A stretch of DNA of 64,000 nt, from positions 17,670 to 81,669 of the forward strand of contig CAVWCX010000028.1 in the NCBI GenBank assembly GCA_963753595.1, written 5' to 3'. Source of the stretch: Candidatus Methanoperedenaceae archaeon. GTDB lineage: Archaea > Halobacteriota > Methanosarcinia > Methanosarcinales > Methanoperedenaceae. A program made the translations under genes and the position numbers. Within the stretch, counting starts at the first letter, position 1. The number at the start of each line of letters is the position of its first letter. The notes under the pieces were generated by a model. It did no database searches, was not told where the DNA came from, and saw only the letters and a program-made list of their open reading frames with translations. Of the stretch, positions 1 to 64,000 are shown piece after piece.

Positions 1-1309
1 TTATGAATTTTGTCGAAGTATTTTTCAATTCTTTGATCTCATATCTTATCAAAGAAATAAACAATTGAGCCAGAAACCCAATGATCAATGCTCCATAAAT
101 GCTATCCTCCGACCATACACGTACCGGTTTTATTTCAATCTCATTTTTCATCGAATTAAAAATCTTCTCGATTGAATCCTTCTTTCTATAGGTTTGTAAA
201 GCTTGTTCTAGTGTCAAATTCTCACTGGATTTAATGCAGAAAAATCCTTCTCGGCCCGTGATTATTATTTTTTCAAGAAGTTTCATTGCTTCTTCTTCAC
301 TAAGTTCTTCGAGTTTGGTTTGATATGAATACGAAATATCAATGAGAACATTATTGATACGGAACTTCTTTGGAAGCTGTTTCTTGTTATCAATCGATTT
401 TTGAATCTCTTTAGCTTCCTTTAATTTCTGCATTGCTTTTCTTGCTCTGGATTTTAACTGATCTTTCTGAAGATTCTCTGAAAAATAAAAATAGTCTATG
501 CTGCTAGGTTTGACAAATTTTATCCCGTAAACTCCTTTTTTTGCATCAACAAGCTCAGCTTTAAATTTATCAAACTCTTTAATCCTTTTATCGTCACTTT
601 TGTTCAGCTTCTTACTTGTCAGGTATTTCATCTTGTCTGCAAGAATGAGGTCAATATTGTTTTTGCTGTGAGCTCCTTTATCAAAAGTGATAAGGGAACC
701 TGGCTCGAGTTTGTCCTTGATTTGTTCATATGTATCAACGAAGTGTTTGGCATCATGCAGATTCCCTTTGTTTACTGTAATTCCAATCGGGACATTGATG
801 GGACTTGAAAGTTCACTAATTCCAACGGTTATTTGTTTCTTGTCAGGTCTATGGTCTCGACTGTACCCGTATTTTCCTAGCTTACTTTTATCTCCATAAA
901 GAACCAAACTTGTCCAATCAAGGTTGACATCAGTATGCTCAAAATTATATGTCTGGAATAATCGGTCTTGAATATCTGCAATTATTTCTTCCCTGTTCTT
1001 GCCTATGATTTCAAGTGCTCTGAAGAGTGTTTTTTCTTCGAATTTCTCAAGATTAAAGGTTTCAAGAACTTGACCACGATTTATCCACTCGCTGGCTTTA
1101 CTAATGCTGAGATTTTCAGTAAGCTTGTAACTTATGAGAGCTTGTATTAGGAAATTTAGATCTCTACCCTTCTTTTTGTATTTCTCAAAAATACATGAAA
1201 TGTCTAACTTTTCATATTTGTTTTTTACAGTAAGAATCGTTCCAATAGGAAAGCATATATTCTCATTCGGGGTAATTTCATCCGTCCTCAGTTTCGTTTG
1301 GTATCTCAT
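1..1309 (-). CDS. IS1634-family DDE transposase (3' end outside window; not in ORF track)
   Basis: Manual translation from ATG 1309: MRYQTKLRTDEITPNENICFPIG...NLDWTSLVLYG...GYSRDHRPDKKQ...TFDKGA...YRKKDSIEKIFNSMK...KFI, open to base 1. The GYSRDHRPD and Y-R-E-K motifs are typical. Confidence 0.85.
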   Translation of the reverse strand, partial: MRYQTKLRTDEITPNENICFPIGTILTVKNKYEKLDISCIFEKYKKKGRDLNFLIQALISYKLTENLSISKASEWINRGQVLETFNLEKFEEKTLFRALEIIGKNREEIIADIQDRLFQTYNFEHTDVNLDWTSLVLYGDKSKLGKYGYSRDHRPDKKQITVGISELSSPINVPIGITVNKGNLHDAKHFVDTYEQIKDKLEPGSLITFDKGAHSKNNIDLILADKMKYLTSKKLNKSDDKRIKEFDKFKAELVDAKKGVYGIKFVKPSSIDYFYFSENLQKDQLKSRARKAMQKLKEAKEIQKSIDNKKQLPKKFRINNVLIDISYSYQTKLEELSEEEAMKLLEKIIITGREGFFCIKSSENLTLEQALQTYRKKDSIEKIFNSMKNEIEIKPVRVWSEDSIYGALIIGFLAQLFISLIRYEIKELKNTSTKFI

Positions 1310-1360
1310 TAATAACAAACATGCTGAGGGCAATATTATTATTTAACTGTCAAAGTCAGG
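1..1360 (-). mobile_element. IS1634-like insertion sequence, running off the left edge of the window
   Basis: Transposase ORF plus terminus reading CCTGACTTTGACAGTTAAA on the minus strand from 1360. A degenerate counterpart (CCTAATTTGATAGTTAAA) borders the related remnant at 32361. Confidence 0.75.
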
Positions 1361-1798
1361 CTATAAATCGACTGGTGAAATTCCTGTAATAGGGTCGGCC
1401 TTGGGCGACCAAAGAAGGATATTCCGGAAAAATGGAAGGAAATCATCAAAGAAGAATATGATATGTTTCGACCGAATGCGTTGTATCAGGAAAAAACTAT
1501 TTATGCAAGATGCAAAATAAGAATACCTCACAATACAATACACAAAGTAATGCTCGAATTCGGATTTGCAGAGGAAAAAGAGAACATGCAAAAATAAAGA
1601 AAATCCTGGATACGATATGAACGGAAACCTTCATTATCGGTAGTTCATATTGACTGGCACCTAAGCAAGGTTAATGGAAAGCAGTTATGTTCTATCGTGG
1701 ATGATGCATCTCGAAAAGTCCTATCGTCAGGAGAATTTGACAACGCTACTGAAGAGAACTCTTTGAAAGTCATGAATGAAGCAATTGAAAGAACAATT

Positions 1799-3339
1799 CA
1801 TTGGTCATCGGTTAAGCCCACCAGTCATCCCTGAACCGATGTCTACTGACATGGGGATCAAGTGCCTGACTTGAATAGACATTCATAACAGTCAGAATAG
1901 TTCTTTCAATCCCATAATACCGAAGTATCAGAGTAAGCTGTTTATCAGCATTTTCGGCAAAAATCGTACTCCATCGCAATTGTGTAAAACGAGAACCAAT
2001 ATCTTTTGGATTATACTTCCGAACTAACGAATATATTCTCCTGCTTACTAAAAGGGTAAGAATCGATATCCAGATAAAGGCTTCGATAATTTGTGTGTTC
2101 TTTGTATTCACAACATCAAGAGCGTATCTGCTTTTCAGTTCTTTAAAGATCAGTTCAATATCCCATCTTGCTCCATAGAGTTTCGCAACATCCTCAGCCT
2201 CCAAAACATCTTTTGCAATATTAGTAAGATAGACATGATACTTTTCTTCATCTTCATTAAAAACCGCTACCAATCGGAACTGTTCCATTCTTGTCTTACT
2301 TTTCCCATTATAATTCGGTTTCTTGAATGAGACCTCAACTTCAACATCGAGTACTTGTCTTTTTAACTTGGGGAGAATTTCACTGATATATTTCCCTTTC
2401 ACATCAATACTATTCCCCCGACACGTATTATGCACATCAACAATAAGAGGATCCGCACTTCCTTTCAATCTGGACACGAAGTAACCGCCATTCTCCTTGA
2501 TTTTAGCAAAGAGTAGATGTTTGTAGAAACCAAGATCGATAAGAAGAATTCTATCTTTTATCCATGGACCTATTCGCAGAGTCTTCAATTCATTTGTACT
2601 TTCAGGATGAATAGTGATGCTTTTTGGGCTGTTTGCCACGGCACTTACCAACAAACTCACTTTAACGCCAGCTGCTACCGTTCTGGAACGTGCTGCCGGG
2701 AATTTTTTAGCAAGAGACTTATGCAATCTGATAATTGTGCTGTCCTGTATCATTACATCCTGGAATTTAGCTATTTTTTCATTGAGAACTTTGGTTTGTT
2801 CCTTAGCAAGCTGTTCAATTCCATGAGTTACACATAGCCTCAGGAATGCAACAAGTTCAGGTGTGAATCTTTCATACCAGCTGCTGTCGCTCAGTTTTTT
2901 ATTGGAAAACTTTTCATAATTCCGTTTGACAAAGGCTAGATTTCTTGCAAGGCGAACACCATAACTATTGACAAGAACCCAAAACATTTCTACGGCTGTC
3001 ACTTTTCTCTCTCTTTCTATGAGGCCGGTTTCTTTTGCTGCTTGTTTCAGCCATTCTGGAGGGAATAGTGTGTAGAGGTCTTTTTCAATTATATCGGGGT
3101 CATAAGATGGGATTTTTGTGTTTGGTTCTTTGGGCTTTTTCATGCTACTGATCCTCTTTCTAATTTTAATACAGTAAAATTAGAATTTTTAAGTAATATA
3201 TGCATGCTAAGACGATAAATGCTTCGCTATATAACGATTATTTCAACTGGAAACCCAAAGCTATTGACTAAAAACGAGTAATTCTGCAATCTTTTTTGAG
3301 ATAATTCATTGAGCAGAATTCCTTAACCGATGACCAATG
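1799..3339 (-). mobile_element. IS4-family (ISH8-like) element, copy 1
   Basis: Perfect 18-bp TIR CATTGGTCATCGGTTAAG. 10-bp TSD AAGAACAATT at 1789-1798 and 3340-3349. Confidence 0.95.
1812..3143 (-). CDS. IS4-family transposase
   Basis: IQDST, LIDLGF and YGARWDIELIFKELK (DDE/YREK) motifs; 443 aa. Confidence 0.95.
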   Translation of the reverse strand: MKKPKEPNTKIPSYDPDIIEKDLYTLFPPEWLKQAAKETGLIERERKVTAVEMFWVLVNSYGVRLARNLAFVKRNYEKFSNKKLSDSSWYERFTPELVAFLRLCVTHGIEQLAKEQTKVLNEKIAKFQDVMIQDSTIIRLHKSLAKKFPAARSRTVAAGVKVSLLVSAVANSPKSITIHPESTNELKTLRIGPWIKDRILLIDLGFYKHLLFAKIKENGGYFVSRLKGSADPLIVDVHNTCRGNSIDVKGKYISEILPKLKRQVLDVEVEVSFKKPNYNGKSKTRMEQFRLVAVFNEDEEKYHVYLTNIAKDVLEAEDVAKLYGARWDIELIFKELKSRYALDVVNTKNTQIIEAFIWISILTLLVSRRIYSLVRKYNPKDIGSRFTQLRWSTIFAENADKQLTLILRYYGIERTILTVMNVYSSQALDPHVSRHRFRDDWWA

Positions 3340-3657
3340 AAGAACAATTCATCTGTATCCGATTCAAACAAAAGAGATAAAAATGAGTATGCAGAACACG
3401 CATTTGAACTTTTTCTTAAGGATAAGGGTATCAAGCAGATCTTGTGTGATGTAAATCATCCGCAGACGAATGGAAAAGAGGAGAAGTTTCACGATTTTTA
3501 CAAGAACCATAGGGGAAGATTTGAAAGTCTGGATAAATTGATCGAGTGGTACAATAATCGCCCTCATTTTGCTTTGAATTTAAGACGGGCAGAAACGCCA
3601 GATCAGGCATTAATCCGTAAGATGCATCCTGAGGTCTGGCTCGGTTTTGCTTTTAAG

Positions 3658-5199
3658 CCGTAACTCTCCCTTTTTTACGTAATACTCAAATCAATCCCCA
3701 ATTTTTCAATAAGTAAACGTGTCTTTTTAGGAATCTCAGAGATCTCCCAGTCATCCCCTATCTTAACATTGAACACTCTTGATAGATGTAGAATAACATC
3801 TTTTGGTGAACATCTGCTTAAAATATCCCTGGAAAGTAGCAATCCATAAACCTTATAATAAAGAAGTAGAGCGACAAAATTCACAAACATCCATCCTTCC
3901 ATTGCGGAATCATCTCTCATATAACTGCGATCTGCATTCAACACATTTTTAAATGTGTCAAAAGTAACCTCGATCTCAACACGGCTTTTCAGCAACTCGA
4001 AAATTTTCTGTGGGGACAAATCCAATCCTGTAATTATCGATATTGTGCCAAACTTACTATCATTTTCATGAAACTCTTCTATCTTGAGCTTTCCTTCATT
4101 CACCCTTATTAAAAAATCACGTTCCTCTTCCACTTTCAAAAAGTTATCCAGGAATGTAACTATCCTTTTCCCATCTAATACACGTTCATAATGCCAAATC
4201 ACTCGGTTCTCAAAAAGAAAATGACCATCAAACTGCTTTCTTCCGGCCTGTTTTAGAGGTGAGTAATCGATGAACTGACTATTCCTTTTCAGAGGTAAAA
4301 TATACCTTATTTTCTTTGTTTCCAATTCTTTCGCATTGTCTGCAGAATAGAAACCCTTGTCTCCCACCAAAATAATGTCCTTCACCTTCGATTCTTCCAT
4401 GGATAAAAGCAAACTGGAAACGTCCCTTATCGAACCGGGAACAAGTCTATAAAATATCGGCTGCATTCGATCAAGTGAAAAAAGCAAAAAAAGATTTATT
4501 TGCGGGAGGTAGTTCCTTTCTGAATTTCGACCTAAAGTAGCTGATATCACATTTTCTGAAAGAGAGAAAACATGTGTGAGATCAACCGCCATACATTCAT
4601 CTTGTGCTATGTATTTTGACAGGAATTTCTTGATAAGATCTCTTTGCTGCCCTATTGCGTGAAGTATGTTGCTAAGTGTCTTGGGAGATACTTTTGCATC
4701 GGGTATGATGTCAGATAAGTAAGAACTCTGGTAATGATTTTGAACATTCTTTAGTGGTGATGATGAGAAAAAACGAAATGCTGCGAATGTGAATATCTCC
4801 TTCCATATATCTGGAAACACTTCTTTCAGGTTTTGGATGATATCTTTTGATTCATTAGCTATGAATCGTGATGCTCCAAACTCTTTTACACTAATATTTT
4901 TCCGTGATTCTATTGTCCTTTCATGTTTTGGTTTTATGAGTCCTTCTTCTGTTATTTTGCCAAGAAATTTTTCTGTGATCTTTTTGGCCCGTTTCTTTTC
5001 TTTGTCATATTCGCTTCTGATTTTGTAGAGATAATAGTACTTTCCGAGTTTTCTTATTTCTGTCCCTTTTGTTTTGTGTTTCAATACCCAATCCGGATGA
5101 GTCATAATATTACGTATATACGTAATACAAATATATAAAGATTACGGTATGTGTTGACAGTTTTCTAAAAAATATTACACAAATTGGGCGGAGTTAAGG
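3658..5199 (-). mobile_element. IS1634-like element (second type)
   Basis: Imperfect TIRs CCGTAACTCTCCC / GGGCGGAGTTAAGG. 6-bp TSD TTTAAG at 3652-3657 and 5200-5205. Confidence 0.85.
3675..5105 (-). CDS. DDE transposase (IS1634/IS4 superfamily)
   Basis: AVDLT, PGSIRD, VGDKGFYS and RVEIEVTFDTFKN motifs; 476 aa. Confidence 0.9.
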   Translation of the reverse strand: MTHPDWVLKHKTKGTEIRKLGKYYYLYKIRSEYDKEKKRAKKITEKFLGKITEEGLIKPKHERTIESRKNISVKEFGASRFIANESKDIIQNLKEVFPDIWKEIFTFAAFRFFSSSPLKNVQNHYQSSYLSDIIPDAKVSPKTLSNILHAIGQQRDLIKKFLSKYIAQDECMAVDLTHVFSLSENVISATLGRNSERNYLPQINLFLLFSLDRMQPIFYRLVPGSIRDVSSLLLSMEESKVKDIILVGDKGFYSADNAKELETKKIRYILPLKRNSQFIDYSPLKQAGRKQFDGHFLFENRVIWHYERVLDGKRIVTFLDNFLKVEEERDFLIRVNEGKLKIEEFHENDSKFGTISIITGLDLSPQKIFELLKSRVEIEVTFDTFKNVLNADRSYMRDDSAMEGWMFVNFVALLLYYKVYGLLLSRDILSRCSPKDVILHLSRVFNVKIGDDWEISEIPKKTRLLIEKLGIDLSIT

Positions 5200-5318
5200 T
5201 TTAAGATGTTTGGATGGTGAATTTTTATGAAAACTGTACAAAAGGTAAAATAAGTTAAGACTGAGGAAATTAGGAGATATTGCGATTATAGAAAGATTTA
5301 TGTTTAACCTAAAGCCAT

Positions 5319-6245
5319 TTGAAAATATCAATGAAAGCTATAGGTTTGCGATGCAATAACAGGGAGGATTGGAAAAAATATTATTGGATGGCATTAATCA
5401 CAGGTATATTATTGTTAATTTTATTAAGTGTAAATAATGCACGCAACGAATATGCCGAATGGGAGAATATAAAAAATCAAGTGGATTCATCTCTTTTGAA
5501 TGCGAGTAATTTAAAAAATTCAGGTTTTTTTTTGAAAGCAAGGGATGAATACGAGGGTATTCTCAATAATATCTCATCAAAAAGATTTCCTGATGAATAT
5601 ATAATAACCCAGAACAATCTAGGATATATATACCAGAAATTAGCTCAGGAGCAAGATGAAAGGGCTAACCTTTTAAAAGCCATTAAAGCTTACCGTGAAT
5701 CATTAAAGATATCAACTGAAGATTACAATCTTATAGATCGTGCACAAACCTATAATGACCTTGGAGATGCATACAGGGATTTGGCTAAGATAAGTGATAA
5801 AAGAAATAACATTGAGAAAGCAATCGATTATTACAATGAAACATTGAAGATGAGACCGGTTGATGAATATCCAGTAGCTTATGCAACCATTCAGAATAAC
5901 CTTGGAATTGCGTATAGAATGTTGGCTGAAGAAAATGATAAAGAACTTAACCTTAAAAAAGCTTTCGATGCTAATTATGAAGCATTAAAGATCTATAGTG
6001 CTGAAAAATATACAACAGGTTATGCAACCACCCAGAATGAACTTGGGAATGCATACTTAATGTTGGCTGAAATAAAAGATAAAGATACAAATCTTAAGAA
6101 TGCTATCGATGCTTACTATGAGGCTCTAGAAATTTTTACTGAAGATAAACATCTGACTAAATACCAGGCTATTATGTCAAACCTTGAGAAGGCTCAGAAT
6201 CTGTTACAAAACAATGTTTCATTTTCAAATGTTATTCAAAATTAG
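5319..6245 (+). CDS. Membrane-anchored tetratricopeptide repeat protein
   Basis: N-terminal hydrophobic helix, then repeated YATxQNNLGxAY...AIxAYxEALxI TPR units. True start probably 5331 or 5388. Confidence 0.85.
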   Translation: MKISMKAIGLRCNNREDWKKYYWMALITGILLLILLSVNNARNEYAEWENIKNQVDSSLLNASNLKNSGFFLKARDEYEGILNNISSKRFPDEYIITQNNLGYIYQKLAQEQDERANLLKAIKAYRESLKISTEDYNLIDRAQTYNDLGDAYRDLAKISDKRNNIEKAIDYYNETLKMRPVDEYPVAYATIQNNLGIAYRMLAEENDKELNLKKAFDANYEALKIYSAEKYTTGYATTQNELGNAYLMLAEIKDKDTNLKNAIDAYYEALEIFTEDKHLTKYQAIMSNLEKAQNLLQNNVSFSNVIQN

Positions 6246-6269
6246 CTTGAAAGAAAAAAATCGCAGAAT

Positions 6270-6875
6270 CTAAATTTTACTTCTGCGGATTATGAATAAC
6301 AAACCAAACACTCCAAACCCAGTGAGTGCTATGGTTGATAATTCAGGGACCGGTGGAGGTGGCTTGTATTCAGGTAATAGCTTATCTGTTGAACCGGAAA
6401 AGCTGCTTTGAGAACCGCTATCACTTCCATCACCACTCCAACCACCACTAATACAAAGAGGCACTTCTATTGTCAACTCTTCTCCATTACTGGATACCAG
6501 TTTTAATGTAGAAACTCCATATGGAAGAGGAAGGTCTATACTAATTTTTGTATTTTTCAACAAATCTATTGTAGTGTTTAATGGATAAACGCTAATTGAT
6601 TGGTTCTCCACATCGAGATTTATCAATCTGAGGTCGATAACTTGCTCAGAATCAGTTATATTTGTACATGTCCGGACCTCTCCAGAGAATTTCGATCCTG
6701 TGGTCTGAGGTCCTGCAGGGTATGTATTAGATGATAGGGAATTTTCAACATTTTTTTCTTCAACATCAGGGATATTAATTCCTATGGCTGGTGAACTCCC
6801 CATCGTGATGAGGAGGATAGCTAAAAAAATCGCACAAAAAAAAATTACTATAATTCCAATGTGTATCTTATTCAT
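6270..6875 (-). CDS. Secreted protein with PEF-CTERM-like sorting tail
   Basis: Signal-like N-terminus, Gly/Ser linker, C-terminal PPPPVPEL + TM helix + RRSK. Confidence 0.75.
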   Translation of the reverse strand: MNKIHIGIIVIFFCAIFLAILLITMGSSPAIGINIPDVEEKNVENSLSSNTYPAGPQTTGSKFSGEVRTCTNITDSEQVIDLRLINLDVENQSISVYPLNTTIDLLKNTKISIDLPLPYGVSTLKLVSSNGEELTIEVPLCISGGWSGDGSDSGSQSSFSGSTDKLLPEYKPPPPVPELSTIALTGFGVFGLLFIIRRSKI

Positions 6876-6989
6876 ATTTATACATACACTCTTTGTCTAT
6901 ATAAATATTATTCTTTCAATTATATATATATAATCATTATGAGTATAACTTGATATGAAACTTTTCGCGCTAAAATTTGTGAAATATTA

Positions 6990-7432
6990 TGATCGGTGGT
7001 AGAAAAAGCCAATTCTATCATTATAGCCCATAGATCATGAATATTTAACATACCCGAAAACAAAGTTTCATTAGACCCCCTCTCCATATATCTAAAAAAA
7101 TCATAGCAGGGAATAGATAATATTCATTGCTAAGGCCAAAAGAGCCCAACTCCAAAAGGATAGCTTGTATCAGATGCAAAAGCCAGTTAAACCAGTATCA
7201 CATGTGAATTATAAAGTCCTGAGATAAGTATAAAACTATTGAAGAATAACCCTTTTTTCCTGTTTGCACAATGCTTGAAATAAGTCCCACAAAAATAGCT
7301 GCCCAAGGCTATAGACAATGCTTTGATCATATAAGTTTGGGTTGTTAACAAGAATACCAATGACAATGTCGAGATCGGAAATATTTGATATAACAGCATT
7401 CATAAAAGGGAATGACCGATAGGGCTTGGCAA
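6990..7432 (-). pseudogene. YdjM-like membrane metal-dependent hydrolase pseudogene (3' boundary approximate)
   Basis: Motifs spread over several frames: LPSPIGHSL, AVISNISDLDIVIG...YSLG (decayed PDLD...HSL), SHVIL, DTSYPFGVGLFWP. Confidence 0.55.
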
Positions 7433-7534
7433 AACATCACTTCTTTTGAAATCCTTTTCCTACTTCCTGTGTTGTAATGATGATGTAACGATGCAAATCT
7501 ATAAATAATGCGTTATTAATCTACAATCATTAAT

Positions 7535-8494
7535 ATGGAGAATCAGATAATCAAAATTCCATCAATTTCAGTAGTTATTCCTCTTCTGAACGAGAGTGAA
7601 AACATAGATGAGCTTTACGAAAGTTTAAATAAAGTTATCAAATCCTATCCAAATAGAGAAGTCCTCTTCATTGACGACGGTTCTACAGACAATACCTTTG
7701 AGATACTTAAGGATCTCCACGAAAAAGATCCCTCGGTAAAAATAATCCGCTTTCGCCGTAATTTTGGTCAGACAGCTGCTTTATCTGCCGGTTTTGACCA
7801 CGCCAGTGGAGATGTAATAATAACCATGGATGGTGATATGCAGAACGATCCTGCAGATATCCCCAGATTACTTGAGAAAATAGACAAGGGTTATGATGTT
7901 GTATGTGGCTGGCGTGCTGATAGGAATGATCCATTTATCACGAAAAAAATCCCATCCAGGATGTCCAACTGGTTAGCCTACAGATTAACAGGAGTGAGAC
8001 TGCACGATAGCGGCTGTACTCTAAAGGCATTTAGAAGTGAAGTAATCAAAAGTATCCGATTATACGGTGAAATGCATCGGTTTATTCCAGCAGTTGCAAG
8101 CTGGATGGGTGTCTCTATAGAAGAGATACCTGTAAAGCATAATCCACGTGTCCATGGGATATCTAAATATTCCGCATCAAGGTTGTTCAGAGGTTTCCTT
8201 GATCTTATGACCGTGAAGTTCCTGCTAAGCTACTCAACAAGGCCTATGCAGCTTTTCGGGATCCCAGGGATAATATCAGGGTTTCTTGGTATTTTAATCG
8301 GAGTGTATTTGACGTATATCAGGCTTATTCTCGGACAAGGAATCGGGGATAGACCGCTGCTCATGCTGGCTGTTCTGCTTACGATCCTGGGGATACAATT
8401 TATCAGCATGGGATTGCTTGGTGAGATCATTATCAGGACGTATTACGAGGTTTTGAATAAACCGATATACTCTATAAAAGAAATAATTGAATGA
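7535..8494 (+). CDS. GT2 glycosyltransferase (ArnC/polyprenol-phosphate glycosyltransferase-like)
   Basis: IDDGSTD, RRNFGQTAA, MDGDMQNDP, LYGEMHRFIP; two C-terminal TM helices. Confidence 0.92.
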   Translation: MENQIIKIPSISVVIPLLNESENIDELYESLNKVIKSYPNREVLFIDDGSTDNTFEILKDLHEKDPSVKIIRFRRNFGQTAALSAGFDHASGDVIITMDGDMQNDPADIPRLLEKIDKGYDVVCGWRADRNDPFITKKIPSRMSNWLAYRLTGVRLHDSGCTLKAFRSEVIKSIRLYGEMHRFIPAVASWMGVSIEEIPVKHNPRVHGISKYSASRLFRGFLDLMTVKFLLSYSTRPMQLFGIPGIISGFLGILIGVYLTYIRLILGQGIGDRPLLMLAVLLTILGIQFISMGLLGEIIIRTYYEVLNKPIYSIKEIIE

Positions 8495-8517
8495 AAATTA
8501 TAATATAAAATATTATT

Positions 8518-9699
8518 ATGAAAATACTTATGCTGGCTCCAGAGCCATTTTTTGAGACACGGGGGACACCTTTCAGCGTATTTCACCGTTCAAAAGCGCT
8601 TGGAAAATTGGGACATGAAATAGACCTGTTGGTTTATCATGTGGGTGAAAATGTAAATATAGATAATGTTGTAATCCATAGGATCCCGACCCTACCTTTT
8701 GTGAAGCATGTAAAAATTGGCCCCTCCCTTATTAAGATACCTCTGGATATTGTTTTGTTCTTTAAAGCCATCCAAATGCTTCTTATAAAAAAATATGACT
8801 GTATCCATGTACACGAAGAAGCAGCATTATTCGGAAGTATTCTAAAGAAGATCTTCGGAATGACCCAGATATACGATATGCACTCGAGTATTCCCCAGCA
8901 ACTTGTAAATTTTGAATTTACGAACAATAAAGCATTAATTAAATTAGCGGTTCTCGGTGAAAAATTCATAATTAAGAATTCAGAAGCCGTAATCGCAATA
9001 TGTCCCCAGCTGGGAGAAACCATAAAAAGCATAGATCCTGAGAAAAGGTTCTGGATCATTGAAAATCCATCCGTATCAGGAAATAATTGCAAATATCCCA
9101 ATGTTGAAAGTGAGAAGATAAGGAATTATTTAGGTGTTAATAACAGGAAAGTAATACTATATACGGGAACCTTTGAACCATATCAGGGAATTGATCTGAT
9201 GATTAAATCCATCCCCAAAGTTATTAAAGAAGTGAAAAACGTTTTGTTTGTAATGGTTGGTGGAGAAAAAAATCAAATTGAAGAGATGGAAAAGCTGGTT
9301 GAGCAGTTGGATGTGAGAGATCATATTAGATTTACAGGGAAACGCCCGGTAAATGAAATGCCCCTGTATATGGAGATCGCAGATATCCTTGCATCTCCCC
9401 GGATCACAGGAACAAATACACCCTTAAAATTATATTCTTATCTTGAATCAGGAAAACCAATTGTTGCAACCAATTTATCTACTCATACACAAGTGTTAAA
9501 TGAAGAAGTTGCAGTGCTGACCGAACCTGATCCTGAAGGTTTTGCGAAAGGTTTGCTAAGAATTCTCACAAATGAGGATATGGGGGATGAGATCGGGAAG
9601 AAAGGAAAAGAACTCGCAGAAAGAAAATACAGCTACAGTGCTTATTTATCCAAAATTGAAGATGTGTATGACTATATTAAATTCTTAAAGGGGTTATGA
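8518..9699 (+). CDS. GT4 glycosyltransferase
   Basis: GT-B fold motifs YTGTFEPYQG and PLKLYSYLESGKPIVAT. Confidence 0.9.
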   Translation: MKILMLAPEPFFETRGTPFSVFHRSKALGKLGHEIDLLVYHVGENVNIDNVVIHRIPTLPFVKHVKIGPSLIKIPLDIVLFFKAIQMLLIKKYDCIHVHEEAALFGSILKKIFGMTQIYDMHSSIPQQLVNFEFTNNKALIKLAVLGEKFIIKNSEAVIAICPQLGETIKSIDPEKRFWIIENPSVSGNNCKYPNVESEKIRNYLGVNNRKVILYTGTFEPYQGIDLMIKSIPKVIKEVKNVLFVMVGGEKNQIEEMEKLVEQLDVRDHIRFTGKRPVNEMPLYMEIADILASPRITGTNTPLKLYSYLESGKPIVATNLSTHTQVLNEEVAVLTEPDPEGFAKGLLRILTNEDMGDEIGKKGKELAERKYSYSAYLSKIEDVYDYIKFLKGL

Positions 9700-9700
9700 A

Positions 9701-11584
9701 GTGTGCGGAATATGCGGTTTTTATGATTTTGAAGGAGCCTATCCTGAAGAAAAAATAATTAAAAAAATGTGTTCAGTGATCGAGCACAGGGGGCCGGATG
9801 ATGAAGGTTTATTCCTGGAAAATGGAATTGGATTGGGAATGCGCAGGCTTAGCATTATTGACGTTGATGGAGGACATCAGCCTGTTCATAATGAGGATAG
9901 TACCATATGGATAGTCTTCAATGGGGAATTATACAATTATAGAGAACTTCGTTCCTCGCTTGAAAAAAAGCACAGGTTTTACACATCCAGCGATACTGAG
10001 GTTATAATCCATCTTTATGAAGAATATGGAGAAGGATTTGTTTCTAAACTGAATGGCATGTTCGGTCTTGCAATATGGGATTCAAAAAATAATAAACTCC
10101 TGTTGGCAAGAGACCGTATAGGTATAAAACCACTACATTATATTAATACCAATAATAAATTGATCTTTGGCTCTGAAATAAAATCAATACTCCAGCATCC
10201 CGATGTAAAACGCGAGGTCAACCTTAAAGCATTTCATTATTTTCTTTCATTTGAATATATTCCTGCTCCGGAGAGCATATTTAAGGGAATTACAAAGCTT
10301 TTGCCTGGCCATATATTAGTATGTAAAGAGGGAAGGACTTTAATTAGAAAATATTGGGATATTGAATTTTCAAACAATGGTTTTTCAGAGGATATTATTT
10401 GTGACAAAATTGTCAATGTACTAAAAAAATCAGTGGATCTGGAAATGGTAAGTGATGTTCCTCTAGGGGCCTTTTTGAGCGGGGGGATTGATTCAAGTGC
10501 AATTGTAGCTATGATGAGCCAGCTCAGTAAAGAGCCAGTTAAAACTTTTTCTATTGGTTTTGAGGATCAATCATACAATGAACTGAAATATGCCAGGATC
10601 GTAGCTGATCGCTTTAGTACAGATCACTATGAAGAGATCATTAAACCAGATGCAGTTAAACTTGCCAGTAACATAATCAGATATTTTGACGAACCCTTCG
10701 CAGACGTTTCAGCATTTTCAACATATCTTGTTTCAGAGATGGCAAGGAAGCATGTAAAGGTCGCACTTTCTGGAGATGGGGGTGATGAATTGTTCGCCGG
10801 CTATGACTGGTATATTGCCAGTCGTTTTAATAAATATTATAAAAAAATCCCATCGATCTTGAGAAATAATGTTATCCCGCCAGCGGTACAGAAGCTTCCT
10901 CATTCTTCCCAAAAAAAAGGTCTCACTAATATCCTTAAGCGATTTGTTGAGGGTTCTTCCCTACCTGAGGAAGGAAGGCATGTCAGATGGCAGTTTTTTT
11001 TGCCGGACCAGGAAAAATTATATTCAACCAAGTTAAAAAATGAATTGAAGGATGTGAACTCCTTTGAATTAATAAACAGACTATATTTGAACAACAATAC
11101 GGAAGAATCTCTAAGTAAAGAGCAGTATGTGGACCTAAAGATGTACCTGCCTGATGATATTCTTGTAAAGGTGGATAGAATGAGCATGGCTAACTCATTG
11201 GAGGCAAGAGTTCCCCTTTTGAATCGGCTTTTTGTTGAACTTATTTCAACTATACCTCCAAATCTCAAGCTTCACGGGCTTTCCACCAAATATATTTTTA
11301 AAAAAGCCATGTTGAAACTACTTCCAAGAGATATTATTTACCGGAAAAAACAGGGATTCAGTATTCCTATGAAAAACTGGCTCCGTGAGGATCTAAGGGA
11401 TATGATGATGGAAACACTTTCAAGGGGAAGGATAGAAGAGAAAGGTTATGTAGAATATGAATATGTAAATAAGTTGATGAACCAGCATATTGAGAAAAAG
11501 AGAAATAATGCCCATCAACTGTGGTCTCTCATGGTTTTTGAGATGTGGCATGAAATGTATATGGATACTGAAGTGGGTAATTGA
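9701..11584 (+). CDS. asnB: Asparagine synthase (glutamine-hydrolysing)-family amidotransferase, probably glycan-modifying
   Basis: MCGICG Ntn N-terminus, HRGPD, RRLSIID, LSGGIDSS, SGDGGDELFAGY, KVDRMSMANSLEARVP. Confidence 0.92.
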   Translation: MCGICGFYDFEGAYPEEKIIKKMCSVIEHRGPDDEGLFLENGIGLGMRRLSIIDVDGGHQPVHNEDSTIWIVFNGELYNYRELRSSLEKKHRFYTSSDTEVIIHLYEEYGEGFVSKLNGMFGLAIWDSKNNKLLLARDRIGIKPLHYINTNNKLIFGSEIKSILQHPDVKREVNLKAFHYFLSFEYIPAPESIFKGITKLLPGHILVCKEGRTLIRKYWDIEFSNNGFSEDIICDKIVNVLKKSVDLEMVSDVPLGAFLSGGIDSSAIVAMMSQLSKEPVKTFSIGFEDQSYNELKYARIVADRFSTDHYEEIIKPDAVKLASNIIRYFDEPFADVSAFSTYLVSEMARKHVKVALSGDGGDELFAGYDWYIASRFNKYYKKIPSILRNNVIPPAVQKLPHSSQKKGLTNILKRFVEGSSLPEEGRHVRWQFFLPDQEKLYSTKLKNELKDVNSFELINRLYLNNNTEESLSKEQYVDLKMYLPDDILVKVDRMSMANSLEARVPLLNRLFVELISTIPPNLKLHGLSTKYIFKKAMLKLLPRDIIYRKKQGFSIPMKNWLREDLRDMMMETLSRGRIEEKGYVEYEYVNKLMNQHIEKKRNNAHQLWSLMVFEMWHEMYMDTEVGN

Positions 11585-11585
11585 T

Positions 11586-12374
11586 ATGAGTAATAATGTA
11601 AATGACGTTGGAACATTGGAAGCAATTAGACAGTACTGGAATGAGCACATTCATGACCTAAAAATTGCAAAGCATCCGGTTGGAACTGAAGGTTTTTTCA
11701 AAGATCTTGAACAATACAGATTCGAAAAATTGGATTACCTGCCAAAAGTTGTGGATTTTTCTAAATATAAAAATAAATCTATTTTAGAAATAGGGTGTGG
11801 TGTAGGTACTGACCTAACAAAATTTTCCGAAAAAGGTGCAAGAGTAACAGGCGTAGATCTTGCAGAAAAATCCATAGAATTGGCCAAAAAGAACTTTGCA
11901 TACAACCACCTGGATGCGGACCTACGTGTAATGAATGGAGAAAAACTTGAATTTGATGAGGACAGTTTCGATGTTATCTATGCTCATGGAGTTATTCAAT
12001 ACACTGCTAACGATGAAAAAATGATAGATGAGATATTCCGTGTTTTAAAACCTGGTGGGGAAGCTATAATTATGGTTTATAACAAGTATTCGTGGTTGAA
12101 TTTTATGTCAAAACTTTTTAAAACTGAACTAGAGCACGAAGATGCACCTGTCCTTAATAAATATTCTATTTGGCACATGAAAAAAATGCTTCACATGTTT
12201 TCAAACGTCAAGATAATTCCAGAACGCTTTCCAGTAAAAACTCGTTTACATCAGGGATTGAAAGCTATGGTTTTTAATGGCGTATTTGTTCCATTGTTTA
12301 ATATTATTCCCAGACCAATAGTAAGACCATTTGGCTGGCACATAATGATATTTGCATATAAAGGAAAAGTATGA
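11586..12374 (+). CDS. Class I SAM-dependent methyltransferase
   Basis: ILEIGCGVG, GVDL, RVLKPGG. Start moved to ATG 11586, just after the asnB stop. Confidence 0.9.
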   Translation: MSNNVNDVGTLEAIRQYWNEHIHDLKIAKHPVGTEGFFKDLEQYRFEKLDYLPKVVDFSKYKNKSILEIGCGVGTDLTKFSEKGARVTGVDLAEKSIELAKKNFAYNHLDADLRVMNGEKLEFDEDSFDVIYAHGVIQYTANDEKMIDEIFRVLKPGGEAIIMVYNKYSWLNFMSKLFKTELEHEDAPVLNKYSIWHMKKMLHMFSNVKIIPERFPVKTRLHQGLKAMVFNGVFVPLFNIIPRPIVRPFGWHIMIFAYKGKV

Positions 12375-14032
12375 AGAGAGACACAACTCAGTTAACTAAA
12401 AAGGTTTATGACCTTGTAATTATAGGTGGAGGCATCTACGGTGCAGCTGCTGCATGGGATGCTTCATCAAGAGGTTTATCAGTAGCATTGTTAGAAAAAG
12501 AGGATTTCGGATCAAAAAATTCATCAAACAGTCAAAAAACAATTCATGGCGGACTGAGATATATACAGCACGGTGATATCAAGCGAATGAGAGAGTCAAT
12601 ATGTGAAAGGACATCTCTTATGCGGATAGCACCTCATCTTGTCCATCCAATGCCCTGTCTTATACCCACTTATGGGCGACTTATGCAGAGTGTAATGCCT
12701 ATTGCTTTGAAAATCTATGACCTTGTAAGTTTTGATCGGAATAAGTTAAAAGACCCTCAAAAACACATTCCTCCTGGGAGGGCTATATCGAGGGAGGAAT
12801 GTATAAAAATGATCCCAGGCATCAAAGAAGACGGTCTGTCAGGTGGGGTGATCTGGTATGACAGTCAAGTATACAATACAGAGCGCATGGTCATGTCCTT
12901 TGTTAAATCTGCAGTAATGGCTGGAGCTGATGTAGCGAATTATGTTAAAGTAATCGGGTTTTTAAAGGAAGGGGACAGGGTAAATGGTATTAAAGCAAAA
13001 GATATGCTGAACGATTGTGAGATTGAGATAAAGGCGAAAATGGTATTAAATTCTAGCGGGCCGTGGGTGGACAGTATATTGGATTTAATAAATGGATCGC
13101 ATAGTCATTTGACCCTTTTAACCAGAATGATGGTCATTGTGGCAAATCGTCGTTTTGCTCATGAATATGCTTTTGGTTTTCCATCAAGGAAAAAATCCGA
13201 AGATAAGGATGCTGTTGTTAACAAAGGTTACCGTCTTCTTTTTATCTCCCCGTGGAGAGACTATTCTTTAATAGGAACAGCTCAAGAACTGTATGAAGGT
13301 GATCCGGATAAAAATCATATTACCGAAAATGATATCCAGAGCTTCATCCAAGAAGTGAATGAAGCTTATCCATATGCTGCACTTTTACGAAAAGACGTCT
13401 CTTTTTTTTATAGAGGGCTTCTTCCTATTGACGGGGTCAATCCAAATGGAGATGTCAATCTGGTCAAGCGTTTTAGAATATATGATCATGAGAAAGAAGG
13501 TATTAAAGGATTGATTTCTATAATTGGTGTTAAATACACAGAAGGCAGGTTCGTAGCACAGATGGCAATTGATATGGTTTATAAGAAGCTTGGAATAAAT
13601 TCACCTAAATGCAAAACTATGGAAACACCGGTCAAGGGTGGACAAATCGGAAAATTCAATGATTTTCTGAAAAATGCTATTGAAAATAGACCGAAAAAAT
13701 TAAGCGAAGAGACAATGAAACAACTAGTCTATAACTATGGATCTGAATATCTGGAAATAGTAAAATATATAAATGAAGATTCAACTAATGCAAAAAGAGT
13801 ATCAAATACATCATATGTTATTAAAGCTGAAATATTCTTCAATATCAGGGAAGAAATGGCTTACAAGCTGGCTGATATAGTTATGAGGCGCACTGAACTG
13901 GGAACTGCAGAATATCCTGGAAAAGAAGCACTGAAAACCTGCGCTGATATCATGGCGCAAGAGTTGGGGTGGGACGGATCAAGAGTTCAAAGGGAGATAG
14001 AAGAAGTCAAGATGATATATAATTTAGAGTAA
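12371..14032 (+). CDS. FAD-dependent glycerol-3-phosphate dehydrogenase/oxidase-like protein
   Basis: IIGGGIYGA FAD motif, IHGGLRY, IAPHLV, C-terminal REEMAYKLADIVMRRT. Confidence 0.85.
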   Translation: MKRDTTQLTKKVYDLVIIGGGIYGAAAAWDASSRGLSVALLEKEDFGSKNSSNSQKTIHGGLRYIQHGDIKRMRESICERTSLMRIAPHLVHPMPCLIPTYGRLMQSVMPIALKIYDLVSFDRNKLKDPQKHIPPGRAISREECIKMIPGIKEDGLSGGVIWYDSQVYNTERMVMSFVKSAVMAGADVANYVKVIGFLKEGDRVNGIKAKDMLNDCEIEIKAKMVLNSSGPWVDSILDLINGSHSHLTLLTRMMVIVANRRFAHEYAFGFPSRKKSEDKDAVVNKGYRLLFISPWRDYSLIGTAQELYEGDPDKNHITENDIQSFIQEVNEAYPYAALLRKDVSFFYRGLLPIDGVNPNGDVNLVKRFRIYDHEKEGIKGLISIIGVKYTEGRFVAQMAIDMVYKKLGINSPKCKTMETPVKGGQIGKFNDFLKNAIENRPKKLSEETMKQLVYNYGSEYLEIVKYINEDSTNAKRVSNTSYVIKAEIFFNIREEMAYKLADIVMRRTELGTAEYPGKEALKTCADIMAQELGWDGSRVQREIEEVKMIYNLE

Positions 14033-14059
14033 TAAATATTCAAACAAGGTGATAATTAA

Positions 14060-15043
14060 ATGAAAGTTTTTGTAACAGGTGGTACTGGATTTACAGGTGG
14101 TTATCTTGTAAAAAGGTTGGTAAAAGAAGGACATGAAGTAAGTGTACTTGCCAGAAAAACAAGTAATAAAGAACCACTTGAAAAACTTGGAGTAGAGATA
14201 ACAACAGGAGATATAACAGACAGGGACCGTGTCAGGAAAGCGGTCAATGGCTGTGACAAGGTTTATCATATTGCTGCAATGTATCGTGAAGGAGGCGGTA
14301 TTGGAGAAAAGCGTTTTTGGGATGTGAATGTAGTTGGTACAGAGAATATGCTGGAGGCTGCAAAAAACGCAAATGTGGAACGTTTCATACATTGCAGCAC
14401 AGTTGGAGTACAGGGGGATATATCAAATCCACCTGCGAATGAAAGCTATCCTTACAACCCGGGAGACGTATATCAAAGAACAAAGGTCGAAGGAGAAAAA
14501 CGAGCTTTAGATTACTTCTCAAAGGGATTGCCAGGTGTAGTAGTGCGCCCGGTGGGTATTTATGGGCCTGGAGATTTCAGGTTCCTTAAATTGTTCAAGT
14601 CAATCTATACTGGAAGGTTTGTAATGATCGGGGATGGAAAAGTGTTATACCATCTGACTTATGTGGATGATCTCGTGGATGGTATTGTACTATGCGGCAA
14701 TAAAAAAGAGGCGCTTGGACAAATATACACCATTGGCGGTGAAAAATATCTCGCATTTAACGAACTTGTTGAAATAATAGCCAGGGCGCTTGAAGTAAAG
14801 AAGCCTCGTCTTCACTTTCCATTTTTCTGGCCTGTCTGGGCTGCTGCTCTACTATGCGAAGTAGTTTGTTATCCATTTGGTATTAATCCTCCAATATTCA
14901 GGCGCCGGGTGGATATATTCAGGAAAGATAGAGCTTTTGATATTTCAAAAGCAAGGAAAGAATTAGGTTATGAACCAAAAGTTGGGCTTGAAGAAGGTAT
15001 TAAAAAGACAGCTGATTGGTATAAAAAAGAAGGTTATTTATAA
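14060..15043 (+). CDS. NAD-dependent epimerase/dehydratase (extended SDR)
   Basis: TGGTGFTG and YQRTK catalytic motif. Confidence 0.9.
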   Translation: MKVFVTGGTGFTGGYLVKRLVKEGHEVSVLARKTSNKEPLEKLGVEITTGDITDRDRVRKAVNGCDKVYHIAAMYREGGGIGEKRFWDVNVVGTENMLEAAKNANVERFIHCSTVGVQGDISNPPANESYPYNPGDVYQRTKVEGEKRALDYFSKGLPGVVVRPVGIYGPGDFRFLKLFKSIYTGRFVMIGDGKVLYHLTYVDDLVDGIVLCGNKKEALGQIYTIGGEKYLAFNELVEIIARALEVKKPRLHFPFFWPVWAAALLCEVVCYPFGINPPIFRRRVDIFRKDRAFDISKARKELGYEPKVGLEEGIKKTADWYKKEGYL

Positions 15044-15073
15044 ATATTATACAATTATATATTTTAATCTTTT

Positions 15074-15826
15074 ATGAGCCCTACAATGAATAGAGAAGAA
15101 TTATCGTTAGTGCAGCAAGAATTATTTATCAAACGAAAATCTTCTTTTAGAATGTATCAGGAAATGATGGTTGGGAACCACAAATTTGTTGATCTATTAA
15201 AATATGAATTTATCATGTCCATGTTTTCAACTTTGCCTGGAGCATTGGGATTATACTTGAGAAAAAATCTTTACATATCTTTATTTAAAAAAGTGGGACG
15301 AAATGTTTTTTTTGGAAGAAATATTACATTAAGGCAGCCTTGCAAGATAAAAATTGGTAAGAATACAATAATAGATGATTTTTGCCAATTAATAGTTGAT
15401 GGAGAAAATAGTATTGGTATTGATTTGGGAGATAATATTATAATAAACCAGAATGCAAGATTGAAAGGAAATGGTTTTCTTGAGGTAGGAGATAATACTA
15501 AAATAAATTACAATTCCTTAATTAATTTTGGAGATAAAGTAAGTATTGGCAAAAATGTTCTTATAGGTGCGTATTCCATTATTGTTGGCTCTGCGACTCA
15601 TAAATTTGACAGGATGGATATTCCAATTGTTGCTCAAGGCAAGGAGTCAAAAGGGGGTATCATAATAGAAGATAATGTCTGGATTGGTGCAGGGGTGATT
15701 ATATTAAATGGGGTGAAAATTGGAAGAGATAGTATAATCGGAGCCGGGTCTGTGGTGACAAAAAGTATTCCAGAGTTTTCAATTGCATTTGGAGCTCCAG
15801 CAAAGGTATTCAAAAAAAGAGAATGA
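15074..15826 (+). CDS. Hexapeptide-repeat (LbH) acyltransferase
   Basis: Left-handed beta-helix repeats; IEDNVWIGAGVIILNGVKIG...GAGSVVTK...GAPAK. Confidence 0.9.
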   Translation: MSPTMNREELSLVQQELFIKRKSSFRMYQEMMVGNHKFVDLLKYEFIMSMFSTLPGALGLYLRKNLYISLFKKVGRNVFFGRNITLRQPCKIKIGKNTIIDDFCQLIVDGENSIGIDLGDNIIINQNARLKGNGFLEVGDNTKINYNSLINFGDKVSIGKNVLIGAYSIIVGSATHKFDRMDIPIVAQGKESKGGIIIEDNVWIGAGVIILNGVKIGRDSIIGAGSVVTKSIPEFSIAFGAPAKVFKKRE

Positions 15827-15827
15827 A

Positions 15828-16769
15828 ATGATATCTGCTAAAAAGATGTTATTAAACATATCTAAAATATGTTTAAGCTTGATACTAATTATATATATTT
15901 TATCAAAAATAAATTTAGAAGAAACGTTTTTAACTCTTAAAAATGTGGACCTATATTTTTTCTTGATAGCAGCTTTAATACAAATTATAAACGTTCCCAT
16001 CCGAGCTTATAATTGGAAGCAGTTATTGTATGTTCAAGGAATACATATCACTTCAAAAACTTTAATTTCAATTACCCTTGTAGGAGCATTTTTTAATAAT
16101 TTTCTTCCAACATCTATGGGAGGTGATGTTGTAAGAGCGTATGAAGTATCAAAAATAAGTAACCAAACAGTTAAATCAGCTAGTACTATCTTTCTTCTTA
16201 GATTAGTTGGTTTAATAGCTATAATTTTTTATTCTGTAATCGGTGTTATTATTGGATACGACATAATAGTAATAAAAAATATGGCCTTAATGGTTTGTCT
16301 ACTTGCATTTTTTACGTTACTTTCTTTTATAGTTATATATAATATTAAAAAATTTAAAAAATATGGAATCATTAAATTAATTAATCGGTTCGATACCAAA
16401 AACATCATAATTAAAATATATGATTCAATAAAGATTTATAAATATCATAAAAAAAAATGCATTAAAATTTTTTTTGTTTCTCTAATAGCAGAATGTATGA
16501 TTATTATATATTTTTATTTTATTGCATTATCTTTACATCAAAATATCGATCTAGTATATTTTTTTATTTTCATCCCTATAATTTCTATAGTTGAAATGCT
16601 ACCAATATCTATAAATGGAATTGGTGTTCGAGAAGGTGCATTTTTATATTTTTTTACAAAAGCAGGTATGTTGGGCTATATAGCAGTTTCAATGTCGCTG
16701 GTTTATTACATGCATAAAGTAGGAATTAGTCTAATTGGTGGTATGATATATGCATTAAGGAGAAACTAA
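15828..16769 (+). CDS. UPF0104/LPG-synthase TM-domain membrane protein (putative flippase)
   Basis: FFNNFLPTSMGGDVVR and LPISINGIGVRE motifs; multiple TM helices. Confidence 0.85.
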   Translation: MISAKKMLLNISKICLSLILIIYILSKINLEETFLTLKNVDLYFFLIAALIQIINVPIRAYNWKQLLYVQGIHITSKTLISITLVGAFFNNFLPTSMGGDVVRAYEVSKISNQTVKSASTIFLLRLVGLIAIIFYSVIGVIIGYDIIVIKNMALMVCLLAFFTLLSFIVIYNIKKFKKYGIIKLINRFDTKNIIIKIYDSIKIYKYHKKKCIKIFFVSLIAECMIIIYFYFIALSLHQNIDLVYFFIFIPIISIVEMLPISINGIGVREGAFLYFFTKAGMLGYIAVSMSLVYYMHKVGISLIGGMIYALRRN

Positions 16770-16770
16770 A

Positions 16771-18111
16771 ATGCAGGTTGATAAACTAAAATATATTGTA
16801 GATAATGATTTATGTACCAGATGTGGAACGTGCGCAGGAGTTTGTCCCGTTAACGCCATAACATTAGATGGAACCAATTATCCTATAGTCAATTCTTTAT
16901 GTATAGGGTGTGGAAAATGTCTAAAAGTCTGTCCAGGAATCGATGTTGATTTTCCAGGACTGACCAGGCAATTATTTGAGAAAAAATTTAATATAAATGA
17001 TATTCTTGGATTTTTTACACATTTCTATGCAGGCTATGCATTAGATTTAAATGTGAGAGCTAATGCAAGTAGTGGCGGAGTTATTACGCAATTATTAATT
17101 TATTTATTAGATAAAAAAATTATTGATGGTGCAATTGTTACAATGATGAATCCTAAAGCACCATGTGAATCCATGGCTGTCATTGCAAAAACAAAGGATG
17201 AATTAATTCAGTCTATGCAGTCAAGATATACTATAGTACCTGTAAACCGACAATTGAGTAATATAAAGCAAATGAAGGGAAAATTTGCATTAGTAGGTTT
17301 GCCATGTCATATACATGGATTTTGGAAGTTAGCCAATATTGATCCGAATATTAAAGAAAAAATTTTTCTGACATTAGGATTATTTTGCCATATTAACTTA
17401 GAACTTCAGGGGACATTGGAACTTCAAAGAAATTCAGGGATCTCTAATAATAATATACAAAACTTTGAATATAGGAGTGGAGTTTGGCCCGGAGTGTTTA
17501 GGATTACACAAAAAGATGGAACTAAACAAAATTTACATGCCTCTAATTATAAAGATGGTGCATACAACTATTTAAGTCGATTGTATTATTCAAAACGATG
17601 TTTATATTGCATTGATGGTTCCAGCGAGATGGCAGATATTTCTTTTGCAGATCCATGGATCCAGGATGCCAAAGGTGAATGGATCTATAAAGGAGGGTGG
17701 ACTCTGGTGTTTCAAAGAACGGAAAAAGGTGGGCATATCCTATTTGACGCAAATAAAGATAAAGCGATTTTTATCGAGGAACTTTATGACTATACTATGT
17801 TAAAATTATTTTATAAAAATATAGGTAATAAAAGAAAAATGGCATTAGTAAGGTTGTCCAGGTTAAAAAGCAGGAATAAACCTGTACCAGAATATCGCTT
17901 GGGTAAACCCATGATTACTATAAAAGATAGACGAAAAGAATTTATGTACTCGATGACTTTATTAATTAGCAGGTATACAATATTGAAGCATATACTTATG
18001 AAAATACTTTTCTCAAGAATTGGTATTTTATTAACTGAAGTAAGAATTGCTATAAAATATAATACACATAATAAGAATAATGACCATAATAAATTTAAAG
18101 AGGAGATTTAA
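16771..18111 (+). CDS. Coenzyme F420 hydrogenase/dehydrogenase beta-subunit (FrhB)-like protein with 2x[4Fe-4S] domain
   Basis: CTRCGTCAGVCP, CIGCGKCLKVCP, SSGGVIT, VGLPCH, GLFC, RCLYCID, ADISFAD. Confidence 0.88.
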   Translation: MQVDKLKYIVDNDLCTRCGTCAGVCPVNAITLDGTNYPIVNSLCIGCGKCLKVCPGIDVDFPGLTRQLFEKKFNINDILGFFTHFYAGYALDLNVRANASSGGVITQLLIYLLDKKIIDGAIVTMMNPKAPCESMAVIAKTKDELIQSMQSRYTIVPVNRQLSNIKQMKGKFALVGLPCHIHGFWKLANIDPNIKEKIFLTLGLFCHINLELQGTLELQRNSGISNNNIQNFEYRSGVWPGVFRITQKDGTKQNLHASNYKDGAYNYLSRLYYSKRCLYCIDGSSEMADISFADPWIQDAKGEWIYKGGWTLVFQRTEKGGHILFDANKDKAIFIEELYDYTMLKLFYKNIGNKRKMALVRLSRLKSRNKPVPEYRLGKPMITIKDRRKEFMYSMTLLISRYTILKHILMKILFSRIGILLTEVRIAIKYNTHNKNNDHNKFKEEI

Positions 18112-19293
18112 ATGAGTTCAAAGAAGAGTATCACTGTAATAGGAAATTTTTCAGGCAGAAACGCAGGAGATGCCGCAATATTATCTGGAATGTTATCAGA
18201 TATATCCAAATTATATCCGGACATAGTATTTGAAGTACCAACGATAAATCCTAAATATATCCGGGAAAATTATACAAATTTTAAAATAAAACCAATCGGA
18301 TTAATGCCATGGAATTTTAGCATTAAAATGCTTGGAATTCCCACCTTATTATCAATGTACCGAACAGATCTTACAATCATAACTGATGCTATTCTCTTTG
18401 ATAGAAAACTTTATAATCCGATTTTTAACTATTTATCAACGCTTGCATTATTAATCCCATTTGCAAAAAAAAAGGGAAAAAAAGTAATTCTATATAATGT
18501 AAGCTTGGGGCCCGTGGATACAGATAAAGGGAAGAAAATGTTAATATCAATTTTGAATCATTCAGATCATATTATTCTCAGAGATGTAGATTCTTTAAAT
18601 CTTTTGAAGAGCTTAGATGTAATCCATCCCCATGTTCATTTATCAGCAGATTCTGCTCTTAATAATATACCTGTATCAAAAGAAAGAGCAAGAGAAATTA
18701 TCAAAAATGAAGGCATTTCAACCGATAAAGGGTTAATTGGCTTCAATATCAATAGTTATATTGATGTATTTATAGCCGGGGACAAAAATAGTTTATCAAG
18801 AGAAAAATTTACTGACATAATTGCGCAAGTTTATGATCGCTTATATTTTGAATTGGGAGTTGAAATAGTATTTGTTATTACACAACACATGGATTTAAAA
18901 ATAGCAAAAGAAGCAATAGCAAAAATAAAAAGCAATAAAGATGTCAAACTGATTTCTAATAAAAAATATACTCATTATGAAATAATGGGTTTCTTAGGTG
19001 AACTTGATCTTTTAATTGGAATGAGAACTCATTCATTAATTCTTAGCTCTGCTATGTGTGTTCCTGTGGTTGGGATAATTCCATATCCGAAAAGCAGAAG
19101 TTATATGAGGGAAATAGGACAGGAGGATAAAACAATAGAGTTTACAGATTTTAATGCTGATAAATTAGTATCTCTGGTAAAATCTACCTGGAATCAAAGG
19201 AAACAAATTAAAGAGCAACTTCAACCAAAGATTACAAAATTAAAGGAAACTGCAAGTGGAAGTGCAAACTTTCTTGCAAAATATTTTGAGTAG
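18112..19293 (+). CDS. Polysaccharide pyruvyl transferase family (WcaK/CsaB-like)
   Basis: NAGDAAI, SLGP, ILRD..S, ADSA, IGMRTHSLI. Confidence 0.88.
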   Translation: MSSKKSITVIGNFSGRNAGDAAILSGMLSDISKLYPDIVFEVPTINPKYIRENYTNFKIKPIGLMPWNFSIKMLGIPTLLSMYRTDLTIITDAILFDRKLYNPIFNYLSTLALLIPFAKKKGKKVILYNVSLGPVDTDKGKKMLISILNHSDHIILRDVDSLNLLKSLDVIHPHVHLSADSALNNIPVSKERAREIIKNEGISTDKGLIGFNINSYIDVFIAGDKNSLSREKFTDIIAQVYDRLYFELGVEIVFVITQHMDLKIAKEAIAKIKSNKDVKLISNKKYTHYEIMGFLGELDLLIGMRTHSLILSSAMCVPVVGIIPYPKSRSYMREIGQEDKTIEFTDFNADKLVSLVKSTWNQRKQIKEQLQPKITKLKETASGSANFLAKYFE

Positions 19294-19357
19294 GTATAAA
19301 TATAATTGGAAGAATGAGTCAATATAAGCGCCTTAATTTGCCGAAAAAGGTGATTTA

Positions 19358-20308
19358 ATGAAATACAAAATGAAAATAATATTATTATTAATTTTATTTG
19401 TATCAGGTACATTTATTTTTACTGAAATGTATAATTTTAATAAAATAATTGGTTTTTATCTTTCCAATTCCAACGTGAAGTTCTATTATGATAATTATGG
19501 CGAAAAAATTTCTTTTCAAAGCGATGGATTAACTATTGTTGGAACTCTTTATGGGGAAAGAAGTGATGAAGATAAAACCATTCGTCCTGGAGTCGTTCTG
19601 GTTCATGGCGAAACACCAATGGGAAGAAAGCTACCTGTTTATAGAATACTTTCCAAAGAGTTAGTTGAAAGAGGTTACGTAGTTTTAACATTTGATAGGA
19701 GGGGTATAGGAGAGTCTGATAATCCTGAACAGGTCAACATGGTTGAATCATGGGATGAAAGTAATGATGTTATCCAGGCTGTTTCTTATCTATATAATTT
19801 AAAAAATATTGATAAATCAAAAATTTATGTAATAGGTCATTCGGGGGGATCAGTTCCTGTTATGCAGGCATCTCTTGATGACAATAGAATTAAAAAAAGT
19901 GTAATTATTGGTCCGCCAAGAAGGATAGAAGAACGTATACTCAATGAAAACGCAAATACAAACGATTTAGAGACTCTTTGGAAAAGAAGATCAGAAGATA
20001 GGGAATTAAAAGAACCTATAAATTTAGTAACATTTCTTTCAATTGTTTCAGAATTAAAAAAGTTATATGATGAGTATAAAATTCGTGATCATATACCTAT
20101 ATTTTTAATTGATGGAGAGGTAGAAAGTTATGAAGATAAATTATATTTAAGTAATTATTTTATTGAACTGAAAGAACCAAAAAAATATTACACAATCAAC
20201 AATTCAGATCATTACTTAAATACCACCAGTATAGGAAATTTTATGATGTACAATGGCAAAGTAAATAATGATACCATAAACTCTTTAGACAATTGGTTTA
20301 ATTCTTGA
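19358..20308 (+). CDS. Secreted or anchored alpha/beta hydrolase
   Basis: VLVHG, FDRRGIGES, GHSGG nucleophile elbow, SDH near the C-terminus. Confidence 0.85.
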   Translation: MKYKMKIILLLILFVSGTFIFTEMYNFNKIIGFYLSNSNVKFYYDNYGEKISFQSDGLTIVGTLYGERSDEDKTIRPGVVLVHGETPMGRKLPVYRILSKELVERGYVVLTFDRRGIGESDNPEQVNMVESWDESNDVIQAVSYLYNLKNIDKSKIYVIGHSGGSVPVMQASLDDNRIKKSVIIGPPRRIEERILNENANTNDLETLWKRRSEDRELKEPINLVTFLSIVSELKKLYDEYKIRDHIPIFLIDGEVESYEDKLYLSNYFIELKEPKKYYTINNSDHYLNTTSIGNFMMYNGKVNNDTINSLDNWFNS

Positions 20309-20314
20309 GATAGA

Positions 20315-21868
20315 ATGCCTCGATTCGGAAAAGCTTTATTATGGATATTGGCACTGACATTAAGTAGCAGTTTAATTTATCTATTCATATACGATGGGAT
20401 TGTAGGAAAATGGGATTTATATGAAATTGAATTGACAACAACAAATAAATATCCAAATCCTTACCTGGATGTCTGGCTCAATACAACTTTTGAAGGCCCA
20501 AATGCTACATCAATAACTATAGATGGTTTCTGGGATGGAGGAAACATCTGGAAAGTAAGAATGAGTCCAAATGAAGTGGGTCTTTGGAATTATACAACCT
20601 ATTCAAATGATGAACAACTTAATAACAAAATTGGAAGTTTCAATGCAATCCCCTCAAATAATAAGGGTTATATTATCCGTGATCCCATAAACCGTTTTGC
20701 CTTTAAAAGAAGCAATGGTGGGAATGTGTTACTGATGGGCGATACTAATTGGAATGCAATGTCGGATGTAAATGGTTCACTAAACTATCTGACATATAAA
20801 CAATATGTAGACAACCGTTCCAATCAAAAGTTTAATTTTATTAGAAGTTATATGGTTCCTTTTTATTCTGCAGCAAATGATAGTTCACATTATAACGAAG
20901 GTGGAAGAGCATTCGAACCATGGGATCCTGATAATCTTAATCCAAAATATTTCCAGGAAGTTGATAAACGGATAAATTATGCGAATTCTAAAGGCATTGC
21001 CGTATTCTTGACAATTGGGGGTGATGAAAAAATAATGACAGATTTTTTTGAAACGAATAATGTAAAGATGGAACGATATATCCAATATATAGCTGCTCGC
21101 TTTAGTGCATATAATATAGCATGGGAAGGTAGAGCTGAATTTGAAGAACAGGGAAGTATAACCTCTGCTGTCAATCAAGCCAATATGATAGGCAACTCTC
21201 TGGAAAAATATGATCCATATGGTCATATCCAGTCTATGCATACAATCGATTCAAACAATGAACTTGGAAATGAACCGTGGCTGGATTGGATCATGCACCA
21301 ATCGAGGGATTGGTCAATGATTAGAAAAGATAGAAAGTACAATAAACCAATACTAAACGAAGAGTTTTATTATGAAAATAGTAGTGCTGGAGCGACATAT
21401 AATCACCATGTAAACGCTGAAATACTGAGAAAAGGCGCATGGAACGTAATGATGAATGGTGCCAGCGGACTTGCCTATGGAAATACAGGAACTTATAATT
21501 CACGTTCCCAGCCATTTAAAGGAATCGAATATTCCCGATCGCCAGGGGCTAATTACATGACTTACCTATATAATTTTTGGAGTAATACACATTACTGGGA
21601 ACTTAACCCAAATGATATTATTGTGAAGAAAGGAATTGCTTCTGCTGTTGTATATCCTGGAAATGAATATATTTTTTATCTTCCAAATGGCGGTTCCATA
21701 GTCTTGGATCTATCCACGTTCAATGGAACATTAAATATGGAATGGTTTGATCCTCGTACGGGCAATATTGAGGGCAAATCAATGGTTCAAGGAGGTATTA
21801 GAAATTTTACATCTCCTGATTTAAATGACTGGGTGCTTCATTTAACTTCAACACAACCAGCTAATTAA
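20315..21868 (+). CDS. Secreted DUF5060 + DUF4038 (apiosidase/GH140-like) + collagen-binding-like domain protein, paralog 1
   Basis: GFWDGG..WKVR..P...G.W.Y, MGDTNW, NPKYFQEVDKRI, KPILNEEFYYE, EWFDPRTG...DWVL. Confidence 0.75.
   Translation: MPRFGKALLWILALTLSSSLIYLFIYDGIVGKWDLYEIELTTTNKYPNPYLDVWLNTTFEGPNATSITIDGFWDGGNIWKVRMSPNEVGLWNYTTYSNDEQLNNKIGSFNAIPSNNKGYIIRDPINRFAFKRSNGGNVLLMGDTNWNAMSDVNGSLNYLTYKQYVDNRSNQKFNFIRSYMVPFYSAANDSSHYNEGGRAFEPWDPDNLNPKYFQEVDKRINYANSKGIAVFLTIGGDEKIMTDFFETNNVKMERYIQYIAARFSAYNIAWEGRAEFEEQGSITSAVNQANMIGNSLEKYDPYGHIQSMHTIDSNNELGNEPWLDWIMHQSRDWSMIRKDRKYNKPILNEEFYYENSSAGATYNHHVNAEILRKGAWNVMMNGASGLAYGNTGTYNSRSQPFKGIEYSRSPGANYMTYLYNFWSNTHYWELNPNDIIVKKGIASAVVYPGNEYIFYLPNGGSIVLDLSTFNGTLNMEWFDPRTGNIEGKSMVQGGIRNFTSPDLNDWVLHLTSTQPAN
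20672..20994 (+). repeat. 323-bp block, inverted copy at 31506-31828
   Basis: Direct comparison shows about 3 mismatches; the flanking parts of the two genes are clearly diverged. Confidence 0.9.
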
Positions 21869-21937
21869 TATTCATTGCCGTTTATAGTGAATCTATTGAT
21901 GTGACTTTTTTCGGCTAATTCTTTAGTGAAATATTGA

Positions 21938-24900
21938 TTAGCTATAAAATCTAATAGAATTAAGCTTTGGTGTTGCGATTTGGTTACCATTGAGAATTAT
22001 TTTTACATCAGTCTTCTGGTATTTTTCGGTTAATGCAATTAAGCTGTTCCCGGTAAGCATATCACCGACCTGCATGAATTCACCTGTTGCATTCTGGCGA
22101 TACAAAACACTATAATTAGTATTAATGGGAGTTATGGTATTCACACCAATAGAATGTATTTTATTTCCTGCACCAGCATCATACCATGCAATAAGGTCTC
22201 CATTCGTGTATTTTATTTTATTATACACTTTATTCTGGTCATCAGCTGAAAGAACCCTGTTAAATACCATTGCCTCATAAAGAGAACCACGATAAGGTCT
22301 TGTAAGATCCAATCGATTCCCCAGAACAAAAGTACTCCCGGAATCATTTGCAATTGAATCACCATCTCCAGTCAGGGAATATTGTGTCTGGGCATTATCT
22401 ACATACATAGAGATACTTGCACCGGTTATACCACCACTCCATGTACTTATTACATTTTGTCTCACTCCTTGATTCAATGCATTTATTTTACTATACCTGC
22501 GTGTATTGGATGTTGAACCTCTATTATTGTAATTTAGATTCCAACTATTTTGAATGTATAGTACTTTGAACCAATTTGAACCTGTTCCTTCAAGACCCAT
22601 AATATATCTTGGTGTCGCGTCGGAAGTTATTGGTTTTAGGTCAGCAACATAAGTGAGAGAGTTCATATTTGTAAGTTTGTTTCCACCACAATTTACATAA
22701 TCACTATAACTATCAAAGTCAATTCCACCCGATAACCAACTGGTACCATGGAGTGTACAATCATTTCCTGAAGTTACATTTTCATCAGGAATTATTGTAC
22801 CTGTTCCGCCATCCATTCGCCATCGTGAGATATAATCATTTACTACTAATTGAAGTTCAACATTTCCTGTAGATTTGACAAATGTAGTATTATTTAATGA
22901 AATATCACTGCCCCATGCCCCACTTCCAATAGTATAATTATTTGATGGTCCTATCAATGGTGGGATAACATTGTTATTCGTGGAAAAGTTGTATATAGAT
23001 GAATTTATCAATAGCGAGGTATTCGTTGAATTCCAGGCATAAACGCTATAATAATATTTTGTTGCGTTGTTCAGACCGGTAATATTCACGCTTCTGTTTG
23101 TTCCTGAACTCTGGTTCAAGGTACTCGATGAACCCGATAGATCAGAATTAATGCTATACTTGATATTCGTTAGTGCATTACTCTGGTTCACTGTGAAATT
23201 CACAATACCCCAGGTATCACCAATAGAAACGTTCTGTATATTTGTTAGTGAGGGGGGGAAGTTAGTAGTTAATAGAGGGGGCAGGGTAACATTACTATTC
23301 GTGGAAAAGTTATATATAGATGAATTTATCAATAGCGAGGTATTCGTTGAATTCCAGGCATAAACGCTATAATAATATTTTGTTGCGTTGTTCAGACCGG
23401 TAATATTCACGCTTCTGTTTGTTCCTGAACTCTGGTTCAAGGTACTCGATGAACCCGATAGATCAGAATTAATGCTATACTTGATATTCGTTAGTGCATT
23501 ACTCTGGTTCACTGTGAAATTCACAATACCCCAGGTATCACCAATAGAAACGTTCTGTATATTTGCTAGTGAGGGGGGGAAGTTAGTAGTTAATAGAGGG
23601 GGCAGGGTAACATTACTATTCGTGGAAAAGTTGTATATAGATGAATTTATCAATAGCGAGGTATTCGTTGAATTCCAGGCATAAACGCTATAATAATATT
23701 TTGTTGCGTTGTTCAGACCGGTAATATTCACGCTTCTGTTTGTTCCTGAACTCTGGTTCAAGGTACTCGATGAACCCGATAGATCAGAATTAATGCTATA
23801 CTTGATATTCGTTAGTGCATTACTCTGGTTCACTGTGAAATTCACAATACCCCAGGTATCACCAATAGAAACGTTCTGTATATTTGTTAGTGAGGGGGGG
23901 AAGTTAGTAGTTAATAGAGGGGGCAGGGTAACATTACTATTCGTGGAAAAGTTATATATAGATGAATTTATCAATAGCGAGGTATTCGTTGAATTCCAGG
24001 CATAAACGCTATAATAATATTTTGTTGCGTTGTTCAGACCGGTAATATTCACGCTTCTGTTTGTTCCTGAACTCTGGTTCAAGGTACTCGATGAACCCGA
24101 TAGATCAGAATTAATGCTATACTTGATATTCGTTAGTGCATTACTCTGGTTCACTGTGAAATTCACAATACCCCAGGTATCACCAATAGAAACGTTCTGT
24201 ATATTTGTTAGTGAGGGGATGCTGGCTTCTGAGCCGTTTCCACTCGCCCCTTGTGTGTAGAAAGTAATGCTGATAAGCTCTGGTGTTGCGATTTGGTTAC
24301 CATTGAGAATTATTTTTACATCAGTCTTCTGGTATTTTTCTGTTAATGCAATTAAGCTGTTCCCGGTAAGCATATCACCGACCTGCTTGAATTCACCTGT
24401 TGCATTTTGGCGATACAAAACACTATAATTAGTATTAATGGGAGTTATGGTATTCACACCAATAGAATGTATTTTATTTCCTGCACCAGCATCATACCAT
24501 GCAATAAGGTCTCCATTCGTGTATTTTATTTTATTATACACTTTATTCTGGTCATCAGCTGAAAGAACCCTGTTAAATACCATTGCCTCATAAAGAGAAC
24601 CACGATAAGGTCTTGTAAGATCCAATCGATTCCCCAGAACAAAAGTACTCCCGGAATCATTTGCAATTGAATCACCATCTCCAGTCAGGGAATATTGTGT
24701 CTGGGCATTATCTACATACATAAAGATACTTGTACCGGTTATACCACCACTCCATGTACTTATTACATTTTGTCTCACTCCTTGATTCAATGCATTTATT
24801 TTACTATACCTGCGTGTATTGGATGTTGAACCTCTATTATTGTAATTTAGATTCCAACTATTTTGAATGTATAGTACTTTGAACCAATTTGAACCTGTTC

Positions 24901-27900
24901 CTTCAAGACCCATAATATATCTTGGTGTCGCGTCGGAAGTTATTGGTTTTAGGTCAGCAACATAAGTGAGAGAGTTCATATTTGTAAGTTTGTTTCCACC
25001 ACAATTTACATAATCACTATAACTATCAAAGTCAATTCCACCCGATAACCAACTGGTACCATGGAGTGTACAATCATTTCCTGAAGTTACATTTTCATCA
25101 GGAATTATTGTACCTGTTCCGCCATCCATTCGCCATCGTGAGATATAATCATTTACTACTAATTGAAGTTCAACATTTCCTGTAGATTTGACAAATGTAG
25201 TATTATTTAATGAAATATCACTGCCCCATGCCCCACTTCCAATAGTATAATTATTTGATGGTCCTATCAATGGTGGGATAACATTGTTATTCGTGGAAAA
25301 GTTGTATATAGATGAATTTATCAATAGCGAGGTATTCGTTGAATTCCAGGCATAAACGCTATAATAATATTTTGTTGCGTTGTTCAGACCGGTAATATTC
25401 ACGCTTCTGTTTGTTCCTGAACTCTGGTTCAAGGTACTCGATGAACCCGATAGATCAGAATTAATGCTATACTTGATATTCGTTAGTGCATTACTCTGGT
25501 TCACTGTGAAATTCACAATACCCCAGGTATCACCAATAGAAACGTTCTGTATATTTGTTAGTGAGGGGATGCTGGCTTCTGAGCCGTTTCCACTCGCCCC
25601 TTGTGTGTAGAAAGTAATGCTGATAAGCTCTGGTGTTGCGATTTGGTTACCATTGAGAATTATTTTTACATCAGTCTTCTGGTATTTTTCTGTTAATGCA
25701 ATTAAGCTGTTCCCGGTAAGCATATCACCGACCTGCTTGAATTCACCTGTTGCATTTTGGCGATACAAAACACTATAATTAGTATTAATGGGAGTTATGG
25801 TATTCACACCAATAGAATGTATTTTATTTCCTGCACCAGCATCATACCATGCAATAAGGTCTCCATTCGTGTATTTTATTTTATTATACACTTTATTCTG
25901 GTCATCAGCTGAAAGAACCCTGTTAAATACCATTGCCTCATAAAGAGAACCACGATAAGGTCTTGTAAGATCCAATCGATTCCCCAGAACAAAAGTACTC
26001 CCGGAATCATTTGCAATTGAATCACCATCTCCAGTCAGGGAATATTGTGTCTGGGCATTATCTACATACATAGAGATACTTGTACCGGTTATACCACCAC
26101 TCCATGTACTTATTACATTTTGTCTCACTCCTTGATTCAATGCATTTATTTTACTATACCTGCGTGTATTGGATGTTGAACCTCTATTATTGTAATTTAG
26201 ATTCCAACTATTTTGAATGTATAGTACTTTGAACCAATTTGAACCTGTTCCTTCAAGACCCATAATATATCTTGGTGTCGCGTCGGAAGTTATTGGTTTT
26301 AGGTCAGCAACATAAGTGAGAGAGTTCATATTTGTAAGTTTGTTTCCACCACAATTTACATAATCACTATAACTATCAAAGTCAATTCCACCCGATAACC
26401 AACTGGTACCATGGAGTGTACAATCATTTCCTGAAGTTACATTTTCATCAGGAATTATTGTACCTGTTCCGCCATCCATTCGCCATCGTGAGATATAATC
26501 ATTTACTACTAATTGAAGTTCAACATTTCCTGTAGATTTGACAAATGTAGTATTATTTAATGAAATATCACTGCCCCATGCCCCACTTCCAATAGTATGT
26601 GCGTTAGGATCGTTCATATTAGTGCATTGTACATAATAAGTGCCAGGCGACATGTCAGTTGTAAAATTAACACTTTCATTTACAGCTACCTTTGATTCAA
26701 CTAGTATTCCGTTTGTTTGATATAAATCACAAGTTGGATTCAAAGATAGATTGCTTATATTAAACCAATTTATAGTGCCACTGTAAATAGTCAAATTTGC
26801 TATTTCTCCTGAAGAGGGGATATTATAACTAACATTTGCAACATCTATTGTTGAGGCCATTCTCCATGAAGTATTAATTGCATTTCTAAGATTTTTGCTA
26901 TAGATAATTGTCCCATCTGACTGAATTAAATTATATAAACCTGGTTTTCCATAGACGAATCTGAATGAATCCTTTATAGCTTGGGCGATTCTTTCATGAC
27001 CTGCTGAATTGAAATGTATCCCATCCGATGAGTAAGACGGATTGGCGCTCCAGCAATTTCCAGAGGGACCAGAGGGCGAACTAACGCCAACATAGCATCT
27101 TGCATCCACCACAATTGATGGAGAATAATTTTGTGCCTTTTTTATTAATTCTTCATTTATATAACTAATATTACTTCTCGCAGCATCCGAACATCTAATA
27201 CCACATGGTAATATTAACATAATAACAGGAGTTATATTATTATTATGCGCTTTTTGTAACATGGACTCCCAATTATTAAGGATTGTAGTTTTCAGGACGC
27301 CAGTAACGTTATCAATATCATTTACACCACCTTCCATTAAAACGAATTCTGGGGATAAGTCAACGACATCAGAAATGAATCTTTTATTAATAAGGTTGGT
27401 ACCTTGCCCGCCATACCCCATATTTTGATAGCTTTTATTAACTTTTCTTCCCCAGTGATTTTCAATTGATGTAGATATATTAGTAATATCATTACTAATA
27501 ATTGTATCCATTATGAAAGAGCGATGTAAAGGAGTTCCTGAGATGATCGAATCACCTATGAATACCATGTATGGATTCTCCATATAAGATTCAATCACAA
27601 AAATATGGTTGTCAGAAGCCTGGTTTGTCCAGTTATAGTTAATATATGAAGTTGCCCCTCCTATAAAATATGTATTATGATTAGTATCGCTTCCAACATA
27701 GAGTGGATCTTGCGCTGAAGAATTGATATAATAACCATAAAAATCACCTTCCTGTACACCATGTATGGGATGTGATAAATTTATAATATTTTTACCATTT
27801 GAAATATTATTAATTAGATCTTCCGTTATAGCAAATCTATCAAAATTGGTTCTATTTTGCCTCCATATAGTAAAATAAAAATGCCTTAATTTTGAAACAT

Positions 27901-28132
27901 TCGCAACAGAAAATCGTATTTGATAGATCGTTCCATTTTGTCTAATCCTATCGTCATGCCCTGCTTGTATGAATTCCCTAACGCTTAAACCACCCCAGTT
28001 ATCGGCTGATGTTCCTTGGGTCGGAATTGTTGAATATGGTGCTGTTTTTGAGTGATTTTCAGCAGCTCCACTTACATTACCGAAGAAAAAAAATATAATC
28101 AATATTATCAGAATATTTCTAATTACCTTCAT
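21938..28132 (-). CDS. 2064-aa secreted repeat protein: SGNH hydrolase + 3 LamG/ConA-like modules + 5 FN3-like modules
   Basis: Signal peptide; intact SGNH blocks (FIGDSI, GYGG, GGVND, DGIH); LamG-like WRMD...YRGSLYEAMVFNRVLS; FN3-like ITGLNNATKYYYSV. Confidence 0.85.
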   Translation of the reverse strand: MKVIRNILIILIIFFFFGNVSGAAENHSKTAPYSTIPTQGTSADNWGGLSVREFIQAGHDDRIRQNGTIYQIRFSVANVSKLRHFYFTIWRQNRTNFDRFAITEDLINNISNGKNIINLSHPIHGVQEGDFYGYYINSSAQDPLYVGSDTNHNTYFIGGATSYINYNWTNQASDNHIFVIESYMENPYMVFIGDSIISGTPLHRSFIMDTIISNDITNISTSIENHWGRKVNKSYQNMGYGGQGTNLINKRFISDVVDLSPEFVLMEGGVNDIDNVTGVLKTTILNNWESMLQKAHNNNITPVIMLILPCGIRCSDAARSNISYINEELIKKAQNYSPSIVVDARCYVGVSSPSGPSGNCWSANPSYSSDGIHFNSAGHERIAQAIKDSFRFVYGKPGLYNLIQSDGTIIYSKNLRNAINTSWRMASTIDVANVSYNIPSSGEIANLTIYSGTINWFNISNLSLNPTCDLYQTNGILVESKVAVNESVNFTTDMSPGTYYVQCTNMNDPNAHTIGSGAWGSDISLNNTTFVKSTGNVELQLVVNDYISRWRMDGGTGTIIPDENVTSGNDCTLHGTSWLSGGIDFDSYSDYVNCGGNKLTNMNSLTYVADLKPITSDATPRYIMGLEGTGSNWFKVLYIQNSWNLNYNNRGSTSNTRRYSKINALNQGVRQNVISTWSGGITGTSISMYVDNAQTQYSLTGDGDSIANDSGSTFVLGNRLDLTRPYRGSLYEAMVFNRVLSADDQNKVYNKIKYTNGDLIAWYDAGAGNKIHSIGVNTITPINTNYSVLYRQNATGEFKQVGDMLTGNSLIALTEKYQKTDVKIILNGNQIATPELISITFYTQGASGNGSEASIPSLTNIQNVSIGDTWGIVNFTVNQSNALTNIKYSINSDLSGSSSTLNQSSGTNRSVNITGLNNATKYYYSVYAWNSTNTSLLINSSIYNFSTNNNVIPPLIGPSNNYTIGSGAWGSDISLNNTTFVKSTGNVELQLVVNDYISRWRMDGGTGTIIPDENVTSGNDCTLHGTSWLSGGIDFDSYSDYVNCGGNKLTNMNSLTYVADLKPITSDATPRYIMGLEGTGSNWFKVLYIQNSWNLNYNNRGSTSNTRRYSKINALNQGVRQNVISTWSGGITGTSIFMYVDNAQTQYSLTGDGDSIANDSGSTFVLGNRLDLTRPYRGSLYEAMVFNRVLSADDQNKVYNKIKYTNGDLIAWYDAGAGNKIHSIGVNTITPINTNYSVLYRQNATGEFKQVGDMLTGNSLIALTEKYQKTDVKIILNGNQIATPELISITFYTQGASGNGSEASIPSLTNIQNVSIGDTWGIVNFTVNQSNALTNIKYSINSDLSGSSSTLNQSSGTNRSVNITGLNNATKYYYSVYAWNSTNTSLLINSSIYNFSTNSNVTLPPLLTTNFPPSLTNIQNVSIGDTWGIVNFTVNQSNALTNIKYSINSDLSGSSSTLNQSSGTNRSVNITGLNNATKYYYSVYAWNSTNTSLLINSSIYNFSTNSNVTLPPLLTTNFPPSLANIQNVSIGDTWGIVNFTVNQSNALTNIKYSINSDLSGSSSTLNQSSGTNRSVNITGLNNATKYYYSVYAWNSTNTSLLINSSIYNFSTNSNVTLPPLLTTNFPPSLTNIQNVSIGDTWGIVNFTVNQSNALTNIKYSINSDLSGSSSTLNQSSGTNRSVNITGLNNATKYYYSVYAWNSTNTSLLINSSIYNFSTNNNVIPPLIGPSNNYTIGSGAWGSDISLNNTTFVKSTGNVELQLVVNDYISRWRMDGGTGTIIPDENVTSGNDCTLHGTSWLSGGIDFDSYSDYVNCGGNKLTNMNSLTYVADLKPITSDATPRYIMGLEGTGSNWFKVLYIQNSWNLNYNNRGSTSNTRRYSKINALNQGVRQNVISTWSGGITGASISMYVDNAQTQYSLTGDGDSIANDSGSTFVLGNRLDLTRPYRGSLYEAMVFNRVLSADDQNKVYNKIKYTNGDLIAWYDAGAGNKIHSIGVNTITPINTNYSVLYRQNATGEFMQVGDMLTGNSLIALTEKYQKTDVKIILNGNQIATPKLNSIRFYS
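21968..26597 (-). repeat. Near-identical intragenic repeats: 967-bp LamG blocks (21968-22934, 24281-25247, 25631-26597) and five ~321-bp FN3 units
   Basis: Offsets of 1350 bp and 321 bp are visible directly and in the repeated antisense ORFs at 23067, 23388, 23709, 24030 and 25380. Confidence 0.95.
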
Positions 28133-28382
28133 TTCAAATTTCTATTACACACACTAGATATTTATAACTATCTGATATATAATATATTGATTTGATAATA
28201 GTAATTATTATGAGAATAATTTCATCATATTGAATTATATCCAAAAAATTCATCATTCTATTTTTGATTTTCATTAAGAAGACTTGTCATCTGAAAAAAA
28301 TCTGAAAAATAATTTCAGGACTCACGCGGTGTCATTACTATGCATACATTTATATTTGGAAGAATTATATTTACCTTATCTA

Positions 28383-30227
<1,845 letters not shown>

Positions 30228-30331
30228 CGAATGGAGTGCAGACTTCAAAGTAGACAAGTAGTTAATCAAAGAGATGGAAACCATAGCAAAAACAACAAGA
30301 AGAAGAATTAGTGAATTCAAGCCACTGAGAT

Positions 30332-32185
30332 TTAGATATAGCTTACCCTTCCACTAATATTGCCTGTGGGCTTCTTCAAGAGCTCAATATCCTGCACCAA
30401 AAAAGAACTTGAACCTGTCGATACTATTACCGAACTATTCGTATAATATGTTATATCGTAGTCCGCTGTAAGATTATATTCCCCTGAAGTGACAGAAAAT
30501 GAATAGAATCCAGTTTCATTAGTTATCGTTGATCTGCTGGTGTTGGTGGATACCTTTACCCCTGAGATACCCGTTTTATTCACACTATCCATAACTGTCC
30601 CGTTAATATATACCGCAGGCAATATAGAGGACTCTGTTTGTGTATTCTTAATATGGAGCACCCAGTCGTTCGTGTCAGGAGCTGTGAATTTTCTAGAAGA
30701 ACTACCCAGGACTGTTGTCTTCCCCTGATAGGTTCCAGCGCGGGGATTGTACCATTCCACAGATAAAGTACCTTTTGCCGGGGAGAGATTAACGGTTGTT
30801 GAGCCTCCGGAGGGGAGATAAATAACATACTCATTACCTACATCAGCAATTGCAGAAGCATTCCCTGCCAGGACTATTTCTTTGTTTGGAGACAGTTTCC
30901 AATATTTTGTGGTGCTCCAAAAATTAAATAGATAAGTCATGTAATCCGTACCTTTGGATCGTGCATATTGAATCCCTTGAAAAGGTTGTGCCCTTGAGTT
31001 ATATGTTCCTGTGTTTCCAAATGCAAGTCCACTTGCCCCATATGTCATTACATACCAAGCTCCTTTTCTTACAGTGTCTGCATCCACATGATGAGTATAG
31101 ATTGCTCCAGCCCCACTGTCTTCATAATAAAACTCTTCATTCATAACTGGTTTGTTATAACTTCTATCTGAAGTAATTAAACTCCAAGTTCTAGTTTGTT
31201 GCAATATCCAATCCAGCCAAGCCTCATTTTTTAATTCATTATTTGAATCTAATGTATGCATGGATTGGATATCCCCATATGGGTCATACTTCTCTATCCA
31301 ATTGCCTATTTGATTCGCTAAAGCAATGTATCCGGGAGGTGTGTTTCCTTGCTCTTCAAACTCTGCTCTACCTTCCCATGCGATATCGTAGGCGCTATAA
31401 CGAGCAACGAGATATTTTATATAACGCTCCATCTTTCCATTACCCCACCCAAAAAATGTTGTTAGTAGACTTCCATCTCCGCCGACGACAAGGTGCATCA
31501 TTATTCCTTTAGAATTCGCATAATTTATCCGTTTATCAACTTCCTGGAAATATTTTGGATTAAGATTATCAGGATCCCATGGTTCGAATGCTCTTCCACC
31601 TTCGTTATAATGTGAACTATCATTTGCTGCAGAATAAAAAGGAACCATATAACTTCTAATAAAATTAAACTTTTGATTGGAACGGTTGTCTACATATTGT
31701 TTATATGTCAGATAGTTTAGTGAACCACTTACATTCGACATTGCATTCCAATTAGTATCGCCCATAAGTAACACATTCCCACCATTGCTTCTTTTAAAGG
31801 CAAAACGGTTTATGGGATCACGGATAATAAATCCTTTTTTATTCGACGTTTCAACTATAAAGCTTCCTTTATTCCCGTTAAGTTGTATGTCATTTGAATA
31901 CGTAACATAATTCCATGTGCCAACTTCAGTGGGCACTATTCTGATTTTCCAGTTATCTCCACCATCCCAAAAACCATATATTTGAATTTTTGTGGAATTT
32001 GGTCCGGTGAAACTTGCATTAAGCCAGACATCAATATATGGGTTCTGATATGTATTCGTTGTTGTTAGATTAATATTATATATATCAAATTTGCCTACGT
32101 TTCCTGCCTGAACAATTGCAGTCGCTGAAATAAGTATATATAGAGTTATAATCAGTATCCACAGAAACCTTCCCTTCATATCCAT
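30332..32185 (-). CDS. Secreted DUF5060 + DUF4038 protein, paralog 2, with extra C-terminal carboxypeptidase-regulatory-like domain
   Basis: Same motifs as 20315-21868, plus INGTV.D...GISGVKV...T.ETGFYSF.V..GEY.LTA. Confidence 0.75.
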   Translation of the reverse strand: MDMKGRFLWILIITLYILISATAIVQAGNVGKFDIYNINLTTTNTYQNPYIDVWLNASFTGPNSTKIQIYGFWDGGDNWKIRIVPTEVGTWNYVTYSNDIQLNGNKGSFIVETSNKKGFIIRDPINRFAFKRSNGGNVLLMGDTNWNAMSNVSGSLNYLTYKQYVDNRSNQKFNFIRSYMVPFYSAANDSSHYNEGGRAFEPWDPDNLNPKYFQEVDKRINYANSKGIMMHLVVGGDGSLLTTFFGWGNGKMERYIKYLVARYSAYDIAWEGRAEFEEQGNTPPGYIALANQIGNWIEKYDPYGDIQSMHTLDSNNELKNEAWLDWILQQTRTWSLITSDRSYNKPVMNEEFYYEDSGAGAIYTHHVDADTVRKGAWYVMTYGASGLAFGNTGTYNSRAQPFQGIQYARSKGTDYMTYLFNFWSTTKYWKLSPNKEIVLAGNASAIADVGNEYVIYLPSGGSTTVNLSPAKGTLSVEWYNPRAGTYQGKTTVLGSSSRKFTAPDTNDWVLHIKNTQTESSILPAVYINGTVMDSVNKTGISGVKVSTNTSRSTITNETGFYSFSVTSGEYNLTADYDITYYTNSSVIVSTGSSSFLVQDIELLKKPTGNISGRVSYI

Positions 32186-32359
32186 ACCTATCCTTTACTT
32201 CCATCACTTAATGACATTTTTGAAGATAACTTCTTATTAACAATCTTTATATAAAAGAGGTTTGAAAGTTTCTTATGGTTTTTAATAATTTATAAGGTTT
32301 ATCAATGTTTATTATTGATCATTATTGTTTATAGAACTTATTAATCCATAAGTTTCTAA

Positions 32360-32860
32360 CCCTAATTTGATAGTTAAAAAATACTATTTATCGAGTATTT
32401 CTACTTTTTTGGCAGTAAACCAATTTTACAGTAACAAAAAATTTATAAATATTCTTGAGTTTTAGCTAGGTTACCCCTTGATTTTGCACCAAAATCAGCT
32501 TATTAATTCATTAAGCTGTTTATTATGAATTTTGTCGAAATATTCTTCAATTCCTTGATCTCATATCTTTTCAAAGAAACAAATAATTTAGCTAAAAAAC
32601 CAAGGATCAATGCCCCATAAATGCTATCATCCGACCGTACCGGTTTTATTTTAATCTCATAAATCTTCTCGATTGAATCCTTCTATCTATAAGTTTACAA
32701 AGCCTGCTGAAGTGTGAAGCTCCCAGCCGCAGCAGAGCTGCGGAGTATAACGATTAAGTCAAATCCTCAAATGATTTAATGCAGAAAAATCCTTCCCGAC
32801 CGTTAATAATTATCTTTTCAAGCAGTTTTAGAGCTTCATCTTCACTAAATTCTGTAGCTT
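32360..32860 (-). pseudogene. Decayed 3' fragment of the IS1634-like element seen at 1-1360
   Basis: 32523-32845 aligns by eye to window 1-300 with small deletions and an insertion. Degenerate terminal repeat at 32361; truncated by the next IS. Confidence 0.8.
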
Positions 32861-32864
32861 TTAA

Positions 32865-34275
32865 GGGTGGTTACCAATTCATAGGTTTGCCTTATAAATT
32901 TAACTATTTTTTATACTTGCAGTAAGATTTATATTATTCATCCCCCCATTATTATTTTAATCACAAAATTCCAAAGAGGGGATGAACAATGGAGTTTAAT
33001 GTTGATAAGCAAATAAAAAGCTATTGGAACAAATTCATCGGTCAAACCGATGCAAATAATGAAGAGTTTGCAGATGCAACCTCCGAGAACAGCGTTCGGG
33101 CATCAAAATTTCTGGAAGGATTAAACCTGGATCCGATAATGCCTGAAATCAACAAGCATTATACCGTTAAAGAAGGAGTGGAAACCTATCCAAGAAGGGC
33201 AATGGTAAAGGCATTTATCTGGAGAAAGATAAAGACAATAAAATATTATACGAAAGAGGAAAGAAACTTAAGAACACATCCTGATGAGGCACTAGAATTG
33301 GGTTTCAATATTGATCCAGATGAAAATATCATAGTTCCAGATCATGAAACTTTGAGGCATTTCGAAAAAGTGAGACTGGGTAATAAGGGGATGGATTCTA
33401 TAATGCAACTTTTTTGCGTAAAGGTTGTAGAAGCTGGTAACCGATTGGATTTAAAAATTGGAAAATGCACTGGGACAGATAGTACTCCAATCAAGACACA
33501 TAACGATTCTGATGGAAAATACAATGGCCATTATAAGAAAAAGATGGTCAAAGCACAAATAACCATGGATTATGAGCACAATATTCCCCTGGCTAAAAAG
33601 GTATGCGGTGGAACTGAAAATGATGATAAATATCTTGAAGATATGCTCCGAAAGACAGCAGTATCTGCCGGGATGAATATGGAAGAGACATGGTTTGATG
33701 GCGGTTATAATAGCAATAAGAATATTGCCTTCGCACATATTGAAATGGGTTTAATGTCACATCATCATATTGACAAGGATTGGAGAGAAAATGTAAAATA
33801 CGAGCATAGATTTAATGGAAAAACCTATATCTATTCCCCTGAACAGGAGATTAATTATCTCTATAGAAAAAATTGGCAAGATCCAAAATATAAGAAAGAT
33901 GCTTCTCTTGAATATAAGATGCAATTTCTTGTCAAAAAGGGATTTCATGATCCTGTTGCCATGTATTTTAGAAATGATTATATGAATAAATATAATGAGT
34001 GTCCCGATAATGTTCTTGATATTTACCATAGAAGAAACAGCAACGAAGGAATCAATAGCTATCTGAAAGATCACCTTGAAGTTGAGGTACATTTGAATGG
34101 TAAAGGTATGAAGAATATTGACCTTCATGTGACTGAGTGCTGTATTGTCATGCTGGCAGTAGCATTTGCACGTTTGCAGCATGGAATAAAAGAAAATCTC
34201 TCTTCGGTTGCATATCTCACATAGGAGGTGAAAAAAAATCTACCAATGGTTTCAAGGGTGTCTTGGTAACCACCT
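32865..34275 (+). mobile_element. IS5/IS1182-like element
   Basis: TIRs GGGTGGTTACCAA / TTGGTAACCACCT, flanked by TTAA at 32861-32864 and 34276-34279. Confidence 0.85.
32989..34224 (+). CDS. DDE transposase
   Basis: PDHETLRHF, GTDSTPI, WFDGGY, YHRRNSNEGINSYLK. Confidence 0.88.
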   Translation: MEFNVDKQIKSYWNKFIGQTDANNEEFADATSENSVRASKFLEGLNLDPIMPEINKHYTVKEGVETYPRRAMVKAFIWRKIKTIKYYTKEERNLRTHPDEALELGFNIDPDENIIVPDHETLRHFEKVRLGNKGMDSIMQLFCVKVVEAGNRLDLKIGKCTGTDSTPIKTHNDSDGKYNGHYKKKMVKAQITMDYEHNIPLAKKVCGGTENDDKYLEDMLRKTAVSAGMNMEETWFDGGYNSNKNIAFAHIEMGLMSHHHIDKDWRENVKYEHRFNGKTYIYSPEQEINYLYRKNWQDPKYKKDASLEYKMQFLVKKGFHDPVAMYFRNDYMNKYNECPDNVLDIYHRRNSNEGINSYLKDHLEVEVHLNGKGMKNIDLHVTECCIVMLAVAFARLQHGIKENLSSVAYLT

Positions 34276-34289
34276 TTAAGAAGAAGTGG

Positions 34290-35606
34290 GGCTGTCAAAA
34301 AGTTTGGTGTTGGAGAAGAATTTATTTTTTATTGACAGATTAAAATAGAAAGATTTAAATATTATGAAAGTAGATATATATTTATGCAACTAAACATCGT
34401 ATCTACTTTCGAAAACTGTATTGCTTCAGTACAACTTAAATTATCCGATTACATTTCAAAAGTTCCCAAGATAAAAGAAGGAATTGCATCTCGATTATCA
34501 GAAAACAGATCAAGAAATATAAATAACCCCGTGGAACTATTATTTCATATAGGAAACAGATTTGAGATTCTATATCCCCATTGTCCGGAATGTAGTTCTT
34601 CAAAAGTGATAAAACAGGAATATTATCCACGCAATTTAAAATTGGCGGAATTTGGTCATCAAACAGTTTATGTGAGACGTTATTATTGCAAAACATGTGA
34701 CAAGAAATTCAGCACACCCATTGACGCTATCGTAGAAAAAGGACATCAATATGCCAGGATTTATCAAAATCACATATGTGAAAGCTTTAAGACAGGTTAT
34801 AATTCATTCAGACATTTGAAAAAGATATTTCACTCTTTCTACAATCATTCTCCTTCACATCAAACAATATACAACTGGATTTTTGAAATGAATCCAAAAT
34901 CGGAAGCAATAGAACCGAATTTATCTGGGTATTATTGCTATGACGAGCAATACTTAAAGATCGATGGGAAGCGATTTTATCGAATAAATTTGATTGATTC
35001 AATACTCAATAAGCCAGTAAAAGAGTTGATCGTCAATGATTTTCAATATGATACAGTTAAATCGTTCATTGAAAAAGCGATATCTGGCATACCAGTCCAC
35101 GCAATTACAACGGATCACAGAAGAGAATATAAAAGCATAATGGATGAACTGAAAATCAACCATCAACTTTGTATTTTTCATCTATTTAAAATGATCGGCA
35201 AAGAGATTATTCCAAAATTAAGATCTAAATTCATTTCAAACACCAATAAAATTCGATTATGCATATTATTTACTGAAATTAAGGAAATTTTCAGAACTTT
35301 CGACTTGAATATCGCTATCAATAGACTTAATGGATTGTTGGAGAAATCAAATGCAACACCAAAAATTATCCATAAATTTATACAAAAAATAGAGGATGAT
35401 TTTGAAAGACTCACTCTTTTTATGAGGGATGGGTTTGTTTCAAGAACAACGAATCCCATTGAAAACTATTATCGAACTACTATGCCTGATTCATTAAAAA
35501 GGATCTTCAAAACACCAGATGGAGCTTTAAAATATCTGGATATCAGGAAGAATTATTGGCTAAATAACATTTCAAAAAATATTTAACACCAAAAGATTTT
35601 ACACCC
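34290..35606 (+). mobile_element. Mutator-like (IS256/ISH6-related) IS, no TSD detectable
   Basis: Imperfect 22-bp TIRs GGCTGTCAAAAAGTTTGGTGTT / AACACCAAAAGATTTTACACCC (17/22 match). Confidence 0.75.
34384..35586 (+). CDS. Transposase with Zn ribbon, HTH and DDE/CxxH motifs
   Basis: CPEC...CKTC, PSHQTIYNW, YDEQY, ITTDH, HQLCIFH, TTNPIENYY. Confidence 0.85.
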   Translation: MQLNIVSTFENCIASVQLKLSDYISKVPKIKEGIASRLSENRSRNINNPVELLFHIGNRFEILYPHCPECSSSKVIKQEYYPRNLKLAEFGHQTVYVRRYYCKTCDKKFSTPIDAIVEKGHQYARIYQNHICESFKTGYNSFRHLKKIFHSFYNHSPSHQTIYNWIFEMNPKSEAIEPNLSGYYCYDEQYLKIDGKRFYRINLIDSILNKPVKELIVNDFQYDTVKSFIEKAISGIPVHAITTDHRREYKSIMDELKINHQLCIFHLFKMIGKEIIPKLRSKFISNTNKIRLCILFTEIKEIFRTFDLNIAINRLNGLLEKSNATPKIIHKFIQKIEDDFERLTLFMRDGFVSRTTNPIENYYRTTMPDSLKRIFKTPDGALKYLDIRKNYWLNNISKNI

Positions 35607-35607
35607 A

Positions 35608-35653
35608 CATCCAATCAAAACATATAAATGCCATTAATGTTAACATATTAAAT
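35608..35653 (+). promoter_or_regulatory. Conserved archaeal promoter region (TATAAA, CATTAATG palindrome), duplicated at 45598-45643 on the minus strand
   Basis: CATCCAATCAA..RTATAAATGCCATTAATGT in both copies; TATA lies about 30 bp ahead of the RNA candidate. Confidence 0.55.
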
Positions 35654-35791
35654 GGAGAGTAAACCGGGTGATCATATCTAAGCCTGCGTGGTAATCTCGC
35701 AGCTCAGGATGATATAGAATACCAAACATGGGTAATGCCATGTGCGGAATAACTATGGTTCGGTACCCGCCCGGGCTTGAATCCCTTTTTT
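35654..35791 (+). ncRNA. Candidate structured RNA, family A, copy 1 (ends in T6)
   Basis: Homologous to 45467-45597 (-) with compensatory base-pair changes; no conserved ORF. Confidence 0.55.
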
Positions 35792-35929
35792 GGTGCGTTG
35801 TGATTTCTGTGCACGGCACAAAGGCAAATAAATAAAATATACAAATAAAATTTTTAAATTAAAGGAGAATTATATCGTTTAAAACTGAATGAATGATTAG
35901 ATAATTTTATATACTAATGACGCATTCAT

Positions 35930-36040
35930 TATAATTGTTTACTAACGTGTGAACTGCGGGGTGGGGGGCCATCCAACTTATGCATCAGTTAGATCTGGTA
36001 CATGAGAAAGGAATATTCCCTTTTACTTGAATCCCTGACG
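35930..36040 (+). ncRNA. Candidate structured leader, family B, copy 1 (partly deleted)
   Basis: Shares TTCATTATA.TTGTTT, ACGWGTGAAC, ACTTATGCATCAGTT, AGATC(C)TGG, TGAGAAMGG, ATTCC and AATCCCT, in order, with 40272-40403 (-). Confidence 0.4.
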
Positions 36041-36107
36041 GGAAAACAACACGCAAAAAAACATGGAAAAACCATAGAAACTGAATCGCAAATGGAGGAG
36101 TGAATAT

Positions 36108-36797
36108 ATGTATATATTTAGCTGGGAAAAAGTTCCAGGAAAAGATAACGGAAAACTCATAGAGTATCTGGAACAGAAATATGGTGTCGATTGGGTAAGG
36201 ACAGCAAAAATTGAAAAAATCGGTAATGACGAGATCAAAATTTTTTCTGAAAAAAACTTTCTTACATTAATGCTTAACAATCAAAAAACCAATGTAATTT
36301 TAAACATCAACAAAGTCAGAACTGATGAATTCAGGGTGGAGATCGAAAATGGTACCGTAAACATATACAAAGATACCAGCCAAAGCATCAGGAAAGGAGT
36401 AAAACTGGAAACCGGTTATCCCTATGCTGTCCTGGGCGGACTTGTGATCGCGGGCCTGATCATCGTGGCCTTTCTGGGATACTCTGGTGTCCAAAGCGCC
36501 GGAATATTCTCCCAGCGCGAGGCGTTCTTCGTGATCGGCAGCTCAATACTTATATTAACAGCCGCATCGATTTACCTTCTCTTCACGCTGCGAAACACTA
36601 TCAGCGTCCTTAAGATCCACGAGGAGGAACTGCAATCTGCGCGCGATGCGGGACAGGAAAGACGTATCACCTCGCTTGAAGGCACACGATCCGGTGCGAC
36701 CACCTCGCTTGCCCCACGCGTCTCGGCCCTTGAGCCGCAACTTGCGACCCTGGAAGCTCGCATCACTACCCTGGAAAGCGGCCGACCATCTCACTAA
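36108..36797 (+). CDS. Chimeric membrane protein: YxFSW-type N-terminal domain + 2 TM + coiled-coil tail
   Basis: N-terminus YIFSWEKVPGKDNGKLIEYL...GVDWVRTAKIEK...ENGTVNIY; GC rises sharply after about 36420; RITSLE/RVSALE/RITTLE heptads. Confidence 0.7.
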   Translation: MYIFSWEKVPGKDNGKLIEYLEQKYGVDWVRTAKIEKIGNDEIKIFSEKNFLTLMLNNQKTNVILNINKVRTDEFRVEIENGTVNIYKDTSQSIRKGVKLETGYPYAVLGGLVIAGLIIVAFLGYSGVQSAGIFSQREAFFVIGSSILILTAASIYLLFTLRNTISVLKIHEEELQSARDAGQERRITSLEGTRSGATTSLAPRVSALEPQLATLEARITTLESGRPSH

Positions 36798-36846
36798 ACG
36801 TAACCCTGGGTGTTAAAAATTTTTTTTTAAAAAATAGGAGGATATT

Positions 36847-37119
36847 TTGGCATATACACTGGAGATATTAATAATTATAATCGGAATTATATATGGCTAC
36901 ATGAAACCAGGCAAAGAAGACCGTTCGGCACTCCTCAAGAAAGGAGTGGTGATTGGAATAGTCCTTGGTGCTATAATGGTATTACTGGGATTATTTGGAG
37001 GTAGAGAAATTCTGCTGCTTGGAGGTTTAGTCGGAATGGTCGTATTTATCGAAGTTATAATCCTTGCAGTACTATTCGTTATAGGTACCTACATAGGAGA
37101 TATGCTGGAGCACAAATAG
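36847..37119 (+). CDS. Small 3-TM membrane protein (paralog of 42404-42676)
   Basis: GIIYGYMKPGKEDR motif; RBS AGGAG; TTG start. Confidence 0.85.
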   Translation: MAYTLEILIIIIGIIYGYMKPGKEDRSALLKKGVVIGIVLGAIMVLLGLFGGREILLLGGLVGMVVFIEVIILAVLFVIGTYIGDMLEHK

Positions 37120-37159
37120 GTAAAAACAGTCAGATTAATATATGAAACGGAGGAATAAT

Positions 37160-37339
37160 ATGAAAAGCAGTACACAGGACAAAATAGAAAGCAATATCCA
37201 CAAAATTAAGGGTGAGATCAAGGAAACTGCAGGGCAGCTACTCGATAATCCCAAACTGGAAGCAGAAGGAACATCAGAAAAAATTGTCGGCAAAATTCAA
37301 GAAAAGACCGGCGAGATCAAGAAGGTCTTTGGGAAATAG
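37160..37339 (+). CDS. csbD: CsbD-family general stress protein, copy 1
   Basis: DKIESNIHKIKGEIKETAGQLLDNPKLEAEG..EKIVGKIQEKTGEIK; RBS GGAGG before ATG 37160. Confidence 0.85.
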   Translation: MKSSTQDKIESNIHKIKGEIKETAGQLLDNPKLEAEGTSEKIVGKIQEKTGEIKKVFGK

Positions 37340-37357
37340 AACGCGTATAATGTGAAG

Positions 37358-37384
37358 GTGTTTGAGGCCAAAAACCTCAAATAT
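37358..37384. terminator. Hairpin between convergent csbD and PAS genes
   Basis: GTGTTTGAGG-N7-CCTCAAATAT followed by T-rich sequence; a related hairpin lies at about 42134-42156 after csbD copy 2. Confidence 0.4.
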
Positions 37385-37444
37385 TCTTTAGCTTTTTTTC
37401 TTTAAGTTTTTCCGGATTATTTATATGAATGCTGAAATAGCCAA

Positions 37445-38002
37445 TTAATTCTTCAGCGGGTTTTTCAAAGCTGACATTTCTTGTTCCATTTCTGCAACTA
37501 TCTTTTTAAGGTCAATCATACGCATTTCCCGCCCTACAAATAGCTTGTTGAAACGTTCAAGTTCAGCGTTCTTTTCTTTTAATTCAATTTCAATTCGTTT
37601 GCGTTCTGTTATATCTTCAATTGCAAGTAGAATTATTTTTTTACATTCAGCACCGCTATGGATTTCACGGGCGTTGAGCAGCATTACTTTGTGGCCAATA
37701 GTTGGAAAAACGTGTTCTACTTCGAAATCATTGAACGGTGTGTTTTCCGGAATAATTCTTTCTAGTAATTTCTTTAATTCCCGCAATCTGGAAATGTTCC
37801 ATTCCTGGTTTCCAATAGTGAATATTGAATTACCAATTGTTACTTCTGGTTTCACTTTAAAAGTATTATAAAAGTTGTCGTTAGCGAAAATTACTTTCAT
37901 TTCGGTATCAAGCACCACTAAAGATTCACGGACTGTATTTACAATATTTTCAAATTGGTTCGACCACTCTCCGAACAATCCTGCCTGTACTACATTATTC
38001 AT
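37445..38002 (-). CDS. Stand-alone PAS domain + coiled-coil protein
   Basis: NIVNTVRESLVVLD...FAN..FY..F, FPTIG.KVMLLNAR, LAIEDITERK (CheB/CheR-fusion-type PAS); no kinase or output domain. Confidence 0.85.
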   Translation of the reverse strand: MNNVVQAGLFGEWSNQFENIVNTVRESLVVLDTEMKVIFANDNFYNTFKVKPEVTIGNSIFTIGNQEWNISRLRELKKLLERIIPENTPFNDFEVEHVFPTIGHKVMLLNAREIHSGAECKKIILLAIEDITERKRIEIELKEKNAELERFNKLFVGREMRMIDLKKIVAEMEQEMSALKNPLKN

Positions 38003-38041
38003 TTATTATTCCCCGTCAATACTGGATGTGAAAGCTAAAGG

Positions 38042-38326
38042 CTATTTCTTATATATAAGAAGTGCCCCTAACATTACCCCAATTAAACCTATCAATACAA
38101 ATCCAAGCCCTCGCATAGTGAACATCGCATCAATGAATGATGCAATTCCCCAGAGGGTCAAGAAAAATCCCGTGGCTGCGAGTGAGATCGCAACTCCGGT
38201 AATGAATAACTTTTTTTTAAATTTCTCTATACCTTCTTCTATGCAATTACCAATTCCCCCGGGCCCGATAAATCCTTGAATTATCGAATTTGAAAGGCCG
38301 GACAGAAAATCAATTATTTGCCCCAC
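38042..38326 (-). CDS. Small 2-TM membrane protein (YqjE/holin-like), copy 1
   Basis: Translationally coupled to the DUF883-like gene; paralog at 42725-43012. Family call is inferred from context. Confidence 0.65.
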   Translation of the reverse strand: MGQIIDFLSGLSNSIIQGFIGPGGIGNCIEEGIEKFKKKLFITGVAISLAATGFFLTLWGIASFIDAMFTMRGLGFVLIGLIGVMLGALLIYKK

Positions 38327-38565
38327 TATCCTTTTCCCCTGCCGAGCAGGTAACCCACGAAAACCCCGCCAACGAATGCTCCTGCCACATAAGCAAGAGG
38401 GTTTTCATTTATCTTCGCTTCAGCAGATTCTTTTTGCTCCCCGACTGTTTTCCCTATTGACTTAGATAGTTCATCAAATTTTTCTTCAAATTTGGCCGTC
38501 AGATCGCTGAGTGTATTTTTTATCTCTTTTATTTCTTGTTTTACTACTTTTTCATCTTCTTGCAT
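38326..38565 (-). CDS. DUF883/ElaB/YqjD-like tail-anchored protein, copy 1
   Basis: Coiled coil then INENPLAYVAGAFVGGVFVGYLLGR. Confidence 0.75.
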   Translation of the reverse strand: MQEDEKVVKQEIKEIKNTLSDLTAKFEEKFDELSKSIGKTVGEQKESAEAKINENPLAYVAGAFVGGVFVGYLLGRGKG

Positions 38566-38648
38566 AAATTAACCTCCACAATTGAAATTATGTATTGTTT
38601 ATATATATATAGTCAGGTGGTTACCCAAATAATTTGTTAAGTAATTTT

Positions 38649-39605
38649 TCACCTTGCAGGTGGCCGCTGGGTAGTTGGAGCCGCCTCAAGCACGGTCTTT
38701 CGCTTCACTTTTTGCTGCCCGCTGAAAAACTCCATAGTAACTTTGTCGCCCACTTCGTGTTTGCCAAGGACTTTGATCAGATCCCTGACATTATTGATAT
38801 CAATATCATCCATGCGGATAAGGATATCCGCAACTTCGATGCCTGATTTGTCTGCTTCGCTTCCAGGTATAACATTGGTCACCACAACCCCTTTTTCGGT
38901 TGGAAGATCATAGTATGCCACAAGCTTCGGGTTGACATCAACAGCATTGATGCTGATCCAGGGTCTTACGATTTTACCGTTTTTTATCAGCTGCTCGGCT
39001 GCCCACATGGCTGCCTGTATCGGGATGGAAAAACCAATGCCCTGTGCAAAAGGTATAATGGCGCTGTTAATCCCTATCACCACACCGCTGCTGTTTATCA
39101 ATGGGCCCCCGCTGTTGCCCGGATTGATGGCTGCATCTGTCTGTATCAATCCTTCCATGAACGTCACTTCAGTCTGGATAGAGCGGTTCAATGCGCTTAT
39201 AACACCTGCCGTTACAGTCGGGCCGCCCACAAGGCCCAGGGGACTGCCTATAGCTATAGCCATTTGACCTATTTTTATAGTATCATTACTGGCGAGCTCA
39301 GGCACAGGCAAATTGCTGGCTTTGATCTTAAGAACCGCAATATCCAGAATTGAATCCAGGCCACGAACCTCCCCCGGGAATATCCTCCCATCTTCCAGTG
39401 CCACTTTTATCTCACTGGAACCAAGCACTACGTGAGCATTTGTGAGAATAAAACCGTCTTTTGTAATGATAAAACCCGAGCCTACACCAGGAATTGGATG
39501 GACGTTCAGGTAAGCATCTTTCATCAGCTTTACTTCGCTTATGTTCACAACGCTTGGTATTACCTTTTCTACAGCTCCTACAACTGTATCGTCAAAATTT
39601 GCCAT
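38649..39605 (-). CDS. htrA: HtrA/DegP-family serine protease with PDZ domain, no signal peptide
   Basis: GSGFII, TNAHV, DIAVLK, IQTDAAINPGNSGGPL, PDZ. Confidence 0.93.
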   Translation of the reverse strand: MANFDDTVVGAVEKVIPSVVNISEVKLMKDAYLNVHPIPGVGSGFIITKDGFILTNAHVVLGSSEIKVALEDGRIFPGEVRGLDSILDIAVLKIKASNLPVPELASNDTIKIGQMAIAIGSPLGLVGGPTVTAGVISALNRSIQTEVTFMEGLIQTDAAINPGNSGGPLINSSGVVIGINSAIIPFAQGIGFSIPIQAAMWAAEQLIKNGKIVRPWISINAVDVNPKLVAYYDLPTEKGVVVTNVIPGSEADKSGIEVADILIRMDDIDINNVRDLIKVLGKHEVGDKVTMEFFSGQQKVKRKTVLEAAPTTQRPPAR

Positions 39606-39686
39606 ATTATCATCACTCCTCGAACTTTTATATCTACAATATCAATCTTTGCTATTCAGTTCCTACTTATTCATCTTCTACACTGG

Positions 39687-39833
39687 TTAAAAAGGTTTTC
39701 GTCCCTGGATGATTCTTAATAGGATCATAATTATAGCAATGACCAGCAATATATGGATCAAGCTGCCAAGTATACCTAGCGAAAATCCCAACAGCCAGAG
39801 TATAATCAGAATTACTATTATTGTTCCGATCAT
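39687..39833 (-). CDS. lmo0937/DUF5670-like 48-aa membrane protein, copy 1 (missed by ORF track)
   Basis: MIGTIIVILIILWLLGFSLGILGSLIHILLVIAIIMILLRIIQGRKPF; RBS GAGAGG. Confidence 0.8.
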   Translation of the reverse strand: MIGTIIVILIILWLLGFSLGILGSLIHILLVIAIIMILLRIIQGRKPF

Positions 39834-39836
39834 GAT

Positions 39837-40214
39837 TTAACCTCTCACGATTACTTTTCCGTGCTGCATGGTTAGATGGTTTGTACAACTATATTCAAAT
39901 GTTCCGGCTTGATCAAATTTGTAGCTATATGTTTTACCTGATCCGATATTTCCTGAATCAAATGAGCCTGATACTGAAGTTACAGTGTGTGGAACATTAT
40001 CATCATTAACCCAGGTCACGGTTGTCCCCATCGGGACTTCTGCAATATCGGGAACGAAATTATTGTTTTTAATATTTATCTGTTGTTCAGTGGATATCTG
40101 TGCCGGCGTTGTTGCAAGTGGTGTTGGTTCCGCGGGTCTGGTCGTAGTTGTTGTGGTACACCCGCTTATTAATACAAATATCACTAACAATCCAATAATC
40201 AATATCTTTTTCAT
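39837..40214 (-). CDS. Cupredoxin (plastocyanin/halocyanin-like) lipoprotein
   Basis: LISGC lipobox, GTTVTWVN.D..PHTV, YSCTNHLTM type-1 copper ligands. Start MKKIL at 40214. Confidence 0.88.
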   Translation of the reverse strand: MKKILIIGLLVIFVLISGCTTTTTTRPAEPTPLATTPAQISTEQQINIKNNNFVPDIAEVPMGTTVTWVNDDNVPHTVTSVSGSFDSGNIGSGKTYSYKFDQAGTFEYSCTNHLTMQHGKVIVRG

Positions 40215-40271
40215 ATAAACCTCCGTCTCAATATGAGATTTCTGTAATTTTCCCATTTTTCCTTATTTTCA

Positions 40272-40403
40272 GTAAGGGATTATTTTAAGTGGAATGTGCC
40301 GTTCTCAAGCGCCAGGATCTTACAGAATCAGGAAACTGATGCATAAGTCAGGCACGGTAAATTCCCACGCCCTTCGTTCACTCGTGGCAAACAATATAAT
40401 GAA
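40272..40403 (-). ncRNA. Candidate structured leader, family B, copy 2 (upstream of cupredoxin)
   Basis: Nested pairings AAGGG/CCCTT, GTGG(G)AAT/ATTCCAC, CCGT/ACGG, GTGCC/GGCGC, ATCAG/CTGAT; homologous to 35930-36040. Confidence 0.45.
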
Positions 40404-40887
40404 GGTTTCAAAAGTATTTAAAACTTTCCGGCCATTCATTTATTTTTAAACGATTGTAAATAATGAAACTATAGGGAGAGATTTGATGTGCTAATTTTTG
40501 AAGTGTATGGTACGGATAGATAATGTCATTTGAACGTTAATTCCAGAGCCGGATACACAACTGTATCCAGCATTTTAAGGGTTCGAAAATAACTGTCATT
40601 TAAGTTACATTTAAAAGTTTTTATGATGATAAGTATAATAATAACTATCATCAGTTAAAACAATTGTATAGAGTGTGAAAGTATTTATAGTATTAAATAT
40701 CTAATAGATAGAAATCAATAAACGTTTATTTAGATTTGTTGATAGGGGGATCTGTTAATTAATTTGGGGTTAGCGACCAAAAAATCCTAGGGAGTAAAAT
40801 ATGAAATATCAATATTTGGAAAAAGTTAAGATATGGGTATATATTGCAGCTATAGCAGCAATTATATCTGATACCGTTAGTAAAAAT

Positions 40888-41733
40888 ATGAAAGGAAGTG
40901 CCCGGCACTTGAGTCTTCTGGCAATCCTGGGAGTCGTCGCGCTTGTTTGCGGCGTCTCCCCGGCACTTGCCGCGACGACGGTGAATCTTGGAACAGCCGA
41001 TAGTTTCGCAGTTCTGGCTGGCTCGGGGATAACCAATACTGGTCCAACGACGATTACCGGGGATGTCGGGACGTTTCCGACTCCGGCTGAGACCGGCTTT
41101 GTCTACATTACGTTGCACGGGGCAAACCACGTGGATGACGCTGTTACGCAATCGGCCAAGAACGATCTGACCTCGGCTTATAACAATGTCGCTGGACAAA
41201 CACCGGTTTCCAGGGTAAATACGGAACTCGGCACTACAACCAGATTCGCAGGTATCTACGACTCTGCGGACGGTACATTTGGGATAACAGGGACTCTGAC
41301 GCTCGACGCCCAGGGCGACCCCAGCGCAGTCTTTATCTTCAAGACCGACTCCACACTTATTACGGCAGGGGCGAGTAATGTAAATCTCATAAATGGCGCT
41401 CAAGCCTGCAATGTCTTTTGGAAAGTAGGCAGTTCTGCAACACTCGGAACGAACTCCCGTTTCAAAGGAAATATCCTGGCATTGACATCAATAACTCTGA
41501 CGACCGGAGCAAACATATCCGGCAGAGCCCTGGCGCGTAATGGTGCAGTGACGATGGATACCAACACGATCACCGCCTCCACATGCCAAGCTACCGGAAC
41601 ACCTGCTGGAACACCTACTGGAACACCTGTCGGAACACCCTCTGCAACACCGATTCCGGAATTTCCGACAATTTCATTGGCTATTGCTTCAGTGATCGGT
41701 CTGATGTTCCTATTCCAGAGAAAGGGCAAATAA
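40888..41733 (+). CDS. DUF3494 ice-binding-family protein with PEF-CTERM anchor
   Basis: LGTADSFAVLAGSGITNTG, LTLDAQGDP.AVFIFK, NVFWKVGSSATLG, GRALARNGAVTMDTN; C-terminal PIPEFPT + TM + RKGK. Confidence 0.9.
   Translation: MKGSARHLSLLAILGVVALVCGVSPALAATTVNLGTADSFAVLAGSGITNTGPTTITGDVGTFPTPAETGFVYITLHGANHVDDAVTQSAKNDLTSAYNNVAGQTPVSRVNTELGTTTRFAGIYDSADGTFGITGTLTLDAQGDPSAVFIFKTDSTLITAGASNVNLINGAQACNVFWKVGSSATLGTNSRFKGNILALTSITLTTGANISGRALARNGAVTMDTNTITASTCQATGTPAGTPTGTPVGTPSATPIPEFPTISLAIASVIGLMFLFQRKGK
41596..41643 (+). repeat. 4 x 12-bp tandem repeat (GGAACACCYNNN) encoding a GTPx linker
   Basis: Seen directly. Confidence 0.85.
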
Positions 41734-41887
41734 TTTAATCTGGCCCTTTATTTTCTTTTTTTTCCCATAGTAAATTTGTCACCCACTTTGTGTTCGTTGA
41801 GGACTTTGATCAGATTTGACGACCTTTTTATGTTTGAAGAATAATCTTACACGCATTATGATACCTGGAAGTAAGCAATGTGATGAT

Positions 41888-42088
41888 ATGATAGCTCGCA
41901 AGAATGAGACAAAACCTCCTTTTAGGCCAGATTCAGAATCGGAAAAGCTGGTACGATGTAACCATTGTGGTGAAACTTTTAAGGAAAAAGAAATAAAGTG
42001 GGATACAATACGGGAGAAGTGGGTCTGCAAAAATCATCCAAAGTGCGATGGCTCAGTGTTGAATTTAGATATTCGTCATGTTGATTAG
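41888..42088 (+). CDS. Small zinc-finger-like protein
   Basis: CNHCG...WVCKNHPKCDG. Confidence 0.55.
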   Translation: MIARKNETKPPFRPDSESEKLVRCNHCGETFKEKEIKWDTIREKWVCKNHPKCDGSVLNLDIRHVD

Positions 42089-42185
42089 ATCTTAAAAAAC
42101 AGGTGTTCGATACAGAAAATTATAAAAAAAAAATGTTTGAGGCTGCGAGCCTCAAGGGAGTGCAGACGCATGATACGCTGCTCTC

Positions 42186-42365
42186 CTACTTCCCAAAGAC
42201 CTTCTTAATCTGGCCGACCTTTTCTTGTATTTTACCTTCTATTTTCTCGCTTTTACCTTCTATTTCCAGATCGGTATTCTTGGTGATTTTCCCGGCGGCT
42301 TCCTTAATCCCACCCTTCACTTTGTGTATATTGCTTTCAATCTTGTCTTGTGTACTGCTTTTCAT
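42186..42365 (-). CDS. csbD: CsbD-family protein, copy 2 (missed by ORF track)
   Basis: MKSSTQDKIESNIHKVKGGIKEAAGKITKNTDLEIEGKSEKIEGKIQEKVGQIKKVFGK. Confidence 0.85.
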   Translation of the reverse strand: MKSSTQDKIESNIHKVKGGIKEAAGKITKNTDLEIEGKSEKIEGKIQEKVGQIKKVFGK

Positions 42366-42403
42366 ATTATTCCTCCGTTTATTTTTAATCTGAATATTCG
42401 TAT

Positions 42404-42676
42404 TTATTTTCGCTCCAGCATATCTCCGATATATGTCCCAATAATAAATAGTACTGCAAGGATTATAACTTCGATAAATATGCCCACTCCGGCTAAACCA
42501 CCAAGCATCAACATCGCTCCACCTCCTAATAACCCCAGTAATACCATTATAGCACCAAGGACTATTCCAATCACTACTCCTTTTTTGAGTAGTGCCCAGC
42601 GGTCTTCCTTGCCTGGTTTCATGTAGCCATATATAATTCCGATTATAATTATCAATATTTCCAATGTATATGCCAT
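42404..42676 (-). CDS. Small 3-TM membrane protein, copy 2
   Basis: Highly similar to 36847-37119. Confidence 0.85.
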   Translation of the reverse strand: MAYTLEILIIIIGIIYGYMKPGKEDRWALLKKGVVIGIVLGAIMVLLGLLGGGAMLMLGGLAGVGIFIEVIILAVLFIIGTYIGDMLERK

Positions 42677-42724
42677 AATATCTCCCTAATTTTTAAATTT
42701 AATATATTTCTGTTGCAGCCAGCT

Positions 42725-43012
42725 CTATTTCTTATATACAAGAACCCCGGTCAGAACTCCAATTAAACCTATCAATACAAATCCAAGCCCCTGCATAGCG
42801 AACATCACATCAATGGCAGATGCAATTCCCCAGAATATCAAGAAAAACCCGGTGCCAGCGATTGAGATCGCAATCCCTGTAATAAATATTTTTTTTCTGG
42901 ATTTCTCTATCCCTTTTTCTATGGAATTGCCAATTACATCATGGGCTTCGCTAAAACCCTGGATTATCGAATTTGAAAGGCCGGAAAGAAAATCTATTAT
43001 ATTTTGCTGCAC
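42725..43012 (-). CDS. YqjE/holin-like 2-TM protein, copy 2
   Basis: Paralog of 38042-38326. Confidence 0.65.
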   Translation of the reverse strand: MQQNIIDFLSGLSNSIIQGFSEAHDVIGNSIEKGIEKSRKKIFITGIAISIAGTGFFLIFWGIASAIDVMFAMQGLGFVLIGLIGVLTGVLVYKK

Positions 43013-43251
43013 TAGCCTTTTCCCCTACCGAGCAGGTAACCCACGAAAACCCCGCCAACGAATGCTCCTGCCACATAAGCAAGAGGGTTTTCATTTATCT
43101 TCGCTTCAGCAGATTCTTTTTGCTCCCCGACTGTTTTCCCTATTGATTTAGATAGTTCATCAAATTTTGCTTCAAATTTGGCCGTCAGGTCGCTGAGTGA
43201 ATGTTTTATCTCTTTTATTTCTTGTTTTACTACTTTTTCATCTTCTTGCAT
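43012..43251 (-). CDS. DUF883/ElaB-like protein, copy 2
   Basis: Three amino-acid differences from 38326-38565. Confidence 0.75.
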   Translation of the reverse strand: MQEDEKVVKQEIKEIKHSLSDLTAKFEAKFDELSKSIGKTVGEQKESAEAKINENPLAYVAGAFVGGVFVGYLLGRGKG

Positions 43252-43281
43252 AAATTAACCTCCACAATGGAAATTGATTGA

Positions 43282-43434
43282 CTATAACGGTTTGCGTCCC
43301 TGGATGATTCTTACCAGTATCACGATAATAGCAACCACCAGCAATATATGGATTAAGCCGCCAAGTAAACCGAGCCCAAATCCCAACAGCCAGAGTATCA
43401 ACAAAATTACAACTATTGTCCAGAATAGATCCAT
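43282..43434 (-). CDS. lmo0937/DUF5670-like 50-aa membrane protein, copy 2 (missed by ORF track)
   Basis: MDLFWTIVVILLILWLLGFGLGLLGGLIHILLVVAIIVILVRIIQGRKPL; RBS GAGGAGG. Confidence 0.8.
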   Translation of the reverse strand: MDLFWTIVVILLILWLLGFGLGLLGGLIHILLVVAIIVILVRIIQGRKPL

Positions 43435-43529
43435 ACAACTAACCTCCTCAAGTATGATATTTGTACTAAATGCATATAATCTTTTCGTTTATTTTTGGCT
43501 TTCAGTCATTTAAAATTAGACATTGCTTA

Positions 43530-43721
43530 TTAATCTTTTTCTGTGAGTACGTCCACACGGTTGTGAAGTTCAGCCATGTTTTCTGCAAGGTTTTTTATTA
43601 ATTCAGCACATCTGTCAGCAAAACTTGCAGCCTGTTTAGCATCTATATCATCTTTTGAATCTGCAATATCTTTCATCAAAAGGTTAGCCATTTCCACAAT
43701 TTCTTCCGGATATACAACCAT
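43530..43721 (-). CDS. Small helical hypothetical protein downstream of thermosome
   Basis: 63 aa, RBS GGGAGG, co-oriented 30 bp after the thermosome stop. Confidence 0.65.
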   Translation of the reverse strand: MVVYPEEIVEMANLLMKDIADSKDDIDAKQAASFADRCAELIKNLAENMAELHNRVDVLTEKD

Positions 43722-43751
43722 TTTAACACTTCCTCCCTTCTTATAAAATGC

Positions 43752-45389
43752 TTAACCCATTCCTTCCATTCCACCCATGCCACCGGGTGGCATGCCTCCT
43801 GCAGGCGCAGCTTTGCTTGAAAGCACATCATCAATCCTCAGGATCATGGTGGCTGCCTCCGTAGCAGAACTGATAGCCTGTGTCTTTACTCTTAGGGGCT
43901 CAACCACACCTTCTTTCCACATGTCCACAACTTTTCCAGTGAACACATTGAGACCGGCAGTATTGTTTCCCTTCTCATGCTGGCTTCGCATCTCCACAAG
44001 CATATCAATGGGGTCAAGACCGGCATTTTCAGCCAGAGTCCTTGGGATGATTTCAAGCGCCTCGGCAAATTTTGCGACTGCCAGCTGTTCCCTGCCTATT
44101 AATGTGGCTGAGTATTCTCGCAGGCGCAGAGCCAGTTCAACTTCAGGTGAGCCGCCTCCAGCTACAAGTGCCTCATCCTCGATTGCAACTCCAACCACAC
44201 GCAATGCATCATGAAGCGCACGCTCGGCTTCATCCACGACATGCTCGGTCCCTCCTCGAAGAATAATGGAGACTGCCTTGGGGTTGTGGCATCCGGTAAC
44301 ATATGTCATTGCCTCCTCACCGATCTTTTTCTCCTCTACAAGATCCGCTTTTCCAAGATCAGATTCGCTGATTTCCTTTAGACCTGTCAGTATCTTTGCA
44401 CCGGTTGCGCGTGCCAGTTTTTCCATGTCGCTTTTCTTTACGCGCCTTGCTGCGAAAATGCCTGCTTTTGCAAGATAATGCTGTGCAAGGTCATCTATTC
44501 CCTTCTCAACGAAGACCACATTTGCACCGCTTTTAATCACTTTTTTGACCATGTCATGCAACATCTGTTCTTCCTGGTCAAGGAATAACTGGAGCTGGTC
44601 GGGTGATTTTATTGATATCTCGGATTTCACTTCTGTCTTTTTGATCTCGAGGGCTTCATTGAGCAGAAGTATCCTGGCATCATGGACATTCTTTGGCATG
44701 TTGGTATGGGCTCTTTCCTTATCGATTACCATGCCTTCGATCAGCTCTGATGCTTCTACACTGCCGCCCACTTTCTTCTCAACTTTGATCTCTTCAATAT
44801 CTGCTTTATATTTGCCATTCTCTTCATCAACCACCGCTAATATGGCATTTACAGCAAGGCTGGCGAAAACATCCTTGGAAGCTTCGGCTCCTTTTCCGGT
44901 AATCGCTGTCACAGCGATTTTCAATAATAAATCCTTATCTTCCAGAGTCACTGTTTTTGCAAGGGTCTTAAGGATCTCTTTTGCTTTTATCGATGCAAGC
45001 CTGTATCCGCTTGCGATGACTGTGGGATGAACACCCAGCTCTAATAGATCTTGCGCATTCTTCAGGAATTCACCTGCAAGCACTGCTGCCGTTGTTGTGC
45101 CATCTCCTACCTCATCATCCTGGGTCTTTGCGACTTCCACGATCATCTTGGCTGCCGGATGCTCGATATCCATTGCCTGGAGAATGGTCGCACCATCATT
45201 GGTGATTACGATATCGCCCAGCGAGTCCACGAGCATTTTATCCATACCCTTTGGTCCCAGGGTCGTCCTGACCGCCGCTGCTACCGCCATGGCAGCCATG
45301 ATATTGTTATGCTGCGCTTCTTTTCCTTTTGTTCTTTGACTGCCTTCTCTCAGAATATAGATTGGCTGTCCTGATAATTGTCCTGCCAT
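43752..45389 (-). CDS. ths: Thermosome subunit (group II chaperonin)
   Basis: [28 protein letters not shown] tail. Start MAGQLSGQP at 45389 after RBS GGAGG. Confidence 0.97.
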
Positions 45390-45466
45390 AACTAACCTCC
45401 ATTTCGATCTGGTCTTCAACCTTCGAAGCATTAAAATCGAAAAGCCCTGGATACTTGAAAGGGATT

Positions 45467-45597
45467 CAAGCACGAGCGGGAACCATATCCATAGTTTTTC
45501 CGCACATGGCATTACCCATGATTGGCATTTCTATATCATCCTGAACTTACGAGATTACCACGCAGGTTTAGAAAATGATCACTCGTTTTACTCTCCC
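45467..45597 (-). ncRNA. Candidate structured RNA, family A, copy 2 (5' leader of thermosome)
   Basis: Homolog of 35654-35791 with covariation; ends about 78 nt before the thermosome ATG. Confidence 0.55.
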
Positions 45598-45736
45598 ATT
45601 TATATGTATGACATTAATGGCATTTATACATGTTGATTGGATGCTGTTGCCACTGTGAGGTCGCTTTGAGCTTTCAAGGTGGCATTCTGGAGCCAACCTG
45701 CTTCTGTGTTTCACAGGAAAATGAAATTCTGATAGA

Positions 45737-46855
45737 TCAGAACAATCCAATAATAGGTTTAATTATTTCCCATAAAATCATGAGAACTATTGCAACCTCA
45801 AGCCAGAGGGCCAATTGCTCGGCGGAAAGTTGCCTTGCTGTTGAGTAGAGATCCTGGAGAGAATCGATCTTTTCCTGCACCAATTTTCCATAGTCCATTA
45901 CTTTGAGCGTGTCCAGCATATTCTGATAAAAAGACTGGTAATACCAATCAGTTGTAATTTTGTGAGGATTCATCAGGTCTTTAATATCATCAAGGATCAC
46001 AAGCCCGATCTCACTCACCATAAATAATGATTTTTCAAGTTTTCTTGGCGCCTGTGTTATGAAATAGTATCTTGAGCTGTTAAGGCTTTTTAGAGCTTCG
46101 AAAGCGTTAGATATTTCAAGATCGATCTCCCTGTCATATATCTGGAACAAAAGAAAAAGTGATATGGAAAGTTCCAGTAATTCACGCAGTTCGTTGATGT
46201 AACCATCGCAACCAATAACAAAAGCCCCCTCGGTCGTAGCAAGAAACAGGTCTTCATCGTAATATGAGAGATCATTTGCGATCTTTTCCATGATCTCCTT
46301 GCTGTGCAGCGCACGGCTGGAAGTCTCTCCTGAAAGGAAACGTGTGATTACCTCCCCATATTGCTCTCGCAGGCTTTTCTGGTCGAGTTGGGGCGTAAAA
46401 TCTTTAATTTTAAGAAATGTGAATTTTTTGATATCCGGATGATATTCGACAGTCTTTATCGGATTGATTTTCTCACGTACTTCTTTTATCCTTTTATTTA
46501 CATATGACTGGTAGTCAAGTCCTTCCACGATAATGGTGTTTGAATGAAGAGCTGTCTGGATATCGTGCAAAGATATCTTATCCCGTATCTCGATTTCTGT
46601 CCTCAGTATTGATACGCCTGCGGCAAAAATATCGGTATACATGTCAGTATTGCAGGTAATTTTTTCACGGTCAGAGGCAATAACAGTCATGCCCCGGGCT
46701 TTTTCAATTTCAATCGGTTTATTCCATCTTTGCGTAATTACTTCTGAACCGATCAACGCCTTTATCTGGGTTTTATCCAGTTCACCACCATGCCCGAAAG
46801 CCGCAAGGATCGTGAGCCTGCCATTTTGAATTGTGAAATCGCTGGTCGTATCCAT
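45737..46855 (-). CDS. Hypothetical protein, RMD1/DUF155-like with C-terminal TM
   Basis: SYYDEDL, YDREID, DWYY, LEVAIVLMILWEI pattern. Family call is tentative. Confidence 0.6.
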   Translation of the reverse strand: MDTTSDFTIQNGRLTILAAFGHGGELDKTQIKALIGSEVITQRWNKPIEIEKARGMTVIASDREKITCNTDMYTDIFAAGVSILRTEIEIRDKISLHDIQTALHSNTIIVEGLDYQSYVNKRIKEVREKINPIKTVEYHPDIKKFTFLKIKDFTPQLDQKSLREQYGEVITRFLSGETSSRALHSKEIMEKIANDLSYYDEDLFLATTEGAFVIGCDGYINELRELLELSISLFLLFQIYDREIDLEISNAFEALKSLNSSRYYFITQAPRKLEKSLFMVSEIGLVILDDIKDLMNPHKITTDWYYQSFYQNMLDTLKVMDYGKLVQEKIDSLQDLYSTARQLSAEQLALWLEVAIVLMILWEIIKPIIGLF

Positions 46856-47052
46856 AACAATATTAAATATGTTTTAAAAATATATAAAGTTATGATAGTT
46901 TCATTAAAGACTGATTGAAGAAATCAAACTGGTATTATTCCTGACAGTATACTGGTCTATCGCATGATGGCTTGAAATGTATTTCAGATTCCTGATTGCA
47001 GTCAGCACATGTTATTTTGTGCACAGATTGTTTTTACAGTGACCAGAAGCGC

Positions 47053-47294
47053 CTAGTGTCTTGTTAAGTGTCAATTAGCAAGCCAACTAACAATAGTTTT
47101 TCAAAATCCGTAGCATTAAATCTGCGTTTATCTGCGTTCATCTGCGGCTAATTTTTCAAGGCTGAACATAGTAATTCCTGCATGCGCTGGATTGCGCCGC
47201 ATCCATAACAGTAGATCACGTTTTTTTATAATATTTGCGGAAAACCATAATTATCTCGATATCATTTGACAATTTAGCCTTGACAGGGCACTAG
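47053..47294. mobile_element. MITE-like non-autonomous element flanked by CTAG
   Basis: CTAGTGTCTTGTTAAG ... CTTGACAGGGCACTAG (13/16 inverted match including CTAG); no ORF. Confidence 0.6.
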
Positions 47295-47537
47295 TCAGGC
47301 CGGAAAAGCAGATTGCTACTTTAAATAGAATGATTAATCATAAATGTTATTAATATTATAAAATATAAATATATTAAAGTTATTACTATATATATGAGAA
47401 CGTTCAATAGTATGTAGCCAGAAATGTCAAGTCGTGGGGTTGCAAGTATTAAAGCCTGAAATCAACATTAACTTTTCTACTGGGTTCAAAAATGAGACTC
47501 TTGAATCAATTCAGGGGACTAATCAGAAGGTGAAATA

Positions 47538-47903
47538 ATGGAAATTAAAGAAATAAATGTACTGGGGGGTATCATCCCGCAAATTGGTGAAATCCGAGAA
47601 ATTGGGGAAAAGCCGTTTGCTGGCATCGCAGTTAATGCGGGGACGGGAGATTATCTATATCCCGATGACAACCACGATGTGTTATACGAAAATGCTCTTG
47701 AGGATATAGGGAAGCTGCTGGGACATGTTCCTGGTTTCATGAAACTTCTTCCCAACAAAGTACTCATACATAACTGGTCTTCATGGAAGGGGATTGGGGA
47801 GATTGACATGGAAAGAGCCAGATTCCTGCTAAGTACAGACGAAATGTCTGAAGAAAAGCCAGGCAAAACTCAGGGAAGAGTTGATGAACATGGATATATT
47901 TGA
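47538..47903 (+). CDS. Hypothetical protein
   Basis: 121 aa, RBS AGGTG, first gene of the run leading into the PHA cluster. Confidence 0.6.
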   Translation: MEIKEINVLGGIIPQIGEIREIGEKPFAGIAVNAGTGDYLYPDDNHDVLYENALEDIGKLLGHVPGFMKLLPNKVLIHNWSSWKGIGEIDMERARFLLSTDEMSEEKPGKTQGRVDEHGYI

Positions 47904-48045
47904 TGTGTTAAAAGCCATCTCAACAAGAAAGATGGAACTCATGCATACGGGTATAAGTGAAAATGACGCCTTGATCAAGGCGGAATTTTATGTATCTAAA
48001 GATTATCATATTTCTCTGCCTGATATCAAGAAAATTGGCGGATAG
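47890..48045 (+). CDS. 51-aa hypothetical protein (missed by ORF track)
   Basis: MDIFDVLKAISTRKMELMHTGISENDALIKAEFYVSKDYHISLPDIKKIGG; overlaps the upstream stop; helical protein-like composition. Confidence 0.55.
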   Translation: MDIFDVLKAISTRKMELMHTGISENDALIKAEFYVSKDYHISLPDIKKIGG

Positions 48046-48107
48046 AAATCAATCGTTGTGAACAGACAGGTAAGGACAAAATTAACAATAAATTATGGTG
48101 AATTAAT

Positions 48108-49187
48108 ATGGTTAAAAAAATTGAAGGAAAGGATATAATCGAAGAAAATAAGAATATAAACGAAGAGAAGAAGGATATTTTCAAAACATGGGCAGACAGC
48201 CACACAGCGGTTTCAAAAATGTGGGAGGATTCCTACTTAAAGCTGTACAAGCCCTGGTTCGAATCCACAGAAGCACTGTTCGGCAAAGCGTCTCTTCTCT
48301 CAAAAGATGCTACACCGGAAAAATATAAGGAATTTTATGGTGAATGGATGAAAACGTCCCAGAACACCCTGGGAAAATTTTATCAAATCCCAACCCTTGA
48401 ATCCAATAAGGAAACATTTGAGAAACTATTAAGTAGCGCAGAGGATTCGAAAAAGATCTACATGTCATGGATCGCCGAATCAGAGGAAAATTCCAGGGCG
48501 ACCCGCGAAGTTCTCCAGGGCGAACCAGATCCTGTAAAATCCAAAGAAGTTTATGAGATGTGGATCAAGTCATATGGAAAAATGCTTGATGAACTCCTGA
48601 CACTGCCAATGCGGCAAAATATGAAAGAGATCTTTGAGAAAGCAGGCATACCGGATTTCTATACAGGGACATTTGACCAGATATCAAAACTCTGGAAAGA
48701 TTCATACACAAAGCTCTACGTGCCTTATATTGATTCCATGCTGAAGCTTTCTACGAAATCAGCGCAGATCTCCCAGGGGAATGCAAGCCCTGAAGTCTAT
48801 AAGGAGTTTTATGCCTTATGGATGGAAGCATATCAAGAGACCTATGGCAAGTTGTTTGATATCCAATCCAAGAGACCTTCAAAAGAAGTACTGGAGTATT
48901 TCCTGCAGAACGCAAACATTAACCAGAACCTCTACAAGTCATGGATAGCGACCCTTGAACAACTGTCACTGAAGGCTAAGGAACTATCAAAACAAAATGC
49001 TGATCCTGAGGCATATAAAGGATTTTATAATCTCTGGGCAAATACGTATGAAAAAGCATTTGATAACTTCTTTGAGAATATGCCCACAGCCAGCCCGTTT
49101 GAAGATGTCCTGGAACCTGTAAAGAATGCTGCGCGGATATATTCAGACACATTTACCAATATATCAAGAACGTGGATGAAATCATAG
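48108..49187 (+). CDS. PhaE-repeat protein 1
   Basis: Four copies of a PExYKEFYxxWxxxYxxxF-like motif that also occurs in PhaE at 50624. Confidence 0.75.
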   Translation: MVKKIEGKDIIEENKNINEEKKDIFKTWADSHTAVSKMWEDSYLKLYKPWFESTEALFGKASLLSKDATPEKYKEFYGEWMKTSQNTLGKFYQIPTLESNKETFEKLLSSAEDSKKIYMSWIAESEENSRATREVLQGEPDPVKSKEVYEMWIKSYGKMLDELLTLPMRQNMKEIFEKAGIPDFYTGTFDQISKLWKDSYTKLYVPYIDSMLKLSTKSAQISQGNASPEVYKEFYALWMEAYQETYGKLFDIQSKRPSKEVLEYFLQNANINQNLYKSWIATLEQLSLKAKELSKQNADPEAYKGFYNLWANTYEKAFDNFFENMPTASPFEDVLEPVKNAARIYSDTFTNISRTWMKS

Positions 49188-49208
49188 CCCTGCTCCACTG
49201 GACAATGT

Positions 49209-49230
49209 AAGATCGGAAAAATCCGATCTT
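49209..49230. terminator. Perfect 9-bp hairpin after PhaE-repeat gene 1
   Basis: AAGATCGGA-AAAA-TCCGATCTT. Confidence 0.4.
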
Positions 49231-49532
49231 TAAATCCTTGCAAACTTGTTTACAAGAAAAGAATTGGCATTAATATTCACTTTTTAATAATGATCGCAGC
49301 AACTGATTTCTTCGGTGATGTGATCTTATTTAAATTATTAATATAGTGAGATAACTTATATATATGTTAATAGCCATAAATCAGTATATGGTGGGGTAAG
49401 AATCACAGATATTATGTTTTGACGGAAAACTCAAAATTATCATATGGCTCCCAAAAACCAGGGGCTATAATAGGTGATCCGATTAAACTAAATTTCCCGC
49501 TTCAGGATATAATAAATTAATAGAGGAATATT

Positions 49533-50627
49533 ATGGCCAGGAAAACAGAACCAAAAAATATTAGTGAAGATAAGATTTTTAATACATGGGCAGATAGTTA
49601 CTCGGCATTTTCAACAATGTGGGGGGATTCCTACTTAAAATTATACAAACCATGGATAGAATCCTCAGGAGAGATGTTTGATAAAACCGCCAAAATCTCA
49701 AAAGATGCTACACCACAGAAATACAGGGAATTCTATGATGAATGGCGCAAAACCTACCAGAATACCTTTGGTAAATTTTGCCCGCTCCCTGAAGAGAGAT
49801 CAAATAAAGAGATTCTGGAAAAATTCATTTTAAATGCACAGGGACTGAATAAACAATATGGATCATGGATGACGGAGTTAGAAGATAATTCCAGGGCTAC
49901 CCGCGAGGTACTCCGGGGGAAACCGGATCCTGAAAAATATAAAGAAGTCTATGATCAATGGATGAGATCATATGAAAAAATATTCGATGAGCTGTTAGAG
50001 CTTCCATTTAAAGAAGGCACAAAAGAGATATTTGGAGAGAATATGGTATTTCCAGACATCTATTCGGGGGCTTTTTTACAGATGTCAAAACTGTATAAGA
50101 GATCATACCGGCAGTTGTGCGAGCCTTTAAATGAATCAATGAAGGCAATTTCCGATAAAATGACAGAGATCTCCCGGGGAAATGCCAGCCCGGAAGCATA
50201 TAAGGAATTTTATACACTATGGATGGATACATATAAGGATATATCTGGCAAATATGCCAGGTCCATGGGACCATCGGATGAAAAATTAGCGAATTTCGTG
50301 GATATGACCCAGGTTTATCTTAGCCTGTACAAGTCCTGGATAGCAGCACTTGAAGAAATGTCAGAAAAGGCAAAGGAGATATCCATACAAAACTCTGACC
50401 CTGAGGCTTTTAAAGAATTTTATAATATCTGGGTAAAGCTTTATGAAAAAGCTTTTGACAGTTTTTTTGAAGACATGCCCACAGTGGAAGGACCAATGAA
50501 AGAAGCCATGGAACCGGTAAAAACCATGGCAAAATTGTACGCAGATACATTTATTAAAATGTCAAAGATGTGGGCCGGATCCGGTTCACATTGCGCTTCA
50601 GCATATCCGGGGAAGAATAAAAAATGA
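49533..50627 (+). CDS. PhaE-repeat protein 2
   Basis: Colinear paralog of 48108-49187; its stop overlaps the phaE start (ATGA). Confidence 0.75.
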   Translation: MARKTEPKNISEDKIFNTWADSYSAFSTMWGDSYLKLYKPWIESSGEMFDKTAKISKDATPQKYREFYDEWRKTYQNTFGKFCPLPEERSNKEILEKFILNAQGLNKQYGSWMTELEDNSRATREVLRGKPDPEKYKEVYDQWMRSYEKIFDELLELPFKEGTKEIFGENMVFPDIYSGAFLQMSKLYKRSYRQLCEPLNESMKAISDKMTEISRGNASPEAYKEFYTLWMDTYKDISGKYARSMGPSDEKLANFVDMTQVYLSLYKSWIAALEEMSEKAKEISIQNSDPEAFKEFYNIWVKLYEKAFDSFFEDMPTVEGPMKEAMEPVKTMAKLYADTFIKMSKMWAGSGSHCASAYPGKNKK

Positions 50628-51202
50628 GTTCTCAAGATCAAAAAACAGGTAAAAATATGGAAAAATCCAGTTTTGAATCCACGCAGGAATTTTATGACGA
50701 TTGGCTAAAGACCTACAAAGCTACAATGGGCAAATTCATTGAGATGCCTGCTGTAGGTCCTGCACGTGAGAAATCCGAGAAAATGATGAAAGGTTTCTCG
50801 ACATTTATGAACCTTTATGCGGCAGGAATGGATACCACTTCTAACTTGCAGACCGTATTCATGGAAGCAATGCGAAAAGTCCAGGAAAAAACCGGAGGGG
50901 ATATGAATGGCGAGATAACTCCTGAGAAGTATAAGGAATTTTACAATGTCTGGATCCAGACATATAGCGATACCTTCAAAGAATATTCCAGATCAGATCA
51001 TTTTGTAGCAGATATGGGAAAACTGAATTCCTATTATATGGATTTTCAGCAATACCAGAAGGATATGCTTGAGGAGAATTACCTGAAACCGATGAATCTC
51101 CCTACAAAAAAAGAGATCGACGACATCAATAAAGAATTGTATTCCCTGAAGAAAACGGTTAAAGAACTGACAAGGCAGGTCAAAGAACTAAAAAGAGAAT
51201 AA
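50624..51202 (+). CDS. phaE: Class III PHA synthase subunit PhaE
   Basis: PAVGPARE, EFYNVW, NLPTKKEIDDINKELYSLKK coiled-coil tail; adjacent to phaC. Confidence 0.88.
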   Translation: MSSQDQKTGKNMEKSSFESTQEFYDDWLKTYKATMGKFIEMPAVGPAREKSEKMMKGFSTFMNLYAAGMDTTSNLQTVFMEAMRKVQEKTGGDMNGEITPEKYKEFYNVWIQTYSDTFKEYSRSDHFVADMGKLNSYYMDFQQYQKDMLEENYLKPMNLPTKKEIDDINKELYSLKKTVKELTRQVKELKRE

Positions 51203-51225
51203 TAAATTTCAGTACGGACAATAAC

Positions 51226-52353
51226 ATGAATGGTCTTAATTTAATTGAAGATATTGATAAATTCAAATACGGAATGGAAATTTTCCTTAAAACACCCGGG
51301 TTTTCGGTTGCAACAACGCCCTCAGAGGTCGTTTATACCGAAGATAACATGAGACTTATCCACTATACCCCAACAGTGGAAAAGCCACTTGCAGTTCCAG
51401 TACTGATAGTGTATGCACTGGTGAACAGGTATTATATCCTGGATCTCCAGCCAGATAAAAGTGTAATAAAGAAGCTTCTTGAAGAAGGTTTTGATGTCTA
51501 TGTCATTGACTGGGGATACCCCTGCGGTTCAGACAGGTACCTCACACTTGATGATTACGTGAACGGCTATTTAAATAATTCAGTTGACATGATCAGGGAA
51601 CGTTCAGGATCAGATAAGATCACCCTTCTTGGAGTATGCCAGGGCGGGACTTTTTCTGTAATGTATTCTGCACTTCACCCTGAAAATATAAAAAACCTGG
51701 TTACGCTTGTGGCTCCTGTGAATTTCGATAGTGAAAAGGGGATCCTGAATATCTGGGCTAAGGGCCTTGATGTGGACAAGATCGTGGATTACTATGGAAT
51801 AGTGCCTGGAGATTTCCTGAATTCAGGATTCTTGCTCCTTGACCCATTCAGGCTCATGATCGATAAATATGTAGGAATGTTTGACCGGATCGAATACAAT
51901 CCAGAGGATAATACCAGCAATCTTCGAAATGAAGATCTGATCAAGAATTTCCTGAGAATGGAAAAATGGATTTTCGATAGTCCGGACCAGGCAGGAGAAA
52001 CCTTCAGGCAATTCATGAAAGACTGCTACCAGAAGAACCTTCTCATAAAAAATGAGATGGAACTCAATGGAAAGAAGATCAATTTAAAAAATATTACAAT
52101 GCCTTTGCTCAATGTCATGGCAGAATTCGATCACCTCGTTCCTAACGATGCAAGTAAACCATTGTCTGATGCTGTATCCAGTACAGATAAAGAGACACTT
52201 GTTTTCCCAACCGGTCATATTGGTATATTTGTGGGCTCAAAATCCCAGAAAGAAGTATGTCCAAAGATATCAGCATGGTTGAAGCCCAGATCTTTCCTGA
52301 ATGGAAAGGACAGTTGGAACAAGCAGAAAGATGAGCGGATCAAAGGTGAATAA
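51226..52353 (+). CDS. phaC: Class III PHA synthase subunit PhaC
   Basis: VYALVNRYYILDLQPDKS, LGVCQGG (catalytic Cys), FLRMEKWIFDSPDQAGE, DHLVP, GHIG. Confidence 0.95.
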   Translation: MNGLNLIEDIDKFKYGMEIFLKTPGFSVATTPSEVVYTEDNMRLIHYTPTVEKPLAVPVLIVYALVNRYYILDLQPDKSVIKKLLEEGFDVYVIDWGYPCGSDRYLTLDDYVNGYLNNSVDMIRERSGSDKITLLGVCQGGTFSVMYSALHPENIKNLVTLVAPVNFDSEKGILNIWAKGLDVDKIVDYYGIVPGDFLNSGFLLLDPFRLMIDKYVGMFDRIEYNPEDNTSNLRNEDLIKNFLRMEKWIFDSPDQAGETFRQFMKDCYQKNLLIKNEMELNGKKINLKNITMPLLNVMAEFDHLVPNDASKPLSDAVSSTDKETLVFPTGHIGIFVGSKSQKEVCPKISAWLKPRSFLNGKDSWNKQKDERIKGE

Positions 52354-52356
52354 AAT

Positions 52357-53094
52357 ATGAGACTTGAAAATAAGGTCGTAATTATTACAGGAGCAGGAAG
52401 CGGAATTGGTAGAGAGACTGCGCTCCTGTTCGCAAAGGAAGGGGCAAAAGTCGTTGTCGCCGATGTGAATGAAAAAGGAGGCGAAGAGACTGTTGCGGAA
52501 ATTAAGAAAAATGGAGAGGGATTTTTTGTTAAACTGGATGTAACCAACAGGGAACAATCAGTGCAGATGGCCAAAACCACTCTTGAAAAATATGGCCGGA
52601 TAGACGTCCTGATAAATAATGCAGGAATTGTCCAGGATGCCTTCGTATCAAAAATGACAGAACAACAATGGGATAAGGTCATTGACATCAATCTCAAAGG
52701 AGTTTTTAATTGCATCCAATCTGTAGTTGAAACCATGATGAAACAGGGATCTGGCGTAATTATCAATACATCATCTATTGTCGGACTCAACGGAAACGTA
52801 GGACAGGTCAACTATTCGGCAACCAAAGCCGGCCTGATAGGAATGACAAAGACCCTTGCCAAGGAACTTGGCAAGAAAGGAATACGGGTAAATGCAGTTG
52901 CTCCGGGATTTATTGCAACTCCAATGACAGCGGGAGTCCCTGATAAGATCCTTGAAATGATGAAAGAAAAAACACCATTGAAAAGGCTTGGAGAACCAAA
53001 GGACATTGCAAATGCATATTTATACCTGGCCTCAGATGAAGCAAATTTTGTAAATGGGGCAGTGCTTAGTGTGGATGGTGGATTGGTAATATAA
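52357..53094 (+). CDS. phaB: Acetoacetyl-CoA/3-oxoacyl reductase (SDR)
   Basis: TGAGSGIG, NNAG, NYSATK, VAPGFI; PHA context. Confidence 0.8.
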   Translation: MRLENKVVIITGAGSGIGRETALLFAKEGAKVVVADVNEKGGEETVAEIKKNGEGFFVKLDVTNREQSVQMAKTTLEKYGRIDVLINNAGIVQDAFVSKMTEQQWDKVIDINLKGVFNCIQSVVETMMKQGSGVIINTSSIVGLNGNVGQVNYSATKAGLIGMTKTLAKELGKKGIRVNAVAPGFIATPMTAGVPDKILEMMKEKTPLKRLGEPKDIANAYLYLASDEANFVNGAVLSVDGGLVI

Positions 53095-53160
53095 AGACCC
53101 CTAAGACCCCAAAGACCCCTGAATTAATTCAGGGGACTTTCAGGGGGACTATCAGGGGGG
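53094..53160. repeat. Palindromic short tandem repeat element (3x AAGACCCCW, GAATTAATTC, 3x AGGGG-type)
   Basis: Seen directly between phaB and phaA. Confidence 0.75.
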
Positions 53161-53183
53161 ATGGGTTAAAATAAACTAAACAG

Positions 53184-54371
53184 GTGAAGAGAATGAATAA
53201 TGTTGTTATTGTTTCGGCAACCAGGACTGCAGTGGGGAAATTTGGCGGAAGCCTGAAGGATTTCAATCCGGGACAGCTTGGTACAGTTGTATTGAAAGAT
53301 GCCCTGAAAAAGGCAAATGTTGAAAACAGTGAAGTTGATGAAGTCATCATGGGAAATGTCCTTGGTGCAGGTCACGGCCAGAACGTGACAAGACAATCTG
53401 CGATATGGGCCGGGATCCCAAAAGAAGTGCCATCCTTTACCGTGGGAAAAGTTTGCGGTTCAGGTTTAAAGTCAGTGGTTCTTGGAGCACAATCCATCAT
53501 GCTGGGTGATTCTGATGTTGTTTTGGCAGGCGGGATGGAATCCATGTCCCAGTCTCCTTACGCACTGAAAAGTAACCGCTGGGGAGCAAAGATGGGGAAC
53601 GGGGAAGTTGTAGATCTTATGATCCAGGATGGATTATGGGATATTTTCAACAATTACCATATGGGCGTAACAGCAGAGAATGTAGCTGAAAAATATAAAA
53701 TTACACGGCAGGACCAGGATGATTTCTCGGCAAAAAGCCAGAATAAAGCAGAAGTTGCGATAAAGGCAGGGAAATTCAAGGATGAGATCGTTCCAGTCAG
53801 CATCCTCCAGCCAAAAGGAGAGCCTGTTCTTTTTGATACTGATGAATTCCCAAGGTTCGGGACTACAAAAGAGATCCTTGGTAAACTAAAACCCGCATTC
53901 AAGAAAGACGGGACGGTAACCGCAGGCAACGCTTCAGGGATCAATGATGGGGCGGCTTGTGTTCTTCTTATGTCTGAAGAAAAAGCAAAAGAAAAGGGAC
54001 TCACACCTTTGGCAACCATCAAAAGTTATGGGTTGTGCGGGGTCGCGCCTGAACTGATGGGACTTGGTCCGATCGGCGCCACTCAAAAAGCCCTCAAACG
54101 AGCCGGCATTCTGGCAGACAAACTCGACCTTGTAGAATTAAATGAAGCTTTTGCATCCCAGAGCATAGCGGTCAGCAGGGATCTGGGTTTGAATCCGGAG
54201 CATGTCAATGTAAATGGCGGGGCGATAGCTTTAGGACATCCAATAGGAGCAAGCGGCACAAGGATACTTGTCACGCTCCTGCATGAATTAAGAAGAAGAA
54301 AGGGTACTTATGGCCTTGCAGCCCTGTGCATCGGGGGCGGACAGGGTATTGCAATGATAGTGAAGAGGTAG
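53184..54371 (+). CDS. phaA: Acetyl-CoA acetyltransferase (bacterial-type thiolase II)
   Basis: [26 protein letters not shown]. Confidence 0.92.
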
Positions 54372-54391
54372 GGAAGTAAGAGGGAGATAAA

Positions 54392-55243
54392 ATGACTAAA
54401 AAGGGAAGTCTGGATGGTAAAGTTGCCCTTGTGACCGGAGGATCAAGGGGTATAGGCCAGGCGATCGCGATGAGGCTTGCTGAGGATGGAGCAGATATTG
54501 CAATTAATTATCAATCCACCAAAGAAAAGGCGCAAAAGGTATCAAAAAAGATAGACCAGATAGGCATGTCAGATGAATTTGGTAAATTATCCGCTTTGAT
54601 AGACCAGATGGAGACCAAGGAACATGCAAAGGAAGTATCGGATCTATTGGATTCCATAGGTTCTCACTCCATGATCTGCCAGGCCAACGTTAATAACTTT
54701 GAGCAGGTGAACCGAATGCGCGATGATGTTGTAAAAAAGTTTGGGAAGATAGATATCCTGGTCAATAATGCCGGTATCGTGAGGGATAAATCATTTGTAA
54801 AAATGACCCCCCAGATGTGGAGTGAAGTATTATCCGTGAACCTTGATGGTGCTTTCTATTGTACCAAAGCTGTAATAGAGGGAATGCTTGAGAGAAAGTA
54901 CGGAAAGATCGTGAATATATCCTCGGTCATTGGAAGGATGGGGAATCGGGGACAGGCGAACTATGCGGCCTCAAAGGCAGGCATGATCGCACTTACCCAG
55001 ACGCTTGCAAAGGAATTTGCGGGTAAAGGCATAACAGTGAACGCTGTTGCGCCTGGATTTATCGAAACAGAAATGCTAAAATCGATCCCGAAAGAAATAC
55101 TCGATAAGATACTTGCCCAGATACCGCTGGGAAGACTCGGGAAGCCTTCCGAAGTGGCAGGAGCTGTCTCATACTTAGTCTCAGAAGATGGGGATTACAT
55201 AACAGGGCAGGTAGTGGATATTAACGGAGGATTATATATATAA
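54392..55243 (+). CDS. phaB: Second acetoacetyl-CoA reductase with internal insertion
   Basis: TGGSRGIG, NNAGIVRD, GQANYAASK; about 35 extra residues after strand beta-2. Confidence 0.8.
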   Translation: MTKKGSLDGKVALVTGGSRGIGQAIAMRLAEDGADIAINYQSTKEKAQKVSKKIDQIGMSDEFGKLSALIDQMETKEHAKEVSDLLDSIGSHSMICQANVNNFEQVNRMRDDVVKKFGKIDILVNNAGIVRDKSFVKMTPQMWSEVLSVNLDGAFYCTKAVIEGMLERKYGKIVNISSVIGRMGNRGQANYAASKAGMIALTQTLAKEFAGKGITVNAVAPGFIETEMLKSIPKEILDKILAQIPLGRLGKPSEVAGAVSYLVSEDGDYITGQVVDINGGLYI

Positions 55244-55273
55244 TTTTTTTATGTTGATGTTAAACGCTTCTAT

Positions 55274-55867
55274 TCAAATTTCCATTAGTATTTGAATTCC
55301 AAAATCCTTGAGACTTTCCGAAAGTGCGCAAAGCGGCAGGCCAATAACATTAAAATAATCGCCGTCTATTCTTTTCACAAGAACTGAGCCCAATCCCTGT
55401 ATCGCATAAGCTCCGGCCTTGTCCAGGGGTTCTTTTGTTTTGATATATGCATCTATTTCTAAACCTGTCAATTTCTTGAATATTACTTTTGTTTCCACAG
55501 ACCTTGACAGTTTTTTTCCCGTATCAGTATCAAGAACAGTAAAGCCCGTAATTACTGAATGCGTCCTTCCCTCAAGCAATAAAAGCATTCTACGAGCTTC
55601 CTCCCGGGTATGCGGTTTACCCAGGATTTGTTCTCTTATGATAACAAAAGTGTCAGCCGCGATGATAATTGCGTTACCATATTTTCCGGCAACAGACTTT
55701 GCTTTTTCTAATGATAAGAATCTTGCAAGTTCATGAGGGCTTAAATTGAGATTCATATCTTCCTTGTAATCGCCAGGGTCAACCTCGAATTTCAGACCTG
55801 TCAGGGCAAGCAATTCTTTTCGTCTCGGGGATGCTGATGCAAGTATTATTTTTCTTGTCTTATGCAT
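55274..55867 (-). CDS. maf: Maf-family nucleotide pyrophosphatase
   Basis: ILASASPRR, ADT, GKP, DKAGAYAIQG, NVIGLP. Start MHKTRK at 55867. Confidence 0.93.
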   Translation of the reverse strand: MHKTRKIILASASPRRKELLALTGLKFEVDPGDYKEDMNLNLSPHELARFLSLEKAKSVAGKYGNAIIIAADTFVIIREQILGKPHTREEARRMLLLLEGRTHSVITGFTVLDTDTGKKLSRSVETKVIFKKLTGLEIDAYIKTKEPLDKAGAYAIQGLGSVLVKRIDGDYFNVIGLPLCALSESLKDFGIQILMEI

Positions 55868-57035
55868 ACTGACCCGCCACAAAACCAGAAGCCCATGCCC
55901 AGTGTAAATTGTATCCGCCAAGTTGGCCTGTCACATCTATGACCTCACCAGTAAAATAGAGACCTTTGACTTTTTTTGATCCCATCGTTTTGGATGAAAG
56001 TTCATCCGTATCAATACCGCCAAGTGTGGCCTCTGCTGTTTTGAAACCTTCGGTAGTATTTGGTTTTATTTCCCAGTTATGAATCTGGTGAGCAATATTT
56101 TTTAGTTCCTTTTCATTATATTGATTTACTGGTTTTGACTGGATATTTGAAGCGCACCATACCTTTGCCAGGCGCGATGGTAAATATTCTGATAGTAAGT
56201 TATGAATATCGATCTTGCTCTTATTGAGTTGTCTTTCAAGGAAAATCCCCAATATTTCAATTCCAGGCAAAAGGTCAATAATGATGGTATCGCCCTCCTT
56301 CCAGTATGAAGATACCTGGAGAATCGCAGGACCACTCAGTCCCCTGTGAGTGAAAAGGATACTTCCCCGAAATTCCATTTTGTTGCATTTGATAGCGCCG
56401 TCAATCGAGATACCGCTTAATTCACGAAATATTGACGAGTCTTTGCGGGAAAAAATAAATGGAACAAGCGCAGGTTTTAGCTCAGTGATTTTAAGGCCGA
56501 ACTGCTTTGCGATATCATGCCCTATGCCTGAAGCTCCTATCTGCGGATAAGACAATGCCCCGGATGCAATAACAAGAGACCCTGATTCAAAAATCCCATT
56601 ATCAGTGGATACTATGAACGAATCTTCTTTTTTCACTCCCATTATATGGCAATTTAATATAATTTTCACTCCAGCATCGTTACTTTCCTTCTCCAGCATC
56701 CTGATTATTTCTTCAGAACTTCCGGTACAGAACAACTGGCCAGCTTCCCTTTCCTCATATTTTACACCATGTTTTTCAAGCAGGGCAATGAAATCACGGG
56801 GAGCAAAACGGGAAAGAGCGGATTTACAAAAGTGAGGATTATTTGATATAAAATTCGTAGGGTGAGTAATGAGATTTGTAAAATTACTTCTCCCCCCGCC
56901 GGAAATACGGATCTTTTTCCCGATTTTGTCAGCATGGTCTAAAACAAGAACACTTCGGCCTCTTTTCCCTGATTCGATCGCACACATCATGCCTGATGCG
57001 CCTGCTCCGATTATGATGACATCTTTTTTGATCAT
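55860..57035 (-). CDS. HI0933/YhiN/BaiN-family flavoprotein
   Basis: GAGASG, GKKIRISGGGRSNFTN, LFTHRGLSGP, GGYNLHWAWASG. Confidence 0.92.
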   Translation of the reverse strand: MIKKDVIIIGAGASGMMCAIESGKRGRSVLVLDHADKIGKKIRISGGGRSNFTNLITHPTNFISNNPHFCKSALSRFAPRDFIALLEKHGVKYEEREAGQLFCTGSSEEIIRMLEKESNDAGVKIILNCHIMGVKKEDSFIVSTDNGIFESGSLVIASGALSYPQIGASGIGHDIAKQFGLKITELKPALVPFIFSRKDSSIFRELSGISIDGAIKCNKMEFRGSILFTHRGLSGPAILQVSSYWKEGDTIIIDLLPGIEILGIFLERQLNKSKIDIHNLLSEYLPSRLAKVWCASNIQSKPVNQYNEKELKNIAHQIHNWEIKPNTTEGFKTAEATLGGIDTDELSSKTMGSKKVKGLYFTGEVIDVTGQLGGYNLHWAWASGFVAGQYA

Positions 57036-57109
57036 ATTTTCCTGGTTTTCAACTATATATCCTTAATGATGCGGAGGTAAAATAATTATACTGTAAGGAT
57101 CATTTGTAA

Positions 57110-57442
57110 ATGGTTAATGAGGTTCAAATGGTTACAATAGACCCATGCTCGCGGCTCAAGGTCATCCAAACCCAGCTGCTTCCGGCCATTCTTAGAAGCG
57201 CGGTAGAAAATACAACTTCGGATATTAAGACTTCAATTGAACTCAGTCTTCCACCCCTGGAAGAAAAATGCTATTTACTTGCTGAAAAATGCGGTAAAAT
57301 GTACCCTGATTGCGGAAAAGAAATTGAATTATGTAAGGTTGAAAATATAAAAACTGTTTTTGAACGGACACGGGAAAAGCTGGATAAGATCTGGATAACA
57401 AAAGAGAAAATGAAGAAAGAAGGTGCCGGGACCGATATTTAG
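57110..57442 (+). CDS. Hypothetical Cys-containing protein
   Basis: 110 aa, divergent from the flavoprotein gene; 3' end abuts the hsdM remnant. Confidence 0.6.
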   Translation: MVNEVQMVTIDPCSRLKVIQTQLLPAILRSAVENTTSDIKTSIELSLPPLEEKCYLLAEKCGKMYPDCGKEIELCKVENIKTVFERTREKLDKIWITKEKMKKEGAGTDI

Positions 57443-57529
57443 TGAAGTTATCAATAAGGCATTGGAACACATAGAAGAAGAAAACAAAATGAAACTGAGG
57501 GGTGTATTTAGAAATATAGATTTCAACTC

Positions 57530-59076
57530 CATTGGTCATCGGTTAAGCCCACCAGTCATCCCTGAACCGATGTCTACTGACATGGGGATCAAGTGCCTGA
57601 CTTGAATAGACATTCATAACAGTCAGAATAGTTCTTTCAATCCCATAATACCGAAGTATCAGAGTAAGCTGTTTATCAGCATTTTCGGCAAAAATCGTAC
57701 TCCATCGCAATTGTGTAAAACGAGAACCAATATCTTTTGGATTATACTTCCGAACTAACGAATATATTCTCCTGCTTACTAAAAGGGTAAGAATCGATAT
57801 CCAGATAAAGGCTTCGATAATTTGTGTGTTCTTTGTATTCACAACATCAAGAGCGTATCTGCTTTTCAGTTCTTTAAAGATCAGTTCAATATCCCATCTT
57901 GCTCCATAGAGTTTCGCAACATCCTCAGCCTCCAAAACATCTTTTGCAATATTAGTAAGATAGACATGATACTTTTCTTCATCTTCATTAAAAACCGCTA
58001 CCAATCGGAACTGTTCAGTATCCATTCTTGTCTTACTTTTCCCATTATAATTCGGTTTCTTGAATGAGACCTCAACTTCAACATCGAGTACTTGTCTTTT
58101 TAACTTGGGGAGAATTTCACTGATATATTTCCCTTTCACATCAATACTATTCCCCCGACACGTATTATGCACATCAACAATAAGAGGATCCGCACTTCCT
58201 TTCAATCTGGACACGAAGTAACCGCCATTCTCCTTGATTTTAGCAAAGAGTAGATGTTTGTAGAAACCAAGATCGATAAGAAGAATTCTATCTTTTATCC
58301 ATGGACCTATTCGCAGAGTCTTCAATTCATTTGTACTTTCAGGATGAATAGTGATGCTTTTTGGGCTGTTTGCCACGGCACTTACCAACAAACTCACTTT
58401 AACGCCAGCTGCTACCGTTCTGGAACGTGCTGCCGGGAATTTTTTAGCAAGAGACTTATGCAATCTGATAATTGTGCTGTCCTGTATCATTACATCCTGG
58501 AATTTAGCTATTTTTTCATTGAGAACTTTGGTTTGTTCCTTAGCAAGCTGTTCAATTCCATGAGTTACACATAGCCTCAGGAATGCAACAAGTTCAGGTG
58601 TGAATCTTTCATACCAGCTGCTGTCGCTCAGTTTTTTATTGGAAAACTTTTCATAATTCCGTTTGACAAAGGCTAGATTTCTTGCAAGGCGAACACCATA
58701 ACTATTGACAAGAACCCAAAACATTTCTACGGCTGTCACTTTTCTCTCTCTTTCTATGAGGCCGGTTTCTTTTGCTGCTTGTTTCAGCCATTCTGGAGGG
58801 AATAGTGTGTAGAGGTCTTTTTCAATTATATCGGGGTCATAAGATGGGATTTTTGTGTTTGGTTCTTTGGGCTTTTTCATGCTACTGATCCTCTTTCTAA
58901 TTTTAATACAGTAAAATTAGAATTTTTAAGTAATATATGCATGCTAAGACGATAAATGCTTCGCTATATAACGATTATTTCAACTGGAAACCCAAAGCTA
59001 TTGACTAAAAACGAGTAATTCTGCAATCTTTTTTGAGATAATTCATTGAGCAGAATTCCTTAACCGATGACCAATG
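57530..59076 (-). mobile_element. IS4-family (ISH8-like) element, copy 2
   Basis: Same 18-bp TIRs as copy 1. 10-bp TSD ATTTCAACTC at 57520-57529 and 59077-59086. Confidence 0.95.
57543..58880 (-). CDS. IS4-family transposase
   Basis: Identical to 1812-3143 except for 2 extra residues (RMDTEQ vs RMEQ). Confidence 0.95.
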   Translation of the reverse strand: MKKPKEPNTKIPSYDPDIIEKDLYTLFPPEWLKQAAKETGLIERERKVTAVEMFWVLVNSYGVRLARNLAFVKRNYEKFSNKKLSDSSWYERFTPELVAFLRLCVTHGIEQLAKEQTKVLNEKIAKFQDVMIQDSTIIRLHKSLAKKFPAARSRTVAAGVKVSLLVSAVANSPKSITIHPESTNELKTLRIGPWIKDRILLIDLGFYKHLLFAKIKENGGYFVSRLKGSADPLIVDVHNTCRGNSIDVKGKYISEILPKLKRQVLDVEVEVSFKKPNYNGKSKTRMDTEQFRLVAVFNEDEEKYHVYLTNIAKDVLEAEDVAKLYGARWDIELIFKELKSRYALDVVNTKNTQIIEAFIWISILTLLVSRRIYSLVRKYNPKDIGSRFTQLRWSTIFAENADKQLTLILRYYGIERTILTVMNVYSSQALDPHVSRHRFRDDWWA

Positions 59077-59566
59077 ATTTCAACTCTGAATCAATTCTTG
59101 GACAAACCAAAGATAGAAACAGCATGTTAAAGCACCTGCTTGATGCAGTAATCGGGCTTCCTGCAAACTTATTTTTTGGTACAGGAATTCCTGCATGTAT
59201 ATTGGTGTTCAAGAAAAACCGAAGCAGAAGGGATATATTATTCATTGATGCTTCTAATGACGGGCACTTTGAAAAGGGAAAGAACCAGAACATCTTAAGG
59301 GAGGAGGACATCCAGAGAATTGTTGATGCTTATGACAAATATGAAAATATTGACAGGTTTGCGCATGTCGCCTCACCCGATGAAATCAAGGAAAATGAAT
59401 ACAACTTGAACATTCCAAGATATGTGGACACATTTGAAGAGGAAAAACCTGTTGACATGGATGCAGTCAAGGAAAATATCGCAAACATCAAACTGGAGCT
59501 TGCAGAAGTTGAGGTTAAGATGCAGAAGCAACTTGAAGAACTGGGGTTGTAGATGGGGTGATGAAA

Positions 59567-60403
59567 ATGAGCAAAAATAAAAATATTACCATTGAAGTCC
59601 AGGGTACTGCTATTGCAATCGTTTCTCAGAAGGATGAGGACTATATTTCTCTGACTGATATTGCCAAATATCGTAACAAGCAAGAACCTTTTGCGATTAT
59701 CAATAATTGGATGCGGAGCCGGAGCACGATTGAATTCCTGGGTTTGTGGGAAAAATTAAGCAATCCTGATTTTAAACCTCTCGAATTCGAGAGGTTTAGA
59801 AGTGAAGCTGGAAATAATTATTTTGTGCTTTCGCCTCAAAGATGGATTGAATCCACCAATGCCATTGGGTTCATTTCGAAGTCAGGCAGATATGGAGGAA
59901 CTTACGCTCATAAAGATATCGCATTTGAATTTGCATCATGGATATCTTCCGAATTCAAGCTCTACTTAATCAAGGAATTCCAGCGCCTTAAAGACGACGA
60001 AAGCCGCCGTCTCTCCCTCGCGTGGAACCTCAATCGCACCATTTCCAGGCTTAACTACCGCATCCACACCGACGCGATTAAAGCACACCTCATTCCCGCT
60101 CTCGTCACCCCTGAACAGGCTGCCATCACCTATGCTAACGAAGCGGATCTCCTGAACGTGGCTCTATTCGGCCAAACTGCCAGGCAGTGGCGTGATGCCA
60201 ACCCCAAGCTTGACGGCAATATGCGAGATTACGCCAGCATTGAGCAATTGCTGGTTCTGGCTAACATCGAGGGTATGAATGCCGAGTTCATCCATATGGG
60301 CTTGACCCAGGGTGTTCGCCTGAAACGGCTCAATGAAATTGCGATCCGCCAGATGAAAACGCTTACAGCATCGAACACCAGAGCATTGGAGGATGGCAAA
60401 TGA
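59567..60403 (+). CDS. KilA-N domain DNA-binding protein
   Basis: DYISLTDIAK, NWMR.R.TIEFLGLWE, SKSGRYGGTYAHKDIAFEFASWIS; a common passenger of type I R-M loci. Confidence 0.88.
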   Translation: MSKNKNITIEVQGTAIAIVSQKDEDYISLTDIAKYRNKQEPFAIINNWMRSRSTIEFLGLWEKLSNPDFKPLEFERFRSEAGNNYFVLSPQRWIESTNAIGFISKSGRYGGTYAHKDIAFEFASWISSEFKLYLIKEFQRLKDDESRRLSLAWNLNRTISRLNYRIHTDAIKAHLIPALVTPEQAAITYANEADLLNVALFGQTARQWRDANPKLDGNMRDYASIEQLLVLANIEGMNAEFIHMGLTQGVRLKRLNEIAIRQMKTLTASNTRALEDGK

Positions 60404-60552
60404 AAATCGGACAACTAAAACTGCAGTCTGTGGATAAAATATCGCCGGATAATCCGCAGATTTCGAAGATTCGCGCAGATAACAAAAATAGAACTAATTT
60501 ATTAGTGCGGTATGAATTCTTTTTCATTACTCCAGGTTGTAGGTGATCTCAT

Positions 60553-61203
60553 ATGCCGGATATAGAAAATTATTCCCGGAGCGATTTTGAAAGGGCAAAG
60601 GAATCCTGCAAAAATGCAAAAAACGGTGGTGTCATATATTTCATGACCTATATCTTCATATCTCGGCAGGGGCAAACGACTTGGAACACGGATTGCGCGG
60701 ATGACGCGGATGCACACGGATACGAACTTCCAATTCCGCGAATATCCGCGCAATCCGCGGCATCCGCGTTCCCTTTTCGATTTGATGACTACTACTTCAT
60801 CAACCCACATCAAATTAAATTCATATATAGGCCACGTTTTTCAGGACACTACCAATTTTTGAGTGCATATCCCTCCGACCAGAAAAAATTCAAAATCATC
60901 GGTATTGACAATCCTGAAGATTATGCAATTTTTCAAAATAAAGGCTATCAGGGATTATATAATGGGCTTGGAGTTAAAGATATCCATAAAAGAAAAGGGC
61001 TTAACAAAAACCAGAAAATTCTGGATCATATGGGAAGCACAGAGCTTGCAGCCAACCTGTTCAGAGCCACCCAGACGGATGATAAATTAAGGCGCGAAAA
61101 TATCAGGGGAAAAGAGAACGCTAACACTACCCACTTTGTTGTAGGCAAAAAAATATACCATAAATATCGAATACTCGAAAAAGCTTGTCAGGATAACATG
61201 TGA
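60553..61203 (+). pseudogene. dinD: DinD-like (DNA damage-inducible D) mosaic remnant with inserted repeat element
   Basis: C-terminal DYAIFQNKGYQGLY...ILDHMGSTELAANLFRATQT and N-terminal ERAKESCKN match DinD; the middle is replaced by unrelated sequence. Confidence 0.7.
60683..60772. repeat. 90-bp palindromic element built from 9-10-bp tandem units (CRCGGAT x4 / ATCCGCG x3-4)
   Basis: GGAACACGGAT...ATCCGCGTTCC ends are inverted. Confidence 0.85.
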
Positions 61204-61303
61204 AGGAAGTTCCTTAAGAAATCTCATACCCTTTGGGCAGACCAGATTAACGGAATTTGGAGGTTGTAAAAAATTTGTGATCATAAAATGATCACTGCAA
61301 TCT

Positions 61304-62119
61304 TTAAACATCATGCACCCACCAGTCACCTTTAACCGTATGCTCTTTCTTCCATATCGGGACTTCAGCCTTCAGGCGTTCTATTGCTTCCCTCAATACC
61401 GGAAATAGCTCTTCCCTGTGACCTGCGGCAACAGCGATATACACAATATCCTCACCCTTATGGATTATTCCTGTTTTGTGATGCATCAGTACATCGACTA
61501 TGCCCGGTTTTTCCTTAAGCTGCGAGCATATTTCATCCAATTTTTTCCGGGCAAGTTCGCCGTGCGCCTCAAATTCCAGGAATTCGGTGCGGATCTCACC
61601 TGTCACATTTCTGACGATTCCAGTAAAAGTCCCGATAGCGCCTGCTTTTTCAATCGATTTTGAACTTTTGAGCTTTTGAAGGAGGGAATCAAGTGTATGA
61701 TATTCTGGCTGCTTGAGGATGATATCCACGAGTTCATCAATTTGTGCGCTTTGCGGGTTGTCCAGTCTTTTAACAATTTCTTCCGCTTCAACATCGCCAA
61801 GGGCTATTTTAGGCAGTTTGCTGTCCTTCCATCCCTCTACTAATGCAAAATCCATTCCTGCATTTGCAAGTTCATCCAGTGCCGTTGCCAGGTCATTATT
61901 GCGCGAGAATTTCACAAGCTCATTCGGAGTAACTGCAACCACAACATCAGCGCCAGCCTGTGCATGTTTCCATGTGTCGGTATCCGGCTCATTAATATCA
62001 TGTTCGTTGAGATGTTTTATTGTTCCAACTGACCCGTGTTTTTTTAAAGCTTTGACCAGCTGTCCCACTAATGTTGTTTTTCCTGTTTTTTTATACCCTA
62101 CGACAGATATTATTTTCAT
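61304..62119 (-). CDS. moaE: MobB-MoaE fusion (molybdopterin synthase catalytic subunit)
   Basis: GYKKTGKT P-loop, VEGWK; GAIGTFTGIVR, HREELF, LKAEVPIWKKE. Confidence 0.92.
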   Translation of the reverse strand: MKIISVVGYKKTGKTTLVGQLVKALKKHGSVGTIKHLNEHDINEPDTDTWKHAQAGADVVVAVTPNELVKFSRNNDLATALDELANAGMDFALVEGWKDSKLPKIALGDVEAEEIVKRLDNPQSAQIDELVDIILKQPEYHTLDSLLQKLKSSKSIEKAGAIGTFTGIVRNVTGEIRTEFLEFEAHGELARKKLDEICSQLKEKPGIVDVLMHHKTGIIHKGEDIVYIAVAAGHREELFPVLREAIERLKAEVPIWKKEHTVKGDWWVHDV

Positions 62120-62146
62120 GAACCTGATAGCACTTATCTTATTTTA

Positions 62147-63841
62147 TTACATTGATTCAGGGGCAAATATACCCAATGTATCAAGCGCATTTGCAAGAAC
62201 AATGCGTGAACATTCAACAAGCCCTAGGCGCGCTGACCTGAACTCAGGCTCTGCCGCGAGAACAGGTACGAACCTGTAGAACTGGTTGAATGAATCCGCA
62301 AGTTCCCTTGCGTATATGGCCAGAAGGTTAGGTTTCAATTCCCGTGACGCATTATCGATCACGCTTTCAAATCCTGACAGCTTTTTGATAAGGGATATTT
62401 CCTGCTCTTCAAGAAGAATATTGGGATCGAAATCCTCAAATGATAGACTTTCATCCCTTGCGTTCTTTATGATACTGCATGCCCTCGCATGGGCGTATTG
62501 AATAAATGGCGCGCCCTGTTTTTCAAAGTCCACAGCCTCTTTCCAATCAAATACTGTTGCCTTCTCGGGGGATATGCGGATAATATCATATCGCACCGCG
62601 CCGATGCTCACAAAAGCTGCAACTTTCTTCTTGAATTCCAGGTCTTTGTCAGGAAGCTTTTTATCAACGACTTCAAAAGCTGCTTTTTCAACTTCATCAA
62701 TGAGTTCATCAGCCGAAATGAAGACACCGCGCCGTGTGCTCATGGAACCTTCGGGCAGCGACACGAACTCAAAAATAACGATCTCAGGTTCTTTATGACC
62801 CAGTATCCGAAGCACTGCTTTTAGTTGTGATGAAATAAGTTTGTGGTCGGCTCCCAGGATATCGATCATCCTGTCGCATTGTGTTGCCTTCCATTCATGG
62901 TATGAGAGGTCGCGGGTGGTGTAAAGGGAAGTCCCGTCCGAGCGCTGGACAACGAGTGACTTTTGTATCCCCATATCTTTCAGGTCAACCATGAACGCCC
63001 CATCCTTCAACGCAGTGCGGTCAAGCGCCTTGACTTCCTCCATGATCCTGTTCACTTCGCCAGACCTGACGAATTGTGATTCCCAGACGAATTTATCATG
63101 ATGGATGTTCATGCGCGTCAGGGATCCTTTTATTCCTTCCATGCATGTATCGATGGCATTTTTGAATTTCTTTTCTATTTCCGGCTCGCCCACCTCATAT
63201 TTTTTCATTATGCCATCAACTTCGGGTGAGTGCTCTTTTTCATCAACGAGAGTCTTATTGGCATTAATATAAACTTCTGCTATCGCATGGTCTTTCTTTT
63301 TGGCTTTATCAAACTCGAAATTCTCAAGTCCCCAGACAACCACTGCGATCTGCCGCCCCATATCGTTAATATAATACTGCGTCTCGACGTCATATCCGGC
63401 GCGCTTGAGGATCCGGGCAAGGGTATCGCCAATTACGGAATTCCTGATGTGGCCGATATGCAGCGGGCCGTCAGGATTGGCCGAAGTATGCTCCAGGATA
63501 ACTTTCCCCCTGTTGTCCAGGTTCCCGAAATTCTCCCTGTCATGGAGCACTGCAAGGACGGTTTCATTCAGGAAAGTGCGGCTTATGAAAAAGTTGATAT
63601 AAGGCCCTGTCATTTCAGCACGGGCAACATAAGAACCTGAATGGATCGAGATATTTTTGTAAATTTTTTCGCTGATCTCTTTAGGGCTTTTTTTATATTT
63701 TGGCGCCAGCTTGAATCCCACAGAAGACGCAAGGTCTGCATGAGGCGATTCGGTCAAAGCAAGGTCTAATGTCTCGAATCCTGCTTTTTTAACAGCGCTT
63801 GATAATATTGATGAAACTTCATCTTTGAATTTGAGGAACAT
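62147..63841 (-). CDS. argS: Arginine--tRNA ligase
   Basis: EHTSANPDGPLHIGHIRN, MSTRRG, QYAHARACSI, APESM. Start MFLKFK at 63841. Confidence 0.97.
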   Translation of the reverse strand: MFLKFKDEVSSILSSAVKKAGFETLDLALTESPHADLASSVGFKLAPKYKKSPKEISEKIYKNISIHSGSYVARAEMTGPYINFFISRTFLNETVLAVLHDRENFGNLDNRGKVILEHTSANPDGPLHIGHIRNSVIGDTLARILKRAGYDVETQYYINDMGRQIAVVVWGLENFEFDKAKKKDHAIAEVYINANKTLVDEKEHSPEVDGIMKKYEVGEPEIEKKFKNAIDTCMEGIKGSLTRMNIHHDKFVWESQFVRSGEVNRIMEEVKALDRTALKDGAFMVDLKDMGIQKSLVVQRSDGTSLYTTRDLSYHEWKATQCDRMIDILGADHKLISSQLKAVLRILGHKEPEIVIFEFVSLPEGSMSTRRGVFISADELIDEVEKAAFEVVDKKLPDKDLEFKKKVAAFVSIGAVRYDIIRISPEKATVFDWKEAVDFEKQGAPFIQYAHARACSIIKNARDESLSFEDFDPNILLEEQEISLIKKLSGFESVIDNASRELKPNLLAIYARELADSFNQFYRFVPVLAAEPEFRSARLGLVECSRIVLANALDTLGIFAPESM

Positions 63842-63918
63842 AAAATCGAGGAATACACACAAGCAAAGTACATAATTTTTCCTGAAAGCATTTTTGTTGT
63901 TGTATTTCTTTGTCACTA

Positions 63919-64000
63919 TCATGGGCGCAGGATGTGGGGATAGACGGATTCCCTGGTTTTCTCAGTAAATAAAAATCCTATATCCCATAAAAAGTCGTCG
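63919..64000 (-). CDS. Possible 3' end of an upstream gene running off the window
   Basis: Open frame DDFLWDIGFLFTEKTRESVYPHILRP*; too short to assign. Confidence 0.35.
   Translation of the reverse strand, partial: DDFLWDIGFLFTEKTRESVYPHILRP

Follow-up and report, generated by a model that had tools for sequence, protein, structure and literature searches.

What is the element that occurs twice in this stretch of Candidatus Methanoperedenaceae DNA, and does it serve as a leader for the gene that follows it or as a small RNA in its own right? The window, by which we mean the whole 64,000-nt stretch that was analysed, carries it at 35608-35791 on the plus strand and at 45455-45643 on the minus strand. 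The original prediction that these are diverged copies of one unit was borne out: in a pairwise alignment they are 86% identical across about 181 nt, from CATCCAATCAA to a 3' AAUCCC, and they are the only matches in the 2.89-Mb genome (E 3e-92 and 1.7e-52), the remaining 11 rows having E >= 0.46. Each copy consists of a promoter followed by an RNA of about 140 nt, which covariance model R1 delimits as listed here with the other features.

35608..35651, plus strand: promoter of copy 1, a BRE-like purine-rich stretch and a TATA box (about 35615-35629), conserved with copy 2 and across the family
35652..35791, plus strand: RNA copy 1 (R1, 143.4 bits; minimum-energy fold; pair counts)
35654-35656/35782-35784 and 35657-35659/35776-35778, plus strand: helices P0 and P0' of copy 1
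35664-35670/35768-35774, plus strand: helix P1 of copy 1
35671-35713, 35714-35756 and 35757-35767, plus strand: arms P2, P3 and P4 of copy 1
35711..35728, plus strand: chaperone-promoter-like core of copy 1 (TATAGAA, six bases, AAACA), in the P2 3' strand and the P3 5' strand
35786-35791, plus strand: U6 tract of copy 1
35792..35824, plus strand: remnant of the 3' extension of copy 1, a GUGAUUU block and a short inverted repeat
45599..45643, minus strand: promoter of copy 2, TATA box at about 45623-45630
45455..45598, minus strand: RNA copy 2 (R1, 155.8 bits), architecture as in copy 1, P1 with two compensated A-U pairs
45519..45537, minus strand: promoter-like core of copy 2 (TATAGAA, seven bases, AATCA), a weaker match than that in copy 1
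45458-45460, minus strand: U tract of copy 2, only 3 long
45390..45454, minus strand: linker between RNA and thermosome gene, including the conserved extension, with Shine-Dalgarno GGAGGT at 45395-45400 and without a canonical chaperone promoter
43752..45389, minus strand: subunit of the thermosome, a group II chaperonin; this is the accessory paralog linked to the RNA (E 5e-253 with NCBIfam thermosome models; cluster names; paralog comparison)
34384..35586, plus strand: transposase-like ORF, given for context, ending 22 nt before the copy 1 repeat (weak ISH6/IS6/DDE matches)

The two copies differ in what follows them, as had been foreseen. Copy 1 ends in T6 and the next ORF on its strand begins 317 nt further on, while copy 2 leads the thermosome gene, its RNA ending 66 nt upstream of the ATG at 45389. 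The copies differ by single-base indels that rule out a common ORF, in line with the claim that none is conserved.

With regard to range, there are 51 full copies in 32 of the 151 genomes of the order, nearly all of these being Candidatus Methanoperedens. By family, model R1 finds the RNA in 30 of the 48 other genomes of the organism's own family, in one of 20 in a second family and in none of 82 in the remaining four. BLAST detects the element in 30 of the family's 53 genomes. Across the class, 29 of 392 genomes contain a match to an end-motif pattern, and none matches the reversed control. A further 37 metagenome contigs match, each full-length to the model. The distant relative L095, when searched by BLAST in its own family (20 genomes), found only itself and one 25-nt chance match. 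The RNA is absent from about one third of the genus's complete genomes and is thus dispensable.

The RNA had not been recognised as a known family, and there is indeed no Rfam 15 match in the 64-kb window; cmscan over 35400-36000 at E <= 10 gave only noise (8-18 bits, E 1.4-9), none of it above the gathering threshold. A search of the literature on Methanoperedens ncRNA, riboswitches and small RNA gave no account of this RNA. Judged by these searches it is an undescribed RNA family, lineage-restricted to Methanoperedenaceae and found nearly always in Methanoperedens.

The occurrence of one to three copies per genome at different loci, with copy 1 abutting a transposase-like ORF, would also suit a dispersed mobile-element repeat such as an IS end, a MITE or a tRNA-derived SINE-like unit, and we take the fold to be cloverleaf-like with a 3' GGGCUYGAAUCC that resembles a T arm. 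However, copy 1 has no flanking terminal inverted repeats or target duplications, there being only weak AT-rich matches, and the matches of the transposase-like ORF are all under the curated cut-offs. That ORF adjoins copy 1 only; the ORF upstream of copy 2 is unrelated to it, the other copies have no transposase neighbour, and viral contigs gave no match. ARAGORN found no tRNA gene in 35000-46500, and the T-arm resemblance fails in that the equivalent of A58 varies between A and U (GAAUCC or GUAUCC) and the stem does not retain its 3' strand. A mobile origin is scarcely credible.

A three-part closing helix (P0, P0' and P1) surrounds a four-way junction without unpaired linkers, in an RNA of about 137-145 nt with a conserved GGAGAG at its 5' end. 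The long P2 arm forms a hairpin without constraint on its sequence, the two internal loops of P3 are strongly conserved and its apical loop is of the GGUAA type, P4 is a short hairpin, and the 3' strand of the closing helix passes directly into an oligo-U tract. A linker-less four-way junction with conserved loops in two arms is also found in the NiCo riboswitch and in the hairpin and twister-sister ribozymes, but for five representative loci covering all subtypes cmscan gave no Rfam match at E <= 1, the NiCo riboswitch included.

The original prediction had staked itself on covariation in a larger alignment, and this was found, in 51 genome copies and 37 metagenome copies. In a MAFFT alignment fitted to no structure 97.7% of cells are paired, as against 32-50% with slid partners, and both sides have changed in 10 of 32 pairs (0-6 with slid partners). 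The 51 copies aligned to the model have 96.4% of cells paired, against 29-48% when slid, with compensatory changes in 23 of 42 pairs against 4-11, and for the 37 metagenome copies the figures are 95.8% against 28-51% and 16 of 42 pairs against 4-8. This is a genuine structured RNA, supported by covariation.

The individual pairings put forward from the two window copies fared unevenly. The swap in the closing stem from CCGGGUG/CGCCCGG to ACGAGUG/CGCUCGU is real, and both swapped pairs recur in compensated form in other genomes, U-A or A-U standing in place of C-G in 7 of 50 distinct copies, while in 2 of 50 G-C has become A-U. A proposed inner stem, in which AAC..GUU would become AUC..GAU, is not supported: most family members have A at its first site together with A at its second, and the change from GUU to GAU is compensated within hairpin P4 (GGU/ACC to GGA/UCC). 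The 5' GGA and 3' UCC can pair in every copy and are invariant. As for the twin GGUAAU loops, that of P3 is conserved, with GGU invariant, whereas that of P2 varies freely, and only 24 of the 81 distinct copies contain GGUAAU twice; the suggestion that twin loops titrate a protein is not supported, given the variable P2 loop.

Conservation at the level of DNA only, with tandem promoters and operator palindromes of a heat-shock regulator and no functional RNA, has to be set against these data. There is a promoter-like core, and there are palindromes in the P3 apical stem and in the extension, at places of the sort that archaeal repressors often occupy. The extension inverted repeat shows no covariation of RNA type: as an RNA helix it was rejected, with no RNAalifold consensus, compensation in 1 of 7 pairs and its pairing level matched by 43 of 500 shuffles. 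But P1 has compensated changes at three positions with its strands about 105 nt apart, P2 varies in sequence, length and loop and yet folds into a single hairpin in 38 of 39 distinct sequences, and the P3 apical stem changes in sequence with complementarity kept. Protein operators conserve sequence and not complementarity, and we regard this explanation as very improbable.

Two possible coding signals in the RNA were also discarded. A leader peptide GUG-Ile-Ile-Ile-stop in P2 fails as the G of its GUG is not conserved (column 20 is A in 9 of 50, paired with U), and a cluster of antisense ORFs over the RNA at 19 loci reflects the conservation of the RNA and is no gene.

The upstream promoter is conserved in all subtypes, with CCRAAA and a TTTATAAA-type box. 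Transcription of copy 1 is predicted to start at about 35650-35654, on the basis of the 23-nt spacing from TATA box to start at the leaderless DnaJ gene. The contigs of one RNA library (share 0.13) cover the element, with a depth of 22.8 at 35717 and 317.6 at 35758, a weak sign of expression given that these contigs derive partly from relatives and carry no strand, start or end, and that their uncovered parts are uninformative.

At the 3' end the copies fall into types. Where the extension joins the RNA to a downstream proteostasis gene, most often the accessory thermosome, the T-run is 3-4 long in 45 of 47 extension-bearing copies, and we read copy 1, which belongs to this class with U3-U4, as having regained a U6. 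Copies adjacent to nikR or purE mostly have tracts of U5-U10, with T5 or longer in 9 of 10 nikR-linked and 5 of 6 purE-linked copies, and the purE-linked copies also face a convergent gene. A convergent USP gene lies 8-24 nt past the RNA in four loci (L041 and L060-L062, with U5-U7 tracts), and nikR-linked copies with U5-U7 tracts occur as well. The original prediction had left the choice between leader and sRNA open, and both forms are seen: the RNA of the purE type stands alone, most nikR-linked copies share its long U tract, and copies of the window type run into a gene.

The stress and chaperone setting seen in the window holds for the family, with thermosome, Hsp20, USP, PCMT, RtcB/archease and nikR neighbours, the last adjoining 7 genome and 3 metagenome copies. 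The RNA lies 66-76 nt before a thermosome ATG at 13 of the 50 genome loci, though at one of them the gene is a 27-residue remnant, and a thermosome gene is downstream in 9 of 37 metagenome loci. RNA-linked paralogs are 93-94% identical to that of the window, and the same genomes also hold a paralog of 85-89% identity whose canonical promoter stands at -83 to -90; in four genomes that lack the RNA only this second paralog is present. There is no canonical promoter in the interval between RNA and ATG, and the accessory paralog has lost the promoter carried by all the other thermosome genes. Two natural deletion variants (L038/L039 and L050), in which the fold is destroyed but the upstream promoter and the gene downstream are both retained, speak for use as a leader.

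The reading that we tentatively favour, at a little less than an even chance, is that of a stress-locus sRNA which also serves as a promoter-plus-leader cassette, transcription either stopping at the U tract or reading through it. It takes the family, fold, promoter and U-tract motifs, gene contexts and paralog-specific promoter loss as they stand in the sequences, and we infer the start and end of the transcript, the read-through and the binding of a factor. The BRE/TATA promoter would start the RNA at the conserved GGAGAG. In nikR- and purE-type copies the product would be a free small RNA, given the U5-U10 tracts and, for purE, the convergent neighbour. In copies of the window type transcripts may either end at the U tract, giving an sRNA, or read through to give an mRNA, and the conserved core (junction, P3 loops and A-rich bulge) may bind a factor that sets this choice, perhaps a protein or small ligand linked to proteotoxic or heat stress. 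No conserved neighbour points to a ligand or protein partner.

Several points count against this reading. No dependence of archaeal termination on upstream helices is known, and with z = -1.9 and -1.5 the stability of the minimum-energy folds is not out of the ordinary. Free-standing copies are unexpected for a purely cis-acting element, and an inner partial promoter could drive the downstream gene alone. The dispensability of the RNA and the lack of significant covariation in the inverted repeat of the extension count on the same side.

This inner promoter is the basis of another explanation, in which the RNA is a trans-acting sRNA or RNP component only and the downstream genes are transcribed from a core promoter embedded in the RNA's P2 and P3 arms, with a predicted start in the P3 3' strand about 120 nt upstream of the ATG; the upstream promoter may then interfere. 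A signature cGAAA..TTWTATAGAAYnAYAAACA lies 51-132 nt before the ATG in 22 of 23 canonical thermosome genes (7 genomes, two families). The simpler TATAGAA-N4-6-AAACA has 10 matches in the genome where about 5.6 are expected, five of them ahead of thermosome, GroES-GroEL and DnaJ genes and one inside RNA copy 1. The core of the purE-linked subtype is identical to that of the DnaJ promoter, and the strict core pattern is present in 31 of 81 distinct copies, the relaxed one in 53. The natural deletions in L038/L039 and L050 end just upstream of the inner core and at its predicted start, respectively, and the core is spared in both. The rise in RNA-contig depth across the element is a weak point on the same side. 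According to PMC2396416, heat-shock control of Haloferax cct1 and Halobacterium hsp5 sits in the core promoter and its flanks, in and beside the TATA box. A comparable signature, with CGAAA, TATA and a conserved downstream block, is present at thermosome, GroES-GroEL and DnaJ genes in our case; here, however, the partial promoter sits within a covarying RNA structure, and the linked thermosome gene has no intact copy.

Against the embedded promoter, on a 32-nt matrix built from 22 canonical sites neither window copy reaches a score of 8, while three thermosome genes and GroES score 28-42. The inner core has neither the CGAAA element nor the first T's belonging to the TATA box. AAACA, nearly invariant in canonical chaperone promoters, is altered in 8 of 12 thermosome-linked copies (AATCA in 6, AAATG or AAATA in 2, AAACA kept in 4). 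The motif is kept equally in free-standing copies with no downstream gene needing it, and its TATAG is also required for pairing in P3a. We consider this explanation possible but doubt it. A combined version, in which a heat-shock-locus RNA has a gene that holds the chaperone core promoter, synthesis of the RNA from the upstream promoter and firing of the inner one being mutually exclusive, or the RNA being a decoy for the factor that reads the inner promoter, and in which the U tract would be a factor-controlled attenuator for the accessory thermosome, seems to us unlikely.

The fold is aptamer-like, with covariation, and a riboswitch for a small molecule or ion has also to be considered, the four-way junction being the aptamer and the U tract the expression platform for stress or transport genes. 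High conservation of the junction and the internal loops contrasts with a peripheral helix that varies, the U tract directly follows the closing helix, and a P-type cation ATPase (co-directional at 3 loci), a co-directional USP gene and nikR are among the neighbours. But the downstream genes (thermosome, PCMT, zinc-finger, KH and eRF1-like proteins, ATPase) share no metabolic theme, and stand-alone copies with strong U tracts and convergent neighbours mean that there is no consistent 5'-leader position. No alternative pairing in the extension covaries with P1; when the alignment was checked by eye for pairing between the P1 3' strand and a downstream CCAGRGC block, the variants were seen not to preserve it. 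With no match to an Rfam riboswitch either, we think this improbable.

Returning to the sRNA and leader cassette, a parallel is seen in bacterial riboswitch and leader RNAs that yield free sRNAs, such as the Listeria SAM riboswitches SreA and SreB. They too have a folded domain at the 5' end followed by a U tract, the terminated product being a potential sRNA and the read-through an mRNA, but here the setting is archaeal, several copies are true stand-alone genes, the downstream genes are for chaperones and repair and not for a metabolic pathway, and there is no Rfam match. RNA thermometers such as ROSE and fourU likewise precede heat-shock genes, and a thermometer was among the functions first proposed. 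Here, however, the RNA is a 140-nt four-way junction with conserved loops, its fold ends 66-76 nt before the start codon and the Shine-Dalgarno GGAGGT lies outside it, so a thermometer of the usual type is not supported; we found none for an archaeal thermosome in the literature. The Y RNAs of the bacterial rsr-yrlA-rtcBA locus resemble ours in length (about 100-150 nt), paired 5' and 3' ends and multi-arm body, and some of our copies adjoin rtcB/archease. The idea was dropped as Ro60/TROVE (PF05731) was found in 0 of 53 family genomes, with controls positive in 2 of 14, and the T-arm mimicry fails.

Very few structured regulatory RNAs are known in archaea, and the control of heat-shock genes in methanogens and methane oxidisers is largely open. 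For an RNA confined to one lineage this family covaries with unusual clarity; its promoter and end signal are defined, and it occurs in both leader and stand-alone forms. It makes testable whether RNA structure decides between termination and read-through in archaea, what senses proteotoxic stress in these organisms and how a promoter can lie inside a functional RNA. We regard it as a good candidate for RNA-based regulation of the stress response in archaea, and if the combined version above, with the chaperone core promoter inside the RNA gene, were true it would be the first structured RNA regulator of archaeal proteostasis and an RNA switch in archaeal transcription without a described counterpart. 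As Methanoperedens has a key role in nitrate- and metal-dependent methane oxidation, such a stress regulator would be of ecological interest.

The two diverged copies described in the original prediction are real, as was seen by reading both places and then aligning them, and the observation is far beyond chance. Each comprises a promoter of about 45 nt followed by about 140 nt, and a search of the whole 2.89-Mb assembly gave only these two copies, the remaining 11 rows all having E of at least 0.46. The features of the window that concern us are:

34384-35586 (+), ORF of 400 residues with weak ISH6/IS6/DDE transposase similarity, below curated cut-offs, ending 22 nt before copy 1
35608-35791 (+), copy 1, promoter and RNA
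36108-36797 (+), ORF of 229 residues with no family match, covered by RNA-library contigs at a mean word depth of 342-377
43752-45389 (-), thermosome gene, with its ATG at 45389
45455-45643 (-), copy 2, promoter and RNA

Copy 1 ends in T6 and the next ORF on its strand starts 317 nt further on; copy 2 runs toward the thermosome gene, the RNA ending 66 nt ahead of the ATG. The transposase-like ORF may account for copy 1 sitting away from any thermosome gene. The copies differ by single-base indels and a shared reading frame is thus ruled out, in agreement with the earlier view that no ORF is conserved.

Single-sequence folds of both copies and the RNAalifold consensus agree on one structure. 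The closing helix is in three parts, P0 (GGA/UCC), P0' (GAG/CUY) and, after an A-rich bulge with UAAA opposite a single G, P1 of 7 bp; it leads into a four-way junction that has no unpaired linkers and carries three arms, P2, P3 and P4. Both A-U swaps claimed for the closing stem are present in P1, while the change read as an AAC/GUU inner stem is instead part of P4 (GGU/ACC to GGA/UCC). The twin GGUAAU loops do not hold up, as the word occurs twice in only 24 of 81 distinct copies and conservation is confined to the P3 loop.

Support for the fold in three alignments, with slid partners as controls
MAFFT, not structure-fitted (46 copies, 32 pairs): paired cells 97.7%, slid partners 32-50%; changed on both sides 10/32, slid 0-6
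Model-aligned (51 copies, 42 pairs): paired cells 96.4%, slid partners 29-48%; changed on both sides 23/42, slid 4-11
Metagenome (37 copies, 42 pairs): paired cells 95.8%, slid partners 28-51%; changed on both sides 16/42, slid 4-8

None of 500 shuffles reached the observed values; because the sequences are related, we give more weight to the comparison with slid partners and to how many independent pair types occur. Of 39 distinct sequences, 38 fold P2 into one long hairpin, although P2 differs among them in sequence, length and loop. P0 and the two C-G pairs of P3, invariant in the alignments, are predicted pairings. Conservation peaks at the 5' GGAGAG, in the A-rich bulge, in both internal loops of P3 and along the strand that links P3 with P4, and this conserved core looks like a candidate binding site for a protein or small ligand.

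The RNA recurs across the Methanoperedenaceae, the answer to the homologue search that had been proposed: BLAST with copy 1 as query hits 30 of 53 family genomes, one to three times in each, at 74-93% identity. The cluster of the thermosome protein carries the names Candidatus Methanoperedens and Methanoperedenaceae. R1, a covariance model built from 46 distinct copies, has hits in 32 out of a sample of 151 genomes from the order: 30 among the 48 further members of this family, 1 among the 20 of a second family and none among the 82 from the other four. A search of 392 genomes from the class found the conserved pattern of the 5' and 3' ends in 29 (reversed control, 0). The pattern also occurs on 37 metagenome contigs, all of them full-length matches to R1 at 101-171 bits; on viral contigs it had no match. 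The Rfam comparison, also proposed earlier, gave no family for the 64-kb window at gathering scores, for the copy 1 locus at E <= 10 or for five loci chosen to cover every subtype at E <= 1. Literature searches on RNAs of Methanoperedens and on RNA thermometers of archaeal thermosomes turned up no report of it. The element constitutes a new family of RNAs, its fold being well supported, and we have little doubt that it is a functional structured RNA. As to other identities, ARAGORN finds no tRNA and the alignment rejects a tRNA-like 3' end; neither the flanks nor the neighbours fit an IS end, and a Y-RNA-like role is unsupported, no TROVE protein having been found in 53 genomes.

The single match in the second family (L095:1499-1660, genome G066) is a distant relative that shares the ends, closing helix and four-arm layout of the family; it has a TATA box of its own and T10, and lies ahead of an HdrC-like 4Fe-4S ferredoxin gene. 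It scores 41 bits with R1 and has a fold z of -3.5, and BLAST across 20 genomes of that family finds no second copy of its type. The family may be wider than R1 can detect.

The gene neighbourhoods fall into several types. Of 50 genome loci, 13 have a same-strand thermosome ATG 66-76 nt past the RNA, and a thermosome gene is downstream in 9 of 37 metagenome loci. One of the 13 is a 27-residue remnant: at L034:1638-1800 (+) the RNA and its 3' extension are followed by only the first 27 thermosome codons and then a radical-SAM gene, which is a rearrangement scar. In another same-strand set the first gene past the RNA is a small treble-clef zinc-finger gene, after which come the protein-repair gene PCMT and an ORF of 98 residues; the zinc-finger protein has 62 residues and is RGG-rich (Pfam zf_Tbcl_2; L048:1788-1976 (+)), and at L039:596-790 (+) its ORF has an in-frame stop inside the second Cys pair. 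USP, P-type cation ATPase, KH-domain and eRF1-like protein genes are also found downstream on the same strand. Upstream neighbours include Hsp20 on the same strand (3 + 3 loci), a divergent archease-RtcB pair, divergent nikR with a UPP synthase gene (7 + 3 loci, genome + metagenome, one belonging to a second genus) and purE (4 + 1 loci). An ice-binding-like protein gene (L025:336-1409 (+); Pfam Ice_binding, E 1e-80) precedes one of the thermosome-linked RNA copies. Copies of the purE class face a convergent USP gene that ends 8-24 nt past the RNA; there the RNA cannot be a leader. At L090 and L182 T7 and further T-runs lie between the RNA and a prolyl-tRNA synthetase gene 61 nt away. The family therefore has both free-standing and leader-like members.

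All subtypes retain an upstream promoter, with a purine-rich BRE and a box of TTTATAAA type some 25 nt ahead of GGAGAG; to explain the covariation in P1 and P2, transcription has to start from this promoter. All copies also have a T-run directly after the P0 3' strand. A conserved 3' extension (GCAUCCAGRGCUUUGUGAUUUU-like block) is present in 47 of 92 copies examined, and the T-run in these is of three (12 copies), four (33) or five (2). In contrast it is at least five in 9 of 10 nikR-adjoining and 5 of 6 purE-adjoining copies. A long U tract in free-standing members and a short one with extension where a gene follows fit an RNA that would be made as a small RNA everywhere and, in copies with a short tract, would additionally form the 5' portion of an mRNA. 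We put this forward tentatively, as having somewhat less than an even chance. An RNA thermometer of the usual type, one of the options first offered, is excluded by geometry.

Of the four thermosome genes in the window's genome, the three that lack the RNA have the signature cGAAA, TTWTATAG, AAYnAY, AAACA 51-132 nt before the ATG, as do orthologs in four RNA-free genomes and thermosome genes of a second genus and a second family; it is present in 22 of 23 canonical thermosome genes examined, and its conservation spans two families of the order (loci L130-L144, L185-L193, L200-L204). The core TATAGAA-N4-6-AAACA occurs 10 times in the genome as against about 5.6 expected, at three thermosome genes, the GroES-GroEL operon, a DnaJ-domain gene, RNA copy 1 and four others. 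Signature sites in this genome, including GroES-GroEL and DnaJ, are at C36:207243(+), C3:72961(-), C2:22229(+), C19:23690(-) and C24:85146(+), and many signature promoters are followed by a GTACAA..TTGTAC inverted repeat. The DnaJ-domain gene (G000:C24:85146-85200; L146:247-657) has as its second ATG a typical J-domain start, 23 nt past the promoter TATAG; as the gene appears to be leaderless, we set the start at that distance from TATAG. Heat-shock control of the haloarchaeal genes cct1 and hsp5 has been reported to reside in the core promoter and its flanks (PMC2396416).

The main rival to the small RNA and leader reading is that a similar core inside the RNA is a working promoter. The P2 3' strand and P3 5' strand read GAUGAUAUAGAA(A)UACCAAACA, which is the chaperone core with one substitution and, in most of the copies, an additional base; copy 1 has the canonical spacing and the purE-linked subtype matches the DnaJ core. 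The strict pattern is matched by 31 of 81 distinct copies and a relaxed one by 53 of 81. Two independent natural deletions leave exactly this inner core intact: L038/L039 have lost everything between a point just past the upstream TATA box and the P2 3' strand, and L050 has lost the part between the predicted inner start and mid-extension. RNA-library contig depth also rises from 22.8 at 35717 to 317.6 at 35758, although these are contigs, partly from relatives, and no proof of a start. However, the inner core lacks both the CGAAA element and the initial T's of the box, and AAACA is replaced by AATCA in 6 of 12 thermosome-linked copies. With the full 32-nt matrix the window copies score below 8, as against 28-42 for the three canonical thermosome promoters and the GroES promoter of the genome. 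We therefore keep the inner promoter as the rival and a small RNA that may double as a leader as our main reading, the mechanism being one that we infer.

Genomes with a thermosome-linked RNA carry a pair of close paralogs: the one linked to the RNA shares 93-94% identity with that of the window, and the second, at 85-89%, has a canonical promoter at -83 to -90. The RNA-free genomes examined have only the latter, with its canonical promoter. Two thermosome paralogs of other genomes (G038:C32:37032-38681 and G043:C120:13557-15161) have one in-frame TGA each. No canonical chaperone promoter was found between RNA and thermosome ATG. The RNA-linked thermosome is thus an accessory paralog without the normal promoter, and the link of the RNA to this accessory thermosome, and to chaperone and stress genes, is solid.
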